Below, piece by piece: positions 1 through 64,000 of a DNA stretch of 64,000 nucleotides; position 1 is the stretch's first letter, and the number at the start of each line of letters is the position of its first letter. The position numbers were made by a program, and so were the translations under genes. The DNA is from Escherichia phage vB_EcoM_011D4, in the sequence record MT478991.1. One strand, given 5' to 3'. The notes under the pieces were generated by a model that saw nothing but the letters and a program-made list of their open reading frames with translations, had not been told where the DNA came from and did not search any database.

Positions 1-138
1 TTTAAAGGTATGCGAGATAGTAGCAATCATAAGCTGCGACATATCAATCAAATGCACACCTTCCGGCAGTTTATCTTCTGGATCATCGAAGAAATCATTA
101 AGTGTAGCGGTAGTTTTTGTAAACGGGTTATACGTCAT
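1..138 (-). CDS. rnh: RNase H (5'-3' exonuclease), N-terminal fragment; gene continues beyond window start
   Basis: Minus-strand ATG at 138..136; translation MTYNPFTKTTATLNDFFDDPEDKLPEGVHLIDMSQLMIATISHTFK resembles the T4 RNase H N-terminus (LIDFSQ motif); lies upstream of and divergent from gene 34 as in T4. Confidence 0.55.
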   Translation of the reverse strand, partial: MTYNPFTKTTATLNDFFDDPEDKLPEGVHLIDMSQLMIATISHTFK

Positions 139-140
139 AA

Positions 141-326
141 TTAAGTTCTCTCCACTCTCACAACAACATATTCGCCAAACGAGTTAGATACTTCACGATC
201 ATACCCGTATTTCTCCATAACTCGCAGAATTGCATTGTTTAATTCGGCACGGAAATAATTATAATCCTTATCAGGGATTCTGTCAACTACCCATTTTGCA
301 CCTTCTGACAAATCAACTTTAACCAT
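141..326 (-). CDS. hypothetical protein (61 aa)
   Basis: ORF track; ATG at 326 with AGGA RBS upstream. Confidence 0.5.
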   Translation of the reverse strand: MVKVDLSEGAKWVVDRIPDKDYNYFRAELNNAILRVMEKYGYDREVSNSFGEYVVVRVERT

Positions 327-364
327 AATATATCATCCTCTTTTGTTTCTATCAAGCCTCATTT

Positions 365-372
365 TATAAATA
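365..372 (+). promoter_or_regulatory. T4-type late promoter TATAAATA
   Basis: Exact TATAAATA 29 nt upstream of the gene 34 ATG, followed by AAGGAG RBS. Confidence 0.6.
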
Positions 373-400
373 TGAACATACTATAAAAGGAGACCCAATA

Positions 401-3400
401 ATGGCAGATTTTTCTCAACATTTCAAGGCCACATTTGGCTTTGACGCTGGTAATGAAAAGGTCGTCAATGTAGCATTGGCTGATAAGAATGTCAACACCG
501 ATGCGGTCAACGTTGAATTTTTCAATTACCATAATGGTATTACTCAGTATGACACAACTCGCGGTTATGATCAATACGGAACTACAATCTATCAAAACCG
601 TCCATATTATGCAAAAGAAGATATCACAAAGCCAGCAGGTGATTTTGACCCGACTAAATGGCAAGCACTGCGCACGGACCCACGTTGGGATTATGTTGCA
701 GCAACTTCCGGTGATACTCCTTTACAGTCTGGTGATTATATCGCAGCAGATGGTCAATTTGCAAACTTGACTTTCTCTATGCCAACTAAACCAGCAGAGG
801 GAGACACTATAACAGTAAAAGATATCGGTGGCAAGTGTGGTGTTAACGAATTATCGTTCTTGAGTTCAGGACATGAGTTTTACCATAACGGTAATGTGTA
901 TAACCGAAAATGGTATTGCACTACCCCGTATGCAATGAACTATTTCATCTTTGTTCGTAATCGTTGGCATGTTTATCAGACAGGAACAGAGCCACGCGGT
1001 GTGTATGCACAGCCAGCGATTGATGCTATTCAAATGCAGAATGGTGATCAGGTATTTCGTCGTAGTTCGTTGGGTAATATTACCTTAGTGCTTCCTAAGT
1101 TTGCCAACAATGGCGACATGATCCAGACTACAGACCTTGACGGATTAACCGCAACCAACCACGTTACGGTTAAAGTTCATGAGCACGCAGAAGAACAATC
1201 AATTGGCACGTCCGGTCTAAAAGAGATTATCGGTAAGCGTAGCGGTCATGGTGTATTCATCTTTGACAAGACGGAAAACTTATGGCGTTTGTGGGATGGT
1301 GATCAGTCTGTTCGTCTTAAACCGATCATCGATGACACTCGCTTGCAACCTAATAGCTATGTTGCCGTATTTGGTGATCGTGATGTTACTCTGACGCTGC
1401 CGACCAATGTCGAGCCGGGTGATCGTATTCAAGTTTCTATGCAGTATATGCACGGAAACCAGAATTGCCGTATTATCACCGCCACAGAGGATACAAAAAT
1501 CCTTATGCAGAAAAACATGGTTCAGTTTCCTAAGCGTAGCGAGTACCCATTCAATGGGACCGATACATGGACGGGAGTATCTGAATTGTCTTTCAACGCT
1601 GCAAATGATTATGTACCTTATCTGGAGTTCTCTTATTCAGAAGGTGATGATGGTAAGAAATACTGGTTGGTGGCACATGCTCACCCGATTGTAGAACGAG
1701 TAGATCCGACTCGTAAAGATCGTGTTGGTGTAATTGCACTGGCTACCCAGGATGAAACAAACAAAAACCATGAAGATAATCCTAGCGACGAAGTTGCGGT
1801 GACTCCAAAGGTTCTGGCTAATAAAACAGCCAACGAAACTCGACGCGGTATTGCTCGCATTGCAACTCAAGCGGAAACGCATCAAGATACTGGTTCCAGC
1901 TTCCTGGATGATGTTATCGTTACGCCTAAAAAGTTAAATAATTGTGTTGCTACCGAAGCCCGTCGTGGTGTGATGGAAATTGCAACCCAGCACGAAACCA
2001 ATGAAGGTTTAGACGATACCCGCGCTATTACTCCTAAGAAATTAGAAGAACGTCGCGCTTCCGAAGATCTCGCTGGTATTGCTGAAATTGTTCAGGCTGG
2101 CGGTAGTGCTGCCGCTCGACGTGGCGAAGCTGGTACAGGGATCTATAACATCAACGACCATGCTAAAATTGTTACGCCACAAAACATCAACGAAGTCAAG
2201 GCGACCGAAACTTCCCGTGGTGTTGGCTATCTGGCAACTGACGCGGAAGTGCAAGGGGCTACAGAATCAACCCCGCAAGATGCTTTACTAATCACGACTC
2301 GCACGCTAACGAAACGTACTGCTACCGAATCGCGCACTGGTATCGCTGAAATTGCAACTCAGGAAGAAACAAACTTAGGTCAAAGTGATAACCATATCAT
2401 CACGCCTAAAAAGCTGCATACTCGCCGCGCAACGGAAACTTTACATGGTTTAGCAGAAATTGCAACTCAACCGGAGTTTGACGCAGGTCTTGACGATGCT
2501 CGCATTTCTACCCCATTGAAGATTAAAACCTTCTTTGAGAATGCACAGCGTTTGAAAGTAGATCCGACTCAGGGGCTTAACCTTACTGGTGATTTGTGGC
2601 AAGGTATCATGATTCGCGGTCTGGACGCAACCGAAGACACAAAAGGTGTCGCTAAAGTTGCTACTACTCAGCTTACGGATGCTGGTCAAGATGATACTAC
2701 AATCATCACGCCTAAAAAGCTGCAAGGCAAAAAGGCCACCGAAGGTAAAGAAGGTATTATCCGAGTTGGTACTCAAGCCGAAACCGTGGCTGGTACACTG
2801 GCTAATGTAGCAATTTCTCCGAAGAACTTCAAATATGTTGTTCAGACAGAGGATACATGGAAAGCAACCGAAGCGCGTCGTGGTTTCTTGAAAGTTGCCA
2901 CTCAGGAAAACTGTTTTGTTGGTGATAATCTGCAAGGTTCTACTCAAGAACTAGGAAACTACCAGCATGACGGAATTGCTGTTACTCCGAAAGGATTAAA
3001 CTACGCACTTGCTAATTTCTTACCTAAGATGGCAACCGCTCAGAATAGTTTGAAATTGGGTAACGTAGAGGCCGCTAAATGGGCGCGTAGAGACATTGAC
3101 CAGACCATAGAGAGCAATTACACGTTTAATAAAAACGTTAACGTGAAGGGCGATTTAGGGTGCTTAAAATCTGGTTCCTTTGAAACTCTGTCTGTGACTA
3201 AGAACTCGACCGATGGTCCGAGTAATGGTCATCTGGTGTTGGGTGAGCGTGGAGTTGACGGTCACACCGGAATTACTCTGCATGGCACAACCGCATCGGA
3301 AGGCATGAAAAACTCGTGGTCTATTATCGTTGGTGGTACTGGAACAGCGCAAGTTGTTGATAGTGATGCTATCGCTTTCGGTAAAATCAATGATGGTGGA

Positions 3401-4141
3401 GTCGTCGAGCATTACGCCTTTGCTATGGAACACAATGGCGACGCGACAGCATATAGAGACTTTATTGCAGGTCGTAACCTGTATGCGAAACAAGGCGGTT
3501 TATACATTGTTGATCAGTCTAATCCGGCAATGACTCGTTCCCCAGATGGTATGCTGAATATCGGTCACGGTGGAAGTGTTAACATCAAGGCAGGTTATCA
3601 AACGTTAACTACAGAGATCGCCGGACAGAAATATCAGATCGTACACGCAGGAAACGCTGACGAAGTTCTTAACCGTCAGTTTGTTAAGAATGCTGGCGAT
3701 ACAATGGTCGGTAAGCTGACTATGGATAATGCGCCTATTGTTTCTGTTAAGCATGAAGCTAGCGCGGCAACCGCTCCAGCAATCGGTAACATCGGTTTCT
3801 GGAATATGCGAGTTACTACCCAGAACATCAAAGAAACTTATCCAGAGAAGAAAAACGGTACTCTGATGCAATGGGGTACTGACGCGGACGGGCTTACCCA
3901 GCTTTGGTCCCCTGATGGTACTCATAAACATTATATCCGTTCCGGTACTGGTGGTCAATGGACTGCATGGGGTGAAATTTACACCAAACAGAATAAGCCT
4001 ACCGCTCAGGAAATCGGGGCAGTAGTTGCAGAAGGTGGTTTAATGAACTCTATGACGGTTCGTGATTGGATCAAAGTTGGTAATGTTAAAATCATCGCCA
4101 ATAATCTGACTCGTACCGTAGACTTTATCTGGGAAGACTAA
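401..4141 (+). CDS. 34: long tail fibre proximal subunit gp34 (1246 aa)
   Basis: Size and motifs match T4 gp34 (VTPKxL...ETRRGIARIATQ repeats, ARISTPLKIKT, conserved C-terminus); first gene of 34-35-36-37 module. Confidence 0.93.
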   Translation: MADFSQHFKATFGFDAGNEKVVNVALADKNVNTDAVNVEFFNYHNGITQYDTTRGYDQYGTTIYQNRPYYAKEDITKPAGDFDPTKWQALRTDPRWDYVAATSGDTPLQSGDYIAADGQFANLTFSMPTKPAEGDTITVKDIGGKCGVNELSFLSSGHEFYHNGNVYNRKWYCTTPYAMNYFIFVRNRWHVYQTGTEPRGVYAQPAIDAIQMQNGDQVFRRSSLGNITLVLPKFANNGDMIQTTDLDGLTATNHVTVKVHEHAEEQSIGTSGLKEIIGKRSGHGVFIFDKTENLWRLWDGDQSVRLKPIIDDTRLQPNSYVAVFGDRDVTLTLPTNVEPGDRIQVSMQYMHGNQNCRIITATEDTKILMQKNMVQFPKRSEYPFNGTDTWTGVSELSFNAANDYVPYLEFSYSEGDDGKKYWLVAHAHPIVERVDPTRKDRVGVIALATQDETNKNHEDNPSDEVAVTPKVLANKTANETRRGIARIATQAETHQDTGSSFLDDVIVTPKKLNNCVATEARRGVMEIATQHETNEGLDDTRAITPKKLEERRASEDLAGIAEIVQAGGSAAARRGEAGTGIYNINDHAKIVTPQNINEVKATETSRGVGYLATDAEVQGATESTPQDALLITTRTLTKRTATESRTGIAEIATQEETNLGQSDNHIITPKKLHTRRATETLHGLAEIATQPEFDAGLDDARISTPLKIKTFFENAQRLKVDPTQGLNLTGDLWQGIMIRGLDATEDTKGVAKVATTQLTDAGQDDTTIITPKKLQGKKATEGKEGIIRVGTQAETVAGTLANVAISPKNFKYVVQTEDTWKATEARRGFLKVATQENCFVGDNLQGSTQELGNYQHDGIAVTPKGLNYALANFLPKMATAQNSLKLGNVEAAKWARRDIDQTIESNYTFNKNVNVKGDLGCLKSGSFETLSVTKNSTDGPSNGHLVLGERGVDGHTGITLHGTTASEGMKNSWSIIVGGTGTAQVVDSDAIAFGKINDGGVVEHYAFAMEHNGDATAYRDFIAGRNLYAKQGGLYIVDQSNPAMTRSPDGMLNIGHGGSVNIKAGYQTLTTEIAGQKYQIVHAGNADEVLNRQFVKNAGDTMVGKLTMDNAPIVSVKHEASAATAPAIGNIGFWNMRVTTQNIKETYPEKKNGTLMQWGTDADGLTQLWSPDGTHKHYIRSGTGGQWTAWGEIYTKQNKPTAQEIGAVVAEGGLMNSMTVRDWIKVGNVKIIANNLTRTVDFIWED
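1736..2830 (+). repeat. in-frame tandem ~40-aa repeats inside gp34 ([I/V]TPKKL...RRATE..G[I/V]AEIATQ.ET..G.DD, about 8-9 copies)
   Basis: Repeated peptide motif read in the gp34 translation; approximate nucleotide span. Confidence 0.6.
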
Positions 4142-4146
4142 TTAAA

Positions 4147-4162
4147 GGGGGCGAAAGCCCCC
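4147..4162 (+). promoter_or_regulatory. GC stem-loop (GGGGGC-gaaa-GCCCCC) between gene 34 and 35, no T-run
   Basis: Perfect 6-bp inverted repeat immediately after the gp34 stop; not followed by a U-tract, so not a classical terminator. Confidence 0.4.
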
Positions 4163-4174
4163 TATGGGGTTATT

Positions 4175-5314
4175 ATGACACAAGATATAGAATTACGCAA
4201 CACTGGAATTAGGTTTGCGCATTTCGACGAAGACTCTGCGACATTTACCAGCATTTCAGAAAATAACTCTGTGATGTATAAGCTGGAAGTGCGCGGATCT
4301 AATGCGGATTCTACCAAACCAGCAAGAATTAGATTTAATGGAGTGGAGATCGTTGGCACTGGCTATGAAAATGGCCTAAATTTTAAAGTTCTTACTCCAA
4401 CTGGACAACTACACGAAGAAAAGGTATTCTATGGTCGCGGTGCTGTTTTGGCAATGCGTGATTATCTTTCTTTGCTGAAAGGTGATTATATCATTGCGAT
4501 GGCAACTCATGGAGAATTGTTTGCAGATCCGATAAGTGATGTTGTATTTTCTAAGCTGGGATCGGTATCATTCCCGAATCACATTTTGTTACAGCAAATG
4601 CCTCGTGTATCATATGCAGCAATTTATTCTACGAAAATGGGTAAAATTGTTTGTGAGGGTATGCAAGCGACCCACGGGGAAGGACAAGATTCATCTATAC
4701 AAATTGAGAAAGTCTATGATACTATAGATGATCTTGCTATAACAGGAACACCACAACGATTTTTAGATTATCCGGTTGAGTATGTTAGCGAAGATGCCGA
4801 ACATTTCGAGCTAATACAATGGCCTCACGATGAGATCAGCGCACCACTTGAAGATTTTAACATAAAGGCAGGTGACAAACTATCAATATCCTTTGAATTG
4901 TTCCGTGATAGTGCCGCAGCCGCAGCCAACGTAACAGCGCGTTTCTATCACAACTACTTCACCGATGGACAATATAAAACTGGTGTTCGATACAATGCCA
5001 GCAAAAAAGACCAATGGGAAAAGTTTGAAGCAGTCTATACAGTACCGGAAGGTGTCGATGGTGTAGTAACTGGTTGTATCAGATATCCAACCAACTCAAA
5101 TGAAGGTATTGTTAAAATTAGAAACATACTAATAACGCCGATCAGTGGAGTCGTTAAAACTACTGGTCCTACTTCATTTGGTGTTAATGGTGTTAGAACA
5201 ACTCATATTCAGGATAACGGTGATTTTACTAACCCTGTAATGAGTCTTCTTAAACTACCCAGAGATAATAAACACATCACATCCAACAACTTTAAAGAGT
5301 TCGATGTTGATTAA
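4175..5314 (+). CDS. 35: tail fibre hinge connector gp35 (379 aa)
   Basis: Position between 34 and 36; size close to T4 gp35 (372 aa). Confidence 0.75.
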   Translation: MTQDIELRNTGIRFAHFDEDSATFTSISENNSVMYKLEVRGSNADSTKPARIRFNGVEIVGTGYENGLNFKVLTPTGQLHEEKVFYGRGAVLAMRDYLSLLKGDYIIAMATHGELFADPISDVVFSKLGSVSFPNHILLQQMPRVSYAAIYSTKMGKIVCEGMQATHGEGQDSSIQIEKVYDTIDDLAITGTPQRFLDYPVEYVSEDAEHFELIQWPHDEISAPLEDFNIKAGDKLSISFELFRDSAAAAANVTARFYHNYFTDGQYKTGVRYNASKKDQWEKFEAVYTVPEGVDGVVTGCIRYPTNSNEGIVKIRNILITPISGVVKTTGPTSFGVNGVRTTHIQDNGDFTNPVMSLLKLPRDNKHITSNNFKEFDVD

Positions 5315-5324
5315 CATTTTTTAC

Positions 5325-5355
5325 AAGCCGATCCATGTGGTCGGCTTTATTTTTA
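5325..5355 (+). terminator. rho-independent terminator (AAGCCGA-loop-TCGGCTT + T-run)
   Basis: 7-bp stem followed by TTTATTTTTAT directly after the gp35 stop. Confidence 0.7.
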
Positions 5356-5475
5356 TACAGTTGGTTAAAATGTAACCAAAACGAAGAAAGATCTTTAGAA
5401 TAATAGAAAATTTGTTTCGGTTAAAAAATAGTCAGTGCCTACGGCACGTCGCGAAGCGATATTTTGTTAACATTC

Positions 5476-5483
5476 TATAAATA
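5476..5483 (+). promoter_or_regulatory. T4-type late promoter TATAAATA
   Basis: Exact TATAAATA 34 nt upstream of the gene 36 ATG. Confidence 0.6.
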
Positions 5484-5516
5484 ATCGGAACTATAACTAA
5501 TTTTTGAGGTTACTTT

Positions 5517-7007
5517 ATGGCAGATTTGAAATATGGATCTACTGTAGGTGGATCTCCCATTTGGACGCAAGGAAACTTGACGATCCAGCCAGCGGGGGAT
5601 CAGCTTTTCTACAAAGGTCATAAAATCTATACCGCTTTTGATAGACCTTCGGCTACCGATTTTGATGCTGTTAGTGCATCCGAAGGTGGCACATTTCAAA
5701 AGCAAGTTCATTTCGAGGAAGGTTTAAGCGTAGGTAGCGCATCGGCTGGAGAAACCAAAAAGAATGGTATCTTTAAAGGCCAGAGTGATGCCGCTAATTT
5801 TGACGGCGTAAGCTGGGGTTTGCATTCATGGAAGTCAATCGGCTTTGTTAATGCCCGTGATGGCGTTATTATGGCGTATATTGACACCACAACGGGCGAA
5901 TTTAAGTCTAAAGGGACTATCGAAGGGACAACCATTAAAGACACAGGTCAACGCGTCTATAGCCCTGTTAATAAACCAACGAATAATGATTTAGATTTGG
6001 TGTCTCGTCGCGGTGATACTCTCACAGGAACATATAATTTAAACACTGTCACTGTTAAACTATCGGTTGATTCGAAATTAATTGCAAGGGAACGTGATTT
6101 AATTAATTTTGATGCGACTAAGATCTATTATGGTAACGTTCTTGATACGTTGGTATTCCGAAGTAAAGATGAGCCTACCATTTTTGTTAATGGCAGAGAA
6201 GGTCGTTTTTATCACACCAACAATAAACCAACTAAAGCCGATGTTGGGCTAGGCAATGTCACCAATGATGCACAGGTTAAACGTGCTGGTGATATTATGG
6301 AAGGTAACTTGCAAGCGCCTAGAATGTTGGCGACAAACGATCCTGCTGGTCCTAATGAATTGGTTCGTTTGAGCTACTTTGAGAGAAAATCAATGGTAGC
6401 AAATCCAACCATCATTGGAAACGTTGATTGGAACACTCTTATTAATCGCGGTATCTATCGTGTGGAAAATGCTGGGTCGGGTACTAATAAACCGTCTGAT
6501 AGTTATTATAACGGCGTTTTGATGGTATATCGCCCAGAAGATGCGGTCGGTACTCGTCGAATTGTTCAGGTGTATTATCCTGAATCTATTGATCATCCGA
6601 TGTGCTGGCGTTCGTGTTCTAATGAATCATGGACTGCATGGAACTATGTAGATCACCGTAAATTAGCCGATATTCGCTATGTTAACGTAACTGGCGATAC
6701 CATGACAGGACCGTTAACTGTTCCGGCTGCAAACGGTGTTAGAACAGCTAAAACTAACTATAACGGGGATAACTGTTATGCGGCGTTAAGCGGTGCTGAT
6801 GGTACTGCTATGATTCACCGTATTAGTGATATTAAAGGGACCGAAAAGCTGGGGATCACCCACGACTCAAAGGTCGTGTTTTTCCGTTCTAGAAACAATA
6901 CTCAAACCGTGGACCGCTATCAGCTTTATCATGAAGGCAATAAACCTACTCCGGCTGATGTTGGCGCAGTTCCACTTAATGCGGTGATTGATTTTGGTAC
7001 TTTCTAA
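5517..7007 (+). CDS. 36: long tail fibre distal connector gp36 (496 aa)
   Basis: N-terminus MADLKYGSTVGGSPIWTQGN matches T4 gp36 (MADLKVGSTTGGSVIWHQGN); longer than T4 gp36. Confidence 0.85.
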   Translation: MADLKYGSTVGGSPIWTQGNLTIQPAGDQLFYKGHKIYTAFDRPSATDFDAVSASEGGTFQKQVHFEEGLSVGSASAGETKKNGIFKGQSDAANFDGVSWGLHSWKSIGFVNARDGVIMAYIDTTTGEFKSKGTIEGTTIKDTGQRVYSPVNKPTNNDLDLVSRRGDTLTGTYNLNTVTVKLSVDSKLIARERDLINFDATKIYYGNVLDTLVFRSKDEPTIFVNGREGRFYHTNNKPTKADVGLGNVTNDAQVKRAGDIMEGNLQAPRMLATNDPAGPNELVRLSYFERKSMVANPTIIGNVDWNTLINRGIYRVENAGSGTNKPSDSYYNGVLMVYRPEDAVGTRRIVQVYYPESIDHPMCWRSCSNESWTAWNYVDHRKLADIRYVNVTGDTMTGPLTVPAANGVRTAKTNYNGDNCYAALSGADGTAMIHRISDIKGTEKLGITHDSKVVFFRSRNNTQTVDRYQLYHEGNKPTPADVGAVPLNAVIDFGTF

Positions 7008-7011
7008 TTTT

Positions 7012-7037
7012 AGCGGGGAGACAATCCCCGCTTTTCT
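7012..7037 (+). terminator. rho-independent terminator (AGCGGGGA-gacaa-TCCCCGCT + T-run)
   Basis: 8-bp stem then TTTTCT directly after the gp36 stop. Confidence 0.65.
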
Positions 7038-7043
7038 AAATAA
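7036..7043 (+). promoter_or_regulatory. possible variant late promoter CTAAATAA
   Basis: One mismatch to TATAAATA; 35 nt upstream of the gene 37 ATG, same spacing as the two exact late promoters. Confidence 0.3.
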
Positions 7044-7077
7044 TATTATTCTAATAACCGTTTAAGGATTTTATAAA

Positions 7078-9996
7078 ATGGCAGATTTAAGCAGAATCCA
7101 ATTTAAACGTACTAGCACTAAAGGCCGTCGACCTGATGCTGGTACGATGAATCCGGGGGAATTGGCAATCAACCTTGCGGATCAATATCTTCTTACTAAA
7201 AATGATTCCGGTGCTATTATCAATTTAAGTTGTCCTCCGGTTTATGACCGCGATGTTACAATGGCAGGTAAGGTTAAAGGTAATAATTATATCTTAAGTA
7301 AAACCGCTAACTATTTGGAAGACCAGACAGCGCGAGATCTTAACTACTTTGGTGCTTTCCGTACCAATGGTCTTGATGGTCTTCTCGAACTCACGCTAAA
7401 CGTTCCTCATTCTTCTGGTGTTCAGCATGGTCGAGGATTTACTTTCCAGTATGGACACACTGGATCGCGTGTAGAAACTTATGGCTATAATAAAGAAGGT
7501 CAAAAAGCATTTAGCTATAAAATGTATCATGAAGGTGATAAACCAACTCCAGGAGAATTGAACGTTTATAGCAAACAAGAAGTTGACCGTATGTTTGTTA
7601 AGAACGTTAAACTTTCTACAGGTTCTGGTGATATCGTTGAAGGCTATTTTAAATTAGCAACTGCAATGATTCCACAAAACGGTCTTAGCGTATTTTTCCG
7701 TATTCATGGTGGTAACGGATATAACGTTACTGCATACGACCAAGTTGATATTGTAGAAATTGTTATTCGCAGTGGAAATGGTCGCCCTAAAGGTGTTAAC
7801 GTTATTGCATATCGCCGAAATACAAACAAATCATTTGATGTTTTGGCTGTTAATACTTCTGGTGATAACTATGATATCTATGTGAAATATCAGCGTTACA
7901 CTGATAACGTTATTGTTGAATTTGGTAAAAGTGTTGGTGTTAATCTGGTAGTTCATGACGTTCCAGATTTTGTTGCTGAACGTCCTGCTGGCGATAATGT
8001 TATTGGCGGTCGTGCTGTAACTCTTTTTAACACAGAAAATAAGCGTGGTGTGTTGAGTTTTGACGATAACACACAAAACAGCTATGATATTGTTCATATG
8101 AGTAATGATAAAGGTACTGGTCGGAAATATATTCGTAAATTCCGTAGTAACTATAATGAAATGATCTGGCACGAGACGGTTCAAGGTAATACATATCGAT
8201 TGGCAACCGGAACGACTGATGCATCGGAAGTTTTTAGAATTACTAGCCGCACCATGTTTACTGGTAAAGGTGTATTTGATGCCGGACAAAACGTTCTTAG
8301 ATTAGAGCGTCCTAGTAACCAATCAAACTATATTGAATGGCAAGATCGCCGAAATGGTGCTGATGTTCGTCAAGGTTGGATCGGTTTTGGTGGTGCTGAA
8401 ACAAATGACTTCCAATGGTATAGCGATCACGCAAAAAACTCATTCATGTTGGATGCTAACGGTCAATGCTCTATTATTACTGGTGCGACCAAAATTGTAT
8501 ATACCAACGGACAATATTATTCCGCTAACTCTGATGCATATCGTATGATCTATGGCAATTATGGTGCATTCTGGCGTAATGACGGGACTAAAGTTTATCT
8601 TCTGTCTACGGCTGAAAATGACCGTTTTGGTGGCTGGAACGGAAACCGACCATTCATTTACGATCTTACTTCCGGTAACGTTCAATTAGGCGGTGATGGT
8701 AACGAAGATGCATTAACGTTAGAATGTGCTTCTCGTGCCGCTCGCTTTAGTAATGACGTTTACATTAAGAAAGGGCTTTTGACTTTCGACGCTGGGCGCG
8801 CTGGATCTCGCGATTATATTCGATTTAATCATTGGGGTGATAGTAATAATGCCCGTGATAACGTTTTGTACATAGAAGATAGTCAAGGCCGACATTTTAG
8901 CACAGAACGTGCGATGGGTACTGGTGCTCTTAAAGCATACTTCTTAGGCGATCTTGAAGTCGGTGGTAAGTTTACTTGGGGTAAAAATACAGCTACATCT
9001 AGCTTTAATATTCGTGCATGGGGTAATGATTCCCGTAAACAAGTATTAGAATGCGCGGATGAAAGTGGTTGGCATTGGTATACCCAACGTCCAGGCGGTC
9101 CGGGAACAAATGAGATTATATTCAATGTTAACGGGAAAGTTCAATCTCAGGGTTTTGAGACTTCCGGTAATATTAAGATAACTGGACCAGACATTGAGTT
9201 TCGTCGCACTGGCAATAAGCACATCTGGTTTAGAGATCCTGACGGCTTAGAATTGGGTTTGATTTATTGTGACGACAACGGCGTTATTCGTTTCCGTGGT
9301 CAAAAACAAACTCAAGATTGGATATTTGGCAATAAGACGATCCAATTAGGAACTAGTGCTACTGTTAGTGGATCTGGTAACGGTTTGATTCGCGGACAAG
9401 TTCAAGGTGGTGCTTGGACACAATGGAGAGATCGTGCTGCTGGCTTATTGGTTGATTGTCAGAATACCGAAAACTCTGCACATAACGTGTGGAAAGCGAC
9501 ACATTGGGGCAAATTCCACATTGCAGCTATGGGTATTCACGTTTCAGGTGGAAATATAGCAAACGCATTGGCGCGTCTACATGTTAATGATGCAACTTTT
9601 GACCATAGTGCGAGCGGTGACTTCCAGGCAAGCCGTAATGGTAGCTTTAACGATGTTTATATTCGTTCTGATGCTCGCCTTAAAATCAATAAGGAAGAGT
9701 ATAAGGAGAATGCCACCGATAAAGTTAATCGCTTGACTGTGTACACCTACGATAAGGTTAAGTCTTTGACGGACCGCACTGTTATCGCTCATGAAGTTGG
9801 TATTATTGCTCAGGATCTTGAAAAAGAATTGCCGGAAGCAGTAACAACTTCTAAGATCGGCGATCCTGATAAGCCAGAAGAGATCTTAACAATTTCTAAC
9901 TCTGCTGTCAACGCTCTTTTAATTAAGGCGTTTCAGGAAATGAGCGAAGAACTTAAAGCCGTTAAAGCTGAACTAGCGGAACTTAAAAAGAATTAA
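7078..9996 (+). CDS. 37: long tail fibre distal subunit gp37 with C-terminal intramolecular chaperone (S74-type) domain (972 aa)
   Basis: N-terminus ...IQFKRTSTKGRRPDAG..GELAINL matches T4 gp37; C-terminal ~109 aa carries the SDARLK autoproteolysis motif (Ser864, nt 9667-9669) and a coiled-coil tail. Confidence 0.9.
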   Translation: MADLSRIQFKRTSTKGRRPDAGTMNPGELAINLADQYLLTKNDSGAIINLSCPPVYDRDVTMAGKVKGNNYILSKTANYLEDQTARDLNYFGAFRTNGLDGLLELTLNVPHSSGVQHGRGFTFQYGHTGSRVETYGYNKEGQKAFSYKMYHEGDKPTPGELNVYSKQEVDRMFVKNVKLSTGSGDIVEGYFKLATAMIPQNGLSVFFRIHGGNGYNVTAYDQVDIVEIVIRSGNGRPKGVNVIAYRRNTNKSFDVLAVNTSGDNYDIYVKYQRYTDNVIVEFGKSVGVNLVVHDVPDFVAERPAGDNVIGGRAVTLFNTENKRGVLSFDDNTQNSYDIVHMSNDKGTGRKYIRKFRSNYNEMIWHETVQGNTYRLATGTTDASEVFRITSRTMFTGKGVFDAGQNVLRLERPSNQSNYIEWQDRRNGADVRQGWIGFGGAETNDFQWYSDHAKNSFMLDANGQCSIITGATKIVYTNGQYYSANSDAYRMIYGNYGAFWRNDGTKVYLLSTAENDRFGGWNGNRPFIYDLTSGNVQLGGDGNEDALTLECASRAARFSNDVYIKKGLLTFDAGRAGSRDYIRFNHWGDSNNARDNVLYIEDSQGRHFSTERAMGTGALKAYFLGDLEVGGKFTWGKNTATSSFNIRAWGNDSRKQVLECADESGWHWYTQRPGGPGTNEIIFNVNGKVQSQGFETSGNIKITGPDIEFRRTGNKHIWFRDPDGLELGLIYCDDNGVIRFRGQKQTQDWIFGNKTIQLGTSATVSGSGNGLIRGQVQGGAWTQWRDRAAGLLVDCQNTENSAHNVWKATHWGKFHIAAMGIHVSGGNIANALARLHVNDATFDHSASGDFQASRNGSFNDVYIRSDARLKINKEEYKENATDKVNRLTVYTYDKVKSLTDRTVIAHEVGIIAQDLEKELPEAVTTSKIGDPDKPEEILTISNSAVNALLIKAFQEMSEELKAVKAELAELKKN

Positions 9997-10036
9997 GGAA
10001 ACTCCCAGGGAAGGGAACTACTAAGGAGAAACGGCT

Positions 10037-10276
10037 ATGGTCTATAATATCGTCATTGGTGCTTTGTCTAATTTCGGAATGAAATTATTGTCAAAGTTAA
10101 TTAGTGAAAAGATGCTCACTAAAATTTTCTTCTATTGCGCTCGTCGTCTTGCGGCTTATACCAATACGCCAATTGATGATCGTTTTGTGGAAGAACTTTA
10201 TAAGGAGTTTAATAAAGATCAGTCAGAAGATAGCAACGAGCAAAATAAAAATAGTGATAGTCAACTACCTAAATAA
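10037..10276 (+). CDS. hypothetical protein (79 aa), hydrophobic N-terminus and acidic C-terminus
   Basis: ORF track; strong RBS AAGGAGA upstream of ATG; sits between gp37 and holin. Confidence 0.5.
   Translation: MVYNIVIGALSNFGMKLLSKLISEKMLTKIFFYCARRLAAYTNTPIDDRFVEELYKEFNKDQSEDSNEQNKNSDSQLPK
10269..10276 (+). promoter_or_regulatory. possible variant late promoter CTAAATAA
   Basis: Same octamer as upstream of gene 37; 34 nt upstream of the holin ATG. Confidence 0.3.
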
Positions 10277-10309
10277 GAGTACACTGTCATAGTTATCTTA
10301 GGGCATTAT

Positions 10310-10966
10310 ATGCAAGTTTCTGAAAAAGGGAAAGACTTTGCTATCTCAAATGTCCTGCGCGCTATTTTCACAACTAAAAGCACGGAGTTGCTCGTACTTC
10401 GTGTTTTTGCTGCCGTCGTGTTGTCCATATTAGCATTTGTCGTTTATAGTAAAAACGAGTTATTTGCGCTTTATAAAGAGACTCGTTATGAGACTTATGC
10501 TCACGTTCTCCAGGTAGAGAAAGACCGCAATTTTGATAATGCAGCACAGGAGCAGTTACAGATAGTTCATGTGTCGGCTGATGCCGATTTTTCTGCTGTT
10601 TTTAGTTTTCGTCCGAAAAACCTAAACTATTTTGTTGATTTGGTGGCATATGAAGGAAAGCTACCGCATACAATCGATGAAAAAAATTTAGGCGGATTCC
10701 CTATCAATAAAACGAGTGAAGAATATCGTAGACATCTTTTAGGTAAATCCTATTTTACCGATAAAGATTTCCAGTATATTCCATCAAGAGAAAAGAAATT
10801 AGAGAGTATCGATATAGGGGTTATGTATTCTTGTCCTATATTCAATCTCGATAATGTCTATTCTGGTAGTATCTCCATTGCATGGAAGAATAAACCGGAT
10901 ATTGACATTGAGAATTTAGATACTCTTTGCAATCAATCTGCCAGAATCCTCGGAAGGATTAGATAA
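10310..10966 (+). CDS. t: holin (T4 t-type, 218 aa)
   Basis: Same length as T4 T; strong identity to T4 holin (EQLQIVH.S.DADFSAV.SFRPKNLNYFVD..AYEGKLP...RILGR). Confidence 0.92.
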   Translation: MQVSEKGKDFAISNVLRAIFTTKSTELLVLRVFAAVVLSILAFVVYSKNELFALYKETRYETYAHVLQVEKDRNFDNAAQEQLQIVHVSADADFSAVFSFRPKNLNYFVDLVAYEGKLPHTIDEKNLGGFPINKTSEEYRRHLLGKSYFTDKDFQYIPSREKKLESIDIGVMYSCPIFNLDNVYSGSISIAWKNKPDIDIENLDTLCNQSARILGRIR

Positions 10967-10970
10967 CTTA

Positions 10971-11003
10971 AAGGGGAAGCCTTTCGGCCTCCCCTTCTTT
11001 TTT
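10971..11003 (+). terminator. rho-independent terminator (AAGGGGA..GCC-tttc-GGC..TCCCCTT + T-run)
   Basis: Long GC hairpin then TTTTTTATT after the t stop, at the convergence point of plus and minus transcription. Confidence 0.7.
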
Positions 11004-11250
11004 ATTGACGCATAGACGCGCCTGAATCGCATTTTGACGCTGTATGATGAAAACATGTAGCGTACCAGTCATCGGCTTGTTTGTCTTCGTCAGAAAACGC
11101 GTAATTTCGTTGTATGCCGTTTTCTACTTTGACCAGTGCAATAGCTGTTTCTGGAAGATCAATCAATCGGACAAAATCACCATCTTCCCACTCTACACGA
11201 GCAATATCATAGCCCATCTCAAAGTATACAATCGCTTGTTCTAATTTCAT
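11002..11250 (-). CDS. hypothetical protein (82 aa)
   Basis: ORF track; start overlaps stop of upstream gene. Confidence 0.45.
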   Translation of the reverse strand: MKLEQAIVYFEMGYDIARVEWEDGDFVRLIDLPETAIALVKVENGIQRNYAFSDEDKQADDWYATCFHHTASKCDSGASMRQ

Positions 11251-11570
11251 TCTGGAAACTTCCCGTAAACATTCTCTGCCAACTTACGTGCATCTTTTAC
11301 AATATCTTTCATGTAATGACTATAATTTTTAGCTAGATCAATGATACAATCAACAAAGAAGTAATAGCGTCGCAGTGCTACCAGCTCAACATCTTCAAGA
11401 TGACCATTTTCTCCAATCGATGAAATATATTTAAATTCCTTTCGGATCGCGTCCATCGCTACATTAACTTCTTTTATAATATCTTTAGTATTATATGCAC
11501 CTCGACTAATCAAAATTTTGGTTATGTCTTCTGCTTTTTCGTGAAAGTTGTCAATTTCAAACTCGATCAT
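11247..11570 (-). CDS. hypothetical early protein, paralog of 11685..12017
   Basis: Refined ATG at 11570 with GAGAGGTGA RBS (track start 11576 is a GTG extension); C-terminus ...ENVYGKF. Confidence 0.55.
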   Translation of the reverse strand: MIEFEIDNFHEKAEDITKILISRGAYNTKDIIKEVNVAMDAIRKEFKYISSIGENGHLEDVELVALRRYYFFVDCIIDLAKNYSHYMKDIVKDARKLAENVYGKFPE

Positions 11571-11684
11571 AATCACCTCTCATAATTTCACGCTGTTGTT
11601 TCAACATTTTTTCGTGGTTTGCTAATTCTATACCTTGTAATAGCATAACCAGTGCAATTTTCAATGATTCATCATCTTTCATAA

Positions 11685-12017
11685 TCAAAATTTACCGAAA
11701 ATATTCTCTGTCATAATTCTTGCTTCGTCGATTATTTTCGTCATGTTCATGGTGTAGTTATGATCATTTAGTGCTTTAATAACAACGAGCAAGGAATCTA
11801 AAAACACTCGATACCGGGTATATTCTACGCTATTTGTGAATACCGATGTTTTCTCGACTTTATCGATCAGATAGCCTAAAACCGATAGCGCCTCGTTTAC
11901 TTCCCTTGTTACTTTATCGGCGCTAAACAACACCGGATAAAGACGCGGTGTGATTAACCGCGCTGCCTCTTTCAATTCGGTTGCTTTCCATGATTCATAT
12001 TTGTCATAATTAAACAT
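11685..12017 (-). CDS. hypothetical early protein, paralog of 11247..11570
   Basis: ORF track; aligns with neighbour (EVN.A...Y..F.D..I...Y...KII.DAR...EN.FGKF). Confidence 0.55.
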   Translation of the reverse strand: MFNYDKYESWKATELKEAARLITPRLYPVLFSADKVTREVNEALSVLGYLIDKVEKTSVFTNSVEYTRYRVFLDSLLVVIKALNDHNYTMNMTKIIDEARIMTENIFGKF

Positions 12018-12029
12018 TGTATAATGTCC

Positions 12030-12362
12030 TTACAGATGAAAACCTGTTACAATCACCGCATCGATCATACCGCTAGGAATAAACGGTTCACCCTCTTTTA
12101 TTTCAACTTTGAATTGATGCCATTTCGCTAATACTTCTTCCGGTACACCCAGCGATTCGGCGTCTGCTTTAGTTTCATCCATAATCCAACTAGGCTGCAT
12201 GAGAGCATAGTTTACATAGTCCATTTCTGGGGTCATGTCATCAATGTTAATATATTTGCAGTTGACGCGTTTCAGAATTTCAAATTCTTTATTGTCAACC
12301 TGTACCATGTATAATTCAGTAGTTTCTGGAATCAGTTCCCACACAATCAGTACATTTTTCAT
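12030..12362 (-). CDS. hypothetical protein (110 aa)
   Basis: ORF track; minus-strand early block. Confidence 0.5.
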   Translation of the reverse strand: MKNVLIVWELIPETTELYMVQVDNKEFEILKRVNCKYINIDDMTPEMDYVNYALMQPSWIMDETKADAESLGVPEEVLAKWHQFKVEIKEGEPFIPSGMIDAVIVTGFHL

Positions 12363-12370
12363 AGTTCACC

Positions 12371-12739
12371 TCACTTAACAAAGATTTTCTTTAATGCTTT
12401 CAGGATCGTTGCTTCCGGCGCTTCTTCCGGTGGAGGAAGCAATTCTACCACTTCCTCTTCCAACTCGATATAGTCTACCAGATATTCTACATAGAATGCA
12501 AGTGCTTCCATGAAATTAAATGCTACATCCGATTCACCACAAGCGCCCACATGCATTGTATAAACATCACTGCGATCAAGTTTGTGGATGCTTCCCAGAT
12601 AGTTTCGGTTATACCAGACTTCCCACACTTTCAACTTTCCGGTTTTTGTTGATGTTTTATAATCGGTTTCGTAATGATGCAATTGACGTTGCAAATCATT
12701 GATAATAACACATTTTTCGTAATTGTTTTGAATTTCCAT
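12371..12739 (-). CDS. hypothetical protein (122 aa)
   Basis: ORF track. Confidence 0.5.
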   Translation of the reverse strand: MEIQNNYEKCVIINDLQRQLHHYETDYKTSTKTGKLKVWEVWYNRNYLGSIHKLDRSDVYTMHVGACGESDVAFNFMEALAFYVEYLVDYIELEEEVVELLPPPEEAPEATILKALKKIFVK

Positions 12740-12749
12740 GATGTAATCC

Positions 12750-12941
12750 TCACTTATCGTTAAGAAGTTCTAAAACTTTCTGTCGTACTTTGTCAATATT
12801 AGTTGATTCAAAAACTGTACGGTATCCCCAGCTTTGACCGTATGATCGCGAGCAATCCCCATATCCCCATTGTTCAACCTGATAGTATTCAAGGAATGGA
12901 TGTTGCCGAACTATGATACCATCGCGATTAAAAATTACCAT
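12750..12941 (-). CDS. hypothetical protein (63 aa)
   Basis: ORF track. Confidence 0.4.
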   Translation of the reverse strand: MVIFNRDGIIVRQHPFLEYYQVEQWGYGDCSRSYGQSWGYRTVFESTNIDKVRQKVLELLNDK

Positions 12942-12964
12942 AATATAATCCTCACGTCAACAAC

Positions 12965-13252
12965 TTATTTTCGGTTGTGGTCACGATATGTTTTAAAATA
13001 TCCCTCGTACCACGGTAAAACATCTGGATTTTTACCACTATACAGACCTTTAACCATCATGTCAATAAGACCGTCCGGTGTTTGATAATTACCAGCTTTT
13101 ATAAGCTCTCTGATTAAAATTTCCCTGTATATGTCTTTCGGATCTTCGTAATCAACTTGTATCGTGGTTGTTGTCTCGCTTAATTTGGTTTCTGGAGTAT
13201 CTTGCATCGCCTTCCACCAATCTTTTGTAATCTTCATGTTATTGAATTGCAT
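12965..13252 (-). CDS. hypothetical protein (95 aa)
   Basis: ORF track. Confidence 0.5.
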   Translation of the reverse strand: MQFNNMKITKDWWKAMQDTPETKLSETTTTIQVDYEDPKDIYREILIRELIKAGNYQTPDGLIDMMVKGLYSGKNPDVLPWYEGYFKTYRDHNRK

Positions 13253-13263
13253 AATTTAACCTC

Positions 13264-14022
13264 TTACTTGCAAACGTATTGATCTACATCAATTGCGCCA
13301 CCGAATGTAGGATGACGTTTTTCAAATCGAATAGTTCCGTCGTTTGGTTCGAAAACGGAGTATTCATATAGATCTTTCTTGCCAACATTCTTATAAAACC
13401 CGCCTTTAGTCATAACGGTTTCTTGTACGTTTGCTTTGTGTACGTTGTATTCATCAATGTATACAAAATCAACCATCTTCCCATTTTTAATGGTTACTTT
13501 AAGATCTCCTGGTTGATTTCCATATTTGGCATACAGTGGCGCTTCTTTAATTTTTGTGGAAATTCCATCTTTCATACTCCACTCATAACGAACGGTGCAT
13601 TGATAGGTAAAAGTTTCGACCTTCGGTTCTTCCACCACTTTTTCTTCCTGTTTCGGTTGTTCTTCGTCAACCTTCACAGAAGTCTCTGAATCGCTTTCTG
13701 ACGCGGTTTCTTCTTTAGGTAATACATTCATCAAGTTTTGGATTTGAGCGTTGTATACAGCCTCCAGTGGCTGAATCTGCCCGATATTGATCATTGTATC
13801 ACGAATAGTTTTATTCCAGTTGCGTTGCTCTTGTTTAAGAGACGGATCAATCTTAACAGCCTTAACATATACTTCATGAAGTTTCGAATCCAGCGCGGAG
13901 ATAGACTCGTTAGCACAAATAAACTTCTCTGATTTGGTAGTCGCTTTAGCGCAATCAAAGGACGCAGCGTTAGCACCGAAAGCAGTAGCAGAAAGAACGA
14001 TAGCAGCGATAATGTTTTTCAT
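13264..14022 (-). CDS. secreted protein with N-terminal DUF1311/LprI-like (lysozyme-inhibitor-like) domain (252 aa)
   Basis: Signal peptide MKNIIAAIVLSATAFGANA; then C..KA.T..E..IC...L..LD..L..Y......QR.W motif typical of DUF1311; acidic/lysine-rich linker; Cys-bounded C-terminal domain. Confidence 0.65.
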   Translation of the reverse strand: MKNIIAAIVLSATAFGANAASFDCAKATTKSEKFICANESISALDSKLHEVYVKAVKIDPSLKQEQRNWNKTIRDTMINIGQIQPLEAVYNAQIQNLMNVLPKEETASESDSETSVKVDEEQPKQEEKVVEEPKVETFTYQCTVRYEWSMKDGISTKIKEAPLYAKYGNQPGDLKVTIKNGKMVDFVYIDEYNVHKANVQETVMTKGGFYKNVGKKDLYEYSVFEPNDGTIRFEKRHPTFGGAIDVDQYVCK

Positions 14023-14049
14023 AATATATTCCTCAATGTTTTTCTTGAT

Positions 14050-14084
14050 GGGAGTATCTTACTACTCCCTTAATCCGGTGTCAA
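14050..14084 (-). promoter_or_regulatory. PeSL-type early promoter: TTGACA-17-TAAGAT with GGGAGTA/TACTCCC stem-loop
   Basis: On minus strand -35 at 14084..14079, -10 at 14061..14056, perfect 7-bp inverted repeat 14050-14069; upstream of 13264..14022. Confidence 0.6.
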
Positions 14085-14091
14085 CTACTTT

Positions 14092-14304
14092 TTAATTTTT
14101 ACCCGCTCGTGCATTAATACGCATTTTCTGCATAGCCATGATCTGGTTTACTGCTTCTTCTTTACGTTCTTGCGTGATAACGTGACCAGATTCCGCAAAC
14201 TCTCCAGAGACCTCTTCCACGATCTCGCGAACTTGAGAACGTCCAAAGATGCGGTTTCCTTCGTAGCTCATAAACTCTGTTACTACTTGCTCGATAGATT
14301 TCAT
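14092..14304 (-). CDS. hypothetical protein (70 aa)
   Basis: ORF track; GGAG RBS; preceded by PeSL. Confidence 0.55.
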   Translation of the reverse strand: MKSIEQVVTEFMSYEGNRIFGRSQVREIVEEVSGEFAESGHVITQERKEEAVNQIMAMQKMRINARAGKN

Positions 14305-14327
14305 GTGATTCTCCTTTCGTTTGGTAT

Positions 14328-14362
14328 GGGAGTATCTTACTACTCCCGTTTCTTTACGTCAA
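14328..14362 (-). promoter_or_regulatory. PeSL-type early promoter: TTGACG-17-TAAGAT with GGGAGTA/TACTCCC stem-loop
   Basis: -35 at 14362..14357, -10 at 14339..14334, stem-loop 14328-14347; followed by AAAGGAGAATCAC ATG. Confidence 0.6.
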
Positions 14363-14369
14363 CTGGTTT

Positions 14370-14612
14370 TTAGAAATTTTTCGCTTCTTCTTCGGTCATC
14401 ATAACCGCGCATTCGTGCATAACTTTGAAAACCGGATCAATCATGTCGAATGCTTCGCGAGACAGTTTACGAGAAGCGATTTTGATTGCTTCAACGTCTT
14501 CTACTACAGGAACAAAAACAGTTTTCAGTTCATCGAGCACGGCAGCTTCTTTTTCATTCAGGAAGATTCCAGCGTCGTACAGTGCAACTTCGATAACATT
14601 AACTTTAACCAT
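14370..14612 (-). CDS. hypothetical protein (~80 aa)
   Basis: Refined ATG at 14612 with GGAGG RBS (track start 14675 is a TTG extension that runs into the promoter). Confidence 0.55.
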   Translation of the reverse strand: MVKVNVIEVALYDAGIFLNEKEAAVLDELKTVFVPVVEDVEAIKIASRKLSREAFDMIDPVFKVMHECAVMMTEEEAKNF

Positions 14613-14640
14613 TTTTATTTCCTCCAGTTCGTTTCGGTAT

Positions 14641-14675
14641 GGGAGTATAATACTACCGATGACCTTTGGCGTCAA
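14641..14675 (-). promoter_or_regulatory. PeSL-type early promoter: TTGACG-17-TATTAT with short AGTAT/ATACT stem
   Basis: -35 at 14675..14670, -10 at 14652..14647. Confidence 0.5.
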
Positions 14676-14886
14676 CTGCTTTTTTATTATTTTCGTGAAA
14701 ATTTTTCGTTGCCTCTAGGTTCTTTTCGACCTTCATCCATTCCGCGTATTCTTGCGCGGCTACTTTCGGATTTAGTCCGTCTTCGTACATTGCATCGAGT
14801 AATTCTTCGTCGGTGGGCTTATACCCTAGATAAGCCTCCACCTGATTTTTCCAAATTTTATACCAGTTCATATTATCACCAATCAA
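14653..14886 (-). CDS. hypothetical protein (77 aa)
   Basis: ORF track. Confidence 0.45.
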   Translation of the reverse strand: MIGDNMNWYKIWKNQVEAYLGYKPTDEELLDAMYEDGLNPKVAAQEYAEWMKVEKNLEATKNFHENNKKAVDAKGHR

Positions 14887-15148
14887 GAGCGCGTGTCTCT
14901 GCGTCTTCCCATGCTTGATCCATTACAGCCTTAAAAACATACTCTAGAGTATCATCTTTAGAGAATCCGAAGACTTTAGACGGAATATCTTCGATTGCTA
15001 CTCCCGCAACTTCTGCATTACGCGCTTGGCAATAATGCAACTCTAAGTTATCGAGATAGCGACCGCCTAATTTCTCCATATCATCCCAGCATTTCCAGTA
15101 ACCTACTTTATCTGCAATTGCTAACACTTTGCTGTTTTTGTTGCTCAT
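14876..15148 (-). CDS. hypothetical protein (~90 aa)
   Basis: Refined ATG at 15148 with AGGAGAATCAAAG leader (track start 15238 is an extension). Confidence 0.55.
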   Translation of the reverse strand: MSNKNSKVLAIADKVGYWKCWDDMEKLGGRYLDNLELHYCQARNAEVAGVAIEDIPSKVFGFSKDDTLEYVFKAVMDQAWEDAETRALDW

Positions 15149-15179
15149 CTTTGATTCTCCTTTTGTTTGGGATGGGTGT

Positions 15180-15208
15180 ATTATGCAATGATGGATTTGT
15201 GAAGTCAA
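15180..15208 (-). promoter_or_regulatory. early promoter TTGACT-17-CATAAT
   Basis: -35 at 15208..15203, -10 at 15185..15180; immediately downstream of the terminator at 15214-15248. Confidence 0.5.
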
Positions 15209-15213
15209 CAACT

Positions 15214-15248
15214 TTTTAAAATAAAAAGCCGACCACAAGGATCGGCTT
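15214..15248 (-). terminator. rho-independent terminator (AAGCCGA-loop-TCGGCTT + TTTTTATTTT)
   Basis: Near-identical hairpin to the plus-strand terminator at 5325; on the minus strand followed by a U-tract, just after the stop of 15258..15653. Confidence 0.7.
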
Positions 15249-15257
15249 AATAATCAG

Positions 15258-15653
15258 TTACTTACTAAATTTCTTTTTGGCTTCGTCTACTGCATGAGAT
15301 GCCAGTACCGCTGCCGCATGTGCACTTTTATCTGTGTTGCAGAGAACACCCAGATAAACATCACGCCAAAGTTTAATCATCTCGTAGATCATATCAATAT
15401 CATTTTCTTGTTTGTTGGCGATGCTATTCGTTGTTATCTGGTAAGGTAACGGCTTAATCTGTACTGGTTCCGCCATCGGGCTAATCGGTTTCGGATCAGT
15501 CATAATAGGTGCTGTTGTGTGTGGTGTTTTCCATACGCCATTATTCCACGGTTTAATCGTTGTATCGTAAAGTTTATAAGGATTTTTGTCTGGGTCAACC
15601 ATCCATGCATGATGAGTACCCAAACCATTTGAAGTGATGCGTCGTTCAGTCAT
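15258..15653 (-). CDS. hypothetical protein (131 aa)
   Basis: ORF track. Confidence 0.55.
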   Translation of the reverse strand: MTERRITSNGLGTHHAWMVDPDKNPYKLYDTTIKPWNNGVWKTPHTTAPIMTDPKPISPMAEPVQIKPLPYQITTNSIANKQENDIDMIYEMIKLWRDVYLGVLCNTDKSAHAAAVLASHAVDEAKKKFSK

Positions 15654-15656
15654 AAT

Positions 15657-15860
15657 TTATTTCCTCTCTGATAATTCTTTCATCAAGCTGTCGATCTTTG
15701 CTCTGTGTTCTGGCGTGTTTGTCATCTCTGCTAATTTGCTCAGAGATTCACTGGTGATCCGGTTGGATTCTTCCAGTGTTTCAACGACAATTGGCACAAT
15801 CTTTTTATTGTTGTACAGAAATGCAATATAACCGCCTTCTGGATATTCTTTCATAATCAA
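15657..15860 (-). CDS. hypothetical protein (67 aa)
   Basis: ORF track; immediately downstream of gp52. Confidence 0.45.
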   Translation of the reverse strand: MIMKEYPEGGYIAFLYNNKKIVPIVVETLEESNRITSESLSKLAEMTNTPEHRAKIDSLMKELSERK

Positions 15861-17203
15861 CCCTTCTTAAGTTCTTTAAGATCTTTCTTATATTCCTTCA
15901 TTGCGGTCGTCTTTGTCCAATACTCATATTCACTATGATGTTTATCGGCATCTTTGACCAGTCGATCATACTCTTCTTGAGTAACGCTATACAATGGCAT
16001 AGAAACGAGTTTATCGGCGTATGGACGCAGTTTTTCATGTCCATTGATAGATTGCATTACCTCGGCCTTTTTCTTGCCCTGTAGCTCGATTTCGCCCTTA
16101 ATTACAAGGTCGATAAATTCGGCTTTAGCCATTGCATAATTGTATGCTTCCAGCGTTTCCGCTTGCATCAATTCAATGCGTTTATCGACATACCCTAATC
16201 GGATTTCGACGAATCGACGGATCAGATCGCTCGCTTTCTCGAATACTTCAACTAAGCCACGTTCATTAACTACCACGATATTCTGGGCTACTAACTGCGT
16301 TAGTTTAAAATCCTTCATGATTTGCTCATGTCGAGCGTATTCATCTTCGCTTTTGAAATAATCGCGTTTCAGTGTTACTTCAAATCTGAATCCGTCCTTA
16401 GAGCAACGGTCATTATACGATACAATCAGATCTTTTTCTTCCAGCGCATCCAGTACCGCTACATATTCTTCACGGTCGAACTTATAAGGAACTTCTGATA
16501 TTGTCAGTTTAGTCTTGCCGTTTAGTTCATATGTACCCTCAAGAATCACACCATCGCGATCATCTCGCGGGATAACTTTACCCGTGAATTTTGGGAATTG
16601 AACACTAGGTTCTTTATCCAGTTTTCCGGCAAGTGCTAGCTCTGTGCATTCAATGAGGCTTTCCAGTGAATGCGGTAAAATGTCGGTTTTATACCCTGTA
16701 GCAATACCACTAATACCATTTGCCAATACCATTGGCACAACTGGCAAGTAGAACGCTGGCGGGATGTGTTCCAGGTCTTCGTGCTTAGGTGCGCAATTCA
16801 TATCTTTATAGATTTTAAAGAAGTTTTCATGCACACGAGCAAAAATATAACGTGCTGCACCTGCTTTCTGGACTAAACGCGATCCGAAGTTACCTTGACC
16901 GTCAAGCAGTGGAGTATTATTGCTCCATGTATTCGCCATGAGTGATCCGGCTTCTACGGCATTAGTTTCCCCGTGGTGATACCCCAACTCAGCGACACCA
17001 GATCCAATATCTGCCATCTTACGGAATTTCTTACGGTCGCCTTTACTCTTTTGCAAAGCACATTCCATAACAAAGCGTTGCACTGGTTTAAGACCATCAA
17101 CTAATTGAGGAATCCCGCGTTCCTCGGCAGAATAGATCGCATATTCCTTAGCTTCATTATGTACAATGCTTTCAAGGCTGCGGTAAGTAACTGATTTATT
17201 CAT
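15857..17203 (-). CDS. 52: DNA topoisomerase II medium subunit gp52
   Basis: Refined ATG at 17203 with GAGGTG RBS (track start 17218 is GTG); strong identity to T4 gp52 (GIPQLVDGLKPVQRF, YHHGE, GQGNFGSR, YIFARV). Confidence 0.92.
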   Translation of the reverse strand: MNKSVTYRSLESIVHNEAKEYAIYSAEERGIPQLVDGLKPVQRFVMECALQKSKGDRKKFRKMADIGSGVAELGYHHGETNAVEAGSLMANTWSNNTPLLDGQGNFGSRLVQKAGAARYIFARVHENFFKIYKDMNCAPKHEDLEHIPPAFYLPVVPMVLANGISGIATGYKTDILPHSLESLIECTELALAGKLDKEPSVQFPKFTGKVIPRDDRDGVILEGTYELNGKTKLTISEVPYKFDREEYVAVLDALEEKDLIVSYNDRCSKDGFRFEVTLKRDYFKSEDEYARHEQIMKDFKLTQLVAQNIVVVNERGLVEVFEKASDLIRRFVEIRLGYVDKRIELMQAETLEAYNYAMAKAEFIDLVIKGEIELQGKKKAEVMQSINGHEKLRPYADKLVSMPLYSVTQEEYDRLVKDADKHHSEYEYWTKTTAMKEYKKDLKELKKG

Positions 17204-17210
17204 CTTCACC

Positions 17211-17573
17211 TCATACACGCTTACAAATCACATTCTTTACTTTATCAGATTTATCAGCCCAATCCAATAGCCATTTTAACGGAAGGATTGAAACAATAAA
17301 CGGGGCAGCAATCAAAGCAAACATGATACACCGGATAATCAGGAAAGCGCAAGTAACAAAGCTAGCGATAGCGATCCCGACAAAACAAAATACCATAGAA
17401 AACAGAGTAATGATATAGAAAGGCCAGAATACCCACTCCCGCATCTTAACGCCTTTGTATTCTCTGAATTGCTTAAAATCTACAAACAACTCTCGGATAG
17501 ACGCGTACAGGACCGAAAAATCATCTTTCATTGCTCTGAATGAGCAATCTTCTATTTTAGAATGACCTAGCAT
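17211..17573 (-). CDS. small membrane protein (two or three predicted TM helices)
   Basis: Hydrophobic stretches FWPFYIITLFSMVFCFVGIAIASFVTCAFLIIRCIMFALIAAPFIVSILPL; occupies the T4 ac/stp/ndd region. Confidence 0.5.
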   Translation of the reverse strand: MLGHSKIEDCSFRAMKDDFSVLYASIRELFVDFKQFREYKGVKMREWVFWPFYIITLFSMVFCFVGIAIASFVTCAFLIIRCIMFALIAAPFIVSILPLKWLLDWADKSDKVKNVICKRV

Positions 17574-17575
17574 TA

Positions 17576-17869
17576 TTAACCGCCTTTCATCATTGATACT
17601 GGAATTGTTTTCTGATTTGTGTATAATTGTCCTACTTCAATTTTTTCTTGAATCACCACGACGTTACAATATCCACTGTCTTTAAGTTTTCTGATAATGA
17701 CTCGCTTTTGTTCGTCGGTGATAGGATTGACTGTTCTCACCAATTCACCGCAAATAATAGCACCATCTTTACAATTACCAGTAACTTTCATGCTACGACC
17801 GTGAACAACAACCACATCACCGCAAATCACATTTTCGTCGTCGTATTTGGTAATAACCGTGACCGTCAT
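17576..17869 (-). CDS. hypothetical protein (97 aa)
   Basis: ORF track. Confidence 0.5.
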   Translation of the reverse strand: MTVTVITKYDDENVICGDVVVVHGRSMKVTGNCKDGAIICGELVRTVNPITDEQKRVIIRKLKDSGYCNVVVIQEKIEVGQLYTNQKTIPVSMMKGG

Positions 17870-17883
17870 AATGTATTCCCTCT

Positions 17884-17905
17884 AAGAAAGGCCGCTTTGC
17901 GCGGC
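17884..17905 (-). terminator. possible weak terminator (GGCCGC-loop-GCGGCC, short U-tract)
   Basis: 6-bp GC stem after the stop of 17915..18241; only TTTCTT follows on the minus strand. Confidence 0.35.
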
Positions 17906-17914
17906 CTATGTTGA

Positions 17915-18241
17915 TTATTGTTCTACAGTATAACCGTTGTTTTCAAGCCATGCAATAACAATCTTCTCACCAATTTCATCGAGCATTTCATCAGATCCAT
18001 ATTCTTTGATGAAAATCGATGGATCATTATTGCTTACTACGTGCTGAATCACAACATGTTCAGGAATTGCGTCTAGCAGTTCGCTATGATCATACTCATT
18101 AACGATATCTTCAACACTAACATTATTAACCAAATCAACATCATCCATAGTCACAGTAACGCGACCGGACGGACGCAATGAATATTGGCTACTTTCAACT
18201 TCAACATGTGCACTTTCGCAAGTAACTTTCATATCAACCAT
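17915..18241 (-). CDS. highly acidic protein (108 aa; about 23 Asp/Glu versus 5 Lys/Arg)
   Basis: Composition counted from the translation; located between rIIB and gp52 where T4 carries denB/ndd. Confidence 0.55.
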   Translation of the reverse strand: MVDMKVTCESAHVEVESSQYSLRPSGRVTVTMDDVDLVNNVSVEDIVNEYDHSELLDAIPEHVVIQHVVSNNDPSIFIKEYGSDEMLDEIGEKIVIAWLENNGYTVEQ

Positions 18242-18255
18242 AATTAATTCCTCTG

Positions 18256-19257
18256 TTAGTAATGGCTAAAACCTTCGGTTACATCTTCAACCACATAGTA
18301 ACGATGACAGCGCATTTTGGCATTCGCATAATCTTTCGGAATACTTACAACGTGACGAGGATCAACTTTGCATTTAATGATTCGGCCTCGTCCACCGCCA
18401 TAGTGTGGAATATAGTGTTTCGCTGCAACGTGGAGGCCATTAGAGCAAGTGCGATCATCATCTGGGTCAACGTCTTTACGCTTCATTTTAACCGTGCGCC
18501 CTGGGCTATTATCAAACGTATGAGTAAAGAAATCTTTATAATCAACATCAACACGTTTCCATGCATAGAAACAACCATCTTCCCCGATCTCAATGTCGTT
18601 GTGTTCTAAGAAGTCAAACAGACGATCTACCGCCTTACGGCTAGGGTTTTTCTTGCACTTCTCAAAGAAGTTCAGATAGTGCGTATATGGCTTATTCTCT
18701 TTAATAGACTCAACAACTCGACGAGTCAGATTATTATCAAGAACAATATTATGATAATACACAATACCATTTTCGATACGGAAAGCGCCGTGATAATATA
18801 CTTCAACCGCTTTCTTAATGTCAATCAGCGTAATTGCTTTAATAAAATCATTCTGCTTAACTGCTTCCAGTGCTTCCTTAAAGTTAACATGTGATGGATC
18901 AGCAGTATAAACAATGTCACCGCATGTAATAGTAATAAACTTAGTTGAGGCTATGGCTACGATTTTTGAGGTAGTAGTCACGGGCTTTTTTGCGCGTTCA
19001 CCACCTTTTCCTTTACTTGTTTTACGGCGTGCTTTACGTTTTTCTAGTGCCTTGCGACCTTCCGCTACTGCGTCTTTCTGAATCAGTAATACACGGGAGG
19101 CAGTACGACGAGATACCCCAAATGCTGCCGCAAGTGCTTCGCGGGTAGTAAACTTACCTTCGCCCCACTGTTTAGCCAGTTTGATTTGTTTTTCAGAATC
19201 CAGGCATTGAACGTTACGGTCAGAGACGGTGATTTTTGCTTTAGTCATAGTATTCAT
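18256..19257 (-). CDS. rIIB: rIIB protein
   Basis: C-terminal identity to T4 rIIB (KAVDRLFDFL..NDIEI.EDG.FYAWK...FDNSPG..VKM.R..V..DD.TCS.GLHV...VVSIP.DY..AKMR...Y.VVEDVTE.F). Confidence 0.88.
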   Translation of the reverse strand: MNTMTKAKITVSDRNVQCLDSEKQIKLAKQWGEGKFTTREALAAAFGVSRRTASRVLLIQKDAVAEGRKALEKRKARRKTSKGKGGERAKKPVTTTSKIVAIASTKFITITCGDIVYTADPSHVNFKEALEAVKQNDFIKAITLIDIKKAVEVYYHGAFRIENGIVYYHNIVLDNNLTRRVVESIKENKPYTHYLNFFEKCKKNPSRKAVDRLFDFLEHNDIEIGEDGCFYAWKRVDVDYKDFFTHTFDNSPGRTVKMKRKDVDPDDDRTCSNGLHVAAKHYIPHYGGGRGRIIKCKVDPRHVVSIPKDYANAKMRCHRYYVVEDVTEGFSHY

Positions 19258-19309
19258 TCCTCTATTAGTTGGGCGACTATCGCCGCCCGATTCACATCAT
19301 TATAACAGA

Positions 19310-19441
19310 ATTATTTTGCTTCGACAACCTTGCGGATTGTGCGGTCTGATACATTATAGATTCGTGCCAGTTCGCCTTTAGTCAAGCCGCGAGCGTATTG
19401 TTTACGGATGGTTTCTTTCTGGATAGCGGTCAGTTTAGTCA
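19310..19441 (-). CDS. small HTH protein (43 aa) resembling the rIIB N-terminus
   Basis: Below the ORF-track size cutoff; ATG at 19441 with GAGGTGA RBS; MTKLTAIQKETIRKQYARGLTKGELARIYNVSDRTIRKVVEAK resembles the rIIB N-terminal segment (...GVS..T.RRVL..AEEAK). Confidence 0.4.
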
Positions 19442-19453
19442 TAATATCACCTC

Positions 19454-21562
19454 TTAAAATTTAACATTCTTAACCAGTTTCATAAAGTCTTGTGCGCGTT
19501 TGTCGTTATGCAGAATACGATACCAGTTATCTACAATATCATACAGTAACGGGCTATTCTCTTTAAACTTCGCACAAACTGCTTTAATTCGTTCGTTTGC
19601 TGCCGTGAATTTTTCATCACAGATCTTTTTAGTTTCTTCGTCCATAATCCAACGAGTACGAAGGAGTAACTTGGAAACCTCTTTATTATAATGACGACCG
19701 TACAGTCTGTCAATAAATTCTGGAACACAGCGTTCTAGTTCATCGTCATGAAACAACATAGTGATCACACCCAGATATTCGCCATACCCCAGATGATTGG
19801 TCTTAACCTTCTTAGCCAGACCAGCCAGCTTACCGCGAACAAATTCTAGCGCACATTCCAATTGTTCGTCAACGAGATATTTTTGTGTCTCGTTTCGAGT
19901 AATAATATACTTTGTTACCCCGAAGTAGTCAAGCGCCGTGTGTAATGTATCTTCATTATAGATCGATTGACGGCTACGGCTTTCGAATGCATCACCCACA
20001 CGGAACATATGCAAACCTGATAACTCGCGAATCTCTGCCGCTTTCATGTGATGGCTGGTTTTATGCCAACTGTCACCAATCTTTTCCATGATATACACGT
20101 TAGGCAGCTTGGGAGTAGCTTCACGTTGTGTACGCTCGGTCTTCTCCGGCTTAACTGCTTTAGCACGCAGATCATCGGCCTCTGATACCTTAATCACGGT
20201 CATTTCAGAATCATCATAATACTGTTTGATGTACTCGAAAGTCTCCATATGTTTTTCGTTGTTCTGACGGAACACCAGTACCTTTTTATTGATTCCGTAT
20301 TCCTGGACCATGCCGTTAAGAGTCAGTGCACGCAGTTTCGGTTTATCGGTATCATCAATAAGACACGTAATATCTTCTTTATGCATCCATACAAAATGCG
20401 TAATGTTGTATTGACTGCTAACGAAAGCAGGGCGCAATTTACTGATTGTGTGACGAGTACGATACAGAGTATACACCTGACCTTCTACGTCATTTGGCGA
20501 ATCTTTACCCGCATTCACAAACTTATTATAGATTGCTACCGGATCATCCCACTGCCCGATCTTACCCATCTTGCTAATAATATTGCGTTGAGTCGATGAA
20601 TACTCGCTCATAAATTGCGCAAGTTTACGCTCTGTTTTAATGTTGGCGATCTTCTCTTTAACCTTTTCCAACATCATTTCATTGATTTCTGCAATGCGTT
20701 TTTCGATGTTCGCTTTAGTATCAATTGACAAGTGAACTTCTTCACGCGATGGCATCAGGTCCAGATCACCCAACTCAAAATTAATGTAAATGGTCTGGTG
20801 CTGGCGGTTTACAGCTTCTAACCACGTTCCGCGAACATATTCATACGGGATCGGATACTGGATCTTACCCATGATTGCATATACTACATAGGAATCGTTA
20901 TCACGACCATTGCAAACATAATAATTATCAAAGCTAGGGAAATAATTAATTTCGATTGCATTGATATTAGGTTTGTGTTCCCCAAAATGACGAAGTACAA
21001 ATTGTGCTTCTCGATGCCATGTCTGAATGTCTTTTTCTTTCACCGGAATAGTGATTTTCAGACCATTGTCTTCATAGGTCGGTTCGTCGAAAATCTGCAC
21101 CATTTTCGGCATAGAGTTTTGCACAAATGCCGTAAAGCCATAAGCGCGACCATTGTAATAGTTTACGATTGTAAAGGTGTCAGTGTAGCTATAAGCAGAT
21201 TTCGCACCTAAACCAAAAGATCCGATATAATCATTAGTCTGGTCTTTTGTTGATTCAAAGTAAACCGTAAACAGTTGTTCTAATTCTTTCTTAGACGGAA
21301 TACCAGTACCATAATCACGCACAGAAAAATACGGTTCGATTGCAGTCGGTAAATGAATATCAAACGGACGATCTAAGGTTCCGGCTTCTTTGTGAGTGTC
21401 GGTAGCATTGCACGAATACTCACGGACGCAAGCACGTTCACAATATTGATAGGTATTCTTAGAAAGCACCATAAAAGCCTTGCTACTTGCTTTCAGTGAA
21501 AAATCAACCGCACCGCTCAAGTCACTGCCAAATACTTCTTCATTATCAATATGCATTTTCAT
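19454..21562 (-). CDS. rIIA: rIIA protein (GHKL-type ATPase fold)
   Basis: N-terminal similarity to T4 rIIA (KAF..L.S..Y...VRA.VRE...N..D.H); size about 700 aa; upstream of rIIB as in T4. Confidence 0.85.
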   Translation of the reverse strand: MKMHIDNEEVFGSDLSGAVDFSLKASSKAFMVLSKNTYQYCERACVREYSCNATDTHKEAGTLDRPFDIHLPTAIEPYFSVRDYGTGIPSKKELEQLFTVYFESTKDQTNDYIGSFGLGAKSAYSYTDTFTIVNYYNGRAYGFTAFVQNSMPKMVQIFDEPTYEDNGLKITIPVKEKDIQTWHREAQFVLRHFGEHKPNINAIEINYFPSFDNYYVCNGRDNDSYVVYAIMGKIQYPIPYEYVRGTWLEAVNRQHQTIYINFELGDLDLMPSREEVHLSIDTKANIEKRIAEINEMMLEKVKEKIANIKTERKLAQFMSEYSSTQRNIISKMGKIGQWDDPVAIYNKFVNAGKDSPNDVEGQVYTLYRTRHTISKLRPAFVSSQYNITHFVWMHKEDITCLIDDTDKPKLRALTLNGMVQEYGINKKVLVFRQNNEKHMETFEYIKQYYDDSEMTVIKVSEADDLRAKAVKPEKTERTQREATPKLPNVYIMEKIGDSWHKTSHHMKAAEIRELSGLHMFRVGDAFESRSRQSIYNEDTLHTALDYFGVTKYIITRNETQKYLVDEQLECALEFVRGKLAGLAKKVKTNHLGYGEYLGVITMLFHDDELERCVPEFIDRLYGRHYNKEVSKLLLRTRWIMDEETKKICDEKFTAANERIKAVCAKFKENSPLLYDIVDNWYRILHNDKRAQDFMKLVKNVKF

Positions 21563-21576
21563 AATATAATACTCAC

Positions 21577-21834
21577 TTAATTAAAATCTTCTTTGTCCAT
21601 CTCTGCGTAGATTACATCCCACGCCCATAAATCAATAAACGCATTATATGTCACGGTGCAATCGTTGTCAATCACTTCTTTCGCATATTTCTTGATGTTT
21701 TCGTAGGAAACTTGCGGATCAATTTTGTGTTTACGAAGATGCGCATATTCATACCTCAAACACTCCATAAACAGGTCCATCGATTTCTTTTCTCGATGAC
21801 ACTTGGCGATCAGAAAATCAAAACTTCGACTCAT
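21577..21834 (-). CDS. hypothetical protein (85 aa)
   Basis: ORF track. Confidence 0.5.
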   Translation of the reverse strand: MSRSFDFLIAKCHREKKSMDLFMECLRYEYAHLRKHKIDPQVSYENIKKYAKEVIDNDCTVTYNAFIDLWAWDVIYAEMDKEDFN

Positions 21835-21844
21835 TTTCTACTCC

Positions 21845-22039
21845 TTATACATTTTCAATCACCCATTGCAGATGGGCTTCTGCGTCAACCAGTTCAGCGC
21901 GGCTTTTCTCTAAGCACTTGCTGTATTCTTTACGTTCCCAATCAGCAATTTCGTTTTTCAAGACTTCTTCATAGTAAGCAATTACGCCTTTCAGATCGGA
22001 AACTCTACGGCTTGCCAGTTCGATGTAATGGTTACGCAT
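21845..22039 (-). CDS. hypothetical protein (64 aa)
   Basis: ORF track. Confidence 0.45.
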   Translation of the reverse strand: MRNHYIELASRRVSDLKGVIAYYEEVLKNEIADWERKEYSKCLEKSRAELVDAEAHLQWVIENV

Positions 22040-22226
22040 TTTGATTCTCCTTTGTTACTAGATAACGAATTTGGTCTTGCATTGCGATCAGTTCCCAGCG
22101 TGCTACTTTCATCATGGAAACTGACTCTTTGAACATAATATTAGCTTTTTCCTTCTCCCCTGTCAAGTAGATTTCTGCAATTTTTTCACAAAATTTTTGA
22201 GTTTCTTCATTCTTAAACGGTTTCAT
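22032..22226 (-). CDS. hypothetical protein (~64 aa)
   Basis: Refined ATG at 22226 (track start 22235 is TTG). Confidence 0.45.
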   Translation of the reverse strand: MKPFKNEETQKFCEKIAEIYLTGEKEKANIMFKESVSMMKVARWELIAMQDQIRYLVTKENQNA

Positions 22227-22250
22227 ATAAGTCAACCTTTTGTTTTCGAT

Positions 22251-22285
22251 GGGGACATTATGATATATCCCCTATCTGGTGTCAA
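22251..22285 (-). promoter_or_regulatory. PeSL-type early promoter: TTGACA-17-CATAAT with GGGGA/TCCCC stem
   Basis: -35 at 22285..22280, -10 at 22262..22257; A-rich tract upstream. Confidence 0.5.
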
Positions 22286-22293
22286 CAACTTTT

Positions 22294-22593
22294 TTAATCT
22301 TTTTTCAGTGCGTCCATTACTCGCTCTGCGATCAGTTCTCGTAAGCACTGATAACCATGATATTTGATGGCAATGTCACGCAGATCATTAACCAGTTCTC
22401 GCACTTCATGGTCTTTCAGATCGTCTCTGTATTTCGATTTAACCGTGTCTTTAGGTGGATTGCGGATAACCTGAAAACCTTGTTCTGCAATCACTGCGGC
22501 TTCTCGCTGGCGTTCATGTTGTACGGTGTTTTTGATCAGGTCCGCTTCCATGAACTTTGCCATGCTCATCATCATGTTATTCTTTTTGCTCAT
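22294..22593 (-). CDS. hypothetical protein (~100 aa)
   Basis: Refined ATG at 22593 (MSKKNNMMM...); track start 22674 is an extension through the promoter. Confidence 0.5.
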   Translation of the reverse strand: MSKKNNMMMSMAKFMEADLIKNTVQHERQREAAVIAEQGFQVIRNPPKDTVKSKYRDDLKDHEVRELVNDLRDIAIKYHGYQCLRELIAERVMDALKKD

Positions 22594-22613
22594 TATTAAA
22601 TCCTCATAAAAGA

Positions 22614-22655
22614 AAAGGGAGACTCCCATTATAGAGAATCTCCCTTTTATGTCAA
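22614..22655 (-). promoter_or_regulatory. PeSL-type early promoter: TTGACA-16-TATAAT with 9-bp AAAGGGAGA/TCTCCCTTT stem-loop
   Basis: -35 at 22655..22650; TATAAT at 22633..22628 lies in the hairpin loop; directly after the gp39 stop. Confidence 0.6.
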
Positions 22656-22658
22656 GTG

Positions 22659-24482
22659 TTATGATTGCATCCAAATTTTGCGCTGATCTGCATCTTCACT
22701 ATAGAGCAAATCGAATAGCTCTTTATAGTTTTCCGGCAACGTGATGATTTCCATTACAGGATCGTTGATCACGCGATGATAATCTGATTCTGTAAGCGAT
22801 GCTAACCCTTTGATATATCGAATGCTATAACCTTTGATATTATCTCGGTCGTTCTCAAAATCTTCTAGGTCATAATACCATCGAACATCATTACCTTTCT
22901 TTTGTTCCGCAATGATAATAGGTGTTTTGATAAACCGGATTCGTCCATCTTCGAACAATTCAGGCCAACGAGCAAAGAAAGAAATCAGACTAGGTTTAAT
23001 AGACCCGATCCCGTCAGTATCAGCGTCTGTCATAATCGCAATATTTTTGTATTGCATAACTTCCAGCGCATCAACACCAAATTGCAAACCAGTGATCGCC
23101 ATGATGTTAAAAATTTCGGCGTTCTTAACGATCTTTGCCTCTGGTTGTTCCCACGTTGTAAGAGTTTTACCTCGCAACGGGAAACCGCCATGTAAATCTT
23201 GATCACGTACAGAGATCAGATAGTTGATCGCGGAATCACCTTCCGTCAAAAACAGGGTAGTTTCTGCGTCAGTTCCAATAAGGTTAGCTTTAACGTGTTT
23301 TGCTACCTTAGCCCGTTTTGCTGCCTTTGCTGCCTTAGTCGCTGCCGCTTTATCTGCTGCCTCTTTGCGTGCCAGGACTACAGCAATAATAGGCATGATA
23401 ATGTTTTCTTTCTTCGCAATGACTTTAGCCAGCTTTTTAAAATCAAGATCAATATGACGCTTGATATCACCAGTTGGATTAGTCAATCGTTCTTTTGTCT
23501 GTGAATCAAAACGGAGGTTTGGCAATTCACGAACAATAAGAATACAGGTCAATCCAGACTTAACCGCAGCTTTAGTAACATCAACCTTATATTCTTTCTT
23601 GATTCGTTTTACAATCTCTTCACAAAGATCATCTGTCACGTAGTCTACGTGTGTTCCCCCGTTTTTGGTAAACAGACCATTAGCAAATGATACTGATTTA
23701 AAACCTTCACCTTCAACCGCAGGAACTAGGGCAAGTGAAAAGTTTTTATCTTCAATGACAAACGGATCATCATTGTATAGTTTAGCATAATCCTTGAACT
23801 TACTAACAATACGTTTACCATTAAACTTAAACGTGATCTTAGGAAATATTACGCTCAATGATTGCAGACGATCATGAACAATATCTAAAACAGAGTTGTC
23901 CATCATATAACCTTCGAAGTGGTCGAAGTCTGGGCAAAATGTAACCTTTGTTCCCTTCAATTTTGATGGTTTCGATGACCATGTGATATTTTCAGCACCG
24001 TTTGTACATTGAACGGTCATTTCTGTTTCGCCGTCACAGGTCACACCAGTAAACCAATCGCTAAAGAAATTTGACAACGACGACCCCACACCGTTCATCC
24101 CTTGCGTTAGTCGATTTGTATCATCAAAGTTAGACCCTGCTTTTGTTCGTGTCCATGCGGCTACAGGTTGCGGAATCTGCGTGCCCTCTGGGGTAGTAAC
24201 CATATGTTGAGGAATACCGCGACCATTGTCTGTTACCGTAACAATATTGTTTTGGATATCGACGCTAATCACATTGGCAAATTCAAAGTTAGTGCGGATC
24301 GCCTCGTCTACAGAGTTGTCGATGATCTCATCAATGATTTTAACCAGTCCTGGAACATATGAAATTTTTGTCCATTTACCGAACAGGAAACGTTGATGTT
24401 CTTCGTAAGTTGTTGATCCTATATACATTCCTGCACGCTTAAGGACATGTTCACGATCAGATAAAATGCGAAACTCACTCAT
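22659..24482 (-). CDS. 39: DNA topoisomerase II large subunit gp39 (GyrB-like ATPase), fused single-chain form (607 aa)
   Basis: Strong identity to T4 gp39 (HVLKRAGMYIGS, GLVKIIDEIIDNSVDE, DNGRGIP, GMNGVGSS, KNGGTH, LTEGDSAI); continuous ORF, no split into 39 + 60. Confidence 0.93.
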   Translation of the reverse strand: MSEFRILSDREHVLKRAGMYIGSTTYEEHQRFLFGKWTKISYVPGLVKIIDEIIDNSVDEAIRTNFEFANVISVDIQNNIVTVTDNGRGIPQHMVTTPEGTQIPQPVAAWTRTKAGSNFDDTNRLTQGMNGVGSSLSNFFSDWFTGVTCDGETEMTVQCTNGAENITWSSKPSKLKGTKVTFCPDFDHFEGYMMDNSVLDIVHDRLQSLSVIFPKITFKFNGKRIVSKFKDYAKLYNDDPFVIEDKNFSLALVPAVEGEGFKSVSFANGLFTKNGGTHVDYVTDDLCEEIVKRIKKEYKVDVTKAAVKSGLTCILIVRELPNLRFDSQTKERLTNPTGDIKRHIDLDFKKLAKVIAKKENIIMPIIAVVLARKEAADKAAATKAAKAAKRAKVAKHVKANLIGTDAETTLFLTEGDSAINYLISVRDQDLHGGFPLRGKTLTTWEQPEAKIVKNAEIFNIMAITGLQFGVDALEVMQYKNIAIMTDADTDGIGSIKPSLISFFARWPELFEDGRIRFIKTPIIIAEQKKGNDVRWYYDLEDFENDRDNIKGYSIRYIKGLASLTESDYHRVINDPVMEIITLPENYKELFDLLYSEDADQRKIWMQS

Positions 24483-24544
24483 TATTAAACCTCTTCATAA
24501 CATAACCATAACTTACTGCAACCGCCACAAAGACGGCTGCAACA

Positions 24545-24572
24545 ATCATATTAAAAATTGAGTGATTGTCAA
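24545..24572 (-). promoter_or_regulatory. early promoter TTGACA-16-TATGAT upstream of gene 39
   Basis: -35 at 24572..24567, -10 at 24550..24545; about 60-nt leader to the gp39 ATG. Confidence 0.5.
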
Positions 24573-24581
24573 GTATATGAC

Positions 24582-24755
24582 TCATGATACGCGCACATTT
24601 TTATCATAGTACCCGCCATTAATCCCGCGCGGGGCAGTCAATCCCTGTTTGCATTCTTTACCACATTCAGGGCATTCTGCCTTTTCACGCTCGGAAATTT
24701 TGCGGATTTTCTGAAATTGACCGTGTTCTTCACAAGAATAATCGTATAATGGCAT
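24582..24755 (-). CDS. small zinc-ribbon protein (57 aa, FmdB-like CxxH...CxxC)
   Basis: Refined ATG at 24755 with GGGGA RBS; MPLYDYSCEEHGQF...CPECGKEC pattern. Confidence 0.5.
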   Translation of the reverse strand: MPLYDYSCEEHGQFQKIRKISEREKAECPECGKECKQGLTAPRGINGGYYDKNVRVS

Positions 24756-24756
24756 A

Positions 24757-25425
24757 TTATCCCCTTTGTTTCTTAACTGAATTTGGATCTGGATTTTCTG
24801 GTAGGTCTTCCAGACCCATAGCATAACGTTGTGCATAGATTAGCATAAGAATATCGCGAGCGCAATCATGAATTGCATCATGTGCGATAAAACCATCTAG
24901 CGTACCCATTGGTAACGGACACTCACACATCCCGCGATGCATCAATGTACGCTCAATGGCGGTGCGAACATCTCGGATATTCCAGAATCGCACAGGTTCA
25001 AGGCTGAACGTCTCTCGTGTATTGTGTGCACGGCGGATCATATCAACTAGCAACGGAATATCAAACGCATTACCGCGTGACCACATTACTGATTTAACCG
25101 GATCTACTCCTACGGCTTCACAGAATGCGTTAAAACGAGCTAAACCTTCTTTAGTTGATACTTCCGTACCATTTGTGATTAATTGCTTTCTCATGCCTTC
25201 TGAGGCGGTATTCTTCCACCATTCAACCACACCATGATCAAACACCCTTACACCTTTCTGGGAAGGAATATCAAATTTTACCAGAAAGGAATTGTCAACC
25301 AGTTCTTTAAATGTAGGTGGATTGTGCGGATCTTCTTTAAATCCGATTGCCGCCATATTGATCACCGCCCCATCAGGCGGATAACCTAAACTTTCAAAGT
25401 CAATCATTAAATCCACTGGAAGCAT
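24757..25425 (-). CDS. dexA: exonuclease A (DexA)
   Basis: Refined ATG at 25425 with GGAGG RBS; N-terminal MIDFESLG resembles T4 DexA (IIDFETMG); position between dda and 39. Confidence 0.7.
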   Translation of the reverse strand: MLPVDLMIDFESLGYPPDGAVINMAAIGFKEDPHNPPTFKELVDNSFLVKFDIPSQKGVRVFDHGVVEWWKNTASEGMRKQLITNGTEVSTKEGLARFNAFCEAVGVDPVKSVMWSRGNAFDIPLLVDMIRRAHNTRETFSLEPVRFWNIRDVRTAIERTLMHRGMCECPLPMGTLDGFIAHDAIHDCARDILMLIYAQRYAMGLEDLPENPDPNSVKKQRG

Positions 25426-25426
25426 T

Positions 25427-25669
25427 TTAAATATCCTCCGCGATGTGCCGGAATAACTCCAGATCATTTTTATCAAGAATGAAACCGCTACAATCAATAA
25501 TTCCTTTACCGTAATTATCGGTTAACAGTCGGTCCGTTGCCATGTATTCGCGTACTTTGTTGTTAAAATTCATTACATGTTGTGCATAGTCACAATGAAT
25601 CTTTTGACGGTTCCACGCGACAATTGATTGTAGATGTATTACATTAGCCATATCATTAATAACAACCAT
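25427..25669 (-). CDS. hypothetical protein (80 aa), third of a tandem small-gene array
   Basis: ORF track; ATG preceded by the repeated junction cactaagcGAGGtttttgatATG. Confidence 0.5.
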   Translation of the reverse strand: MVVINDMANVIHLQSIVAWNRQKIHCDYAQHVMNFNNKVREYMATDRLLTDNYGKGIIDCSGFILDKNDLELFRHIAEDI

Positions 25670-25726
25670 ATCAAAAACCTCGCTTAGTGGAATGTTCTGG
25701 CATTTTTATTGATACATTCAGCTTGG
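25664..25726 (-). repeat. direct repeat copy A (about 60 bp) spanning a gene 3' end, RBS and next start
   Basis: Near-identical to 25844-25906 (catatcaaaaacctcgcttagtg.aatg.tc...cattttattgatacat.cagctt). Confidence 0.7.
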
Positions 25727-25848
25727 TAGTCACGAGATTTTTTTGACGAATTAAGAGCTACAGCCAAAAAATCCTGTAACTGCTCGTTTGTCATTTTTGG
25801 CTTACGACGCGTATCTAAACTCTTCGTTCTTCTAACTTCATTAGCCAT
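25684..25848 (-). CDS. hypothetical small protein (54 aa), second of a tandem array
   Basis: Below track cutoff; ATG at 25848; C-terminus ...QAECINKNARTFH encoded within the repeated junction. Confidence 0.4.
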   Translation of the reverse strand: MANEVRRTKSLDTRRKPKMTNEQLQDFLAVALNSSKKSRDYQAECINKNARTFH

Positions 25849-25906
25849 ATCAAAAACCTCGCTTAGTGAAATGCTCGATCATTTTATTGATACATGCAGC
25901 TTCACT
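25844..25906 (-). repeat. direct repeat copy B (about 60 bp)
   Basis: See copy A. Confidence 0.7.
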
Positions 25907-26017
25907 ATCGCCGGACACGTTCCAGCCGTATAGACCCCATCTAAAGCACATGGTAACAGTTCCATTGTGACGGCTTACCGTCACATCATTAAATTCTGGG
26001 ATACTTCGCATAATCAT
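25850..26017 (-). CDS. hypothetical small protein (53-55 aa), first of a tandem array
   Basis: Below track cutoff; ATG at 26017 or 26011 with GAGGAA RBS; C-terminus ...EAACINKMIEHFTKRGF. Confidence 0.4.
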   Translation of the reverse strand: MIMRSIPEFNDVTVSRHNGTVTMCFRWGLYGWNVSGDSEAACINKMIEHFTKRGF

Positions 26018-26027
26018 AATAATTTCC

Positions 26028-27419
26028 TCAAATATAGTCTACTCGATACCGCGCACGGGTAACACCCACATATAATAACTGCATTGCCAATTCAAAGTCA
26101 ACATTGTCTGTACACATACAAGGAGTATACAGGAACACGCGGTCTACGCTGATCCCTTGTGACTTATGAATGGTGCAAGCTGGTAATGCTTTTACATTCA
26201 AGAACATACGTTTCATCGTCCAGAAGGAATCCCAATCTGGTTTAAATTTTGGATTCTCTTTCTTCATTTCGCGATATTGTCCGGCGACCGTATTCAGATA
26301 GATAGAGAAAATGTTCTTCTGACGTTGTTCTGTCAGAATGTTGATTTCTACTAAATCCGGTTTATCTGTAGTGATTCCGACTGCATCTAAACCGACTTTC
26401 TGATTTAGGATTTCTTTGTCTTCGTCATCATCGACGCTTTCCACTTTCAGAGTATAGCCTAAAACTGGTTGCGGATCTACCCCCGTGCAACGTAATGTAA
26501 ATTCACGCGGTATAACCTCTTTAACCCGGATCATCTCACCATTGTTAAAAATAACATTGGGAATTTTCTTCCCGCGTTCATCTCGCAGATATTCGATCAA
26601 CGGTTCCTGAGTAACCAGAATTTCATCTACAATCACTGGTTCATCGGTGTTATAAACGCGCTTGCGCACAATTTCATTGAGTTTTTCGACGCTCTTGTTA
26701 GTGTAAGCCAGAATACGGTTTTCTAGAAGGTCTTCCGGCGTTTTAACGGTTTCGAAATAATGCTTCATAAACTCCGGCAGAGTTGAGCTATGGAATACAC
26801 CCTCGTTACCGCACTGCTTTTCGAATACCCATTTACCGTTACGGACAGCGGTCGCCACATCAATGATCGGTGCATTAGATCGTTTAATTTCTGTCAACTC
26901 CACGTTTTGAAAATTTTCATCCGTGAAGAAAGGAGAAATTGACGTTGCACCGCTCGGATCAACTGGTCGTAACTGGTGCGGATCGCCAACTGCAATAACA
27001 ACAATTCGACCGTTGATACTCTTCATGAGAATATCAAATAGTTTCTTATCGACCATACTCGCTTCATCAACAATGATGATCTGAACATCATCTAGCTTAG
27101 GAGTATCTTTTTGCTCAAATACTTGAGTATCTTCATAGTTGGTCGGGTTTAGTCGCAGTAGTGCATGTAAAGTAAATGCTTGACGACCTACCGCTTTACT
27201 CAAAACTTTTTTAGCCTGGTGGGTAGGCGTTGCCAAAACCACACCAGTTACACCACGGCGGACCATTTCCTGAACAATGAATTTCATCATTGCGGTTTTA
27301 CCAGTACCCGCCGCACCACGGACAGTTGTATGCTTCTTTTGTTCAATGCGTTTCATTAGAACATCAAAAGCATGTTTTTGCCCGTCTGTTAACATATCGA
27401 AAGTTAATACTCTGCTCAT
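26028..27419 (-). CDS. dda: Dda DNA helicase (SF1)
   Basis: Strong identity to T4 Dda (LT.GQK.AF...MK, GAAGTGKT, APTH.AKK.LSK, FTNKSV.KLN.I.RK, ALPA.T.HK.QG.SVDR.F.YTPC, LLYVGVTR.RY.V). Confidence 0.93.
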   Translation of the reverse strand: MSRVLTFDMLTDGQKHAFDVLMKRIEQKKHTTVRGAAGTGKTAMMKFIVQEMVRRGVTGVVLATPTHQAKKVLSKAVGRQAFTLHALLRLNPTNYEDTQVFEQKDTPKLDDVQIIIVDEASMVDKKLFDILMKSINGRIVVIAVGDPHQLRPVDPSGATSISPFFTDENFQNVELTEIKRSNAPIIDVATAVRNGKWVFEKQCGNEGVFHSSTLPEFMKHYFETVKTPEDLLENRILAYTNKSVEKLNEIVRKRVYNTDEPVIVDEILVTQEPLIEYLRDERGKKIPNVIFNNGEMIRVKEVIPREFTLRCTGVDPQPVLGYTLKVESVDDDEDKEILNQKVGLDAVGITTDKPDLVEINILTEQRQKNIFSIYLNTVAGQYREMKKENPKFKPDWDSFWTMKRMFLNVKALPACTIHKSQGISVDRVFLYTPCMCTDNVDFELAMQLLYVGVTRARYRVDYI

Positions 27420-27733
27420 TATCCTAAAATCCTCACCTTGCGAACACAGATAGTATTGAGTTCTCGCCGTACCCGTTCTTTTTCATATTCAGGAATTTTA
27501 TATTCGATACCATCCCGAACAATTTCAGAAGACCGGATTATGCCAAATTTTCGTTTAGGTACAACCTTGTATTTCGGTTCACCCGCCAATAGACTCTCAC
27601 AATAATCTATCTGATCACACATTGACGCTAACGCAGCATCATGTGTTTCGCAAGTTAGGACGCGACCCTTCGCGTCCACTGAGTATTGAAAGAATCCGTC
27701 TTTATCACGATAACATACAGCAAATACATGCAT
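27419..27733 (-). CDS. hypothetical protein (104 aa)
   Basis: ORF track; start/stop overlaps with neighbours. Confidence 0.5.
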   Translation of the reverse strand: MHVFAVCYRDKDGFFQYSVDAKGRVLTCETHDAALASMCDQIDYCESLLAGEPKYKVVPKRKFGIIRSSEIVRDGIEYKIPEYEKERVRRELNTICVRKVRILG

Positions 27734-28488
27734 TATAAACCTACCTTCGCTTTCATCAATTCAATCCACGACGCATCAATCGGAAGCCCGTATTTCACGC
27801 GTTCTTTTTGTGCTGGCGTTAAGTTCTCATACTTAGAAAGAGATTCAATCAAAACGCTGGTATATTTTAGCACGATTTCGGTATTGTTTGCAATAGCCTT
27901 AAGTTTTTCCTCTTTCTTGTTGATTTCGCTAAGGGCTTGCTTGAGATCTGCAATTTTCTGATAACGTTCTTCCATACGGAAGAGAGTATTTTTAATCGCT
28001 CGCTCGGCTGCCTCTGCTTTCTCCGGTTCGTTGTGCTTTTTATGGCGCTCGATTGCTAATTTCTTTTCTTCGATTGCCATTTCCTGATTTTTGATGCGAT
28101 TCTCGTTAAGTTCGATCCACTCGATGTACTTCGCACGTAGGGCAATTTCATCATCAGAAAGTTTACCGTTAGTTCCTAGTTCCTGGATCTCTTTAAGAGA
28201 TTCGATAGTGTGATTGCCACGGAAAGAATTGTATTTCAGTTTAACCGGAATTACATTGCCATCAACATATCCCAGATTGCAATCAATGCGCTCTAAGGAG
28301 AGTCCGTCATCACCTTCACCGAAAGCCTCACCTGAATATGCGCAATGAGTCTGACGGTAAATGTTACGCACAGTGACTAAGCTCATAGAGAAGTCTTTGT
28401 TGCGACGTGAAGCGCCAGCCATGATAGAGTTCAGACGGAAAACAACCAGCGCCAATTCTTCGTTAGATTTAAAAGCAAACAGTTTCAT
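27733..28488 (-). CDS. hypothetical protein with degenerate HNH-like motif and coiled-coil C-terminus (251 aa), at the T4 srd position
   Basis: HCAYSGE..(19)..LSLERIDCNLGYVDGNVIPVKLKYNSFRGNH resembles a zinc-finger HNH core with the catalytic His replaced; C-terminal half is E/K-rich helical. Confidence 0.5.
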   Translation of the reverse strand: MKLFAFKSNEELALVVFRLNSIMAGASRRNKDFSMSLVTVRNIYRQTHCAYSGEAFGEGDDGLSLERIDCNLGYVDGNVIPVKLKYNSFRGNHTIESLKEIQELGTNGKLSDDEIALRAKYIEWIELNENRIKNQEMAIEEKKLAIERHKKHNEPEKAEAAERAIKNTLFRMEERYQKIADLKQALSEINKKEEKLKAIANNTEIVLKYTSVLIESLSKYENLTPAQKERVKYGLPIDASWIELMKAKVGL

Positions 28489-28517
28489 AATTGATTCTCC
28501 TTAGTTGGTATGTGTGT

Positions 28518-28546
28518 ATTATTGTCTATCTGGTTTGTGCTGTCAA
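28518..28546 (-). promoter_or_regulatory. early promoter TTGACA-17-AATAAT
   Basis: -35 at 28546..28541; followed by AAGGAGAATCAATT ATG of 27733..28488. Confidence 0.45.
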
Positions 28547-28549
28547 CAC

Positions 28550-29053
28550 TTAAATTAAAGAAAATTTGTAAATCTCTATCAGATCGCCATTACACGCGTA
28601 AACTTCCTCGATCTCGTCAAGGATCATGGTCGTCCCTGTCTTGTATATGCACTCGCGCTCATCTGCCAACATAGCATACAAAGACAGTCGAGTAGTCGGA
28701 TTGTCATACTCTTTAGACACCACTCGGTCAATAGCATGTTCGTAATAATTCATGCAAGGCTTGGTAGGTTTTATTGCAATAATCTTTCCTGTTGCATAAA
28801 CATCGGTTGCAAAGTCCTCTGCTGTTGATTGCAGTGGCGTAAAGCTCATAGGACGCTCTACAACGAAAGAATCACCCACAATTAAGGTATCCAGCTTACG
28901 GCCTTCTCTTTTGCTCACACCGCGATACAAGGCTTCATGATGCACTAACCGCTCAGTCTTTTCGATCAATCCATTAAGGGTCGACATATCGATATTTTCT
29001 TTGGAGTTCATAACTTCATCAATGATGTTAAGTTCTTCTGGTGTAAATTGCAT
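28550..29053 (-). CDS. possible Mod-like mono-ADP-ribosyltransferase (167 aa)
   Basis: R (LYRGVS), S/T (QST) and E-x-E (ADERE) motifs in ART-like order; at the T4 modA/modB position just downstream of gene 56. Confidence 0.35.
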   Translation of the reverse strand: MQFTPEELNIIDEVMNSKENIDMSTLNGLIEKTERLVHHEALYRGVSKREGRKLDTLIVGDSFVVERPMSFTPLQSTAEDFATDVYATGKIIAIKPTKPCMNYYEHAIDRVVSKEYDNPTTRLSLYAMLADERECIYKTGTTMILDEIEEVYACNGDLIEIYKFSLI

Positions 29054-29062
29054 AATAAAAAA

Positions 29063-29115
29063 GCCTCCAATCTTTCGACGGGAGGCATAATAAAACCATT
29101 ATAGAGTAGTGTCAA
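29063..29115 (-). promoter_or_regulatory. early promoter TTGACA-17-TATTAT with leader hairpin GCCTCC/GGAGGC that includes the Shine-Dalgarno
   Basis: -35 at 29115..29110, -10 at 29092..29087; the 3' arm of the 6-bp hairpin is the GGAGG RBS of 28550..29053. Confidence 0.5.
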
Positions 29116-29122
29116 CTAATTT

Positions 29123-29647
29123 TTAGTAGCCGCGTTCTTGACGGGCGAAATTTTCAGCATTTTTCAGGTAGTACAGAATAAAGAGTTCTTGAGCGTCAAT
29201 ACCAAGCGGGATCATCTTTGACAGAATGAAGTGGACCGCGTCCACAAATTCAAATTTCACTTCAAGCTGATCTTCTGGTGACAGTTCAGAGAATTTACGC
29301 GCTCGCGCTTCCCCGTGGTTCTTTTTCCACATTTTCCAGATTGCACTTGCATCTTTACCATTGGACATTCCACCCAGCGATGTGTAAAGCTCTCGTGTTT
29401 CGTCTGCGATAGCGTCATCCATCCGTTGCATCCAATCCAGCATTTCACCGCAAGTCTCTAGCTTAGTTGGATTTGGGACCCAATCAAATTTTTCGGATAG
29501 TGCAACCTGCAAACCAGTTTGCATTTCTAGCATCACCTGAAACGGATCTTTACCTTCTGCAATCGCGTGATGATATGCGGCAATAGCCGCGTTAATATCT
29601 TTTTCGTTAACCAGACCAGCACAAGAATTAAATTCTGACATATTCAC
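29123..29647 (-). CDS. 56: dCTP/dUTP pyrophosphatase gp56-like
   Basis: Resembles T4 gp56 as recalled (KDPFQVML.MQ, KLET.G....WM, SPEDQLE.KFE.VD..HF.L, YYLKN.ENFARQ.RGY); adjacent to gene 61 as in T4. Confidence 0.7.
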   Translation of the reverse strand: MNMSEFNSCAGLVNEKDINAAIAAYHHAIAEGKDPFQVMLEMQTGLQVALSEKFDWVPNPTKLETCGEMLDWMQRMDDAIADETRELYTSLGGMSNGKDASAIWKMWKKNHGEARARKFSELSPEDQLEVKFEFVDAVHFILSKMIPLGIDAQELFILYYLKNAENFARQERGY

Positions 29648-29655
29648 CTCATTAA

Positions 29656-30684
29656 TTAAAATTTACAATATTTCATAAACCGCATTTTAGCCATCAGACC
29701 TTGTACGGTGTTCTCTTTGATATATTCCATGATCTGATCGCGGGTAGCACCCTCATCCTGAATCATGGCGTTAACGTCTTTAGAATGCCACGGGCAACGA
29801 TCCCATAATACAATCTTTTCCCCTGCATTGATAAACTTTTCCAGTCGGTGCATTGTATCGGCTGACCGTGGTTCGGCGTCAAGTACAAACACTCGCTGAT
29901 CAGGGAAAGGAATTTCATCTAATCCCAAAGTACCGCCAGTAATTGCACACCCGTTATCAATAAACAGGGAATCTATCGGACCCTCTAAGAAGTACACTGG
30001 CTTGCTCGGATCAGCACGTTCAAGACCATAGACCTTACTCGCTAACTCATGAGTTTTAATCGTCATATATTTGGTCTTTCCGTAATCCTTTCTCAATGCT
30101 CGCCCCTGAATGGATTCTATCTTGTTTTCGCGGTTAAAGATAGGAATCACTAAACGCGGTTCAGGTTGTGGATTCTTGAAGGTATCAGCTTTAATGTGAT
30201 TTGCTACCTTTTGCCATTCTCTCGTGAAATACAGAAGATCCCATTTATCGTGGGGAATGCAACGATCACTGACATACTTTATTATAGGATGATTAGCCGG
30301 AAGAGTATCTAATCTCTCGCAGAAAGGCAATGTTTGCACTTTCTTAATCTCCGGCTTTTCTACCTTTTTCAGTGGCTTGAACGTGGTGTTCTTGTGATCG
30401 CCTTGTTCCTTCCGTCGTTCCATAAGCCATTCCCTGAATAGGTCCGGCTTATATTGTTTAAGAAATTCACCTAACGGCTGATTGTAGTTACAGTTGAAAC
30501 AACCACAACGCAAACTATCCTTATAGGTATAGATACGGAATCGCGCTTGAGTATGATTTTTCTTTGAGTCACCGCAGATCGGACAACTACAGACCAGCGT
30601 AAATGAGCTAGTATGCAACCGTTTAAAATTTCGTTCGCCATATATGGCTTTTTCCGCTATTTCATAATCTGCGTAGTAAATCAT
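29656..30684 (-). CDS. 61: DNA primase gp61 (342 aa)
   Basis: Same length as T4 gp61; N-terminal zinc ribbon CSCPICGDSKKN...CGCFNCN and TOPRIM-type core. Confidence 0.92.
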   Translation of the reverse strand: MIYYADYEIAEKAIYGERNFKRLHTSSFTLVCSCPICGDSKKNHTQARFRIYTYKDSLRCGCFNCNYNQPLGEFLKQYKPDLFREWLMERRKEQGDHKNTTFKPLKKVEKPEIKKVQTLPFCERLDTLPANHPIIKYVSDRCIPHDKWDLLYFTREWQKVANHIKADTFKNPQPEPRLVIPIFNRENKIESIQGRALRKDYGKTKYMTIKTHELASKVYGLERADPSKPVYFLEGPIDSLFIDNGCAITGGTLGLDEIPFPDQRVFVLDAEPRSADTMHRLEKFINAGEKIVLWDRCPWHSKDVNAMIQDEGATRDQIMEYIKENTVQGLMAKMRFMKYCKF

Positions 30685-30693
30685 ATTAACCTC

Positions 30694-30897
30694 TTATAGC
30701 TCAAATTTCATGAAAGTTCCTACACTTTCATTTTCATTCTCTCCGTTTTCATCTAAGCCAAATTTGTAGACACTACCATCTGGCGATGTGTAAGAGAATA
30801 CACGAAAACGGCCTACCGGGTCAAGTTCTGTAAATTCATATTCTTTTCCGGCTTCAAAAAGTGCATATGTGCTTTTAAGACATTTCATCGTAATCAT
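30694..30897 (-). CDS. hypothetical protein (67 aa)
   Basis: ORF track; ATG overlaps the stop of the upstream small membrane ORF (ATGA). Confidence 0.5.
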   Translation of the reverse strand: MITMKCLKSTYALFEAGKEYEFTELDPVGRFRVFSYTSPDGSVYKFGLDENGENENESVGTFMKFEL

Positions 30898-31052
30898 TTA
30901 AGCGCCACCGACAACAGAATGAGAACTACACCAACATACATTGTGATCTCGGATAACTTTTCTGTTTTTGTTTTGTGTCCAGATAATCCGAAAACAACAA
31001 CACCGACAATAGCGGACAGCAAGCCAACGATAAACATGATGATACTAAGCAC
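30894..31052 (-). CDS. small membrane protein (47-52 aa, two predicted TM helices), missed by ORF track
   Basis: GTG at 31052 with AAGGAG RBS 7 nt upstream (or ATG at 31037); LSIIMFIVGLLSAIVGVVVFGL and ITMYVGVVLILLSVAL; stop overlaps next ATG. Confidence 0.4.
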   Translation of the reverse strand: MLSIIMFIVGLLSAIVGVVVFGLSGHKTKTEKLSEITMYVGVVLILLSVALK

Positions 31053-31221
31053 CGTCTTTCTCCTTTTTGCGTTTTTCTTTACCCGCTACACTAGGTCCAC
31101 GATTGGTAATAGATCCGCTCGTTTCACCTGCTGCGATCTTCTCAGGATTGCCGCCAGCATCGCCAGCGGTCATATCTTCTTTGAGTTTATTTTCTTCAAC
31201 AAACTGTTTAAAGCCAATCAT
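31045..31221 (-). CDS. small hydrophilic protein (58 aa), missed by ORF track
   Basis: ATG at 31221 overlaps the TGA of 31218..31595 (ATGA coupling). Confidence 0.4.
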   Translation of the reverse strand: MIGFKQFVEENKLKEDMTAGDAGGNPEKIAAGETSGSITNRGPSVAGKEKRKKEKDGA

Positions 31222-31595
31222 AGAATAATCTCTTTCAGTAAGTCAACAATCTGGTCTTTCGTCAGTTTATCCTGATTCTCTACAATCTTGATAACACAAG
31301 CGTTAACATCTTTTCGAGTCACGCGGGAGATCGTTTTAATCCGGTTAAATGGTTCGTAGAAATACACTGCTTCATTATAGAGAGCGGATACTTTACGACG
31401 CATTTGATCTTTATCTGACAAGAAAACAATTGCTGTTTTATGACCTTCTACACCCGCCACGTTATATAGTTCAGCAACACCCCAGCGACCGTTAGGTTCA
31501 ATCATTCCGGCGTGTTTACCGTCGATAAAAATAAGAATATCTCCGTTGAATGCGGTTTTGAATGCTACATCTTCCGGCGTAATCATATTTTTCAT
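31218..31595 (-). CDS. hypothetical protein (125 aa)
   Basis: ORF track; in the 61.x region between 41 and 61. Confidence 0.55.
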   Translation of the reverse strand: MKNMITPEDVAFKTAFNGDILIFIDGKHAGMIEPNGRWGVAELYNVAGVEGHKTAIVFLSDKDQMRRKVSALYNEAVYFYEPFNRIKTISRVTRKDVNACVIKIVENQDKLTKDQIVDLLKEIIL

Positions 31596-31625
31596 AATAT
31601 AGTCTCCTTAGAGTTTCATTATAGA

Positions 31626-32261
31626 TCAATCGAATGTAGAAAGCAACTGTTTTGTTTCTTTCAGTTGTCGTTCAAGATTTTTGCGTTTCTCTTTAAGTTG
31701 CATTTTAGCATTATTTCGCTCTCTTGTAACCTCTTTATCAATGCTCTTATTCCAGTTATCAATATCAGAATAAGTTGGCATACCCAATTCTAGACCTAAT
31801 GCGGTTGGATGCAGGGTAACAGTCCATAAACCGCTAATCTTCTTAAATAGGTCGGGGTGTAGTGTACTACCTACATCTTCCGGTGTCAACTCTTTTTCTT
31901 CTTTCAGTGGTGGGGTCTCGTCATATGGTTCCAGTGCATTTACTTTAATATCAGATACCTCATCAAAGAATCCGCGTACATCCGCAGGAAATACACAAGC
32001 AATTTCCCAACCGTGTTCACGCAGAGAAGTAATATTTTTCACACCCCCGCCATGTGTGATGATTGATGTGACATTGCCATCAAGGTCCACCGAATTTACG
32101 AGAAATGGCTTATCGTCTGTCAGATCATTATAAAACTGTGCTTCGGCTGTAGTCATCTCCAGAAACAGATCTCGGATCGGACGACCATCAGGTGCGTTAC
32201 CTTCCTTGAGAGTATAAAAGCGACTTACGATCCATTTTGGCGGTAAAGCATTAGCGATCAT
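31626..32261 (-). CDS. hypothetical protein (211 aa)
   Basis: ORF track. Confidence 0.55.
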   Translation of the reverse strand: MIANALPPKWIVSRFYTLKEGNAPDGRPIRDLFLEMTTAEAQFYNDLTDDKPFLVNSVDLDGNVTSIITHGGGVKNITSLREHGWEIACVFPADVRGFFDEVSDIKVNALEPYDETPPLKEEKELTPEDVGSTLHPDLFKKISGLWTVTLHPTALGLELGMPTYSDIDNWNKSIDKEVTRERNNAKMQLKEKRKNLERQLKETKQLLSTFD

Positions 32262-32311
32262 GTTATATCTCCTATCAAATCATTCACCAGCGCCCCGCAG
32301 GGCGCATTTTA

Positions 32312-33724
32312 TTAGAAAGTCATGTTATTTGCTAGCTCGTCGAGTTTTTCTCGTTTCTCGGCTTGCTGTGCGCTTTGTGGTTTAACTTGTGCATTCTCCT
32401 GATCTGCGATCTGGTTTGGTACTTCATACCACCGCTGATTGCCTTTTTTCACACCAACGTTAAACCGTGAATAATAGTTCTTATCACCGTAACGAGACTT
32501 GATCTGCTTCATGAGTTGGACGCCCATTTTAGCCAGGTCTTCGGTTTCGATAACACCCAACATAAAGTCGGCAGTAGCCGGAAGACCTGCTGATTCAGCG
32601 GTATCACTCATGTTAAGGTCTGACGCATCCCAACCAGCGCGGGTAGTCTGTGCCGCAGTCCAACCGACAACATCCCACTTAACAAAAAATCCTCGCAGTT
32701 CTTCCGCAATCGCCTTAACTAGTGTGTAACTATTCTCAGAGTATACACGCAAGCGAGACGATGCGCAAATCCCCAGATAGTCAACAATCACAACATCAGG
32801 TTTAAACTGTTTCTTGAGTCGCAATTCATTCATTAACGCCTCAAAGTGATTGGAGTTCGCGCCACCAGTAGGATACTGCTTGATCATCAATTTTCCAACC
32901 GGACGATCTCCGATCTTCTTATTCTTAACACGCTTCATGCGTGCGGAATATTCCGCAAAAGAAACATTACCATTATCCAATTCATCTAATGTAATGTCAA
33001 GCAAGTTTGCGTCGATACGTTTGGCTACGACATGCTCTGCCATCTCCATTGAGATATACAATACATCATAACCACATTCCATATAATCCGCAGCAAGAGA
33101 ACACAAGCCCAATGATTTGCCAACGTTTACACCAGCAAGCAACACATTTAGCGTTTTTCTTTCTGCCCCTCCTTTCGTGATTTTATTCAACATCGGCAGC
33201 TTAAACGGGATCTTATTCGCCTTAGTCTGATATAGCAAGAATCGTTTTTCAAAGTCATTAAACCAGTCATGACCTACATCAGAATCAAACGTAATGGATA
33301 GTGCTTCCTGCATGATCTCAGGAATAGCACCCTCACTCGGCAATTTCTTATTCTGTTTCTCTTTTGGTAGTTGTGCGTTCGCCTGAATCTCTAGCGCCCG
33401 TGACATTGCATTATACATAGCGCGGTCACGAATAAATTTTTCGGTTTCCTTCATTAACCAATCAAGGTCTTCCGGTGTATTCTCAAGCGAATCGAGAAGA
33501 GTTTTAGCCCCTTCATATGTTGTCTGATTGCCTCTCTCCTTGTCTAAAGCAATCTGTAATGCTGTTGGCGTAGGAATATTGGAATATTCGTCTACGTGCT
33601 TTTTAATCAGCTTATAAATCAGTTTTTCTTCGTCTTCGGTGAAGTAGTCCGCTTTAAGGTGAGGCCATACATTCGTAAAGAATGCGCTATTGTAAATCAA
33701 CTGTGAAAAGATAGTTTTAATCAT
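32312..33724 (-). CDS. 41: replicative DNA helicase gp41 (DnaB-like)
   Basis: Walker A GVNVGKS, RecA-like core, size 470 aa versus T4 475 aa; synteny. Confidence 0.92.
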   Translation of the reverse strand: MIKTIFSQLIYNSAFFTNVWPHLKADYFTEDEEKLIYKLIKKHVDEYSNIPTPTALQIALDKERGNQTTYEGAKTLLDSLENTPEDLDWLMKETEKFIRDRAMYNAMSRALEIQANAQLPKEKQNKKLPSEGAIPEIMQEALSITFDSDVGHDWFNDFEKRFLLYQTKANKIPFKLPMLNKITKGGAERKTLNVLLAGVNVGKSLGLCSLAADYMECGYDVLYISMEMAEHVVAKRIDANLLDITLDELDNGNVSFAEYSARMKRVKNKKIGDRPVGKLMIKQYPTGGANSNHFEALMNELRLKKQFKPDVVIVDYLGICASSRLRVYSENSYTLVKAIAEELRGFFVKWDVVGWTAAQTTRAGWDASDLNMSDTAESAGLPATADFMLGVIETEDLAKMGVQLMKQIKSRYGDKNYYSRFNVGVKKGNQRWYEVPNQIADQENAQVKPQSAQQAEKREKLDELANNMTF

Positions 33725-34038
33725 ACATAGCCCCCAACTACACGCATAACAAAGGTCTTGAGTTTATACCAGAAAGTTTCTTTTTTCAACTTTTCTTCTG
33801 CTTCTTTGATCTGCGCGGTTAACGCCTTAATGACGTGTGGATATACCACATCACGATCTGACGGCGTGGAGTAGTCGACCACAATACCTTTAGTGTCTGG
33901 ATCGTATTCAACATTATGAATATAGACAATATGATGTTCTCCCTCTTCATCAACAATTATCAGTTCCTGAATAACTGTCTTCATTGCTTCTTGAATCAAG
34001 CCGTGTGCTTCTTCTAAACTTGTTGGTTTCTTATCCAT
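33721..34038 (-). CDS. gp40-position protein (105 aa) with hydrophobic C-terminus
   Basis: Between uvsX and 41 as T4 gene 40; GAGAGGATTATATT ATG leader. Confidence 0.45.
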   Translation of the reverse strand: MDKKPTSLEEAHGLIQEAMKTVIQELIIVDEEGEHHIVYIHNVEYDPDTKGIVVDYSTPSDRDVVYPHVIKALTAQIKEAEEKLKKETFWYKLKTFVMRVVGGYV

Positions 34039-34057
34039 AATATAATCCTCTCTAGAT

Positions 34058-34083
34058 ATGAAAAAGGGGCATGTAGCCCCTTT
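34058..34083 (-). terminator. rho-independent terminator (AAAGGGGC-atgta-GCCCCTTT + TTTTT)
   Basis: 8-bp stem plus U-tract on the minus strand just after the uvsX stop. Confidence 0.65.
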
Positions 34084-34093
34084 ACTACCATTG

Positions 34094-35164
34094 TTATGCT
34101 AACATATCTTCGATTTCTTTGTCAACTGCTTCGTCGCTGATCACTTGTCCCAGCTTATAATGATCGTTGATTGCTTCGTTAAACTTATCGTTTGTCAGAA
34201 GTGGTTTCCAGAACTCAATACTATTGGTTTCTTTAGCACGGAACTTGCGTTCTTCGGTTTCCATCTCTCCGGTCTCAATATTCAGGATTGAACGAGAATA
34301 CCAGCCGTTTGACGGTTTCACTACCCAGCCTAACTCTACAGCCAACTCCAGCAAACCGGAATAAGGATCGATGCCACCGCTAAATGTTACGCTAATCGGG
34401 AACTTAGATTTTTCTTTAACGGTTCGTGATTTTTCCGCATTCAGGATAAAATCATAACCAGTAATTTCGGTTCCTTCTTTCTGCTGACGACGACCAATAA
34501 TGAAAACTTCATTGGCTGAATACATCGCGCCCGTACCGCCGGACATAACGGTCTTACTAAACATTTCTTGCGTTTCGTAAGTGTGGTTAATAGCGATGCA
34601 CGGGATATCATTCATAGTCAGATACGGCGTAACCATACGGAACAAGCCTTTAAGTGCTTTAGCTCGCGTCATATCCTGTGCGGATTTCTCATTAATCGCG
34701 TCTTCAACTTCTTTTTTACTTGCTAAGTTACCGATTGAGTCAATAAAGATGATCACTTTATCTTCACGGGTAATTTGCTCAAGCTGGTTCATGATTTCAA
34801 ATTTAAGTTCTTCGATGTTCTTGATTGGAACATGCACCACGCGATCAGGATCTACACCCATAGATTCAAGATAAGCGGGTGTAATACCGAACTCAGAATC
34901 AAAGAACAAACACGCCGCATCAGGATTCTGTTTCATGTATGCGCTAACGCAAGTTAATCCCATGTTTGATTTAAAGTGCTTAGATGGACCAGCAAAGAAA
35001 ATCAGACCAGATTGAAAGCCCTTTTTAAGATCACCTGAAAACGCAATATTCAGCATCGGGATCTTAGTGCGAGTATTTGTTTTTTCGTTAAAGAAGCTGG
35101 ATTTAGACAGTACCGCAGTAGTTTTCAGGGTAGAGTTCTTTTTCAGTTTTTCCAGTACAGACAT
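34094..35164 (-). CDS. uvsX: UvsX recombinase (RecA-like)
   Basis: Extensive identity to T4 UvsX (RTKIPM.NIA.SG, GPSK.FKSN.GLT, FYDSEFGITPAYL.SMGVDP.RV, AINHTYETQEMFSKTVM.GGTG.MYSA, KSRTVKEKSKF). Confidence 0.94.
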   Translation of the reverse strand: MSVLEKLKKNSTLKTTAVLSKSSFFNEKTNTRTKIPMLNIAFSGDLKKGFQSGLIFFAGPSKHFKSNMGLTCVSAYMKQNPDAACLFFDSEFGITPAYLESMGVDPDRVVHVPIKNIEELKFEIMNQLEQITREDKVIIFIDSIGNLASKKEVEDAINEKSAQDMTRAKALKGLFRMVTPYLTMNDIPCIAINHTYETQEMFSKTVMSGGTGAMYSANEVFIIGRRQQKEGTEITGYDFILNAEKSRTVKEKSKFPISVTFSGGIDPYSGLLELAVELGWVVKPSNGWYSRSILNIETGEMETEERKFRAKETNSIEFWKPLLTNDKFNEAINDHYKLGQVISDEAVDKEIEDMLA

Positions 35165-35175
35165 TATTAATACCT

Positions 35176-35403
35176 CTATTCAGTTAATCCGTAATACTTT
35201 AATTGCTTCATTGTTATTCGATCTTTGTAGTGCTCTTGAATTAACTTTTTCATCGCACCAACATCGATCGTCACAAATACTTCGTTGCTGTGATTTCCGT
35301 GAACTTTCTTGAAATGCTCTATGCCTTCCTCACGTTCACGTTTAATCTTTTCAATGTCTCTCATCGTATATTTCTCACGTTGGCGGGTATCGTCACCCAA
35401 CAC
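35176..35403 (-). CDS. hypothetical protein (about 62-75 aa)
   Basis: ORF track; the only ORF between uvsX and gene 43. Confidence 0.4.
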   Translation of the reverse strand: MLGDDTRQREKYTMRDIEKIKREREEGIEHFKKVHGNHSNEVFVTIDVGAMKKLIQEHYKDRITMKQLKYYGLTE

Positions 35404-35425
35404 CCGCCATTATACACACTTTATC

Positions 35426-38104
35426 TTAAATGTCAAACAGGTCCGTAAGCGATGCCACTTTTTCATATTGCAGCTTTGCAGCCGTGGTAATATTCTCCAG
35501 TGGTTTAACGAAAGTCTTATTAAACAACAAAGGCCAGTCTAACCACTTTAACACCTCGCTTTCAATTTCTGGTGGAATACGAGTACCAGACAACCAACCA
35601 AAACAGATTTCTCCAAACGGATTTCGATCTTTGAGCGGTACGATCATAACTTTCTCGCCCTCACGAATCGGATCTAGTCCAAATTTTCGAGCATTACGAT
35701 TATAACACAATACGCTCTTAACCGCATACGGACAACCCTTAATCGGATACCCGTTTGAATCGCTGTATTTCTGTAGGTTGTTTGCAGATGACACCGCAGC
35801 AACCTCAAGATAGTCAAGTTTTCTAAATTCTTGCTCAAAAATACCGTAGTATTCCTGCAATGACTCTTCACCTTCCTGCAACATACGACGAATACATTCT
35901 TTCAGTGATTTCTGACATGCTTTAGGCGTAGAGCTACGTTGCGTTTCCAAGCCCATGATTTTTAGCTTAGGTTCAGCAAAGCGCGTTCCTTCCATATCCC
36001 AAACATTAAGAGCATAACGCTTTTTACCAGTCCAGAATCCACCGATACCCGCAGATTTCAACGGAGGACCAGCAATTGCTTCACGGTCCATAAACATCAA
36101 GTGCTCATAGTTGTTCATGTACTCGCACAACTCTCGATATCCTTTGTCGATAATCGGTTCCATTCGATGTTTACCGAAATTATCAAGGAAGTCAACAAGT
36201 TTTTCGGTATCGTCGAAACGATCTTCCCCGCCAACCTTATCAACAACATTGTTAACCAGCACATAAACGGAGTCAGTATCACAATAACGAACATATGCAA
36301 AATCAGTTGTTCCGCAAAGCTCGTTTAAGTATTCGTTAATCTTACGCTCAATCCACTGAATTGCAAGCTGACCAAACAGTGTGATCGCACTAGCGTTACG
36401 GAGATCATAAAAGCGGAATTTAGGATTCCCCAACGCACCATAAAGGGAGTTGATCAAAACTTTACGAGAAAGCTGGTTTGTATTGCACAAGATCGACTCG
36501 TCTTTACATTCTTCCAGCAATTTTTCTAGGGTATCTTTGCTTAATTCCAAAAGCATAGATTTAAACGCTTCATCGAAGTCATGACGCACTTCAACGCTAT
36601 AGCTAATGGTTCCCCCATAAACATGATTTTCATCGTGTAGAATCGCTTTACATAGTTCAGCATTGCGATCACATGCCAACATCATGTTTTTGTACTGCTT
36701 ACGCTGATCGAATACCTTTTTAATCTCAATCGGTACGATACCATGAATATCTTTTCTATACATCCATCCGTTAGGCGAGCAAGAATACTCATCACTCGGA
36801 CGTGGTGCAGTTTTATTGATATACTCGTGCATCGGTGCAGCATCAAAAGATCCAGCGATAGTTTCGGGTGAAATATTTACCTGCCTAATTATTGAAGGAT
36901 ACAAACTCGTGAGATCGAAGCTCATCATCCAACGGTAAGCATTCGGCACAGGTTCTTTTACAAATGCGCCTGGATACGTCTGCTTAGGCTGTATCTTATT
37001 TTCCGGTACTACTTTACCCTCTGCTTTCAGAGATCCGAAGATAATAGCATCCCATACTTTCATCGGATTATAAACATGGTTAAATTTAATCTTTGCATAG
37101 AAACATAGGCTATACACCAGATCAATAAAACCACGCTTTTTATCAATCGCCAGCACACGGTCAACGTCGCCGATGTTATAATCGATGTAAAGTTGATGGT
37201 TGTCATCACGCAATTTCTTTAATGGACCATCATAATCAACCTTACCGATTCCTGTCTCATATTCAGCAACATAATCTAATGCATATGTTGGTTGAGTCGT
37301 AAAGCTAAATTTCTTGTACAGGTCAATATAATCAAGGCTTTCGATCCCCATGATCGTAAATGCTTCACGCTCGTTGCCAAAATCATCCTGTGAGATTCGG
37401 GATTTAATCTTACCGCACGGGCTTAATCGGTTTGCCGTTCGACTTCCAAACTTATTACTGATACGCTTAATGATATATGGAATATCGAATGTTTCTGTGT
37501 TCCAGCCAGTGAAGCCAACTGGTCGGTTTTCCTCAAAGAATCGGATGTATTCTAATAGCAATTCATCTTCTGTATCATAGACGTTATAAACAACGCGCTC
37601 TACAATATCAGGTCGAAGAATAGATTTGCTTGCTTCCCAGATTTCACCGTTCTTTCCTTTCAAATCAAATACAAAGAAACGATCATGTACGGAATCATAA
37701 TGCGTAATTGCATCGATAGGATATTTCGCTTCTTCTGGTTTAGGAAATTCTGGGGCAGTGACCTCAATATCAACCCACGCTACACGGATTTTATTTCGGT
37801 CATATCGAATCTCGCCTTTATATGTATCGGACAGATAGGAGATGATAAAATCATCCATCCCTAGTGCCTCTTGCCCCATTTCCCCCATCTTTTTACGCCA
37901 TTTGTTGGCCTCGTTCATAGATGGGAATTTTTTAGCAATGCAAGGCTTGCCATAGATATCTTTATAATTCGTAACCATACCAGGCGCGGCATGATGAAAT
38001 AAAGTTGGCGTATATTCAACGTAACGCTCTTGTTCTTGTCCAGCATCATCAATATAACGCTCGTAGATCTTATCACCTACTCGCTCACATGACAGAAAAT
38101 ACAT
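35426..38104 (-). CDS. 43: DNA polymerase gp43 (family B)
   Basis: Refined ATG at 38104 with GAAGGAG RBS (track start 38134 is GTG); extensive identity to T4 gp43 (ERYIDD, FTGWN, SFDLTSLYPSIIRQVNISPET, KILINSLYGALGN, YCDTDS, KKRYALNVWDME). Confidence 0.95.
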   Translation of the reverse strand: MYFLSCERVGDKIYERYIDDAGQEQERYVEYTPTLFHHAAPGMVTNYKDIYGKPCIAKKFPSMNEANKWRKKMGEMGQEALGMDDFIISYLSDTYKGEIRYDRNKIRVAWVDIEVTAPEFPKPEEAKYPIDAITHYDSVHDRFFVFDLKGKNGEIWEASKSILRPDIVERVVYNVYDTEDELLLEYIRFFEENRPVGFTGWNTETFDIPYIIKRISNKFGSRTANRLSPCGKIKSRISQDDFGNEREAFTIMGIESLDYIDLYKKFSFTTQPTYALDYVAEYETGIGKVDYDGPLKKLRDDNHQLYIDYNIGDVDRVLAIDKKRGFIDLVYSLCFYAKIKFNHVYNPMKVWDAIIFGSLKAEGKVVPENKIQPKQTYPGAFVKEPVPNAYRWMMSFDLTSLYPSIIRQVNISPETIAGSFDAAPMHEYINKTAPRPSDEYSCSPNGWMYRKDIHGIVPIEIKKVFDQRKQYKNMMLACDRNAELCKAILHDENHVYGGTISYSVEVRHDFDEAFKSMLLELSKDTLEKLLEECKDESILCNTNQLSRKVLINSLYGALGNPKFRFYDLRNASAITLFGQLAIQWIERKINEYLNELCGTTDFAYVRYCDTDSVYVLVNNVVDKVGGEDRFDDTEKLVDFLDNFGKHRMEPIIDKGYRELCEYMNNYEHLMFMDREAIAGPPLKSAGIGGFWTGKKRYALNVWDMEGTRFAEPKLKIMGLETQRSSTPKACQKSLKECIRRMLQEGEESLQEYYGIFEQEFRKLDYLEVAAVSSANNLQKYSDSNGYPIKGCPYAVKSVLCYNRNARKFGLDPIREGEKVMIVPLKDRNPFGEICFGWLSGTRIPPEIESEVLKWLDWPLLFNKTFVKPLENITTAAKLQYEKVASLTDLFDI

Positions 38105-38136
38105 AATATAAACTCCTTCACTTACGAAAGACACTC

Positions 38137-38165
38137 ATTATAGGGGAATCGACTTAGTTTGTCAA
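38137..38165 (-). promoter_or_regulatory. sigma70-consensus promoter TTGACA-17-TATAAT upstream of gene 43
   Basis: -35 at 38165..38160, -10 at 38142..38137; flanked by AGGGG/CCCCT inverted repeat. Confidence 0.6.
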
Positions 38166-38186
38166 TACCCCTATCCCATCAGTATC

Positions 38187-38549
38187 TTAGCGTCCGATCT
38201 GATATTTCTCGATCAGCGTCCACTCTTCTTTCTGTTTAAAAGACAGTACACGGAAATTATTAACTTCGGTAGTTTCAAAATCACTATCAATCAGGGTACA
38301 CAGATTCCACTGCGCCAGAAGTTTTGCAATGTTATTGCGGCGTAATTCATCTTCCCACGTCATTTTAACACTACGACCATCTAATTTCAACAACTCCTTG
38401 AAATGAACGATGTAATAGCGCCCTTTCTTCTGGAGAATATGACAAGACTGATACAGTGTCTTGTCTCGATTGTTGGCAATGCCGCAGCGGGTTAAAGTTT
38501 CCTTAATTTTAAGGAAGTTTTCAGGACTAATCAAATTAATTTCAATCAT
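38187..38549 (-). CDS. regA: translational repressor RegA
   Basis: High identity to T4 RegA (MIEI.L..PE.FLK.KETLTR.GIAN..DK.LYQSCHILQKKG.YYIVHFKE). Confidence 0.9.
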   Translation of the reverse strand: MIEINLISPENFLKIKETLTRCGIANNRDKTLYQSCHILQKKGRYYIVHFKELLKLDGRSVKMTWEDELRRNNIAKLLAQWNLCTLIDSDFETTEVNNFRVLSFKQKEEWTLIEKYQIGR

Positions 38550-38550
38550 T

Positions 38551-39129
38551 TTACCACCTTTCTATAATCTTTTTAAGTCGTTTCCTTTCTGTCTGATTCT
38601 TAGTAACACCCGCCAAAAGTTCATCGGTCGCATACGGTTTAATGTGCTTCAATAACTTGTCCATATATCCCTTTTCATTAGCCAAATCGAGATAAAACCG
38701 GGCGTCATCCATATTTACACAATATGCTTTCGCCACTGCCGTTAAAACCAATTTTTGGTCCAATTCTTCTGTTAGTTTAGCCCATTTACCGTATCGTTTC
38801 CCCTTAGAAATACTCTGTAAGAGATAATCAAAATGCATTTGATCTGGGAGGCCATGACCGATTAAATTCATCACATACGCGCTATATAGGCAATCTGCGT
38901 GCTGGGAAAGAGCGGTGTTAATCCATCTCTGGTTATATGCAGAATTGTTTCCCACATTAACGCGCTGTTTATCTAAGGTGATATGATCCATCAGAGCAAA
39001 TAATGCATTGTCGGTTTTCTCGGTGAATGTATCCGCTAATTCAGACACCTTTTCCCAATCACGAGAGCGCCATGCAATTTCATGCTCGTTTAATTGTGTA
39101 TCATCTTCACCGAAAAATTGACCTAACAT
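38551..39129 (-). CDS. 62: clamp loader small subunit gp62
   Basis: Size and position (regA-62-44-45 order as in T4). Confidence 0.8.
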   Translation of the reverse strand: MLGQFFGEDDTQLNEHEIAWRSRDWEKVSELADTFTEKTDNALFALMDHITLDKQRVNVGNNSAYNQRWINTALSQHADCLYSAYVMNLIGHGLPDQMHFDYLLQSISKGKRYGKWAKLTEELDQKLVLTAVAKAYCVNMDDARFYLDLANEKGYMDKLLKHIKPYATDELLAGVTKNQTERKRLKKIIERW

Positions 39130-40103
39130 TATACGAACTCCAATTCAACCATTAATTGCATTAACAAAAAGACAATGTGAATCTCTTTATCAGCCGCGTG
39201 CGCAAACATCTGATTATTTTCACCGATGATCTCAGTGAGACGAATAATCGACGCTGGCTTAACTTGAGTATATAACTCATTATAAAGTTTCTTGACAAAT
39301 TGAGCGTATGTATTGGTATATCGCGGTGCAAGTTTACGCACATTAGCAAACTGTTTAGTTTTAAGTGCTTCCACTACATCGGTTACTTCGGTATTGCTAC
39401 TTTCGATAACCATGCTCAATACGCCAGCATCAATTTTACCGTGTTTTGCGTAACGGTCCAAGAGTTTCATTACGCGCCGGAAATCTGGGAAGTTCTGCTT
39501 AACCAGTTCCGCCAATACGCGCATTTCTTCTACTGGAACACCTTCTTTATCAAGAATTGCTTTACACCGGACGATCATTTCTTTCATCATGCGAAGCTGA
39601 TCATCTTTAGTCGGAGATCCAAACGTGATTGGATCAAATCGAGATCTCAACGCTGGGATAACACCTTCTAGATCGTTTGCTGTGATAATGAAGGTCACAT
39701 TGTTTGAGTATGCCTCAGAGAAACTACGCAAGTGTCTTTGAGCATCAGCCAGCCCCGCTCGGTCATACTCATCGATAATAACAACTTTGCCTTTTTCTCG
39801 TTTTTCTTCATCGAGTGATACACTCTGCGCAAAGCGTGTAATCTCATCGCGGATAAAATCAATCTTACAATCTGCGCCGTTAACAAACAGATAATCAACA
39901 CCAACATCTTCACAAAGCGCCTTAGCAACGGTTGTTTTACCAGTACCTGGCGATGGGCTATGCAGAATCATTGAAGGGATTCGGCCTTGCTTAACGATCT
40001 GCGCGAAGATCTTTTTATCTGCTTCCGGCAGAATACATTCAGAAATTGATTTCGGACGGTATTTCTGTTCCCACTGAAACTCATTTTCATTAACACTCAG
40101 CAT
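39129..40103 (-). CDS. 44: clamp loader large subunit gp44 (AAA+ ATPase)
   Basis: Refined ATG at 40103 with AGAGGTGA RBS; identity to T4 gp44 (EQKYRP, SPSPGTGKTTVAKAL, VIIDE.DR.GLA..QRHLRSF.EAYS). Confidence 0.9.
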   Translation of the reverse strand: MLSVNENEFQWEQKYRPKSISECILPEADKKIFAQIVKQGRIPSMILHSPSPGTGKTTVAKALCEDVGVDYLFVNGADCKIDFIRDEITRFAQSVSLDEEKREKGKVVIIDEYDRAGLADAQRHLRSFSEAYSNNVTFIITANDLEGVIPALRSRFDPITFGSPTKDDQLRMMKEMIVRCKAILDKEGVPVEEMRVLAELVKQNFPDFRRVMKLLDRYAKHGKIDAGVLSMVIESSNTEVTDVVEALKTKQFANVRKLAPRYTNTYAQFVKKLYNELYTQVKPASIIRLTEIIGENNQMFAHAADKEIHIVFLLMQLMVELEFV

Positions 40104-40131
40104 ATAATCACCTCTCACAAATTACATCATT

Positions 40132-40155
40132 AAAAAGGGGAGTTTTATACTCCCC
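40132..40155 (-). terminator. rho-independent terminator (GGGGAGT-tttat-ACTCCCC + TTTTT)
   Basis: 7-bp stem and U-tract on the minus strand between genes 45 and 44. Confidence 0.65.
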
Positions 40156-40167
40156 ACAATCATTATA

Positions 40168-40857
40168 TTAGTCGGTGTAGCTGGAGTCAAGGTCACACGC
40201 GATCATGTAAGACACGGTTTCACTTGCCAGCCATACAGCCTTACGGCGAGTGAAGCTCAATTTGTAATCGCCGAAGTCGGTAGCAACCAGTTTCATGTTG
40301 TCTTTACGAATAAAGAAATGGAAGTCGGCGGTTCCTGCATATTCGCCCATATCAAGACAAAACATCTCATTAGGATTGTTTTTGTCAATCTCTTCCCAGC
40401 CTTTGATCATCAGACGGCCATCAATCGGTAGAAATTCAAGGCGGTCCACTTTAAGCTGATTGCTCATTTTCATAAGCTGTTTCAGATCGTCGTTGCTCAG
40501 TTCGTAATCCACATCGCTTGCAGGTGGAGTAACTCGGCCTTTCGGTGATACGATAGCAGCAGCACTAGCACCAGGATAATTAATTTTCAGACGATCATTA
40601 GACACACGAATGTTTCCGGTGCGGTTATCAACCGTAATATCTGCTTCATCGCCTACCAGATTCAGAATACCCAAGAAAGAGTTAAGATCATAGATCCCAA
40701 TTTCGTGTTCCAGTTCTTGATTCAGAGTCGCTTCACCATATACAACGTTTGTCATGTTTTTGGTGATCAGGACGTTTCCTTTTTTCAGGATGATACCTGG
40801 GTTAATAGCGGAAAAGTTTTTCAGGGTAGCAATGGTTTCTTTAGTCAGTTTCATCAA
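40168..40857 (-). CDS. 45: sliding clamp gp45
   Basis: N-terminal identity to T4 gp45 (MKL.K.T.A.LKNF..IN.GI.LK.G); size 229 versus 228 aa. Confidence 0.88.
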   Translation of the reverse strand: MMKLTKETIATLKNFSAINPGIILKKGNVLITKNMTNVVYGEATLNQELEHEIGIYDLNSFLGILNLVGDEADITVDNRTGNIRVSNDRLKINYPGASAAAIVSPKGRVTPPASDVDYELSNDDLKQLMKMSNQLKVDRLEFLPIDGRLMIKGWEEIDKNNPNEMFCLDMGEYAGTADFHFFIRKDNMKLVATDFGDYKLSFTRRKAVWLASETVSYMIACDLDSSYTD

Positions 40858-40884
40858 ATCACCTTTATCATGTTAATCAATTAA

Positions 40885-41283
40885 TTACGGGTTTACTTCG
40901 TGCTCATTTTGAATCTTTAGCATTCTTTCGATAAATTTTTTCTCGGCTTCCTTGTCGGAGGAGTGAGTATACTTCAATCCAATGTAAGCTGTCAAGTATT
41001 GTTGCAGTGCATAGACAGTAACAGGATTCTTTGCGGTCTTTTTGCCGTCGAGATATACCAGATCACCACGAACATCAAACGCAAGTTTACGACGAATCAC
41101 ATCATCAACAAATTTATCTAGGACAAAATACCACTCAATACACTCTATCCCGTGACGGTAGTTCATTACATCATTATCTTTGATATAATCAAACGGAATA
41201 TGACATAATTTACTATTTTGTAGGATGAATAGCATTTGTTCTTTTAAGCTCATACGTTTCATTCTATCACTTCCCATCAGCAA
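40885..41283 (-). CDS. RpbA-position protein (132 aa)
   Basis: Position and size only (T4 RpbA 129 aa follows gene 45); no motif verified. Confidence 0.4.
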   Translation of the reverse strand: MLMGSDRMKRMSLKEQMLFILQNSKLCHIPFDYIKDNDVMNYRHGIECIEWYFVLDKFVDDVIRRKLAFDVRGDLVYLDGKKTAKNPVTVYALQQYLTAYIGLKYTHSSDKEAEKKFIERMLKIQNEHEVNP

Positions 41284-41659
41284 TTGCGATCAGACGAGTT
41301 ACTACTACGCTAGCGGCTTCAATCAGCAGTTCATCAGTGTCAATCTGATAACTTTTTTCGAGAATATCTTTACCTCGAATAGTTTTAGCGCCTTTAGCAA
41401 TTGAATCATCGTAATACTTGCGCATTGCAGCGATCCATTCTTTTTGCACCATATCATCAATATGAGCGTACAGTTCAAAGCGTGCTTGCTGCGGGATAAC
41501 CTTCATTTTAGCTTTCTCGCTTTCTGGCATTTGTAGTACCCACGCTTTACGGATCTTGTTCATTGCTCGGTCAAATTCGAGACTGGTTTTCTTGTTCTGA
41601 ATGTCTGCTACAGTAATTTTAGCCAGGTTTGCGGAAGTAGTCATAATATTAATCTCCAA
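41267..41659 (-). CDS. hypothetical protein (130 aa)
   Basis: ORF track. Confidence 0.5.
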   Translation of the reverse strand: MEINIMTTSANLAKITVADIQNKKTSLEFDRAMNKIRKAWVLQMPESEKAKMKVIPQQARFELYAHIDDMVQKEWIAAMRKYYDDSIAKGAKTIRGKDILEKSYQIDTDELLIEAASVVVTRLIAIADGK

Positions 41660-41674
41660 AATAAAATCAGTATA

Positions 41675-41905
41675 TCACGTTCTAAAGTTTGTTGCAACCC
41701 CAGCATCAGGGTAATCAAGTTTATCAAATTTGGGGACCAGCATAAACTCATGATGACGACAAGACAACATTTTTGTTATGTCTTCATCGCTGTATATGCT
41801 GTTTTTCATATCCCCCATACTAACTACATATTCTTCACCGGAATATAGATTGATTAATGTATACAATTCTAACTCCGGCTGCGTTACTCTGTCAAATGTT
41901 AACAT
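41675..41905 (-). CDS. hypothetical protein (76 aa)
   Basis: ORF track. Confidence 0.45.
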   Translation of the reverse strand: MLTFDRVTQPELELYTLINLYSGEEYVVSMGDMKNSIYSDEDITKMLSCRHHEFMLVPKFDKLDYPDAGVATNFRT

Positions 41906-43589
41906 TCATTTCAGTGAATCGCCCACGTTTAACCATCTTGAGATGACGGCTAAAATCATCAGGGTTATGGTCACGATGGCTGATAATATACACGTTATCA
42001 TCTAACTTGTCAATGATGGAATCAAGTGCTTTTACGCCTTGAACGTCAGTAGCCCCATCATAGATTTCATCGAGTACCAACAAAGAAATATTAGTACCAG
42101 ATACTTTACCAGCAACATCACGCCATGTAAAGAGCATCGCAAGATCAATACGTGCTTTTTCGCCTTGACTGAATGATGTATACGAAAACGATTCACGCCC
42201 CCGTGATTTGATTGTTTCGTTAAACTCTTCATCTAACGTAAAGATATAATCCGCTTCCATGATCTCCAGATAATAAGCAATTCGATCATTGAAATATGGA
42301 ATATATTTCTTGACGATAGACGCCTTAACACCGGAATCCTTCAACATTTCTGTTACAAATCCGCGATGATATTTTTCAAGAACTAGTTTTGATTTTTCAT
42401 TGGTAATCTCTACCAGTTCGTGTTCCAGTTTAGCAAGTTCTTCGGAATTGTCAACCCTTTCTTTTTGTAATTCCTGAATTGCTTTCTGGATCTGTTTAGC
42501 CCGACCTACAGATGCCGTTAAATTAGCTCTCTGTGACTCTATAGCGCGTTTAATTTCCAAGACCTTAGTTTGTGCTGTCTGGAAAGAATTGGCTTTCTCT
42601 GCGTATTCTACGCGCTTCTCGTCAATCAGAGACAGCTTATGTTCTGCTTGTGCTTTTTGCTCGCGCACCGCTTGATCATTACCTTGAATGATCGGTTGTG
42701 TACACGTCGGACAAACCCCGCCTTTCTCGTGCATATGGATAACACGGTCAAAGTTCTGGATCTGCGCACCAATCTGAGCAATAGCAGTATTGATTTTAGC
42801 CAATGCCGCGCTGGGGTCTTCCGGCATAACAACAGCCAATAGCTCATCGGTCAAGCGCGTTTCTTCGGCTTTAAATGCTTTAGCCGATTCTACCTCTTTA
42901 TCATACATATTCTGTAAACGCTGGAGATTCTCGGCACTCGCCTTGCTAGCGTCTTCTATGTACTTTTTATGAGTGTTGATTTGTTGCTGAACGTGATTAG
43001 CTTTCATTTCCTGCATTTGGATATTCTGGGTAATCTCGCGCACATATGCTTTATTCAGTTTATCCATTTCGCCTAGCGTAGCAATATCAAGCAAATCCTC
43101 GACCAGCTTACGGCGACCCGCTGCCGGAAGACTCATAAACGGAACATAACCAGCAGTGCCTAAAACAACGATCTGTTTAAAGCTGGCTAGGTTCATGCCT
43201 ATGATACCTTCAAAATATTCCTGAAAGTCTTTGGTGCTTGCGCTCTCGTCGATCTTTTGACCGTCGCGATGCACTTCGAATACTTCCGGCTTTTGACCAC
43301 GTTTGATATAAAACTCTTTCCCGTCCAGTTCAAACCAGACTTCGACTAACAGTTTCTTTTTGTTGACGCTGTTAATCAATTGGCCTTTCTTGATACTACG
43401 AAACGGTTTACCAAACAACACAAAGCAAAGCGCCTCGATCATTGTTGATTTACCAGCACCGTTAACACCAGTGATTAGTGTCTTTTTGAATCCGTCTAGC
43501 TGAATCTCAACAGGTTCAGCACCCACGCTCATTATATTTTGATAGCGCAAGGTTTTAAAATTTAACTTTGCCATTAATCCACTCCGCAA
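41892..43589 (-). CDS. 46: recombination endonuclease subunit gp46 (Rad50/SbcC-like ATPase)
   Basis: N-terminal Walker A GVNGAGKST, coiled-coil middle with CPTC zinc hook, C-terminal signature/Walker B; 565 versus 560 aa in T4. Confidence 0.9.
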   Translation of the reverse strand: MRSGLMAKLNFKTLRYQNIMSVGAEPVEIQLDGFKKTLITGVNGAGKSTMIEALCFVLFGKPFRSIKKGQLINSVNKKKLLVEVWFELDGKEFYIKRGQKPEVFEVHRDGQKIDESASTKDFQEYFEGIIGMNLASFKQIVVLGTAGYVPFMSLPAAGRRKLVEDLLDIATLGEMDKLNKAYVREITQNIQMQEMKANHVQQQINTHKKYIEDASKASAENLQRLQNMYDKEVESAKAFKAEETRLTDELLAVVMPEDPSAALAKINTAIAQIGAQIQNFDRVIHMHEKGGVCPTCTQPIIQGNDQAVREQKAQAEHKLSLIDEKRVEYAEKANSFQTAQTKVLEIKRAIESQRANLTASVGRAKQIQKAIQELQKERVDNSEELAKLEHELVEITNEKSKLVLEKYHRGFVTEMLKDSGVKASIVKKYIPYFNDRIAYYLEIMEADYIFTLDEEFNETIKSRGRESFSYTSFSQGEKARIDLAMLFTWRDVAGKVSGTNISLLVLDEIYDGATDVQGVKALDSIIDKLDDNVYIISHRDHNPDDFSRHLKMVKRGRFTEMNVNI

Positions 43590-43818
43590 TCACACATTCC
43601 ATAATATTAAATGCTAACACATCTTCATCAATGTTGTAAACACTTGCAGCCTTCACTTTAACTAGTGTGTCTCTGCGATCTGGCAACATGATCACATAAT
43701 CCAGCGTCGCCGGATCATATGTCATAAAGGGATCAATGTAAATCCCTTTATTCAATGCCAGATATTCGCGAAGACCTTCTATAACCCTGTGTCTAAGGTA
43801 GGTCATCGATAGAATCAT
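43555..43818 (-). CDS. hypothetical protein (87 aa)
   Basis: ORF track; between 46 and 47. Confidence 0.45.
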   Translation of the reverse strand: MILSMTYLRHRVIEGLREYLALNKGIYIDPFMTYDPATLDYVIMLPDRRDTLVKVKAASVYNIDEDVLAFNIMECVIAEWINGKVKF

Positions 43819-44411
43819 TTTAGTTTATGTTCCTCTAAAAATTCTTCAATTTCACCTTGCAGGTCTTCCGCTTGCTGTTCCAGAATATCGCGAAATTCAC
43901 CTACAGTCAAGCGGTGATCACATTTCACCAGTCTATGCGGGAGAATATACCCCTTGTACATTGTCTCTGACGCTTCCAGGAATACCCCGCTATGCATGAC
44001 AGAGATCCAACCTGTTAGAGTCAATGGAGTATTCGGAAAATAATATTTGCTGGATTGTTTCCACTGGACGAAAGCACCATATACAATCGGATTATATTCA
44101 CCAACCACACTCTTAATAATAGCTTCTACTTTGTCTTTTACAAATACGCCCATATCCATATTGATCATCAATTCTTGTGGATGTACCACTTTAAGATAAC
44201 GATGATAACCATCATCATAATACAGCTTAACCACTGGCTGACCCCACGTAGATGAAATATTCGCTTTCAGATAACCATAAATCGGATTCTTGTAATGTGA
44301 TTGTTTTATCGTGTAGTTATGCAACAGCGTAATAAAATGTTGCATTACCAGTTTATCTGGATCAGCCGCGACCATAGTCGTATTCATAATATGTTCCCCC
44401 TTCAATCTCAT
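43815..44411 (-). CDS. hypothetical protein (198 aa)
   Basis: ORF track. Confidence 0.55.
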   Translation of the reverse strand: MRLKGEHIMNTTMVAADPDKLVMQHFITLLHNYTIKQSHYKNPIYGYLKANISSTWGQPVVKLYYDDGYHRYLKVVHPQELMINMDMGVFVKDKVEAIIKSVVGEYNPIVYGAFVQWKQSSKYYFPNTPLTLTGWISVMHSGVFLEASETMYKGYILPHRLVKCDHRLTVGEFRDILEQQAEDLQGEIEEFLEEHKLK

Positions 44412-44679
44412 ATTGTTTCAGGTCTTCTAAAAGTTCATCCATTGCTTGTTTCAGCACATGACGCAGCGTAAAATAATAGCTTTCATCAAATTCTATTTCA
44501 TCGCGAGGAATAGAGCGAAACTTACACTTAACGGTAGTGTCAGTGAGTCGCTTTTCGAGCATCATACGAACTTCTTCATGATCTTTGGAATACCATACAT
44601 CAACGGAGATCCCCTTACGGCGAGCAAACATAGGCAACGCTGCATTAAATTCCATTACTTTTTGTGCAAGTGTTTTCAT
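44362..44679 (-). CDS. hypothetical protein (105 aa)
   Basis: ORF track. Confidence 0.5.
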   Translation of the reverse strand: MKTLAQKVMEFNAALPMFARRKGISVDVWYSKDHEEVRMMLEKRLTDTTVKCKFRSIPRDEIEFDESYYFTLRHVLKQAMDELLEDLKQYEIEGGTYYEYDYGRG

Positions 44680-44927
44680 CGTACAGACTCCATAGACCCA
44701 CGAGCAATAACATTCTGGGTAATATCAGCAACCTTACGGGATACGATGGTTGCTAGTTCCAGTCTAGTGATATTGTCTCGGTCGAAAGGAATTTCATCAT
44801 GTGTCCACATCCCGTAATTAGAACGGAAGGATAGCATATGTTGACCATTCCGAACAACCTCAAAAACTCGGATCTTAGTAAACTTCTCTAAACTTGCGTT
44901 AAATTCTTTCAGTGTGTCAGTAATCAT
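44676..44927 (-). CDS. hypothetical protein (83 aa)
   Basis: ORF track; GGGAGG RBS; preceded by PeSL. Confidence 0.5.
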   Translation of the reverse strand: MITDTLKEFNASLEKFTKIRVFEVVRNGQHMLSFRSNYGMWTHDEIPFDRDNITRLELATIVSRKVADITQNVIARGSMESVR

Positions 44928-44951
44928 AATAACCTCCCATCAATTTTAGAG

Positions 44952-44980
44952 AGTATAACGGGGATTTCTCCCCGCGTCAA
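44952..44980 (-). promoter_or_regulatory. PeSL-type early promoter: TTGACG-17-TATACT with GGGGA/TCCCC stem
   Basis: -35 at 44980..44975 abutting the gp47 stop; -10 at 44957..44952. Confidence 0.5.
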
Positions 44981-46006
44981 CTAACTTTTTGCGCTATTTA
45001 CTTCGGCTAAAAGTTCATCAGAGATACGCTTAACTGCCGCAAGTTCTTCCGGTTCTAGGTTTTGTTCTTCCAGATATTCATAGACCATCTGAATAGTGCT
45101 TTTAACTTCAATAACACCTGTTTCCTGTGATGCGCTACTCTCCAGCTTATGGACAACTTTTAGCTTATGCACAACGGCTTCTAACGCGCTTTCTAACTTA
45201 GTTAACCCATTATCAGCGACCGTTGCAATTAGGCGCACACTAAGCCCTTTAAAGCGTTCTACATCGATTTTATCATCTGACGGGTAAGCGATACGCACAT
45301 GATAAGTTTTGTCATTCTGGATAAACTCCTTTTTGTGTGTATCTGTATCGAATACCCAAAAACCACGCGGATCATTTTCGTCGCCAGCCGTTAGTGTGTA
45401 TGGTGTACCGATATACGTTACGTTACCGCCATCACTGATAGTATGAAAGTGACCGGAAAACACTTCACGGTATTTCTTGAGGAAGTCCGCGCTATAACCT
45501 TCGGATTTTAACCCTTTATAGAAATAGTAGCCGGACAATTCCCAATGGCCTACACAATATTCGCTGAATGAATTTTGAATAAACTCTAAAACCTCGGATT
45601 TATTGTCATCACAAAACCACGGGAACAGGTCGAATGATACCCCATCAAAGGTAACTGTTTCCGGCTTATCAATAACCTTAATGCAATCATACTGGCTTAA
45701 CACTTCGCGCGGTGCGTTAGGCTGGATCTTATTGCGTTTAAACATATCATGATTCCCGACCGTGATATAACAGGTGATTCCTGCCTCTTCCAGTAATGGG
45801 ATGACCTTAGTACGGTTAAATTTCATGGTTTCATGTGTGATAGCCTTGCGACAATCAAACCAATCCCCTGTTTGAATCCATATCTTAATACCGTTTTCTT
45901 TAGAATAATCAACAGCTTTCTTGATCGTGTCTAAAATATACTCATGCACCCACGGATCATCGCCACCGATACCAGTATGCAGATCACCCAAAAGCAAAAT
46001 TTTCAT
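44981..46006 (-). CDS. 47: recombination endonuclease subunit gp47 (Mre11/SbcD-like phosphoesterase)
   Basis: N-terminal MKILLLGDLHTG calcineurin-like motif; 341 versus 339 aa in T4. Confidence 0.9.
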   Translation of the reverse strand: MKILLLGDLHTGIGGDDPWVHEYILDTIKKAVDYSKENGIKIWIQTGDWFDCRKAITHETMKFNRTKVIPLLEEAGITCYITVGNHDMFKRNKIQPNAPREVLSQYDCIKVIDKPETVTFDGVSFDLFPWFCDDNKSEVLEFIQNSFSEYCVGHWELSGYYFYKGLKSEGYSADFLKKYREVFSGHFHTISDGGNVTYIGTPYTLTAGDENDPRGFWVFDTDTHKKEFIQNDKTYHVRIAYPSDDKIDVERFKGLSVRLIATVADNGLTKLESALEAVVHKLKVVHKLESSASQETGVIEVKSTIQMVYEYLEEQNLEPEELAAVKRISDELLAEVNSAKS

Positions 46007-46050
46007 AGTCTCTTCCTCTCTTCGTTTTCGATGCTCTCACTATATCATAG

Positions 46051-46085
46051 AAAAATAAAAAGGGAAACCCCTTTCGGAGTCTCCC
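46051..46085 (-). terminator. rho-independent terminator (10-bp stem with two G-U pairs + UUUUUAUUUUU)
   Basis: On the minus strand GGGAGACUCC-gaaa-GGGGUUUCCC then a long U-tract, between 46097..46384 and gene 47. Confidence 0.65.
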
Positions 46086-46096
46086 TTATAAAGCCA

Positions 46097-46384
46097 TTAC
46101 AGCATACTTAATACCGTTTGCCGTGTACTAATCCACATAGCAGAAAGCAGTTCTGGCGTGTGTGGCTGTTTGTAGATATCACGTAACTTTCCGATAGCGT
46201 AGATATACGCATCACGGTTATCATCGATGATAGCTTGTTCAGCCCACCGCTTAAGGCGTGCAATCTCTCGCGAGTTCTTACGCAAGATCTTTTCCGCTTT
46301 CTTAGCGGCTTTAGCCTCTAGTTCTGCTTGTACTTTGTCTACTTCATTCACTGCAATCTGGTCATGCTGTTCATCGTAAGTCAT
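46097..46384 (-). CDS. hypothetical protein (95 aa)
   Basis: ORF track. Confidence 0.5.
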   Translation of the reverse strand: MTYDEQHDQIAVNEVDKVQAELEAKAAKKAEKILRKNSREIARLKRWAEQAIIDDNRDAYIYAIGKLRDIYKQPHTPELLSAMWISTRQTVLSML

Positions 46385-46620
46385 GTTATTTTTCCTTCTG
46401 GGATATAATCAATTATTAAAGAAAATTCATCTTCTGATACATTATAGCTATGTGAGATTGTACCCGTAAAGACCTCAAGATCCGGTGATTTGATATTGCA
46501 CGGATCGATAATCACCGGAACGCCGCAATCTCTCAAAAATAATTTGGCGAAATACGGCACGAGGTCAGTTTCAAACTCTGCTTCTTCCAGCAAACGGGAA
46601 ATGTTAATTTTCAATCTCAT
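46381..46620 (-). CDS. hypothetical protein (79 aa)
   Basis: ORF track. Confidence 0.5.
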
Positions 46621-47137
46621 AAAATTGGTCCAGGCTAGGCAATTCCTCGGTCAATACATCTTCAACCTTTGGCGCTTTCGGTTTATTGACCGATTCCTCG
46701 TAGTTGTTGATTTTATCGTAAATGTCCTGTATGAATGCCTCATCAGCAATCTGGCACATATCAGCGTCGCGTTCGTCATATACATGATGCACAAAATATT
46801 TGTATTTTGCGGCTGTCGCTGTTCTCTCTTTTTTAATGCGCTGTACAAAAGCATTAAAGCACGCTTGCGTGATGTAAGCATGAGGATTTTTATACTTTGT
46901 CTCGTCAAAATTAATCAAACCCTTGACCGCCGCTTCGATTCCGTCGTCGATCATTTCTTCGCGCCATGTTTGACTATAGCCAGAAAAGTTAAAACGTCGT
47001 GATAGATTTTTTGAGATTTGCATAATTGCCAGGCCAATTTGATCGCTCATTGGCACTTGCCGACCTTCGGCTGCAATTCGTTGTTTCCAACGGCAAATTT
47101 CTTCGTAAAGCTCTTTATTGTTTACATAATCAGACAC
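46604..47137 (-). CDS. 55: late-transcription sigma factor gp55
   Basis: Very high identity to T4 gp55 (IGLAIM.I...[52 protein letters not shown]); apparent GTG start with GAGGG RBS. Confidence 0.93.
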
Positions 47138-47177
47138 TTCGCACCCTCGCTATTATTTAGGAAATAACCCTTTCGGG

Positions 47178-48647
47178 CTATTCCCCATTACCATTATACT
47201 TTCTTTGCTTAGTTATCCACACTCTAACCATCTCTACAGATTCGCCGTCAGACGGATCAAGAGTTTTTCCCTTTTTCTTCATGCGGTACTTAAATCCGTT
47301 AAATCTTGCATTCTCTTGTTCGTTAAAGTCGAACATCTTTTTAAATGATTTTCGCCCTTTACGCTCACCACATTCTAGCGGAATCATTCGGTCTGTTATT
47401 ACATTGGCATTAGGTAGAAACGTTTTTAGATAATCTACCAACGCCCAATCAGGAACATATAGATTAACATTCTCCTTGCTCTCGTTGTCTCTCAGGTTAC
47501 AACGCAAACATAATTGAAATGCTGGTTCCAGATAATCAGACACATGACGCGCTTTCAAAAACTCATTTGTTGGAAGATCGCAACTGTGCGCCAATCCTTT
47601 TAAAATGTCAATCTCCCATCGTTGAGGGTTAAAGCTGAACATCACAGCAACATTTTTATGATGAATGTAAGAGTTAAGGCCATAAGATCCGTATGGTATC
47701 CGCTCACCAATACCATTTGTGCACGCTTCACGGTCCCTATTCACGGTATAAATGAAGTCATCACCACATTCATTTTTAACCATATCAACTAGACGTTCAA
47801 AGGTATTGTTTGTTTCTGACTGGTGACGCGACCAGCGTTCGGAGTCCGTCATAAGGATGATATTAACTCTATCTGTATTTTTATACTCTTTGAAATATAG
47901 TCTGGATTCTAGAGCACTCGGAACAAAATCGCAATTTGCATAGTATCGTAGATACTTCCCGCTATATGTATCAAAGAGATTTGCACATGCTATCGTAACC
48001 TTTTTAAAGTCTCCCCATGTACCGTGTTTGTTATCGTTCAAGAAAACAATTTTCGACCCATTCTTCCGGTGTCCTTCGTTATGTTTTACCATAACGTTGA
48101 TTTTCTTCTCTAATAACGCCTCATAAAGCCCTCTAAGAGAAGAATCGATCATATCAGTACCATCCTTTGCACTTTCTATCTTTTCTTTGATAGCGGCCTT
48201 CTCAGAGTCTTTTAGAACTAGGTTCTGTAGACATTCCGATTCGTCGGCGATTGGTTCGCAATGCTTCGTGATAAGTTCAAGATTAGACTTAAACGGATAC
48301 TCATTAAATTCAACCAGTTGAGGAACTTCATCAATGTAAAGAGCATAATCACCAAACATTTTTGAACGTTCCATATTAGATAACGCAGTATGTGTAATGA
48401 ATATCACATCAGCACCGTCTTTAACTGATTGCATTATCGACGCTTGCACTGTCTTAAGGCTTCTTAGTCTTGTGCTATCGATCAAGACAGCACGACCGCC
48501 CATTCTTTTAAACTTATTGTAAGATTGTTCACTTAAAACACGAGATGGCGAAGCAATAACCGCTTTTTCTTTTGTCTCTAGGACGTGGGAAAGTATAGCA
48601 TCAGTTTTCCCCGCCGCTGGCAATGCGATTAATGTTTCAATCTTCAT
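47178..48647 (-). CDS. P-loop NTPase domain protein of unknown function (489 aa)
   Basis: Walker A LPAAGKTD at residues 9-16 and hhhhDE (ALYIDEVPQ) about 90 residues later; remaining ~380 aa without recognisable motifs; basic C-terminus. Confidence 0.6.
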   Translation of the reverse strand: MKIETLIALPAAGKTDAILSHVLETKEKAVIASPSRVLSEQSYNKFKRMGGRAVLIDSTRLRSLKTVQASIMQSVKDGADVIFITHTALSNMERSKMFGDYALYIDEVPQLVEFNEYPFKSNLELITKHCEPIADESECLQNLVLKDSEKAAIKEKIESAKDGTDMIDSSLRGLYEALLEKKINVMVKHNEGHRKNGSKIVFLNDNKHGTWGDFKKVTIACANLFDTYSGKYLRYYANCDFVPSALESRLYFKEYKNTDRVNIILMTDSERWSRHQSETNNTFERLVDMVKNECGDDFIYTVNRDREACTNGIGERIPYGSYGLNSYIHHKNVAVMFSFNPQRWEIDILKGLAHSCDLPTNEFLKARHVSDYLEPAFQLCLRCNLRDNESKENVNLYVPDWALVDYLKTFLPNANVITDRMIPLECGERKGRKSFKKMFDFNEQENARFNGFKYRMKKKGKTLDPSDGESVEMVRVWITKQRKYNGNGE

Positions 48648-48934
48648 TAGAAACCCTTACGTCGTGCTTTCTGGCATTTCTTGATCATTTTATCAGAAAT
48701 TTCGCGCTTAGGTGCAATCTCTTTCACACCGAAAGCACTAATGCCAAATTCAGAGAGAATATATTCAACTAACAATTCACGCACACGCGCTTTACCGATA
48801 TTCACGCCGTTATTTTTCAGATATGTCTGGCCTTCGACTTGCATCAGATCTAAATCTGCGTCGGTAATATTGATTTCTTCCATGCGCCCAAATCGAGAAT
48901 AAACCATGTGTGCGATTGCATTGTGTACTAACAT
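48647..48934 (-). CDS. hypothetical protein (~95 aa), translationally coupled to the P-loop protein
   Basis: Refined ATG at 48934 with GAGGAA RBS; stop overlaps the downstream ATG (TAATG). Confidence 0.5.
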   Translation of the reverse strand: MLVHNAIAHMVYSRFGRMEEINITDADLDLMQVEGQTYLKNNGVNIGKARVRELLVEYILSEFGISAFGVKEIAPKREISDKMIKKCQKARRKGF

Positions 48935-48955
48935 AATATATTCCTCACTCAAGAA

Positions 48956-49114
48956 TTACTTAATGATACTTACTTTACCAGATCCGTGACAATGAGCGCA
49001 ACACCCATCACCACACAATCCTGTTCCGTTACAGTGTTTACACTTCTTCAACGGTAAAGCCATTATAACAAATAAAGCAATAATGAACACCGAAACTAAA
49101 TTCTCAATAATCAT
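48956..49114 (-). CDS. membrane-anchored zinc-finger micro-protein (52 aa) with two DnaJ-type CxxCxGxG repeats
   Basis: Below track cutoff; ATG at 49114 with GAGGG RBS, overlapping the last codons of nrdH; hydrophobic N-terminus then CKHCNGTG..CAHCHGSG. Confidence 0.4.
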   Translation of the reverse strand: MIIENLVSVFIIALFVIMALPLKKCKHCNGTGLCGDGCCAHCHGSGKVSIIK

Positions 49115-49373
49115 AAATCGCCCTCAGTTCTTTATAGCCTCCAATGTGCTCGTTGTCAATGAATATCTGGGGGTATACAAATCGGAGGCTCTTTGAGTTC
49201 AGCCTCCCCGCCAGTTCTTCAATCATATCACGGTCGGGAATAATGTCAACCCCGACCTGCTTGAATACTGGTTTAAGTGTATACGGAATACCCAGATCAT
49301 CCAGTAGCTTCATTGCACCAATACAACCATAACAATGATAAGCCTCTTTCGGTATGCCGTATATCTCGATCAT
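49104..49373 (-). CDS. nrdH: glutaredoxin-like protein NrdH
   Basis: CxxC (YHCYGC) and PQIF..IGG motifs; at the T4 nrdH position. Confidence 0.75.
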   Translation of the reverse strand: MIEIYGIPKEAYHCYGCIGAMKLLDDLGIPYTLKPVFKQVGVDIIPDRDMIEELAGRLNSKSLRFVYPQIFIDNEHIGGYKELRAIYDY

Positions 49374-49846
49374 TTCTCAGCCTTTAATCTTTCTAGTTCT
49401 TCTTCCAGTTCCTTGATCCGTTGGTCACGTTCAAAGTCACGCTGCAACTTAGTGGCGAATACTCGTTTAAACTGATTGTAATCATCGATTTTAAACACTT
49501 CTTCTTCGCCATAGCGACGCACAGAAACTTCGTAGTTATTGAAGAATTGTTGCATCATTGCTTCGGATGATAGTTCTGCTGATACTACTTTAAAATATTG
49601 ATCTTCTGTAGGCGAAAACCAATTACAAGCATAAAGATAAACCTTTTCATTGTCTGGACACTGGTAAGCCTTACCATCGATTTCAATCACAGAAACATAT
49701 TCAGGCATAGTAGATGAATCAATAGCTAAGACTTTAAACTGACGGTCCCCGATAAACTCGGAGATCACACGATTCGCATCACTGGTTGCAAAGGCTTTAC
49801 GCGCTTGTTCGCTTTTCCACTGATAGGTCATACCAACAACAAACAT
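49370..49846 (-). CDS. paralog-family protein (one ~80-aa W..K..[D/E]..YF domain + helical tail)
   Basis: Motifs TYQWK...NWFSPTEDQYFKVV and C-terminal coiled coil. Confidence 0.6.
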   Translation of the reverse strand: MFVVGMTYQWKSEQARKAFATSDANRVISEFIGDRQFKVLAIDSSTMPEYVSVIEIDGKAYQCPDNEKVYLYACNWFSPTEDQYFKVVSAELSSEAMMQQFFNNYEVSVRRYGEEEVFKIDDYNQFKRVFATKLQRDFERDQRIKELEEELERLKAEK

Positions 49847-49847
49847 A

Positions 49848-50672
49848 TTACCAACCTCGCTCTTTACCGATCAAAAATTCAACCTCACGACGTTTAATGT
49901 CTTCTTGAAGGTCTTTAATCTTCTGGCGATCTTGCATGATTTCATCCATCTTGTCAAGTGCTGCAATAAAATCATCGAAACGTTCAAAGGTTTTACCTTC
50001 ATTTGCTTCGCCAAATTTAACCATAGTCAGACCGTAACGACTACTAAACAGACGTTTCAACTGCCCAACGATCTTAGAATCAGTAGTGACGACTTCCAAT
50101 TCTTCTACTTCTTGAAAGAATTTTCTATCAGAATCAATAAACCAGCTAGTTCCTTTATGGTCTTTATCTTCGGTTGCACTCATTAGAGTATGGTCTTTAC
50201 CATCAATTTCAATTACATCAATTTGCCCACATGGACTAACCTTTTTAACAGTAAAAGGTCTATAATTTATTGCTCGTGCAATAACATAATTAAGGTTAGA
50301 TACGTTTTCAGCATAATGACAGAAGTCGGTCATAGCATTCGCATCTTTCCAAGTATAAGTTTTACCAACTTCCCATTTCTGGGGAACTTCTTCAACTTCA
50401 CGAAAGAATTTTCTGTCAGTAGGACTAAAGAAAAATGATGCCGTCCACAATTCATTTTCTGTAACAGAGTCTACCGTATGCTCAACCCCATCGAGTTCTA
50501 TTACATCAATCCAATCGCCATCTTCGACCTTGTTGATGGTAAAAGGCTTATCACCAATAGATTTTCTGATATCGTCATTAAGTGGAGAAAGGCAACCACC
50601 ACCACAATTAACAAAATCTGTTTTAGCTTTTTCATCTTTCCAGGTGTAAGTTTTACCAATTTCCCATTTCAT
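49848..50672 (-). CDS. paralog-family protein (two tandem domains + helical tail)
   Basis: WEIGKTYTWKD...SPTDRKFFREV and WEVGKTYTWKD...DSDRKFFQEV. Confidence 0.6.
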   Translation of the reverse strand: MKWEIGKTYTWKDEKAKTDFVNCGGGCLSPLNDDIRKSIGDKPFTINKVEDGDWIDVIELDGVEHTVDSVTENELWTASFFFSPTDRKFFREVEEVPQKWEVGKTYTWKDANAMTDFCHYAENVSNLNYVIARAINYRPFTVKKVSPCGQIDVIEIDGKDHTLMSATEDKDHKGTSWFIDSDRKFFQEVEELEVVTTDSKIVGQLKRLFSSRYGLTMVKFGEANEGKTFERFDDFIAALDKMDEIMQDRQKIKDLQEDIKRREVEFLIGKERGW

Positions 50673-50684
50673 AATATATTCCCC

Positions 50685-51149
50685 TTAACCGATTTTATCA
50701 AGTTCGTTTAATGCTTTCTCTGCTTCCTGTATAGCTTGCACCCTTTCCGGCATTTTGTCAAGAAAATCTTTCAACTCTTCAAAACTGGAGATATGACGCA
50801 AGGCGTTAGCACCGATAGCCGCATGTGATTTGCATTCAAAGCGGATTTTATAATTATCCATCGCCAACTTGAGAAGATCAATTAATTTAGATTCTTCTGG
50901 AATAATAATTTCTTCAAATCTGCTACGGTCATGATCCAGAAACCAACAAGATAGACCTACATCGGTTGAACTAATATAAGTTCCATCATGAAGATAAACA
51001 GACCGCACGTATCCTTTTTTCGCATCAACCGACGCAACTTTAAACGGTAATCTCAGATATTTCAAATAATCAACATCATACCATTTAAAAAATTGGTTTG
51101 CATCTTTTACATCTTTCCACGCATAGGTCTTACCAGCTTCCCATTTCAT
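50685..51149 (-). CDS. paralog-family protein (one domain + helical tail)
   Basis: Refined ATG at 51149; WEAGKTYAWKD...DHDRSRFEEI. Confidence 0.6.
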   Translation of the reverse strand: MKWEAGKTYAWKDVKDANQFFKWYDVDYLKYLRLPFKVASVDAKKGYVRSVYLHDGTYISSTDVGLSCWFLDHDRSRFEEIIIPEESKLIDLLKLAMDNYKIRFECKSHAAIGANALRHISSFEELKDFLDKMPERVQAIQEAEKALNELDKIG

Positions 51150-51153
51150 AATA

Positions 51154-51681
51154 TCATCTCTCATTTTTGATACGTGATTCTAATTGGATCATACGGTCGC
51201 GCGTTTGCTTGTATTCTCGGATAGCACCGATCCGGCTAGGCATACCATCAAGCACGCTCTTAATACCTTCTAGGGTAGTAATTTTGGCAATGCTATTATG
51301 TAACCCCATCTTATCGATCAACTGAATGTCGTAGGCTTCCATAAGCAGACCCAGGCGTTCTAAAGTTAGGTCTTCTTCTTTTTCTTCCGAATCTGGAATC
51401 TTAGGTTCAATAGTAACTTCGGTAAAGAAACGACGCTCACCCGACCAAAACCACACACCGGAACAGCCAATAGGGGATTCTTTTAACGTCATAGAGTCGA
51501 AATTACTACCAATAATAGTAATTTCTCTAACATCACCATCATCGTCAAGGTCTTCTACCCTAAACGGGCGACCAGCCAACAAGTCAACAATACATCTGTT
51601 AATAGACGACGAAAATTTAGTCAGTTCGGCTTTCGACGCTTCGCATTCAATCTTGTAAGTTTTACCAACTTCCCATTCCAT
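51154..51681 (-). CDS. paralog-family protein (one domain + helical tail)
   Basis: Refined ATG at 51681 with GAGGTGA RBS; WEVGKTYKIE...SGERRFFTEV. Confidence 0.6.
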   Translation of the reverse strand: MEWEVGKTYKIECEASKAELTKFSSSINRCIVDLLAGRPFRVEDLDDDGDVREITIIGSNFDSMTLKESPIGCSGVWFWSGERRFFTEVTIEPKIPDSEEKEEDLTLERLGLLMEAYDIQLIDKMGLHNSIAKITTLEGIKSVLDGMPSRIGAIREYKQTRDRMIQLESRIKNER

Positions 51682-51691
51682 AATAATCACC

Positions 51692-52201
51692 TCAAATAAT
51701 TTTCACTGGAATACTATTAACAATCTTGTATTGTACTTGATTGTCAGACCCCCGCCACGGCTTCTTCGTTGGCATATCTTTAATATAACGCCCATCGATG
51801 AACATGTCAACTGATTCTACAATTTTTCTTTGCTCATCATTCAATTGGTCAAGGGTATAACCAGACCATAGCCAAATATCTTTATTTGGCATCCATGATT
51901 TTACTTCATCGATGATCCGCTGTACACCCTTTAAATTGCGTTTATACAGTGGATCGCCACCTAAGAATGTTAGCCCCTGAATAAAATCAGGTCTAAGCAG
52001 ATCCAGAATCAATCCCATTGTATCATCGGTGAATGGTTCCCCGTTCTTAGGATTGAGTAGGCTAGCATTAAAGCAACCATCACATGCGTGTGAACATCCG
52101 GTAACGTAAAGGGAGACTCTCACTCCCTCACCGTTAACCATATCACAATCTTTAATATCGGCATAGCGTAGTTTGCCGTATGTATCAGAACTCATATTCA
52201 A
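51692..52201 (-). CDS. nrdG: anaerobic ribonucleotide reductase activating protein NrdG (radical SAM)
   Basis: CxxxCxxC radical-SAM motif CSHACDGC and N-terminal glycine-rich loop typical of NrdG. Confidence 0.9.
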   Translation of the reverse strand: MNMSSDTYGKLRYADIKDCDMVNGEGVRVSLYVTGCSHACDGCFNASLLNPKNGEPFTDDTMGLILDLLRPDFIQGLTFLGGDPLYKRNLKGVQRIIDEVKSWMPNKDIWLWSGYTLDQLNDEQRKIVESVDMFIDGRYIKDMPTKKPWRGSDNQVQYKIVNSIPVKII

Positions 52202-52337
52202 TTACCCCGAACTCGTTTACAATCTGCGCTTTATAGTAACCACCGCGAGATGCTAATAGATAAGCTGGGCTTAGGTATTCGTATTCACGGATTTCTACTT
52301 GTGCGTTTTCAGTTTCCCAAATCAGTAAAGTCCACAT
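52185..52337 (-). CDS. hypothetical small protein (50 aa)
   Basis: Refined ATG at 52337 with AGGAGAATCAAAT leader (track start 52412 is an extension into the promoter). Confidence 0.45.
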   Translation of the reverse strand: MWTLLIWETENAQVEIREYEYLSPAYLLASRGGYYKAQIVNEFGVIEYEF

Positions 52338-52379
52338 ATTTGATTCTCCTGTAAAGTTGTATCTCGTCTTGATGAATAT

Positions 52380-52408
52380 AGTATAGGGGATCTCGCGATC
52401 CCCGTCAA
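52380..52408 (-). promoter_or_regulatory. PeSL-type early promoter: TTGACG-17-TATACT with GGGGATC/GATCCCC stem-loop
   Basis: -35 at 52408..52403, -10 at 52385..52380. Confidence 0.55.
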
Positions 52409-52412
52409 GCAT

Positions 52413-52961
52413 TTATTTTAAATTTTTTCGAATGTAGTCAGACCATTCCTTCCCTGTCAGTTCGGTCCCATTCTGGAAACTGAAATATTCATACGGCATC
52501 GAGTCAAGATAAAACAGGATCATACATCGCGCCATATAATACCAATCACGATTAAAGTAAACTACGTTATCTCCAGTACCATCAGCACCTTTATCATAAC
52601 CATCGCGGGTACGGGCGACCCATTGAATGGTATCATTTTTCTCACGGATAGTAACAGGTTCCCAATATCCAGCACATCCAGCATGACCACACGAACAAGT
52701 AAGGAAATATTGACCTTTTGCTTTGTTGTCATCCCATTCACGATGAATTGGTTTGATTTCGTGAAACAGTGCCAAACAATCATGATTATGCAACACTGGC
52801 TTACCATCAATCAATGCATGGAATGTATACAAACGACCCGTAGACAAATAGCTATCCTCACGCTCAACCAGTTCAATAGCAATCTTTTTAGCTAGTTCTT
52901 TGTGTCGTTGTGCTTTACGCTTACGGTTTAATGATTTCATATTCACCTCACACATTATCAA
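52413..52961 (-). CDS. hypothetical protein (182 aa)
   Basis: ORF track. Confidence 0.55.
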   Translation of the reverse strand: MIMCEVNMKSLNRKRKAQRHKELAKKIAIELVEREDSYLSTGRLYTFHALIDGKPVLHNHDCLALFHEIKPIHREWDDNKAKGQYFLTCSCGHAGCAGYWEPVTIREKNDTIQWVARTRDGYDKGADGTGDNVVYFNRDWYYMARCMILFYLDSMPYEYFSFQNGTELTGKEWSDYIRKNLK

Positions 52962-53500
52962 AGGTCGCGATATAGTACATTATGAAAATGAGAACTTGCA
53001 TTACCAATATTGTAGATAATAAATTCTTCATCCGGCGCTTGCGCTACAAATTGAGTATGAGCAACCGCCACAACCTTAAAAATACGATCCGTGATCTTGT
53101 GTTTAATTTCTGCTCCTACTTCCATAGGAACATATTCATTTGTTTCTGTTTCAGTCGCAAAACAGCCATCTTCTTCATAAGCACGAACAAATCGGTCGCA
53201 ATCAGTACGCTTAACAAATTCAAGAGTATATAATTCTCGTGAATTGTCGGTATAGACCAATACAGAATTATTATGATAGCGAATCACATACAGGTTATTA
53301 TCATCGTCAATTACGCAAAAGCTACGGATTCCTTCGCCTTGACTCCAGCAGACATTAACCACCGTTCCTCTAATAAAAAAACTTTCCTTTAAATTAAAAC
53401 TAGCCAATGTGCTAGCGTGCATTTTAACAACAACACCATCGCCAATTTCCAGTTTACGAAGTTTAACTTCTTTGCTCAGTACACAAAACATCATCATCAT
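52958..53500 (-). CDS. hypothetical protein (180 aa)
   Basis: ORF track; GAGAGG RBS. Confidence 0.55.
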   Translation of the reverse strand: MMMMFCVLSKEVKLRKLEIGDGVVVKMHASTLASFNLKESFFIRGTVVNVCWSQGEGIRSFCVIDDDNNLYVIRYHNNSVLVYTDNSRELYTLEFVKRTDCDRFVRAYEEDGCFATETETNEYVPMEVGAEIKHKITDRIFKVVAVAHTQFVAQAPDEEFIIYNIGNASSHFHNVLYRDL

Positions 53501-53529
53501 GTTGTCCTCTCGTTGTTTTCGATGTGAGC

Positions 53530-53557
53530 ATTATACATTAGCTAATCAGGTTGTCAA
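53530..53557 (-). promoter_or_regulatory. sigma70-consensus promoter TTGACA-16-TATAAT
   Basis: -35 at 53557..53552, -10 at 53535..53530; immediately downstream of the terminator after nrdD. Confidence 0.55.
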
Positions 53558-53565
53558 CACCCCAA

Positions 53566-53596
53566 AACGAAAAAGCCGACCCTTTCGGATCGGCTG
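53566..53596 (-). terminator. rho-independent terminator (AGCCGA-loop-TCGGCT + TTTTT) after nrdD
   Basis: Same stem sequence as the terminators at 5325 and 15214; U-tract on the minus strand. Confidence 0.65.
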
Positions 53597-53600
53597 AAAA

Positions 53601-55463
53601 TTACATGTGCTTAACGCGGTTTACCATCTCGGAGTGTTTCCCGTGGTTAAATGGACGCAGATCAACAGATCCAAGATATCCACTAACGCGGCGGATAACA
53701 TTCATCTTTTCCAGATTGTCGTTGCCGCAATCAGGACAAACAAAACCAGACTCGGTCGCTCTCATTTCCTTATTAGATCCGCATACATGACATACATCAG
53801 AAGGAGTATTAACACCGAAGTAGTGCAATTTATCCATTGCATAGTCTACTACAGTTTCAAGACCTTTCAGGTTGTTTTTCATGTCTGGGAACTCAACATA
53901 AGAGATCATGCCACCGGACGCCAGCCAGTGATAATCTTTCTCAAAGTCGATTTTCTCAAATGGTGTGACTTTCCGGTCTACGTCAAGGTGGAATGAGTTG
54001 GTGTACCAGTCTTTATCGGTAGCACCCTTAACAATACCAAATTGCTCTCTGTCCAGTCGATTAAATCGATAGCAAAGGCTCTCGGCTGGAGTACCGTAAA
54101 GACTAAACCCAAGTCCGGTTTCATCCTTCCATTTTTCAGTATAATGACGCAGGATTTTAAGAATATGTTTACCGTATCGCTGCGCATCTTCCGAATCAAA
54201 CGGATGAACACCAAACAGGACGCTCAATACCTCATGCAAACCAATATACCCAAGAGAGATACTAGCGCGACCATCTTTCAGCACTTCCAAAATTTCATCG
54301 TTTTGATGAATACGGAAAAATGCACCTTCTGTATACAGCACCGGAGCAACATTGGCTTTAGCCCCTTTTAAAGCGTCTACGCGACTCATGAGCGCATCAA
54401 AGCAAATAGGCATACGATTAGCTAGCTCTTGTTCGAATAGCTCAATTCTGCGCATTACAGACGCTTTACCAGCACGACGAGCGGCAATAAGGGCAATACG
54501 CGGAAGATTCAGAGTCACAACACCTAAGTTATTACGTCCGTCTAATACTTCTTCGCCTTTCTCATTATGCCACACACCCAGGAAGCTACGACAACCCATC
54601 GGGCTAACCGGAACACTAGATCCGGTGATACTACGGTTATTCTTCGCAGAGATATAATCAGGGTAAAGACGCTTACTAGAACATTCCAATGCAAGTTGCT
54701 TAATGTCGTAGTTCGGATCTTCCGGTTTAAGGTTTAATCCTTCTTCTAAGAACATCACCAGCTTAGGAAACACCGGAGTTATACCATCTTTACCTAAACC
54801 TTTAGTTCGAACTTTCAGGATCGCTTTCTGAATCAGTTTTTCTTCCCAGCTAGTACCCATACCAAAGGTTAAAGTCACAAAAGGCGTTTGACCGTTGGTG
54901 GAGAACAAAGTGTTGATTTCATATTCCAACGCTTGATACCCGTCTAAAGTTTCTTTTTCTGTCTTCTCTTGTGCATAGAGAGTATCAGCTTTGATTCCGT
55001 AGGTTTCGGCATCAGCAAGGTGTTTATGATATGTTTTCTCAACGTATGGCGCTAAAACCTGATCGATGTTTGCAATTGTGGTCCCGCCATATTGATGACT
55101 TGCCACCTGTGCGATAATTTGAGCGGTTACAGCACAAGCAACGCCGATTGATTTCGGACTTTCGATTTGTGCGCTACCCAATTTAAAACCATTCTCTAAC
55201 ATGTCTTTGAGATTAACAAGACAGCAGTTAGTAAACGGCATAGCGGGTGCATAATCCATATCATGATAATGAATATCACCGTCTACATGCGCTTTATAGA
55301 TGTGCTCAGGTAACACGGTTTTAGCAATCTGTTTAGACACAGCACCAGCAATCAGATCTCGACGTGTCGGGAATGTTCGCGCGTCTTTGTTCGCGTTCTC
55401 TTTACTTACTTCGTTTTCTTTACCCGTTGCGATCTCTGTAATGTCTTTGATTAGTTTTTCCAT
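53601..55463 (-). CDS. nrdD: anaerobic ribonucleoside-triphosphate reductase NrdD
   Basis: 620 aa; C-terminal glycyl-radical motif RVSGYLG and zinc-ribbon CHVCGS..CPDCG; continuous ORF. Confidence 0.95.
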   Translation of the reverse strand: MEKLIKDITEIATGKENEVSKENANKDARTFPTRRDLIAGAVSKQIAKTVLPEHIYKAHVDGDIHYHDMDYAPAMPFTNCCLVNLKDMLENGFKLGSAQIESPKSIGVACAVTAQIIAQVASHQYGGTTIANIDQVLAPYVEKTYHKHLADAETYGIKADTLYAQEKTEKETLDGYQALEYEINTLFSTNGQTPFVTLTFGMGTSWEEKLIQKAILKVRTKGLGKDGITPVFPKLVMFLEEGLNLKPEDPNYDIKQLALECSSKRLYPDYISAKNNRSITGSSVPVSPMGCRSFLGVWHNEKGEEVLDGRNNLGVVTLNLPRIALIAARRAGKASVMRRIELFEQELANRMPICFDALMSRVDALKGAKANVAPVLYTEGAFFRIHQNDEILEVLKDGRASISLGYIGLHEVLSVLFGVHPFDSEDAQRYGKHILKILRHYTEKWKDETGLGFSLYGTPAESLCYRFNRLDREQFGIVKGATDKDWYTNSFHLDVDRKVTPFEKIDFEKDYHWLASGGMISYVEFPDMKNNLKGLETVVDYAMDKLHYFGVNTPSDVCHVCGSNKEMRATESGFVCPDCGNDNLEKMNVIRRVSGYLGSVDLRPFNHGKHSEMVNRVKHM

Positions 55464-55475
55464 TGTATCACCTAT

Positions 55476-55497
55476 GAAAAAGCGGGATTTCTCCCGC
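55476..55497 (-). terminator. rho-independent terminator-like hairpin (GCGGGA-tttc-TCCCGC + TTTTT) just upstream of the nrdD RBS
   Basis: 6-bp stem and U-tract 8 nt before the AGGTGA RBS of nrdD; could equally be an attenuator. Confidence 0.5.
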
Positions 55498-55507
55498 TCG
55501 TTGATAG

Positions 55508-56002
55508 TTATTTTACCAATTCTGCTAATTCTTTTTCTTTAGCTTCTAGTTCAGCTTTAAGCTGTTTAATCTCTTGTCGCTTCTTATTAGCGGCTTCCTG
55601 CTTACTATTTCGGATAACCTGATCTAGATACAATTCCCAATCCTGAATATTTTTGATAATGTAGCCGTCAACATTAATTGGTCGGAGATTCAGTACAGCT
55701 TCCAGTTTAGTTGCAAAAACTTTAATTGCTGGGGTGAAGTATTCATATTCGTTATCTTCAAACCAATAACCTAGACTTGCATTCTCAATACGAAGATGAA
55801 GTTTAAGATCAAGGTCTTTATCATCGGTATATAGGTCTTTTACACACCCCATAGAATTAACCACAACTTTAAAACGAATTTTATCTACACCACCAAAAAC
55901 ATCTTCAAGAATATCAGCAATTGAGCTATTAGCGCAAGATTGGTCGCTGAATGCGTCAAGGTTTTCTTTAGTTACAGTATACCAAACATCTTGTACCCAC
56001 AT
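55508..56002 (-). CDS. paralog-family-like protein with C-terminal coiled coil (164 aa)
   Basis: MWVQDVWY...YWFEDNEYEYFTPAI and KKRQEIKQLKAELEAKEKELAELVK tail. Confidence 0.55.
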   Translation of the reverse strand: MWVQDVWYTVTKENLDAFSDQSCANSSIADILEDVFGGVDKIRFKVVVNSMGCVKDLYTDDKDLDLKLHLRIENASLGYWFEDNEYEYFTPAIKVFATKLEAVLNLRPINVDGYIIKNIQDWELYLDQVIRNSKQEAANKKRQEIKQLKAELEAKEKELAELVK

Positions 56003-56026
56003 AATATAATCCTCTCGTTGTTAAGT

Positions 56027-56060
56027 GGGAGTATTATAGCATACTCCCTTCGCATGTCAA
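56027..56060 (-). promoter_or_regulatory. PeSL-type early promoter: TTGACA-16-TATAAT with GGGAGTA/TACTCCC stem-loop
   Basis: -35 at 56060..56055, -10 at 56038..56033, stem 56027-56048; leader AGGATTATATT ATG. Confidence 0.6.
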
Positions 56061-57235
56061 GCACTAACTTTTTTCTTTACTGCTTTCACCTTCTGGCGAA
56101 TTGCTCGAATCTCTTCGATCTCTTTTTCAGTCTCTTTAACAATTTCTTTGCGATTCTGAATATCTGTATCTAGATTATCATCAAGTTTAGGCAGCATGTC
56201 AATCAAGAACTTTTTAAAGTCTTTCAGGTTTCGGATAACAGCACCTTCACCCATTACCGCCACGCCTACACCATCCGGCAGGTCGCCAAACAGTTTAACC
56301 AGTTCAGACAGATGATCATGATCTTCTAGTGCTTCTTCCGGTTCAGATGGCAGTCCAACAAAGTAATAACGTTCATCATTGCTGATCAGGTGATACCAGC
56401 AAAGCCCAAAAGATTTAGGAGTATATTCTACACCACCAACTTCAACTGCGTCAACACTTCCGAAAGAATCTACTTTAGTTACCTTAAATCCATGTTCCAG
56501 CGTTTTAATAATTTCAATAACATGACTAGATACGGTTTCAGTATTAAACCAATGAGGCAAATTATGTGGATTTGGCTTGTATCGTTCGCCTACTTTAAAT
56601 CTCTGACCACGCTCTTGCATACGGACATATTCAACTCGCGTGATTTCCGCGAAGTATTCAAATTCGCTACCGTCAAACAAGCAATTCCATTGATCACAAA
56701 AACGATCCGCCTTGACGGTTTCACCTTTCGCGGTGATCATGGTAGCCGATCCATGAAATTCTTCTTCAACCAAAAAGCCATATTCGACAAAATCAACAAG
56801 TTTCATGGCTTCTTTATGCTCTGGGTCATGCTCTCCCCAGAATCGCTTAAATTCTTGCAAACCTTCTGGGGTAAACGAATAACATTTACCTTTTTCAAAG
56901 TAAGTCGGCATTGCATCCTCTTTCTTGTTCATCGCTTCGTATGCCTCTTTTGAGATACGTTTAAAGTATTTGCGCTCATTGTGCATAATCATAGTAGACC
57001 AATAATAAACGATATCCTCAGCGGAATAAACTACATCTCCAGCTTCAATAGTAATAACATGACCGTGGTCATCTTTTTCTAATACTTTAAAGCCCTTTTC
57101 TACGATTTCAGCAACCCGAATATGACCACGGCGCGAAGCATCGGTCAGAATAATTGAATAGCGAGAAAAGTCTAGAAACTCATCTTTACCACCTTCACGG
57201 AATGCATAGTAATGACCTTCAAAGAATTTAGCCAT
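56057..57235 (-). CDS. paralog-family protein (three tandem domains + helical tail, 392 aa)
   Basis: Repeated ...GFKV.....G......ERKYFKRI / SEFEYFAEI / DERYYFVGL modules. Confidence 0.6.
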   Translation of the reverse strand: MAKFFEGHYYAFREGGKDEFLDFSRYSIILTDASRRGHIRVAEIVEKGFKVLEKDDHGHVITIEAGDVVYSAEDIVYYWSTMIMHNERKYFKRISKEAYEAMNKKEDAMPTYFEKGKCYSFTPEGLQEFKRFWGEHDPEHKEAMKLVDFVEYGFLVEEEFHGSATMITAKGETVKADRFCDQWNCLFDGSEFEYFAEITRVEYVRMQERGQRFKVGERYKPNPHNLPHWFNTETVSSHVIEIIKTLEHGFKVTKVDSFGSVDAVEVGGVEYTPKSFGLCWYHLISNDERYYFVGLPSEPEEALEDHDHLSELVKLFGDLPDGVGVAVMGEGAVIRNLKDFKKFLIDMLPKLDDNLDTDIQNRKEIVKETEKEIEEIRAIRQKVKAVKKKVSA

Positions 57236-57260
57236 AATATAATCCTCTCGTTGTTTAGAT

Positions 57261-57295
57261 GGGAGTATCTTACTACTCCCGTTTCATCATGTCAA
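57261..57295 (-). promoter_or_regulatory. PeSL-type early promoter: TTGACA-17-TAAGAT with GGGAGTA/TACTCCC stem-loop
   Basis: -35 at 57295..57290, -10 at 57272..57267; near-identical to the copies at 14050 and 14328. Confidence 0.6.
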
Positions 57296-57858
57296 GCGTT
57301 AAATGACTTTTGGATCTCTTTCAGTTCAGCTACTTTATCTGCGCTATATTTTGCTTGATGTTCCATGCGCTTAATCTCACCTTTGATATAGGTTTCTAGC
57401 TTAGGTTTATTCTCAATCAAAAAATCTTTCAGGTCATCGGCATTTTTAAAGTATAGCTGATTATCAACGCTAAAATCTTCCAGCGTCAATGATACCAAAG
57501 AAGACTTCGCAAACAAGTTAATCAGATCTTCCAGCGATTCTTCTTTCTTAACTGGCTTCATTTCTTCAAACTGCTTTTTAGTGATACGCTTAAAGTATTT
57601 GCGCTCGCTGGCATCAATCATGATTGATGCGCCCTCATAATCATGAGTTTCTACCAAATACACTTTACCCATAACATTAACAGTCAGAACTTTAAAGCCC
57701 TTGTGAAGCACACCATACAGGAACTTGTTATGTTGTGGATAGCGTTTAACAAATTCCTCTGCGGACTCAGCATTACGGAAAGTGTAATAACGACCTCGTT
57801 CAAAAACAGCATCATTTGAAGACTTAGCCGGATACAATTTATACGTTTTCTGTACCAT
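57292..57858 (-). CDS. paralog-family protein (one domain + helical tail)
   Basis: Refined ATG at 57858 with AGGATTATATT leader; ...GFKVLTVNVMGKVYLVETHDYEGASIMIDASERKYFKRI. Confidence 0.6.
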   Translation of the reverse strand: MVQKTYKLYPAKSSNDAVFERGRYYTFRNAESAEEFVKRYPQHNKFLYGVLHKGFKVLTVNVMGKVYLVETHDYEGASIMIDASERKYFKRITKKQFEEMKPVKKEESLEDLINLFAKSSLVSLTLEDFSVDNQLYFKNADDLKDFLIENKPKLETYIKGEIKRMEHQAKYSADKVAELKEIQKSFNA

Positions 57859-57872
57859 AATATAATCCTCTA

Positions 57873-58145
57873 TCATTTCACTAATTGAACAGCACGGAAC
57901 AGAATGCGCTCACACGGAAGCAGCATAAATTCCCAACGCGGATCAAAGTCTTTAGCGGTATACGTTTTCCCATCAACCGAGATTTCACTTACATAACCAA
58001 CAGGTGACACTTTAAGAACAGTAAACCCATTCTTGATGACTTCGTAGGTATCTTTCACCCCTTCGTATTCATCATCTAAGAAGTCTTTATGTGCTTGCTC
58101 AGATTTAAAAACATAGGCCACACCGGATTTAAACATCTTACGCAT
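57873..58145 (-). CDS. paralog-family protein (single domain, 90 aa)
   Basis: Refined ATG at 58145 with AGGAGAATCAACA leader; track start 58205 extends into the promoter. Confidence 0.55.
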   Translation of the reverse strand: MRKMFKSGVAYVFKSEQAHKDFLDDEYEGVKDTYEVIKNGFTVLKVSPVGYVSEISVDGKTYTAKDFDPRWEFMLLPCERILFRAVQLVK

Positions 58146-58170
58146 TGTTGATTCTCCTTCTTGATTAGAT

Positions 58171-58205
58171 GGGAGTATTTTACTACTCCCATTTCTTATT
58201 GTCAA
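58171..58205 (-). promoter_or_regulatory. PeSL-type early promoter: TTGACA-17-TAAAAT with GGGAGTA/TACTCCC stem-loop
   Basis: -35 at 58205..58200, -10 at 58182..58177. Confidence 0.6.
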
Positions 58206-58208
58206 CTA

Positions 58209-58682
58209 CTATCTTAATCTTTGTATAAATTGTTTCTTATACTTCTTCGTGATCTCTTCTCTTGTATCAGCGTCACAATAATCGAAGCCTTCTGCGTCCA
58301 TAATAGCAACCATCTCCGCGCGTGTCAAGCGTGAAAATCGTTTTACTTTATCAACAGCATATTGAGGATGTAAATGATTGTTGGTGTAGTCTCCTTTGAT
58401 GTAATTAACATAGTTTGTCGCCCAAACAACGAAATCAGCACCTAAAGCACCAACACCAAACCGTTTAAAGTCTCCGGTCAACGATCCTTCTAGGCGGTTG
58501 CAACACGAATGAAGCAATCCCCTTACGCGGCCTTGCCCTTTACCATCTAGATCGTGGTCGTGGTCAAGATGGTTTTTGCTCATATCCTCAAAAAGTGGCA
58601 ATTGACAAAGGGGGCAAATGCCCCCCTGTTTTTCGAATAGTTCTTGTTTGTACTCTTTAGCACTCTTAGCAGTCAGTAACAT
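58209..58682 (-). CDS. 49: recombination endonuclease VII (gp49)
   Basis: Refined ATG at 58682 with GGAGGGTGA RBS; strong identity to T4 endo VII (MLLT.K, GKC.ICQ, NHLDHDH.L.G...G.VRGLL...CN..EG). Confidence 0.92.
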   Translation of the reverse strand: MLLTAKSAKEYKQELFEKQGGICPLCQLPLFEDMSKNHLDHDHDLDGKGQGRVRGLLHSCCNRLEGSLTGDFKRFGVGALGADFVVWATNYVNYIKGDYTNNHLHPQYAVDKVKRFSRLTRAEMVAIMDAEGFDYCDADTREEITKKYKKQFIQRLR

Positions 58683-58706
58683 AAATTCACCCTCCAAAGA
58701 AGGTAT

Positions 58707-59000
58707 TTAACCATGAATCTTGTTTTTGACTACAAAGGATCGGAACTCATCAAAGCCACCAATATAATCACCATCATAGAAAATCTGCGGCATGGTGGCA
58801 ATAACTTCTACCCCTGCGCGATCCTGAATATCGGCAATGATAGAATCAATCTTTACGGGGCGACCGTTTTCGTCAACACCATCATTAACCGGAATGTAGA
58901 TGTAAGGGATCTTACGCGATTCACAAAGGCGCTTTGCATTCTGGCAATACTTACAGTTGTAACCTTCAAAACCAAAAATTTCTACCATATTATACCTCAA
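58707..59000 (-). CDS. nrdC: glutaredoxin/thioredoxin NrdC
   Basis: C.YC.NAKRL and MPQIF.DG..IGGFD motifs shared with T4 NrdC. Confidence 0.8.
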   Translation of the reverse strand: MRYNMVEIFGFEGYNCKYCQNAKRLCESRKIPYIYIPVNDGVDENGRPVKIDSIIADIQDRAGVEVIATMPQIFYDGDYIGGFDEFRSFVVKNKIHG

Positions 59001-59809
59001 TCTACGTTAGTTACATAAACTTCTTGCGTATCAGAAGACTTGCCACCTGAACGGTCTAGGCAATAGGTCTTATTCAACAGGACGCAGTTTAAATCATTCC
59101 GCTTGATAAAGTCAAGAAGATGATCGTTTACCTTTCCCTTATGATGCGTGACATTACTGATACCAAACTGAAAACCACGCGCCATAATAGATTCCACCCA
59201 CCGATAGAATTTAATCTCTTCCTCGTCACTCCAGAACTTATTATATTCCGCAGAAGTGATAAGGTACGGCGGGTCCAAATAAACGAAATCACCTGGCAAG
59301 ATCTCGATCTCGTCATAACGACCAGACGTAAAACTGATTCGACCGTCTTTGTTTTCTTCCTTAAAATTCAGGACACGCTCTACCGCGTTTTCGTTAAAAG
59401 TCCGGCGACCAAAATTAGCATTAAATTCGCCCTTTCGGTTATGGCGGTTAATGTTGCTAAAACTGTGCTGAATCAACACAAACAGCGATAGCGGATCTGG
59501 ATTCTCGTTATACTTCTTACGGAATGCCATGTAAGCGTCTTTATCATCACGAGACAAACCATTTTCGGAAATAATCCGATTGATTGTAGAAACCGGATCA
59601 GGACACGCATCAATGGCCTTGTAAGCGTCAATTAAACGATGGTCATAGTCATTAGCCAGCACATCACCTTCGACGTACAGAGACACGCTCAAACCGCCAC
59701 AAAAGGCATCAACAAAGCGGTTATAGTGCTTAGGGAAATACTTACTAACACCTGGCAATAGCTTTTCCTTATTGCCAGTATAGGGAATTAAACCTAATGC
59801 TTTCTTCAT
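58997..59809 (-). CDS. dam: DNA adenine methyltransferase (Dam-type N6-MTase)
   Basis: N-terminal SAM-binding F.GG (DAFCGGLSV) and catalytic DPPY motif; 270 aa versus T4 Dam 259 aa. Confidence 0.88.
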   Translation of the reverse strand: MKKALGLIPYTGNKEKLLPGVSKYFPKHYNRFVDAFCGGLSVSLYVEGDVLANDYDHRLIDAYKAIDACPDPVSTINRIISENGLSRDDKDAYMAFRKKYNENPDPLSLFVLIQHSFSNINRHNRKGEFNANFGRRTFNENAVERVLNFKEENKDGRISFTSGRYDEIEILPGDFVYLDPPYLITSAEYNKFWSDEEEIKFYRWVESIMARGFQFGISNVTHHKGKVNDHLLDFIKRNDLNCVLLNKTYCLDRSGGKSSDTQEVYVTNVD

Positions 59810-60240
59810 TATCCCTTCCTCAAATAAGTTCGCTCAATCTCTACCAGTTCGAAAAAATCTTGCCAGTCGCAAGGAAAATTGCAGTTTCCGAAATGATCCT
59901 CTTTGTAAAGTTCTTTACCGGATGGCAGCTTAATATCTGTTACGCTGTAGTATCCGCAACAATCGCAATCACCCTCTGTATATTCTGTTTTGGTAGGAAT
60001 ATCCATCATTGCCAGATACAAAGGCACATCGTCTTGCTCAAAGTTCATGTAACCTTCATGGTCGAATGAAACAAAGTTATCATCACCACCGAAAGGGATA
60101 TAATGGTCATAATCTGTTACAGGTTGACCGTGTAATTCCCATTCTACAATTTTAACATTACCGCTAAACTTGATACCCATAATTTCAACAATAAAATGAG
60201 TATCGTCAATGTAAATCTTACCAGGAGTTGGATAAACCAT
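59809..60240 (-). CDS. hypothetical Cys-rich protein (143 aa)
   Basis: ORF track; CDCCGYY...CNFPCDW cluster. Confidence 0.5.
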   Translation of the reverse strand: MVYPTPGKIYIDDTHFIVEIMGIKFSGNVKIVEWELHGQPVTDYDHYIPFGGDDNFVSFDHEGYMNFEQDDVPLYLAMMDIPTKTEYTEGDCDCCGYYSVTDIKLPSGKELYKEDHFGNCNFPCDWQDFFELVEIERTYLRKG

Positions 60241-60250
60241 TATATAATCC

Positions 60251-60547
60251 TCATATCTCAGAGAATAGAATCTCTGTTAGCTTCACTGACTGCTCTCTGA
60301 ATGTTAGCGTATACTCGAAAGGAAAGTCAACACCCAATTTCAAAAGAGAATAGCCTACCGCCTCTTTATGCTTATCGGTTAGGGCGATCCTAACCAATTC
60401 CCGTTGAATCTCTTTAGGCGGTGAATGGATAGTAACACGGGTATCATGTAATGTCCAGTCACCATTACGAATCAAGATTAACGGTTTATCGTCATTAAAG
60501 ATCACCGACCCCTTTCCGGTCGGTGAGTGTTTTATACTAATCATCAA
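60251..60547 (-). CDS. hypothetical protein (98 aa)
   Basis: ORF track. Confidence 0.5.
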   Translation of the reverse strand: MMISIKHSPTGKGSVIFNDDKPLILIRNGDWTLHDTRVTIHSPPKEIQRELVRIALTDKHKEAVGYSLLKLGVDFPFEYTLTFREQSVKLTEILFSEI

Positions 60548-60758
60548 ATTCTAAGAAATATTCTGGAACGATATAACCGTTAAAGTCATTGCACTTATAA
60601 AAATGTGGTGCATTTAATGCTGGATGAGCGTTTGTAAAGAGTTTACCCTCTAGAAACAGAATGTAATTAATAGGTCTTATACCGACAGAATCAGGGTCTA
60701 ATCCTTTTTCTCTCAGTTCAGCCAGCGTTAAAACTCGTCCAGATCGTAACTTAGCCAT
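60537..60758 (-). CDS. hypothetical protein (73 aa)
   Basis: ORF track. Confidence 0.45.
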   Translation of the reverse strand: MAKLRSGRVLTLAELREKGLDPDSVGIRPINYILFLEGKLFTNAHPALNAPHFYKCNDFNGYIVPEYFLEFDD

Positions 60759-61044
60759 GATTTACCCCCAATTCATCAAGATTGTGTCGCAGCATTTCAG
60801 AGTATTTTTCTACTTCCTTAATCTTAGTGTGGATCTCCACGATCTCATCTTCACTATCAGAAAGTTTAATGGCAATAGCGGTACTGCTTTTACCCGCTTT
60901 CATAGTCTCTTTCAGTTCAACCAACAGGTCCGCGTGTTTCAGTAGCAGTTCTTCACGTCGAACATAAGCGACGGTCAAAGCCTCATCAGCGATTTCTAAA
61001 GCATTTTCAGCGACACCAACAACCATTTTACGAGTAGACAGCAT
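60751..61044 (-). CDS. hypothetical protein (97 aa)
   Basis: ORF track. Confidence 0.5.
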   Translation of the reverse strand: MLSTRKMVVGVAENALEIADEALTVAYVRREELLLKHADLLVELKETMKAGKSSTAIAIKLSDSEDEIVEIHTKIKEVEKYSEMLRHNLDELGVNHG

Positions 61045-61058
61045 AAATTCACCTCACA

Positions 61059-61367
61059 TTATTTCACGTTAACGCCGCCATCAATCCAGCCGACGCTATT
61101 TGGTTTAACAGTTTTACCATAGGATGCATACTTAATCAAGCATGGTTTAACATCATTATCAAATCTTCCTAAGCGTACTCCCAAATCAGGAATATCCATG
61201 TAAGCGGCTTTATATCCCCATGTACAATATTCAGCATCAATCTCAACCGGACGGCCTTTAAAAGCATACACTACACCGTAACGGTCAACGATAACATAGC
61301 GATAGCCAGCCGGAAGATACACAGTTTCGCCGTAAACTTTAACTGGAGTAGCAGAAGAGATAAACAT
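61059..61367 (-). CDS. hypothetical protein (102 aa)
   Basis: ORF track; GTGAGGAATATATT ATG leader. Confidence 0.55.
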   Translation of the reverse strand: MFISSATPVKVYGETVYLPAGYRYVIVDRYGVVYAFKGRPVEIDAEYCTWGYKAAYMDIPDLGVRLGRFDNDVKPCLIKYASYGKTVKPNSVGWIDGGVNVK

Positions 61368-61401
61368 AATATATTCCTCACATCGTTCATTTGATGCGGC
61401 T

Positions 61402-61430
61402 ATTATAGGATAACCGCATTTTCATGTCAA
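61402..61430 (-). promoter_or_regulatory. sigma70-consensus promoter TTGACA-17-TATAAT
   Basis: -35 at 61430..61425, -10 at 61407..61402; short GCGG/CCGC stem around the -10. Confidence 0.55.
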
Positions 61431-61436
61431 CAGTTT

Positions 61437-61811
61437 TTAAAAATCTTCTTCCGGTTTATATCGACCGTCGTCTTCTTGTTTTGGGCTGAATCCGGTATGT
61501 TTGCGCGGCTTCGCTTCCGGTTTACCCGCAATCATCAAACCAAAACATTTCAGCCCCTTATAACACATAACAATATAAACTACTGTCCACGTTATAGGCC
61601 AGATGATTGCGGCAATACAAAATGCTCCTGTATCGACCTCTTTCGTGTCCTTATCGAATCTGGCATACAAGCAGAATATAAGATACGAGATCATTGCACC
61701 CGTAGGCCAGATATAAAGCACATTAACAATATCTTGTGTTGTCACATTGTCCTCCTTACATGTCTTGCAGTGCGTAGAAGCATTTTTCTTCATAGTCATA
61801 GAAAATGTCAA
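61437..61811 (-). CDS. predicted membrane protein (start uncertain)
   Basis: Hydrophobic segments (ISYLIFCLY, FCIAAIIWPITWTVVYIVMCY); track start overlaps the upstream gene, true start probably internal. Confidence 0.4.
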   Translation of the reverse strand: MTFSMTMKKNASTHCKTCKEDNVTTQDIVNVLYIWPTGAMISYLIFCLYARFDKDTKEVDTGAFCIAAIIWPITWTVVYIVMCYKGLKCFGLMIAGKPEAKPRKHTGFSPKQEDDGRYKPEEDF

Positions 61812-62034
61812 AGTATGCTTTTTCTACATACTCGCCATTGATCCAAGCGGCAGTAACAATCAGGGTAGTCCAGTTAGATCCGCTCTCAACGGTAAAGGTT
61901 TTAATACCCAGCTTCACAGCAAGGTCACGCGCAAACTGGTCGCAACCACGGCAGGAAGTGATATTGGAAGTTTTGATTTTGATGCCACCGCGAGTTTTAG
62001 AAATTTCTACTTTAGCGAAAGACAGGTTGCTCAT
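61756..62034 (-). CDS. hypothetical protein (92 aa)
   Basis: Refined ATG at 62034 with AGGAGAATCAAA leader (track start 62109 runs into the promoter). Confidence 0.5.
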   Translation of the reverse strand: MSNLSFAKVEISKTRGGIKIKTSNITSCRGCDQFARDLAVKLGIKTFTVESGSNWTTLIVTAAWINGEYVEKAYFDIFYDYEEKCFYALQDM

Positions 62035-62077
62035 TTTGATTCTCCTTAAGAAAAGTGTGTTTCGTTTTGATGTGTGT

Positions 62078-62106
62078 AGTATAGGGGATACGCGATCCCC
62101 TGTCAA
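62078..62106 (-). promoter_or_regulatory. PeSL-type early promoter: TTGACA-17-TATACT with GGGGAT/ATCCCC stem-loop
   Basis: -35 at 62106..62101, -10 at 62083..62078; close relative of the 52380 copy. Confidence 0.55.
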
Positions 62107-62121
62107 CAACTTTTTATGATT

Positions 62122-62442
62122 TTAGTGAATTAACTCTACACCAAAATGAGGCACAGAGAACGCCTTACGAAACACATATTCATCATGTTTAGGGATCGCC
62201 CCTAACCTCTCTATTTCGCTCGCCATAACGATAAACTGTTTATCTGGTGCATATGCCTTGTGTGCTTCAACAACGCACGGAAAACGCGTTTTAGAGAGTT
62301 CTGGATAGTTTTCTGAATCCAGAAGGACGATGAATACCCTATTACATTGATTGTAGAATCCTGTTTTTGATTTCATCAAGTTTTTTTCTATGTACATTTC
62401 GTGCAATCTTCCTTTCATGATTTCGTTGGTTCTTGTCTTCAC
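62122..62442 (-). CDS. hypothetical protein (start uncertain)
   Basis: ORF track; overlaps 62342..62683 by ~100 nt so the true start is probably internal. Confidence 0.4.
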   Translation of the reverse strand: MKTRTNEIMKGRLHEMYIEKNLMKSKTGFYNQCNRVFIVLLDSENYPELSKTRFPCVVEAHKAYAPDKQFIVMASEIERLGAIPKHDEYVFRKAFSVPHFGVELIH

Positions 62443-62683
62443 AGTTTACCCACTCAACAAGATCTTTACCTAACTCGAAAGCCCATTCTCGGTCTTGCTT
62501 TACGTTTTGTAGGTATGGGCTTTCCGACACTCGACGAAGTGATCTTGTCGTAACAAGAATGATCCCAGGAATGGTCGGATGTTCTTTTCCATATACAATA
62601 GGACGCGAGTCACTATCAATACCTTGTAAGAAGGTGTATCCTGAATCACTTAGAATCATATACTTTTTCATTTCACACATCAC
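62342..62683 (-). CDS. hypothetical protein (113 aa)
   Basis: ORF track. Confidence 0.45.
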   Translation of the reverse strand: MMCEMKKYMILSDSGYTFLQGIDSDSRPIVYGKEHPTIPGIILVTTRSLRRVSESPYLQNVKQDREWAFELGKDLVEWVNCEDKNQRNHERKIARNVHRKKLDEIKNRILQSM

Positions 62684-62937
62684 AGATTCCTCAACCAGTT
62701 ATTAAAGCGAGCAAACCATGATGCTTTTCGTGCTTCTTTTACTTTATGTGCACGAAAACCACTGAAACACCATTCATAATCATCACCGAAACATGATTCA
62801 ACAGGAACACCCGCATTTCGTAGTTCTCTGGTCTTTATCATGAATCCTTGACATAAGGGTCGACCTTCAACAATGATAGGAAGTTTAACTTTTTCCATGA
62901 AATTATACCCAGCACGGTCAATAATTTCAATCTTCAT
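62680..62937 (-). CDS. hypothetical protein, paralog of 62956..63153
   Basis: MKIEIIDRAGYNFMEKVKLPIIVEGR... versus MKIEIIDDGGFSFMNGVKLPIIVEGR... Confidence 0.5.
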   Translation of the reverse strand: MKIEIIDRAGYNFMEKVKLPIIVEGRPLCQGFMIKTRELRNAGVPVESCFGDDYEWCFSGFRAHKVKEARKASWFARFNNWLRNL

Positions 62938-62955
62938 AATATAATCCTCAATTAG

Positions 62956-63153
62956 TTATACCGCCCAGGCTTCATTTGCACGAAAACACCATTCATACTC
63001 AGGAAAATAACCTTTAATTGGCACGCCAGCTTTTTGTAGTTCCTGCGTTTCTACAAGATAATCAAGCCCATAACGACGACCTTCCACGATGATAGGAAGT
63101 TTAACGCCATTCATGAAAGAAAATCCACCATCATCAATAATTTCAATTTTCAT
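62956..63153 (-). CDS. hypothetical protein, paralog of 62680..62937
   Basis: See paralog. Confidence 0.5.
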   Translation of the reverse strand: MKIEIIDDGGFSFMNGVKLPIIVEGRRYGLDYLVETQELQKAGVPIKGYFPEYEWCFRANEAWAV

Positions 63154-63397
63154 TTACATTGTCTCCATAGATCTTTCCAGCAATATCAATTTCACCAGCG
63201 CGAACATCTAGGATAAGATGCGGTAGGTGTATGCAGTTTTCCCACCCTACGCGCTTCATTTCTTCTACGGTAACGTAAGCCCACCCGTTCGCTGTAATAA
63301 AGTCTACTTCAACCTTGAGAGGAAAGCAAGACTTTTCTATGTCTTCGAATCCGACAATATGTTTTGTTGTTGAATATGGAATATATCCGGTGATCAT
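63143..63397 (-). CDS. hypothetical protein (84 aa)
   Basis: ORF track. Confidence 0.5.
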   Translation of the reverse strand: MITGYIPYSTTKHIVGFEDIEKSCFPLKVEVDFITANGWAYVTVEEMKRVGWENCIHLPHLILDVRAGEIDIAGKIYGDNVNEN

Positions 63398-63828
63398 TTT
63401 GTGATCTCCTTATACTCAACACACCATAAGCGGGTAGCCCATGATAAACGCTCATAACGCTGGCAGAAATCGGACCATAGATATTGTGTACCGTCTTGCA
63501 TAGTTGAAATATGCGTTTTCTCTCCTACTTTCACGAAAGAAGTATTCGATTTTGTGATCTCGACAGGAGTATATCCGAAAGCTGGTTCCAAGTCAACATC
63601 TGAACTAAATGCCAATTTAACAGAATTTGTTTTTCTGACCGCTGTCCGGTTTCCTTCTGGGTATAGCACAGCAGGTTTAGCGCCTAAGCGGATAAACTCA
63701 GTATTTTTAATGAACAGAATATCATGATAACCGTCATATTCCGACACTTCCATAGTAACAGGAAAATCGATATGTGTTAAACCTGGTAGATCTCGCATGT
63801 CATGAAATGTAGCCATCAACTTTTTCAT
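63394..63828 (-). CDS. hypothetical protein (144 aa)
   Basis: ORF track; AGTGAGGAATACAAA ATG leader. Confidence 0.55.
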   Translation of the reverse strand: MKKLMATFHDMRDLPGLTHIDFPVTMEVSEYDGYHDILFIKNTEFIRLGAKPAVLYPEGNRTAVRKTNSVKLAFSSDVDLEPAFGYTPVEITKSNTSFVKVGEKTHISTMQDGTQYLWSDFCQRYERLSWATRLWCVEYKEITK

Positions 63829-63878
63829 TTTGTATTCCTCACTCTTCTGTAATTACTTCATATTCAATTTTCCATACA

Positions 63879-64000
63879 TCAATCGCCCAGCTTAAAAAGC
63901 TCATACGATTTACAGAAAGATGACCAAATATACTGTTTTCCGTGCATCGTTGTTATGTGTGTACGCTCGCCAACCTCAACGAAAGACATATTTGACTTTG
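63879..64000 (-). CDS. hypothetical protein, C-terminal fragment (5' end beyond window), paralog of 63394..63828
   Basis: Open frame to the window edge; ...SFVEVGERTHITTMHGKQYIWSSFCKSYELFKLGD* aligns with SFVKVGEKTHISTMQDGTQYLWSDFCQRYE of the neighbour. Confidence 0.4.
   Translation of the reverse strand, partial: KSNMSFVEVGERTHITTMHGKQYIWSSFCKSYELFKLGD

Follow-up and report, generated by a model that had tools for sequence, protein, structure and literature searches.

The window analysed here, a stretch of 64,000 nucleotides from Escherichia phage vB_EcoM_011D4 (sequence record MT478991.1), is Krischvirus DNA, from an RB49-like phage of the T4 type (98% identity). Two overlapping genes lie upstream of gene 55 in it, and the features of this locus are as follows.

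48647..48934, minus strand: gp55.2 ortholog gene (DUF7570), the 95-aa ORF
48645..48649, minus strand: TAATG stop/start overlap of 55.2 and the predicted helicase gene, 1 nt, read from the sequence
47178..48647, minus strand: predicted helicase gene, the 489-aa ORF (RB49p044 / RB49ORF044c ortholog, phrog_2467)
47158..47187, minus strand: 13-bp GAAA-loop RNA hairpin spanning the stop codon of the helicase gene, ahead of gene 55 (MFE)
46604..47137, minus strand: gene 55, late sigma factor, next downstream and co-directional (phrog_234, E 4.8e-63)

The coordinates of both ORFs in the preliminary description were confirmed and the ORFs are real, lying far beyond chance expectation; the 489-aa protein is conserved from end to end in 243 phage records. 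The TAATG overlap with the upstream small gene and the position immediately upstream of gene 55 also held, the gap between the 489-aa ORF and gene 55 being 40 nt. The gene 55 product shows 61% identity with T4 gp55. The pair lies inside a long cluster of early-type, DNA-metabolism genes, arranged in one direction as nrdG-nrdH-55.2-[helicase]-55-a-gt.5-a-gt.4-47-46. Six of the 11 junctions in this co-directional cluster are overlapping (the TAATG of 55.2 and the helicase gene, and five others). Since overlaps are common throughout the cluster, TAATG coupling is not special to this pair, and the two-gene operon originally proposed was too narrow a view. The pair is a fairly ordinary part of the phage early DNA-metabolism gene block.

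The corresponding order in T4 is nrdH-55.6..55.3-55.2-55.1-55-a-gt.5-a-gt.4-a-gt.3-a-gt.2-mobB-a-gt-47.1-47. Thus, in T4 55.2 is followed by 55.1 (87 aa), whereas in the window it is followed by the predicted helicase gene, for which no T4 counterpart was found. The a-gt slot lies downstream of gene 55, where the window carries homologs of a-gt.5 and a-gt.4 plus 90 nt and nothing else of the T4 set. The alpha-glucosyltransferase gene a-gt is indeed absent from the window, as the preliminary description had it, but the 489-aa gene does not stand at the T4 a-gt position assigned to it there; by the T4 order the slot that it fills is that of 55.1.

A GAGG Shine-Dalgarno sequence stands 8 nt before the ATG of the 95-aa ORF. 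The hairpin at 47158..47187 has an MFE of -19.2 kcal/mol (z = -4.97), with none of 200 shuffles equally stable, but it is not a canonical terminator because no U-tract follows it; on the coding strand a strong terminator-like site occurs only at 46060..46087, after a-gt.4. Promoter-like (sigma-70-like) sites numbered 30 in the region against 26.2 ± 5.6 in shuffled sequence and were thus not enriched, and therefore no promoter was assigned. Late promoters (TATAAATA) were not found in the region. In T4 the 55.2 mRNA is early (PMC4396842), and by analogy the helicase gene would be expressed with the pre-replicative genes.

Judged by its sequence and its place, the 95-aa protein is an ortholog of T4 gp55.2. 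It matched Pfam DUF7570 with 99.5 bits (cutoff 27) and phrog_1475 with E 8.6e-33, and BLASTP aligned it to T4 gp55.2 over the full length with 42% identity (E 7e-20), although the T4 protein has 108 aa as compared to 95 aa in Krischvirus. Its gene occupies the same place as T4 55.2, between nrdH and gene 55, and the orthologs in RB49, JSE and Phi1 carry the annotation 'gp55.2'. T4 gp55.2 binds both double-stranded and single-stranded DNA, blocks relaxation by E. coli topoisomerase I and raises phage fitness (PMC4396842). From this, the window protein is predicted to tune host Topo I independently of the helicase.

The 489-aa protein is predicted to be a complete two-lobed superfamily-2 helicase. 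Its parts and motifs, as delimited from the translation and from the AlphaFold model (pLDDT 87.7, pTM 0.75), are listed below.

48318..48647, minus strand: N-terminal part of RecA-like lobe 1, aa 1-110 (translation-checked coordinates)
48603..48620, minus strand: Walker A, PAAGKT, aa 10-15 (translation)
48522..48554, minus strand: motif Ia-like ASPSRVLSEQS (translation)
48321..48341, minus strand: motif II, LYIDEVP, in which IDEVP is aa 105-109 (translation)
48003..48317, minus strand: insertion of ~105 aa, aa 111-215, from motif II to motif III-like, at the XPD/DinG Arch position
47868..48002, minus strand: C-terminal part of RecA-like lobe 1, aa 216-260 (model and translation)
47979..47996, minus strand: motif III-like TIACAN (translation)
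47388..47867, minus strand: RecA-like lobe 2, aa 261-420 (alternating strand/helix in the model)
47673..47693, minus strand: motif V-like YGSYGLN (position and conservation)
47490..47516, minus strand: motif VI, QLCLRCNLR (position and conservation)
47181..47387, minus strand: basic helical C-terminal tail, aa 421-489, 69 aa, net charge +7 (model, charge)

Walker A (LPAAGKTD, residues 9-16) and Walker B (ALYIDEV, residues 102-108), both noted previously, were confirmed, and the idea of a RecA-like, helicase-type P-loop motor is supported. The basic tail seen earlier corresponds to the C-terminal 69 residues. However, the ~380 aa that had been left as an unrecognised C-terminus, or effector, turned out to be the insertion, the rest of lobe 1 and lobe 2 (aa 111-420), followed by this tail. 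The superfamily-2 features present are GKT, DExx, two tandem RecA-like lobes, the motif V glycine and the motif VI arginines.

By the criterion named in the preliminary description, orthologs lacking the Walker motifs would have told against it; we found these motifs strictly conserved. All 42 close relatives share Walker A, DE, G-x-N and Q-x3-R-x3-R without exception, and in ~170-187 distant ones these are near-invariant to invariant. Across the wide family, G13 is kept in 171/173 and K14 in 173/173 sequences, D106 and E107 in 185/185, A222 of the motif III-like TIACAN in 166/183, G323 and N325 in 186/186, and Q378, R382 and R386 in 187/187. The lobe-2 residues were assigned to motifs V and VI from their position and conservation, and the Q-x3-R-x3-R spacing of motif VI is one residue off the canonical QxxGRxxR. 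Throughout the family an insertion, with a median of 115 aa, separates motif II from motif III. The spacing between motifs I and II has a median of 96 aa in the family and therefore leaves no room for an inserted Fe-S domain; no cysteine occurs in aa 1-110 of the 489-aa protein, and an Fe-S domain, 4-Cys or vestigial, is absent between motifs Ia and II. The tail is common to the T4-related clade, all members of which keep its E445 and W477, and the profile match of many long relatives ends near positions 405-460. We also considered the tail of the T4 clade as an HTH and rejected this as unsupported, since it gave no Pfam HTH match and its hhalign probability to HTH_23-bearing tails was 0.5%.

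Sequence and fold comparisons were then set side by side. The 489-aa protein belongs to phrog_2467 (E 5e-175; function unknown), and its Pfam DEAD match of 27.3 bits (cutoff 26) covers lobe 1 only. Among 36 relatives, DEAD was above threshold in 23 and ResIII in 11, ResIII being found also in several long-form relatives, whereas DEAD_2, Helicase_C_2 and Helicase_C were not among the matches listed for any of the 36 members (E<=1). Searching PDB sequences with the single protein or a close-family profile gave nothing useful. A broad profile of the 36 members matched DDX52, reverse gyrase and NS3 helicases over motifs I-II, the best PDB sequence match being DDX52 (E 1.7e-5), which is a generic SF2 match to the N-terminal lobe only. 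Profile comparison with hhalign gave probabilities of 83% for UvrB, 82% for RhlE and 20% for E. coli DinG, and the DinG alignment spanned 44 columns of motif I/Ia only. At the level of fold, the top matches were XPD/Rad3/DinG: each of the best 20 Foldseek matches of the model against PDB, with E from 1e-10 to 5e-7, was to an entry of DinG or CasDinG or to one that contains XPD.

Like XPD/Rad3/DinG and CasDinG, the protein has two RecA lobes, and its insertion, a candidate counterpart of the Arch, stands at the position of that large lobe-1 domain of XPD/DinG, between motifs II and III. It differs from XPD/DinG in having neither an Fe-S nor a vestigial Fe-S domain, in having no N-terminal accessory domain, so that the P-loop begins at residue 10, in its motif II, which is DEVP and not DEAH, in its motif VI spacing, and in giving no DEAD_2 or Helicase_C_2 signal beside the short DinG alignment. 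CasDinG of CRISPR type IV is described with no more than a vestigial Fe-S domain (PMC10450177), and loss of the cluster is thus precedented in this fold class.

The family is large and its identifiable members are apparently almost all phage-encoded. A representative search returned 1,329 cluster representatives (50% identity clusters) at E<=1e-3. Relatives include phrog_2467, phrog_31024, gp191 of Agrobacterium phage Atu_ph07 and the 'Helicase/UvrB N-terminal domain protein' of Ralstonia phage phiRSL1; the named phage relatives share the invariant motifs of the 489-aa protein and its predicted fold (BFVD TM 0.67-0.79 for the top five). Many relatives are longer (750-890 aa), with a C-terminal extension of ~350 aa that the window protein lacks and in which no Pfam domain was found, and ~6% carry an HTH_23 DNA-binding domain at the place of its basic tail. 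One relative of 799 aa (P0043) lies on a 5.9-kb contig with uninformative neighbours, and a bacterial homolog (P0054) had no confirmed locus in a scan of bacterial genomes. The names given to distant relatives do not go beyond 'hypothetical' and 'DEAD/DEAH box helicase family protein'. Most of the 243 phage records give the 489-aa protein itself as a 'hypothetical protein', and some GenBank records give it as a 'putative helicase'. In the literature, the ORF was found mentioned only by Nolan et al. 2006, who reported a weak Pfam DEAD match for RB49ORF044c (E 0.069), and biochemistry or genetics of any family member was not found.

Identity between T4-related lineages is 35-42% for the helicase, 34-63% for gp55 and 27-52% for NrdH. 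Such neighbour-like divergence, together with uniform GC, suggests long residence and not a recent cassette, and recent horizontal insertion of the helicase gene thus found no support.

Distribution among phages was also considered. The helicase phages differ in their DNA-modification sets: no a-gt was found in RB49, Erwinia phage Cronus has both the helicase gene and an alpha-glucosyltransferase, and Aeromonas phage 25, which has the helicase, carries gene 42 and no glucosyltransferase. On the gene sets of phage 25 and Cronus, a correlation of the helicase with unmodified DNA was rejected (see also PMC2993671). Likewise, the helicase as a substitute for MotA functions was rejected, there being no clean anticorrelation: MotA was not found in RB49, RB43 and Aeh1 and is present in 44RR (PMC1524935), and phage 25, which is close to 44RR, carries a helicase annotated 'similar to 44RRORF048c'.

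We think it probable that the 489-aa protein is a catalytically competent SF2 DNA helicase or translocase, an accessory early motor. It would be produced together with the other pre-replicative proteins encoded in the nrdH-55.2-55 block and would act on phage DNA by ATP-driven translocation on single strands, probably 5'->3' by analogy with XPD/DinG. It may thereby unwind or clear duplexes, D-loops or R-loops, or protein obstacles while DNA is replicated or recombined or where transcription and replication collide. The genomic setting agrees with such a role: in the DNA-metabolism cluster, and in Tulanevirus, where the start of the helicase gene is overlapped by a gene of phrog_768, 'DprA-like DNA recombination mediator'. 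We infer the DNA (not RNA) substrate, the polarity, the timing of expression and the biological role; as the Fe-S wedge is absent, neither the XPD-like unwinding mechanism nor the 5'->3' polarity is simply transferable. The T4 helicases Dda (SF1B) and UvsW (SF2) are non-essential, clear obstacles and process R-loops and branched DNA, and the role proposed for the 489-aa helicase is of this kind. The window has a separate gene of the former type.

26028..27419: Dda-like gene

The 489-aa protein is therefore an additional helicase, unrelated to the Dda-like one. The window also encodes gp41 (the replicative helicase), primase, UvsX and DNA polymerase besides the Dda-like protein, and thus the 489-aa helicase is extra and not a replacement.

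Absence of the wedge, the strand splitter of XPD, would suit a double-stranded DNA translocase or remodeller of the Snf2/Ino80 or HsdR/ResIII-like kind, which strips or repositions proteins or works with a separate nuclease and does not unwind. The ResIII matches in 11 of the 36 relatives and in several long forms point the same way. However, XPD/DinG gave stronger and longer matches than such proteins, Snf2_N, HsdR and nuclease signatures are lacking, and no conserved nuclease or methylase neighbour was seen at T4-related loci, so that we regard this reading as rather unlikely.

The sequence-level counterpoint to a DNA helicase is that DEAD-box RNA helicases score best. With DEAD as the sole Pfam match above threshold, DDX52 as the best PDB sequence match and RhlE far above DinG in profile probability, the protein might be a DEAD-box/DExH RNA helicase or chaperone whose targets are phage or host transcripts, for example in mRNA decay, in translation or in R-loops. 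Yet the hallmarks of this group (Q motif, DEAD, SAT and a Helicase_C lobe 2) do not fit the 489-aa protein: the nine residues before the P-loop are too few for a Q motif, motif II has the sequence DEVP, (T)IAxAN and not SAT stands in the place of motif III, Helicase_C was found in 0 of the 36 members, and an insertion such as the 115 aa that part motif II from motif III is alien to DEAD-box proteins. An RNA helicase is accordingly an unlikely identity for it.

A functional tie between the helicase and gp55.2 was considered from a survey of gene neighbourhoods. The 55.2 gene is directly adjacent to the helicase gene at 21 of the 29 T4-related loci; it is 0.8-2.0 kb away at 7 and undetected near the helicase at one (L028), which shows that the adjacency implied by the preliminary description is not obligatory. 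No 55.2 homolog was found near the distant helicase relatives in Atu_ph07 and PH357. Homologs of 55.2 occur in 1,092 phage records as compared to 243 for the helicase, and most of the 55.2 records are without the helicase. The helicase and gp55.2 share a conserved block and an overlap and are not an obligate two-component system. That they are nonetheless functionally linked, as a pair managing supercoiling or R-loops, seems to us doubtful. In such a pair, gp55.2 would coat DNA and block Topo I, leading to more negative supercoiling and to R-loops or single-stranded DNA, and the XPD/DinG-like helicase, which has no Fe-S domain and would be directed by its basic tail, would exploit or resolve such structures. 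For example, it might clear the path of phage forks of R-loops and of RNA polymerase that has stalled; alternatively, it might open DNA for replication initiation in phages such as RB49, for which neither MotA nor middle promoters were found. If true, XPD-like helicases that work without the Fe-S wedge would form a new minimal class.

The anti-defence or DNA-modification architecture envisaged in the preliminary description, in which a gp55.2-like protein and an ATPase form a dedicated module replacing the T4 alpha-glucosyltransferase, could draw on the TAATG overlap, the adjacency at 21 of the 29 loci, the variable slot between conserved genes (55.1 in T4) and the missing a-gt. It is highly improbable, since the proposed partner is an ortholog of gp55.2, a protein that in T4 works without the helicase (PMC4396842) and has the far wider distribution, overlaps are the norm in the cluster, 55.2 lies 0.8-2 kb off at seven loci, is undetected at one and is not beside the distant relatives, the helicase lies outside the a-gt slot and coexists with a-gt in Cronus, the family spans phages with differing DNA-modification gene sets (PMC2993671), only a 69-aa tail and no effector domain lies beyond the helicase core, and PADLOC and NCBIfam models, neither library being anti-defence-specific, gave no meaningful match.

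The finding describes no new class of system and has no bearing on DNA glucosylation. It means that RB49p044-like genes (phrog_2467) can be labelled SF2 helicases with an XPD/DinG-like fold, and that the upstream gene can be labelled an ortholog of the Topo I inhibitor gp55.2. The accessory DNA helicase or translocase that we favour for the 489-aa protein belongs to a family of more than 1,300 clusters at 50% identity, in which the catalytic residues are all kept, an insertion stands at the Arch position and the Fe-S domain is absent. From this family one could learn how a motor of the XPD kind works when it lacks the wedge, and what an extra helicase adds in many T4-type phages that already have Dda-like and gp41 helicases.

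The phage of the window is a Krischvirus, and bases 46000-50000 showed 98.2-98.4% identity to RB49, JSE, GEC-3S, Cognac and others. Two consecutive genes were followed up:

47178..48647, minus strand: 489-aa ORF, the large gene (ORF call)
48647..48934, minus strand: 95-aa ORF, the small gene (ORF call)

A GAGG Shine-Dalgarno sequence lies 8 nt 5' of the ATG of the 95-aa gene. Since the junction of the two genes reads TTTC-TAATG-AAG, the stop codon of the small gene and the ATG of the large gene overlap by 1 base. The large protein carries LPAAGKTD at residues 9-16 and ALYIDEV at residues 102-108, and has a net charge of +7 in its final 69 residues. Gene 55, which encodes the late sigma factor (phrog_234, E 4.8e-63; 61% identity to T4 gp55), starts 40 nt downstream of the large gene, and the plus-strand ORFs across the locus are all short (41-73 aa). 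Thus, the observation in the preliminary description was real, as both ORFs, the Walker motifs, the TAATG overlap, the basic tail and the adjoining gene 55 were all found. A very stable RNA hairpin of 13 bp, closed by a GAAA tetraloop (47158..47187, minus strand; -19.2 kcal/mol, z = -4.97, equally stable shuffles 0/200), overlaps the stop codon of the large gene and lies 21 nt upstream of the gene 55 start codon, GTG, with no U-tract after it. Its role could be in mRNA processing or stability, or in attenuation that sets the expression of gene 55.

The large protein matched phrog_2467, a family of unknown function (E 5e-175), and, barely above threshold, Pfam DEAD over residues 11-130 (27.3 bits against a cutoff of 26). 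Full-length homologs with 31-74% identity are present in T4-related phages of Aeromonas, Proteus, Morganella, Serratia, Providencia, Erwinia, Cronobacter, Citrobacter, Enterobacter and Klebsiella, and in phages RB43/RB16. Searching 1.84 billion representative proteins with a profile gave 1,329 matches at E<=1e-3, of which 765 reached E<=1e-10, in two size classes of about 470-560 aa and about 750-890 aa. About one quarter of the collected relatives (P0063-P0189) measure 750-890 aa and are extended at the C-terminus by about 350 aa, a stretch in which no Pfam domain or family was found. The RB49 ortholog, RB49ORF044c, is listed with a weak DEAD match by Nolan et al. 2006, the only literature mention of the large ORF that we found; one GenBank record annotates the gene as "putative helicase". 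Conservation was counted over 189 collected family members (193 aligned matches).

Conserved residues of the large protein
G13: 171/173
K14: 173/173
D106 and E107: 185/185
N303: 179/186
G323 and N325: 186/186
Q378, R382 and R386: 187/187

Orthologs were checked for loss of the Walker motifs, which did not occur, the motifs being invariant. Judged by where they lie in the predicted secondary structure, the conserved residues would represent motifs I, II, V and VI of superfamily 2 (SF2).

An AlphaFold model built from a 42-sequence alignment (pLDDT 87.7, pTM 0.75) showed a strand/helix pattern that divides the protein as follows:

residues 1-110 and 216-260: RecA lobe 1
residues 111-215: inserted domain
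residues 261-420: RecA lobe 2
after lobe 2: three C-terminal helices

The best 20 Foldseek matches in the PDB were all DinG, CasDinG or XPD entries (E 1.4e-10 to 5e-7). Motif II and a motif III-like xAN are separated by 97-137 aa (median 115) in 168 family members, and this insertion sits where XPD/DinG have the Arch domain. Unlike XPD/DinG, the protein has no Fe-S domain, since motifs I and II are only about 96 aa apart and residues 1-110 are free of cysteine. By sequence, the family appears as generic SF2 only. A 36-member profile matched PDB chains over lobe 1 only (DDX52, E 1.7e-5; reverse gyrase, NS3, XPB), and hhalign gave probabilities of 82% for E. coli RhlE, 83% for UvrB and 20% for DinG, the UvrB and DinG alignments spanning the motif I/Ia region only. 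Among the Pfam matches listed for 36 diverse members, DEAD occurred in 23/36 and ResIII in 11/36, and DEAD_2, Helicase_C_2 and Helicase_C in none. As the sequence matches are those of generic SF2, confined to lobe 1 or motif I-Ia, we file the protein as an SF2 helicase with XPD/DinG-like architecture and not as a DinG family member.

An ATP-driven nucleic-acid motor is the best-supported reading, and the protein is most probably a helicase or translocase acting on DNA. The fold suggests that single-stranded DNA may be threaded in an XPD/DinG-like manner, although polarity and unwinding cannot be assumed because the Fe-S wedge is missing. A double-stranded-DNA translocase is a less probable alternative, and an RNA helicase slightly less probable still.

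The C-terminal tail has a plausible, putative DNA-binding role. HTH_23 directly follows the core in distant relatives P0062, P0080 and P0105 (26.7-29.6 bits; cutoff 24.6) and, under that cutoff, in P0082 (20.8 bits); about 12/187 tails (about 6%) are of this type. The T4-clade tail, in which E445 and W477 are invariant, gave no Pfam HTH match and no profile similarity to the HTH_23 tails (probability 0.5%). One relative showed a weak Herpes_ori_bp match (E 0.0014). Helicases that bind DNA site-specifically may thus be among the family members.

The small protein is the ortholog of T4 gp55.2 (42% identity over full length, E 7e-20; Pfam DUF7570, 99.5 bits) and is annotated gp55.2 in RB49, JSE and Phi1. 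In T4, gp55.2 binds DNA, both double- and single-stranded, and prevents E. coli topoisomerase I from relaxing negative supercoils; it is toxic when over-expressed, and is non-essential with a fitness gain of about 16% per cycle; its mRNA is classed early (PMC4396842). Just upstream of 55.2 is a 52-aa ORF (RB49p046; 48956..49114, minus strand; phrog_3931, function unknown) whose N-terminal segment is hydrophobic and precedes CKHCNGTG...CAHCHGSG, which we read as two CxxCxGxG zinc-knuckles of DnaJ zinc-finger type.

The pair had been placed in the T4 alpha-glucosyltransferase (a-gt) position, which did not hold. The T4 record reads, in transcription order, nrdG, 55.8, nrdH, 55.6-55.3, 55.2, 55.1, 55, a-gt.5, a-gt.4, a-gt.3, a-gt.2, mobB, a-gt, 47.1, 47. 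The window matches T4 a-gt.4, a-gt.5, 55, 55.2, nrdH and nrdG, and has no match to a-gt, mobB, 55.1, 55.3-55.8 or 47.1. The 489-aa gene is therefore between 55.2 and 55, in the slot of the 87-aa 55.1 of T4, and the a-gt slot is on the opposite side of gene 55. There the window has only the a-gt.5 and a-gt.4 homologs and a 90-nt spacer with one feature:

46060..46087: strong terminator-like hairpin

In Erwinia phage Cronus, the helicase is found upstream and an alpha-glucosyltransferase downstream of gene 55; thus, the two genes are not alternatives. In RB49, gene 47 and a-gt.4 are separated by an HNH/AP2 homing-endonuclease gene, RB49p040 (5450..6004 of its locus, L001). Since the window has only the 90 nt (46007..46096) there, its phage is related to RB49 but lacks this mobile element.

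The two genes had also been proposed as an anti-defence or DNA-modification module, which is unlikely. Among 29 T4-related IMG/VR loci, a 55.2 homolog was upstream of the helicase in 28, adjoining it in 21 but 0.8-2.0 kb away in 7; in the L028 lineage 55.2 was not detected, and three small ORFs of no relation to it were found. No 55.2 was near distant helicase relatives in Atu_ph07 and PH357. Between 55.2 and the helicase, five small ORFs intervene in Cronus and two genes in Aeromonas phage 25. Homologs of 55.2 occur in 1,092 phage records (tblastn), chiefly Tequatrovirus-type phages without the helicase, and helicase homologs in 243. Given how common 55.2 is in these phages, its place beside the helicase fits functional coupling and a shared backbone alike. 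In the window, genes overlap at 6/11 junctions from the 178-aa ORF to gene 47, so the TAATG overlap is typical of the cluster and not the sign of a special pair. PADLOC and NCBIfam gave no meaningful matches. Gene 55 immediately follows the helicase in 21/29 loci; in RB43/RB16-type loci it is not downstream, and RB16 has gene 34 there. In Tulanevirus-type Aeromonas phages (phage 25, L003 2929..3504; also L018, L019, L020 and L036), a 191-aa phrog_768 gene ("DprA-like DNA recombination mediator"; E 6e-66 in phage 25) overlaps the helicase start in place of 55.2; it is possibly informative as a different helicase neighbour.

Four consecutive genes further upstream (49370..51690, minus strand; RB49p048-051; 158, 274, 159 and 178 aa; function unknown) are mutual paralogs (26-29% identity over long alignments, E 1e-9 to 1e-13). 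All begin with a W(E/K)xGKTYxWKD-type module, present twice in the 274-aa protein, and together form a tandem array of five copies between nrdG and nrdH. The T4 late-promoter motif TATAAATA has only two copies in the 64-kb window (365..372 and 5476..5483, plus strand), both at its left end among large plus-strand ORFs, and is absent from the minus-strand early-type block holding the helicase and 55.2.

The window also encodes gp41 replicative helicase, primase, UvsX, DNA polymerase, both large topoisomerase II subunits and the following:

26028..27419: Dda-like helicase, a separate gene

The helicase is thus an addition to the Dda-like, gp41 and other replication genes and not a substitute. 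Its identity between lineages (35-42%) is broadly like that of gp55 (34-63%) and NrdH (27-52%), and GC content is flat (0.39-0.42), which suggests long residence in the T4-type backbone. DNA-modification gene sets differ among phages carrying the family (partly PMC2993671). The helicase would be made together with pre-replicative genes, and its part would be that of an accessory factor when phage DNA is replicated, recombined or repaired, or when transcription and replication conflict.
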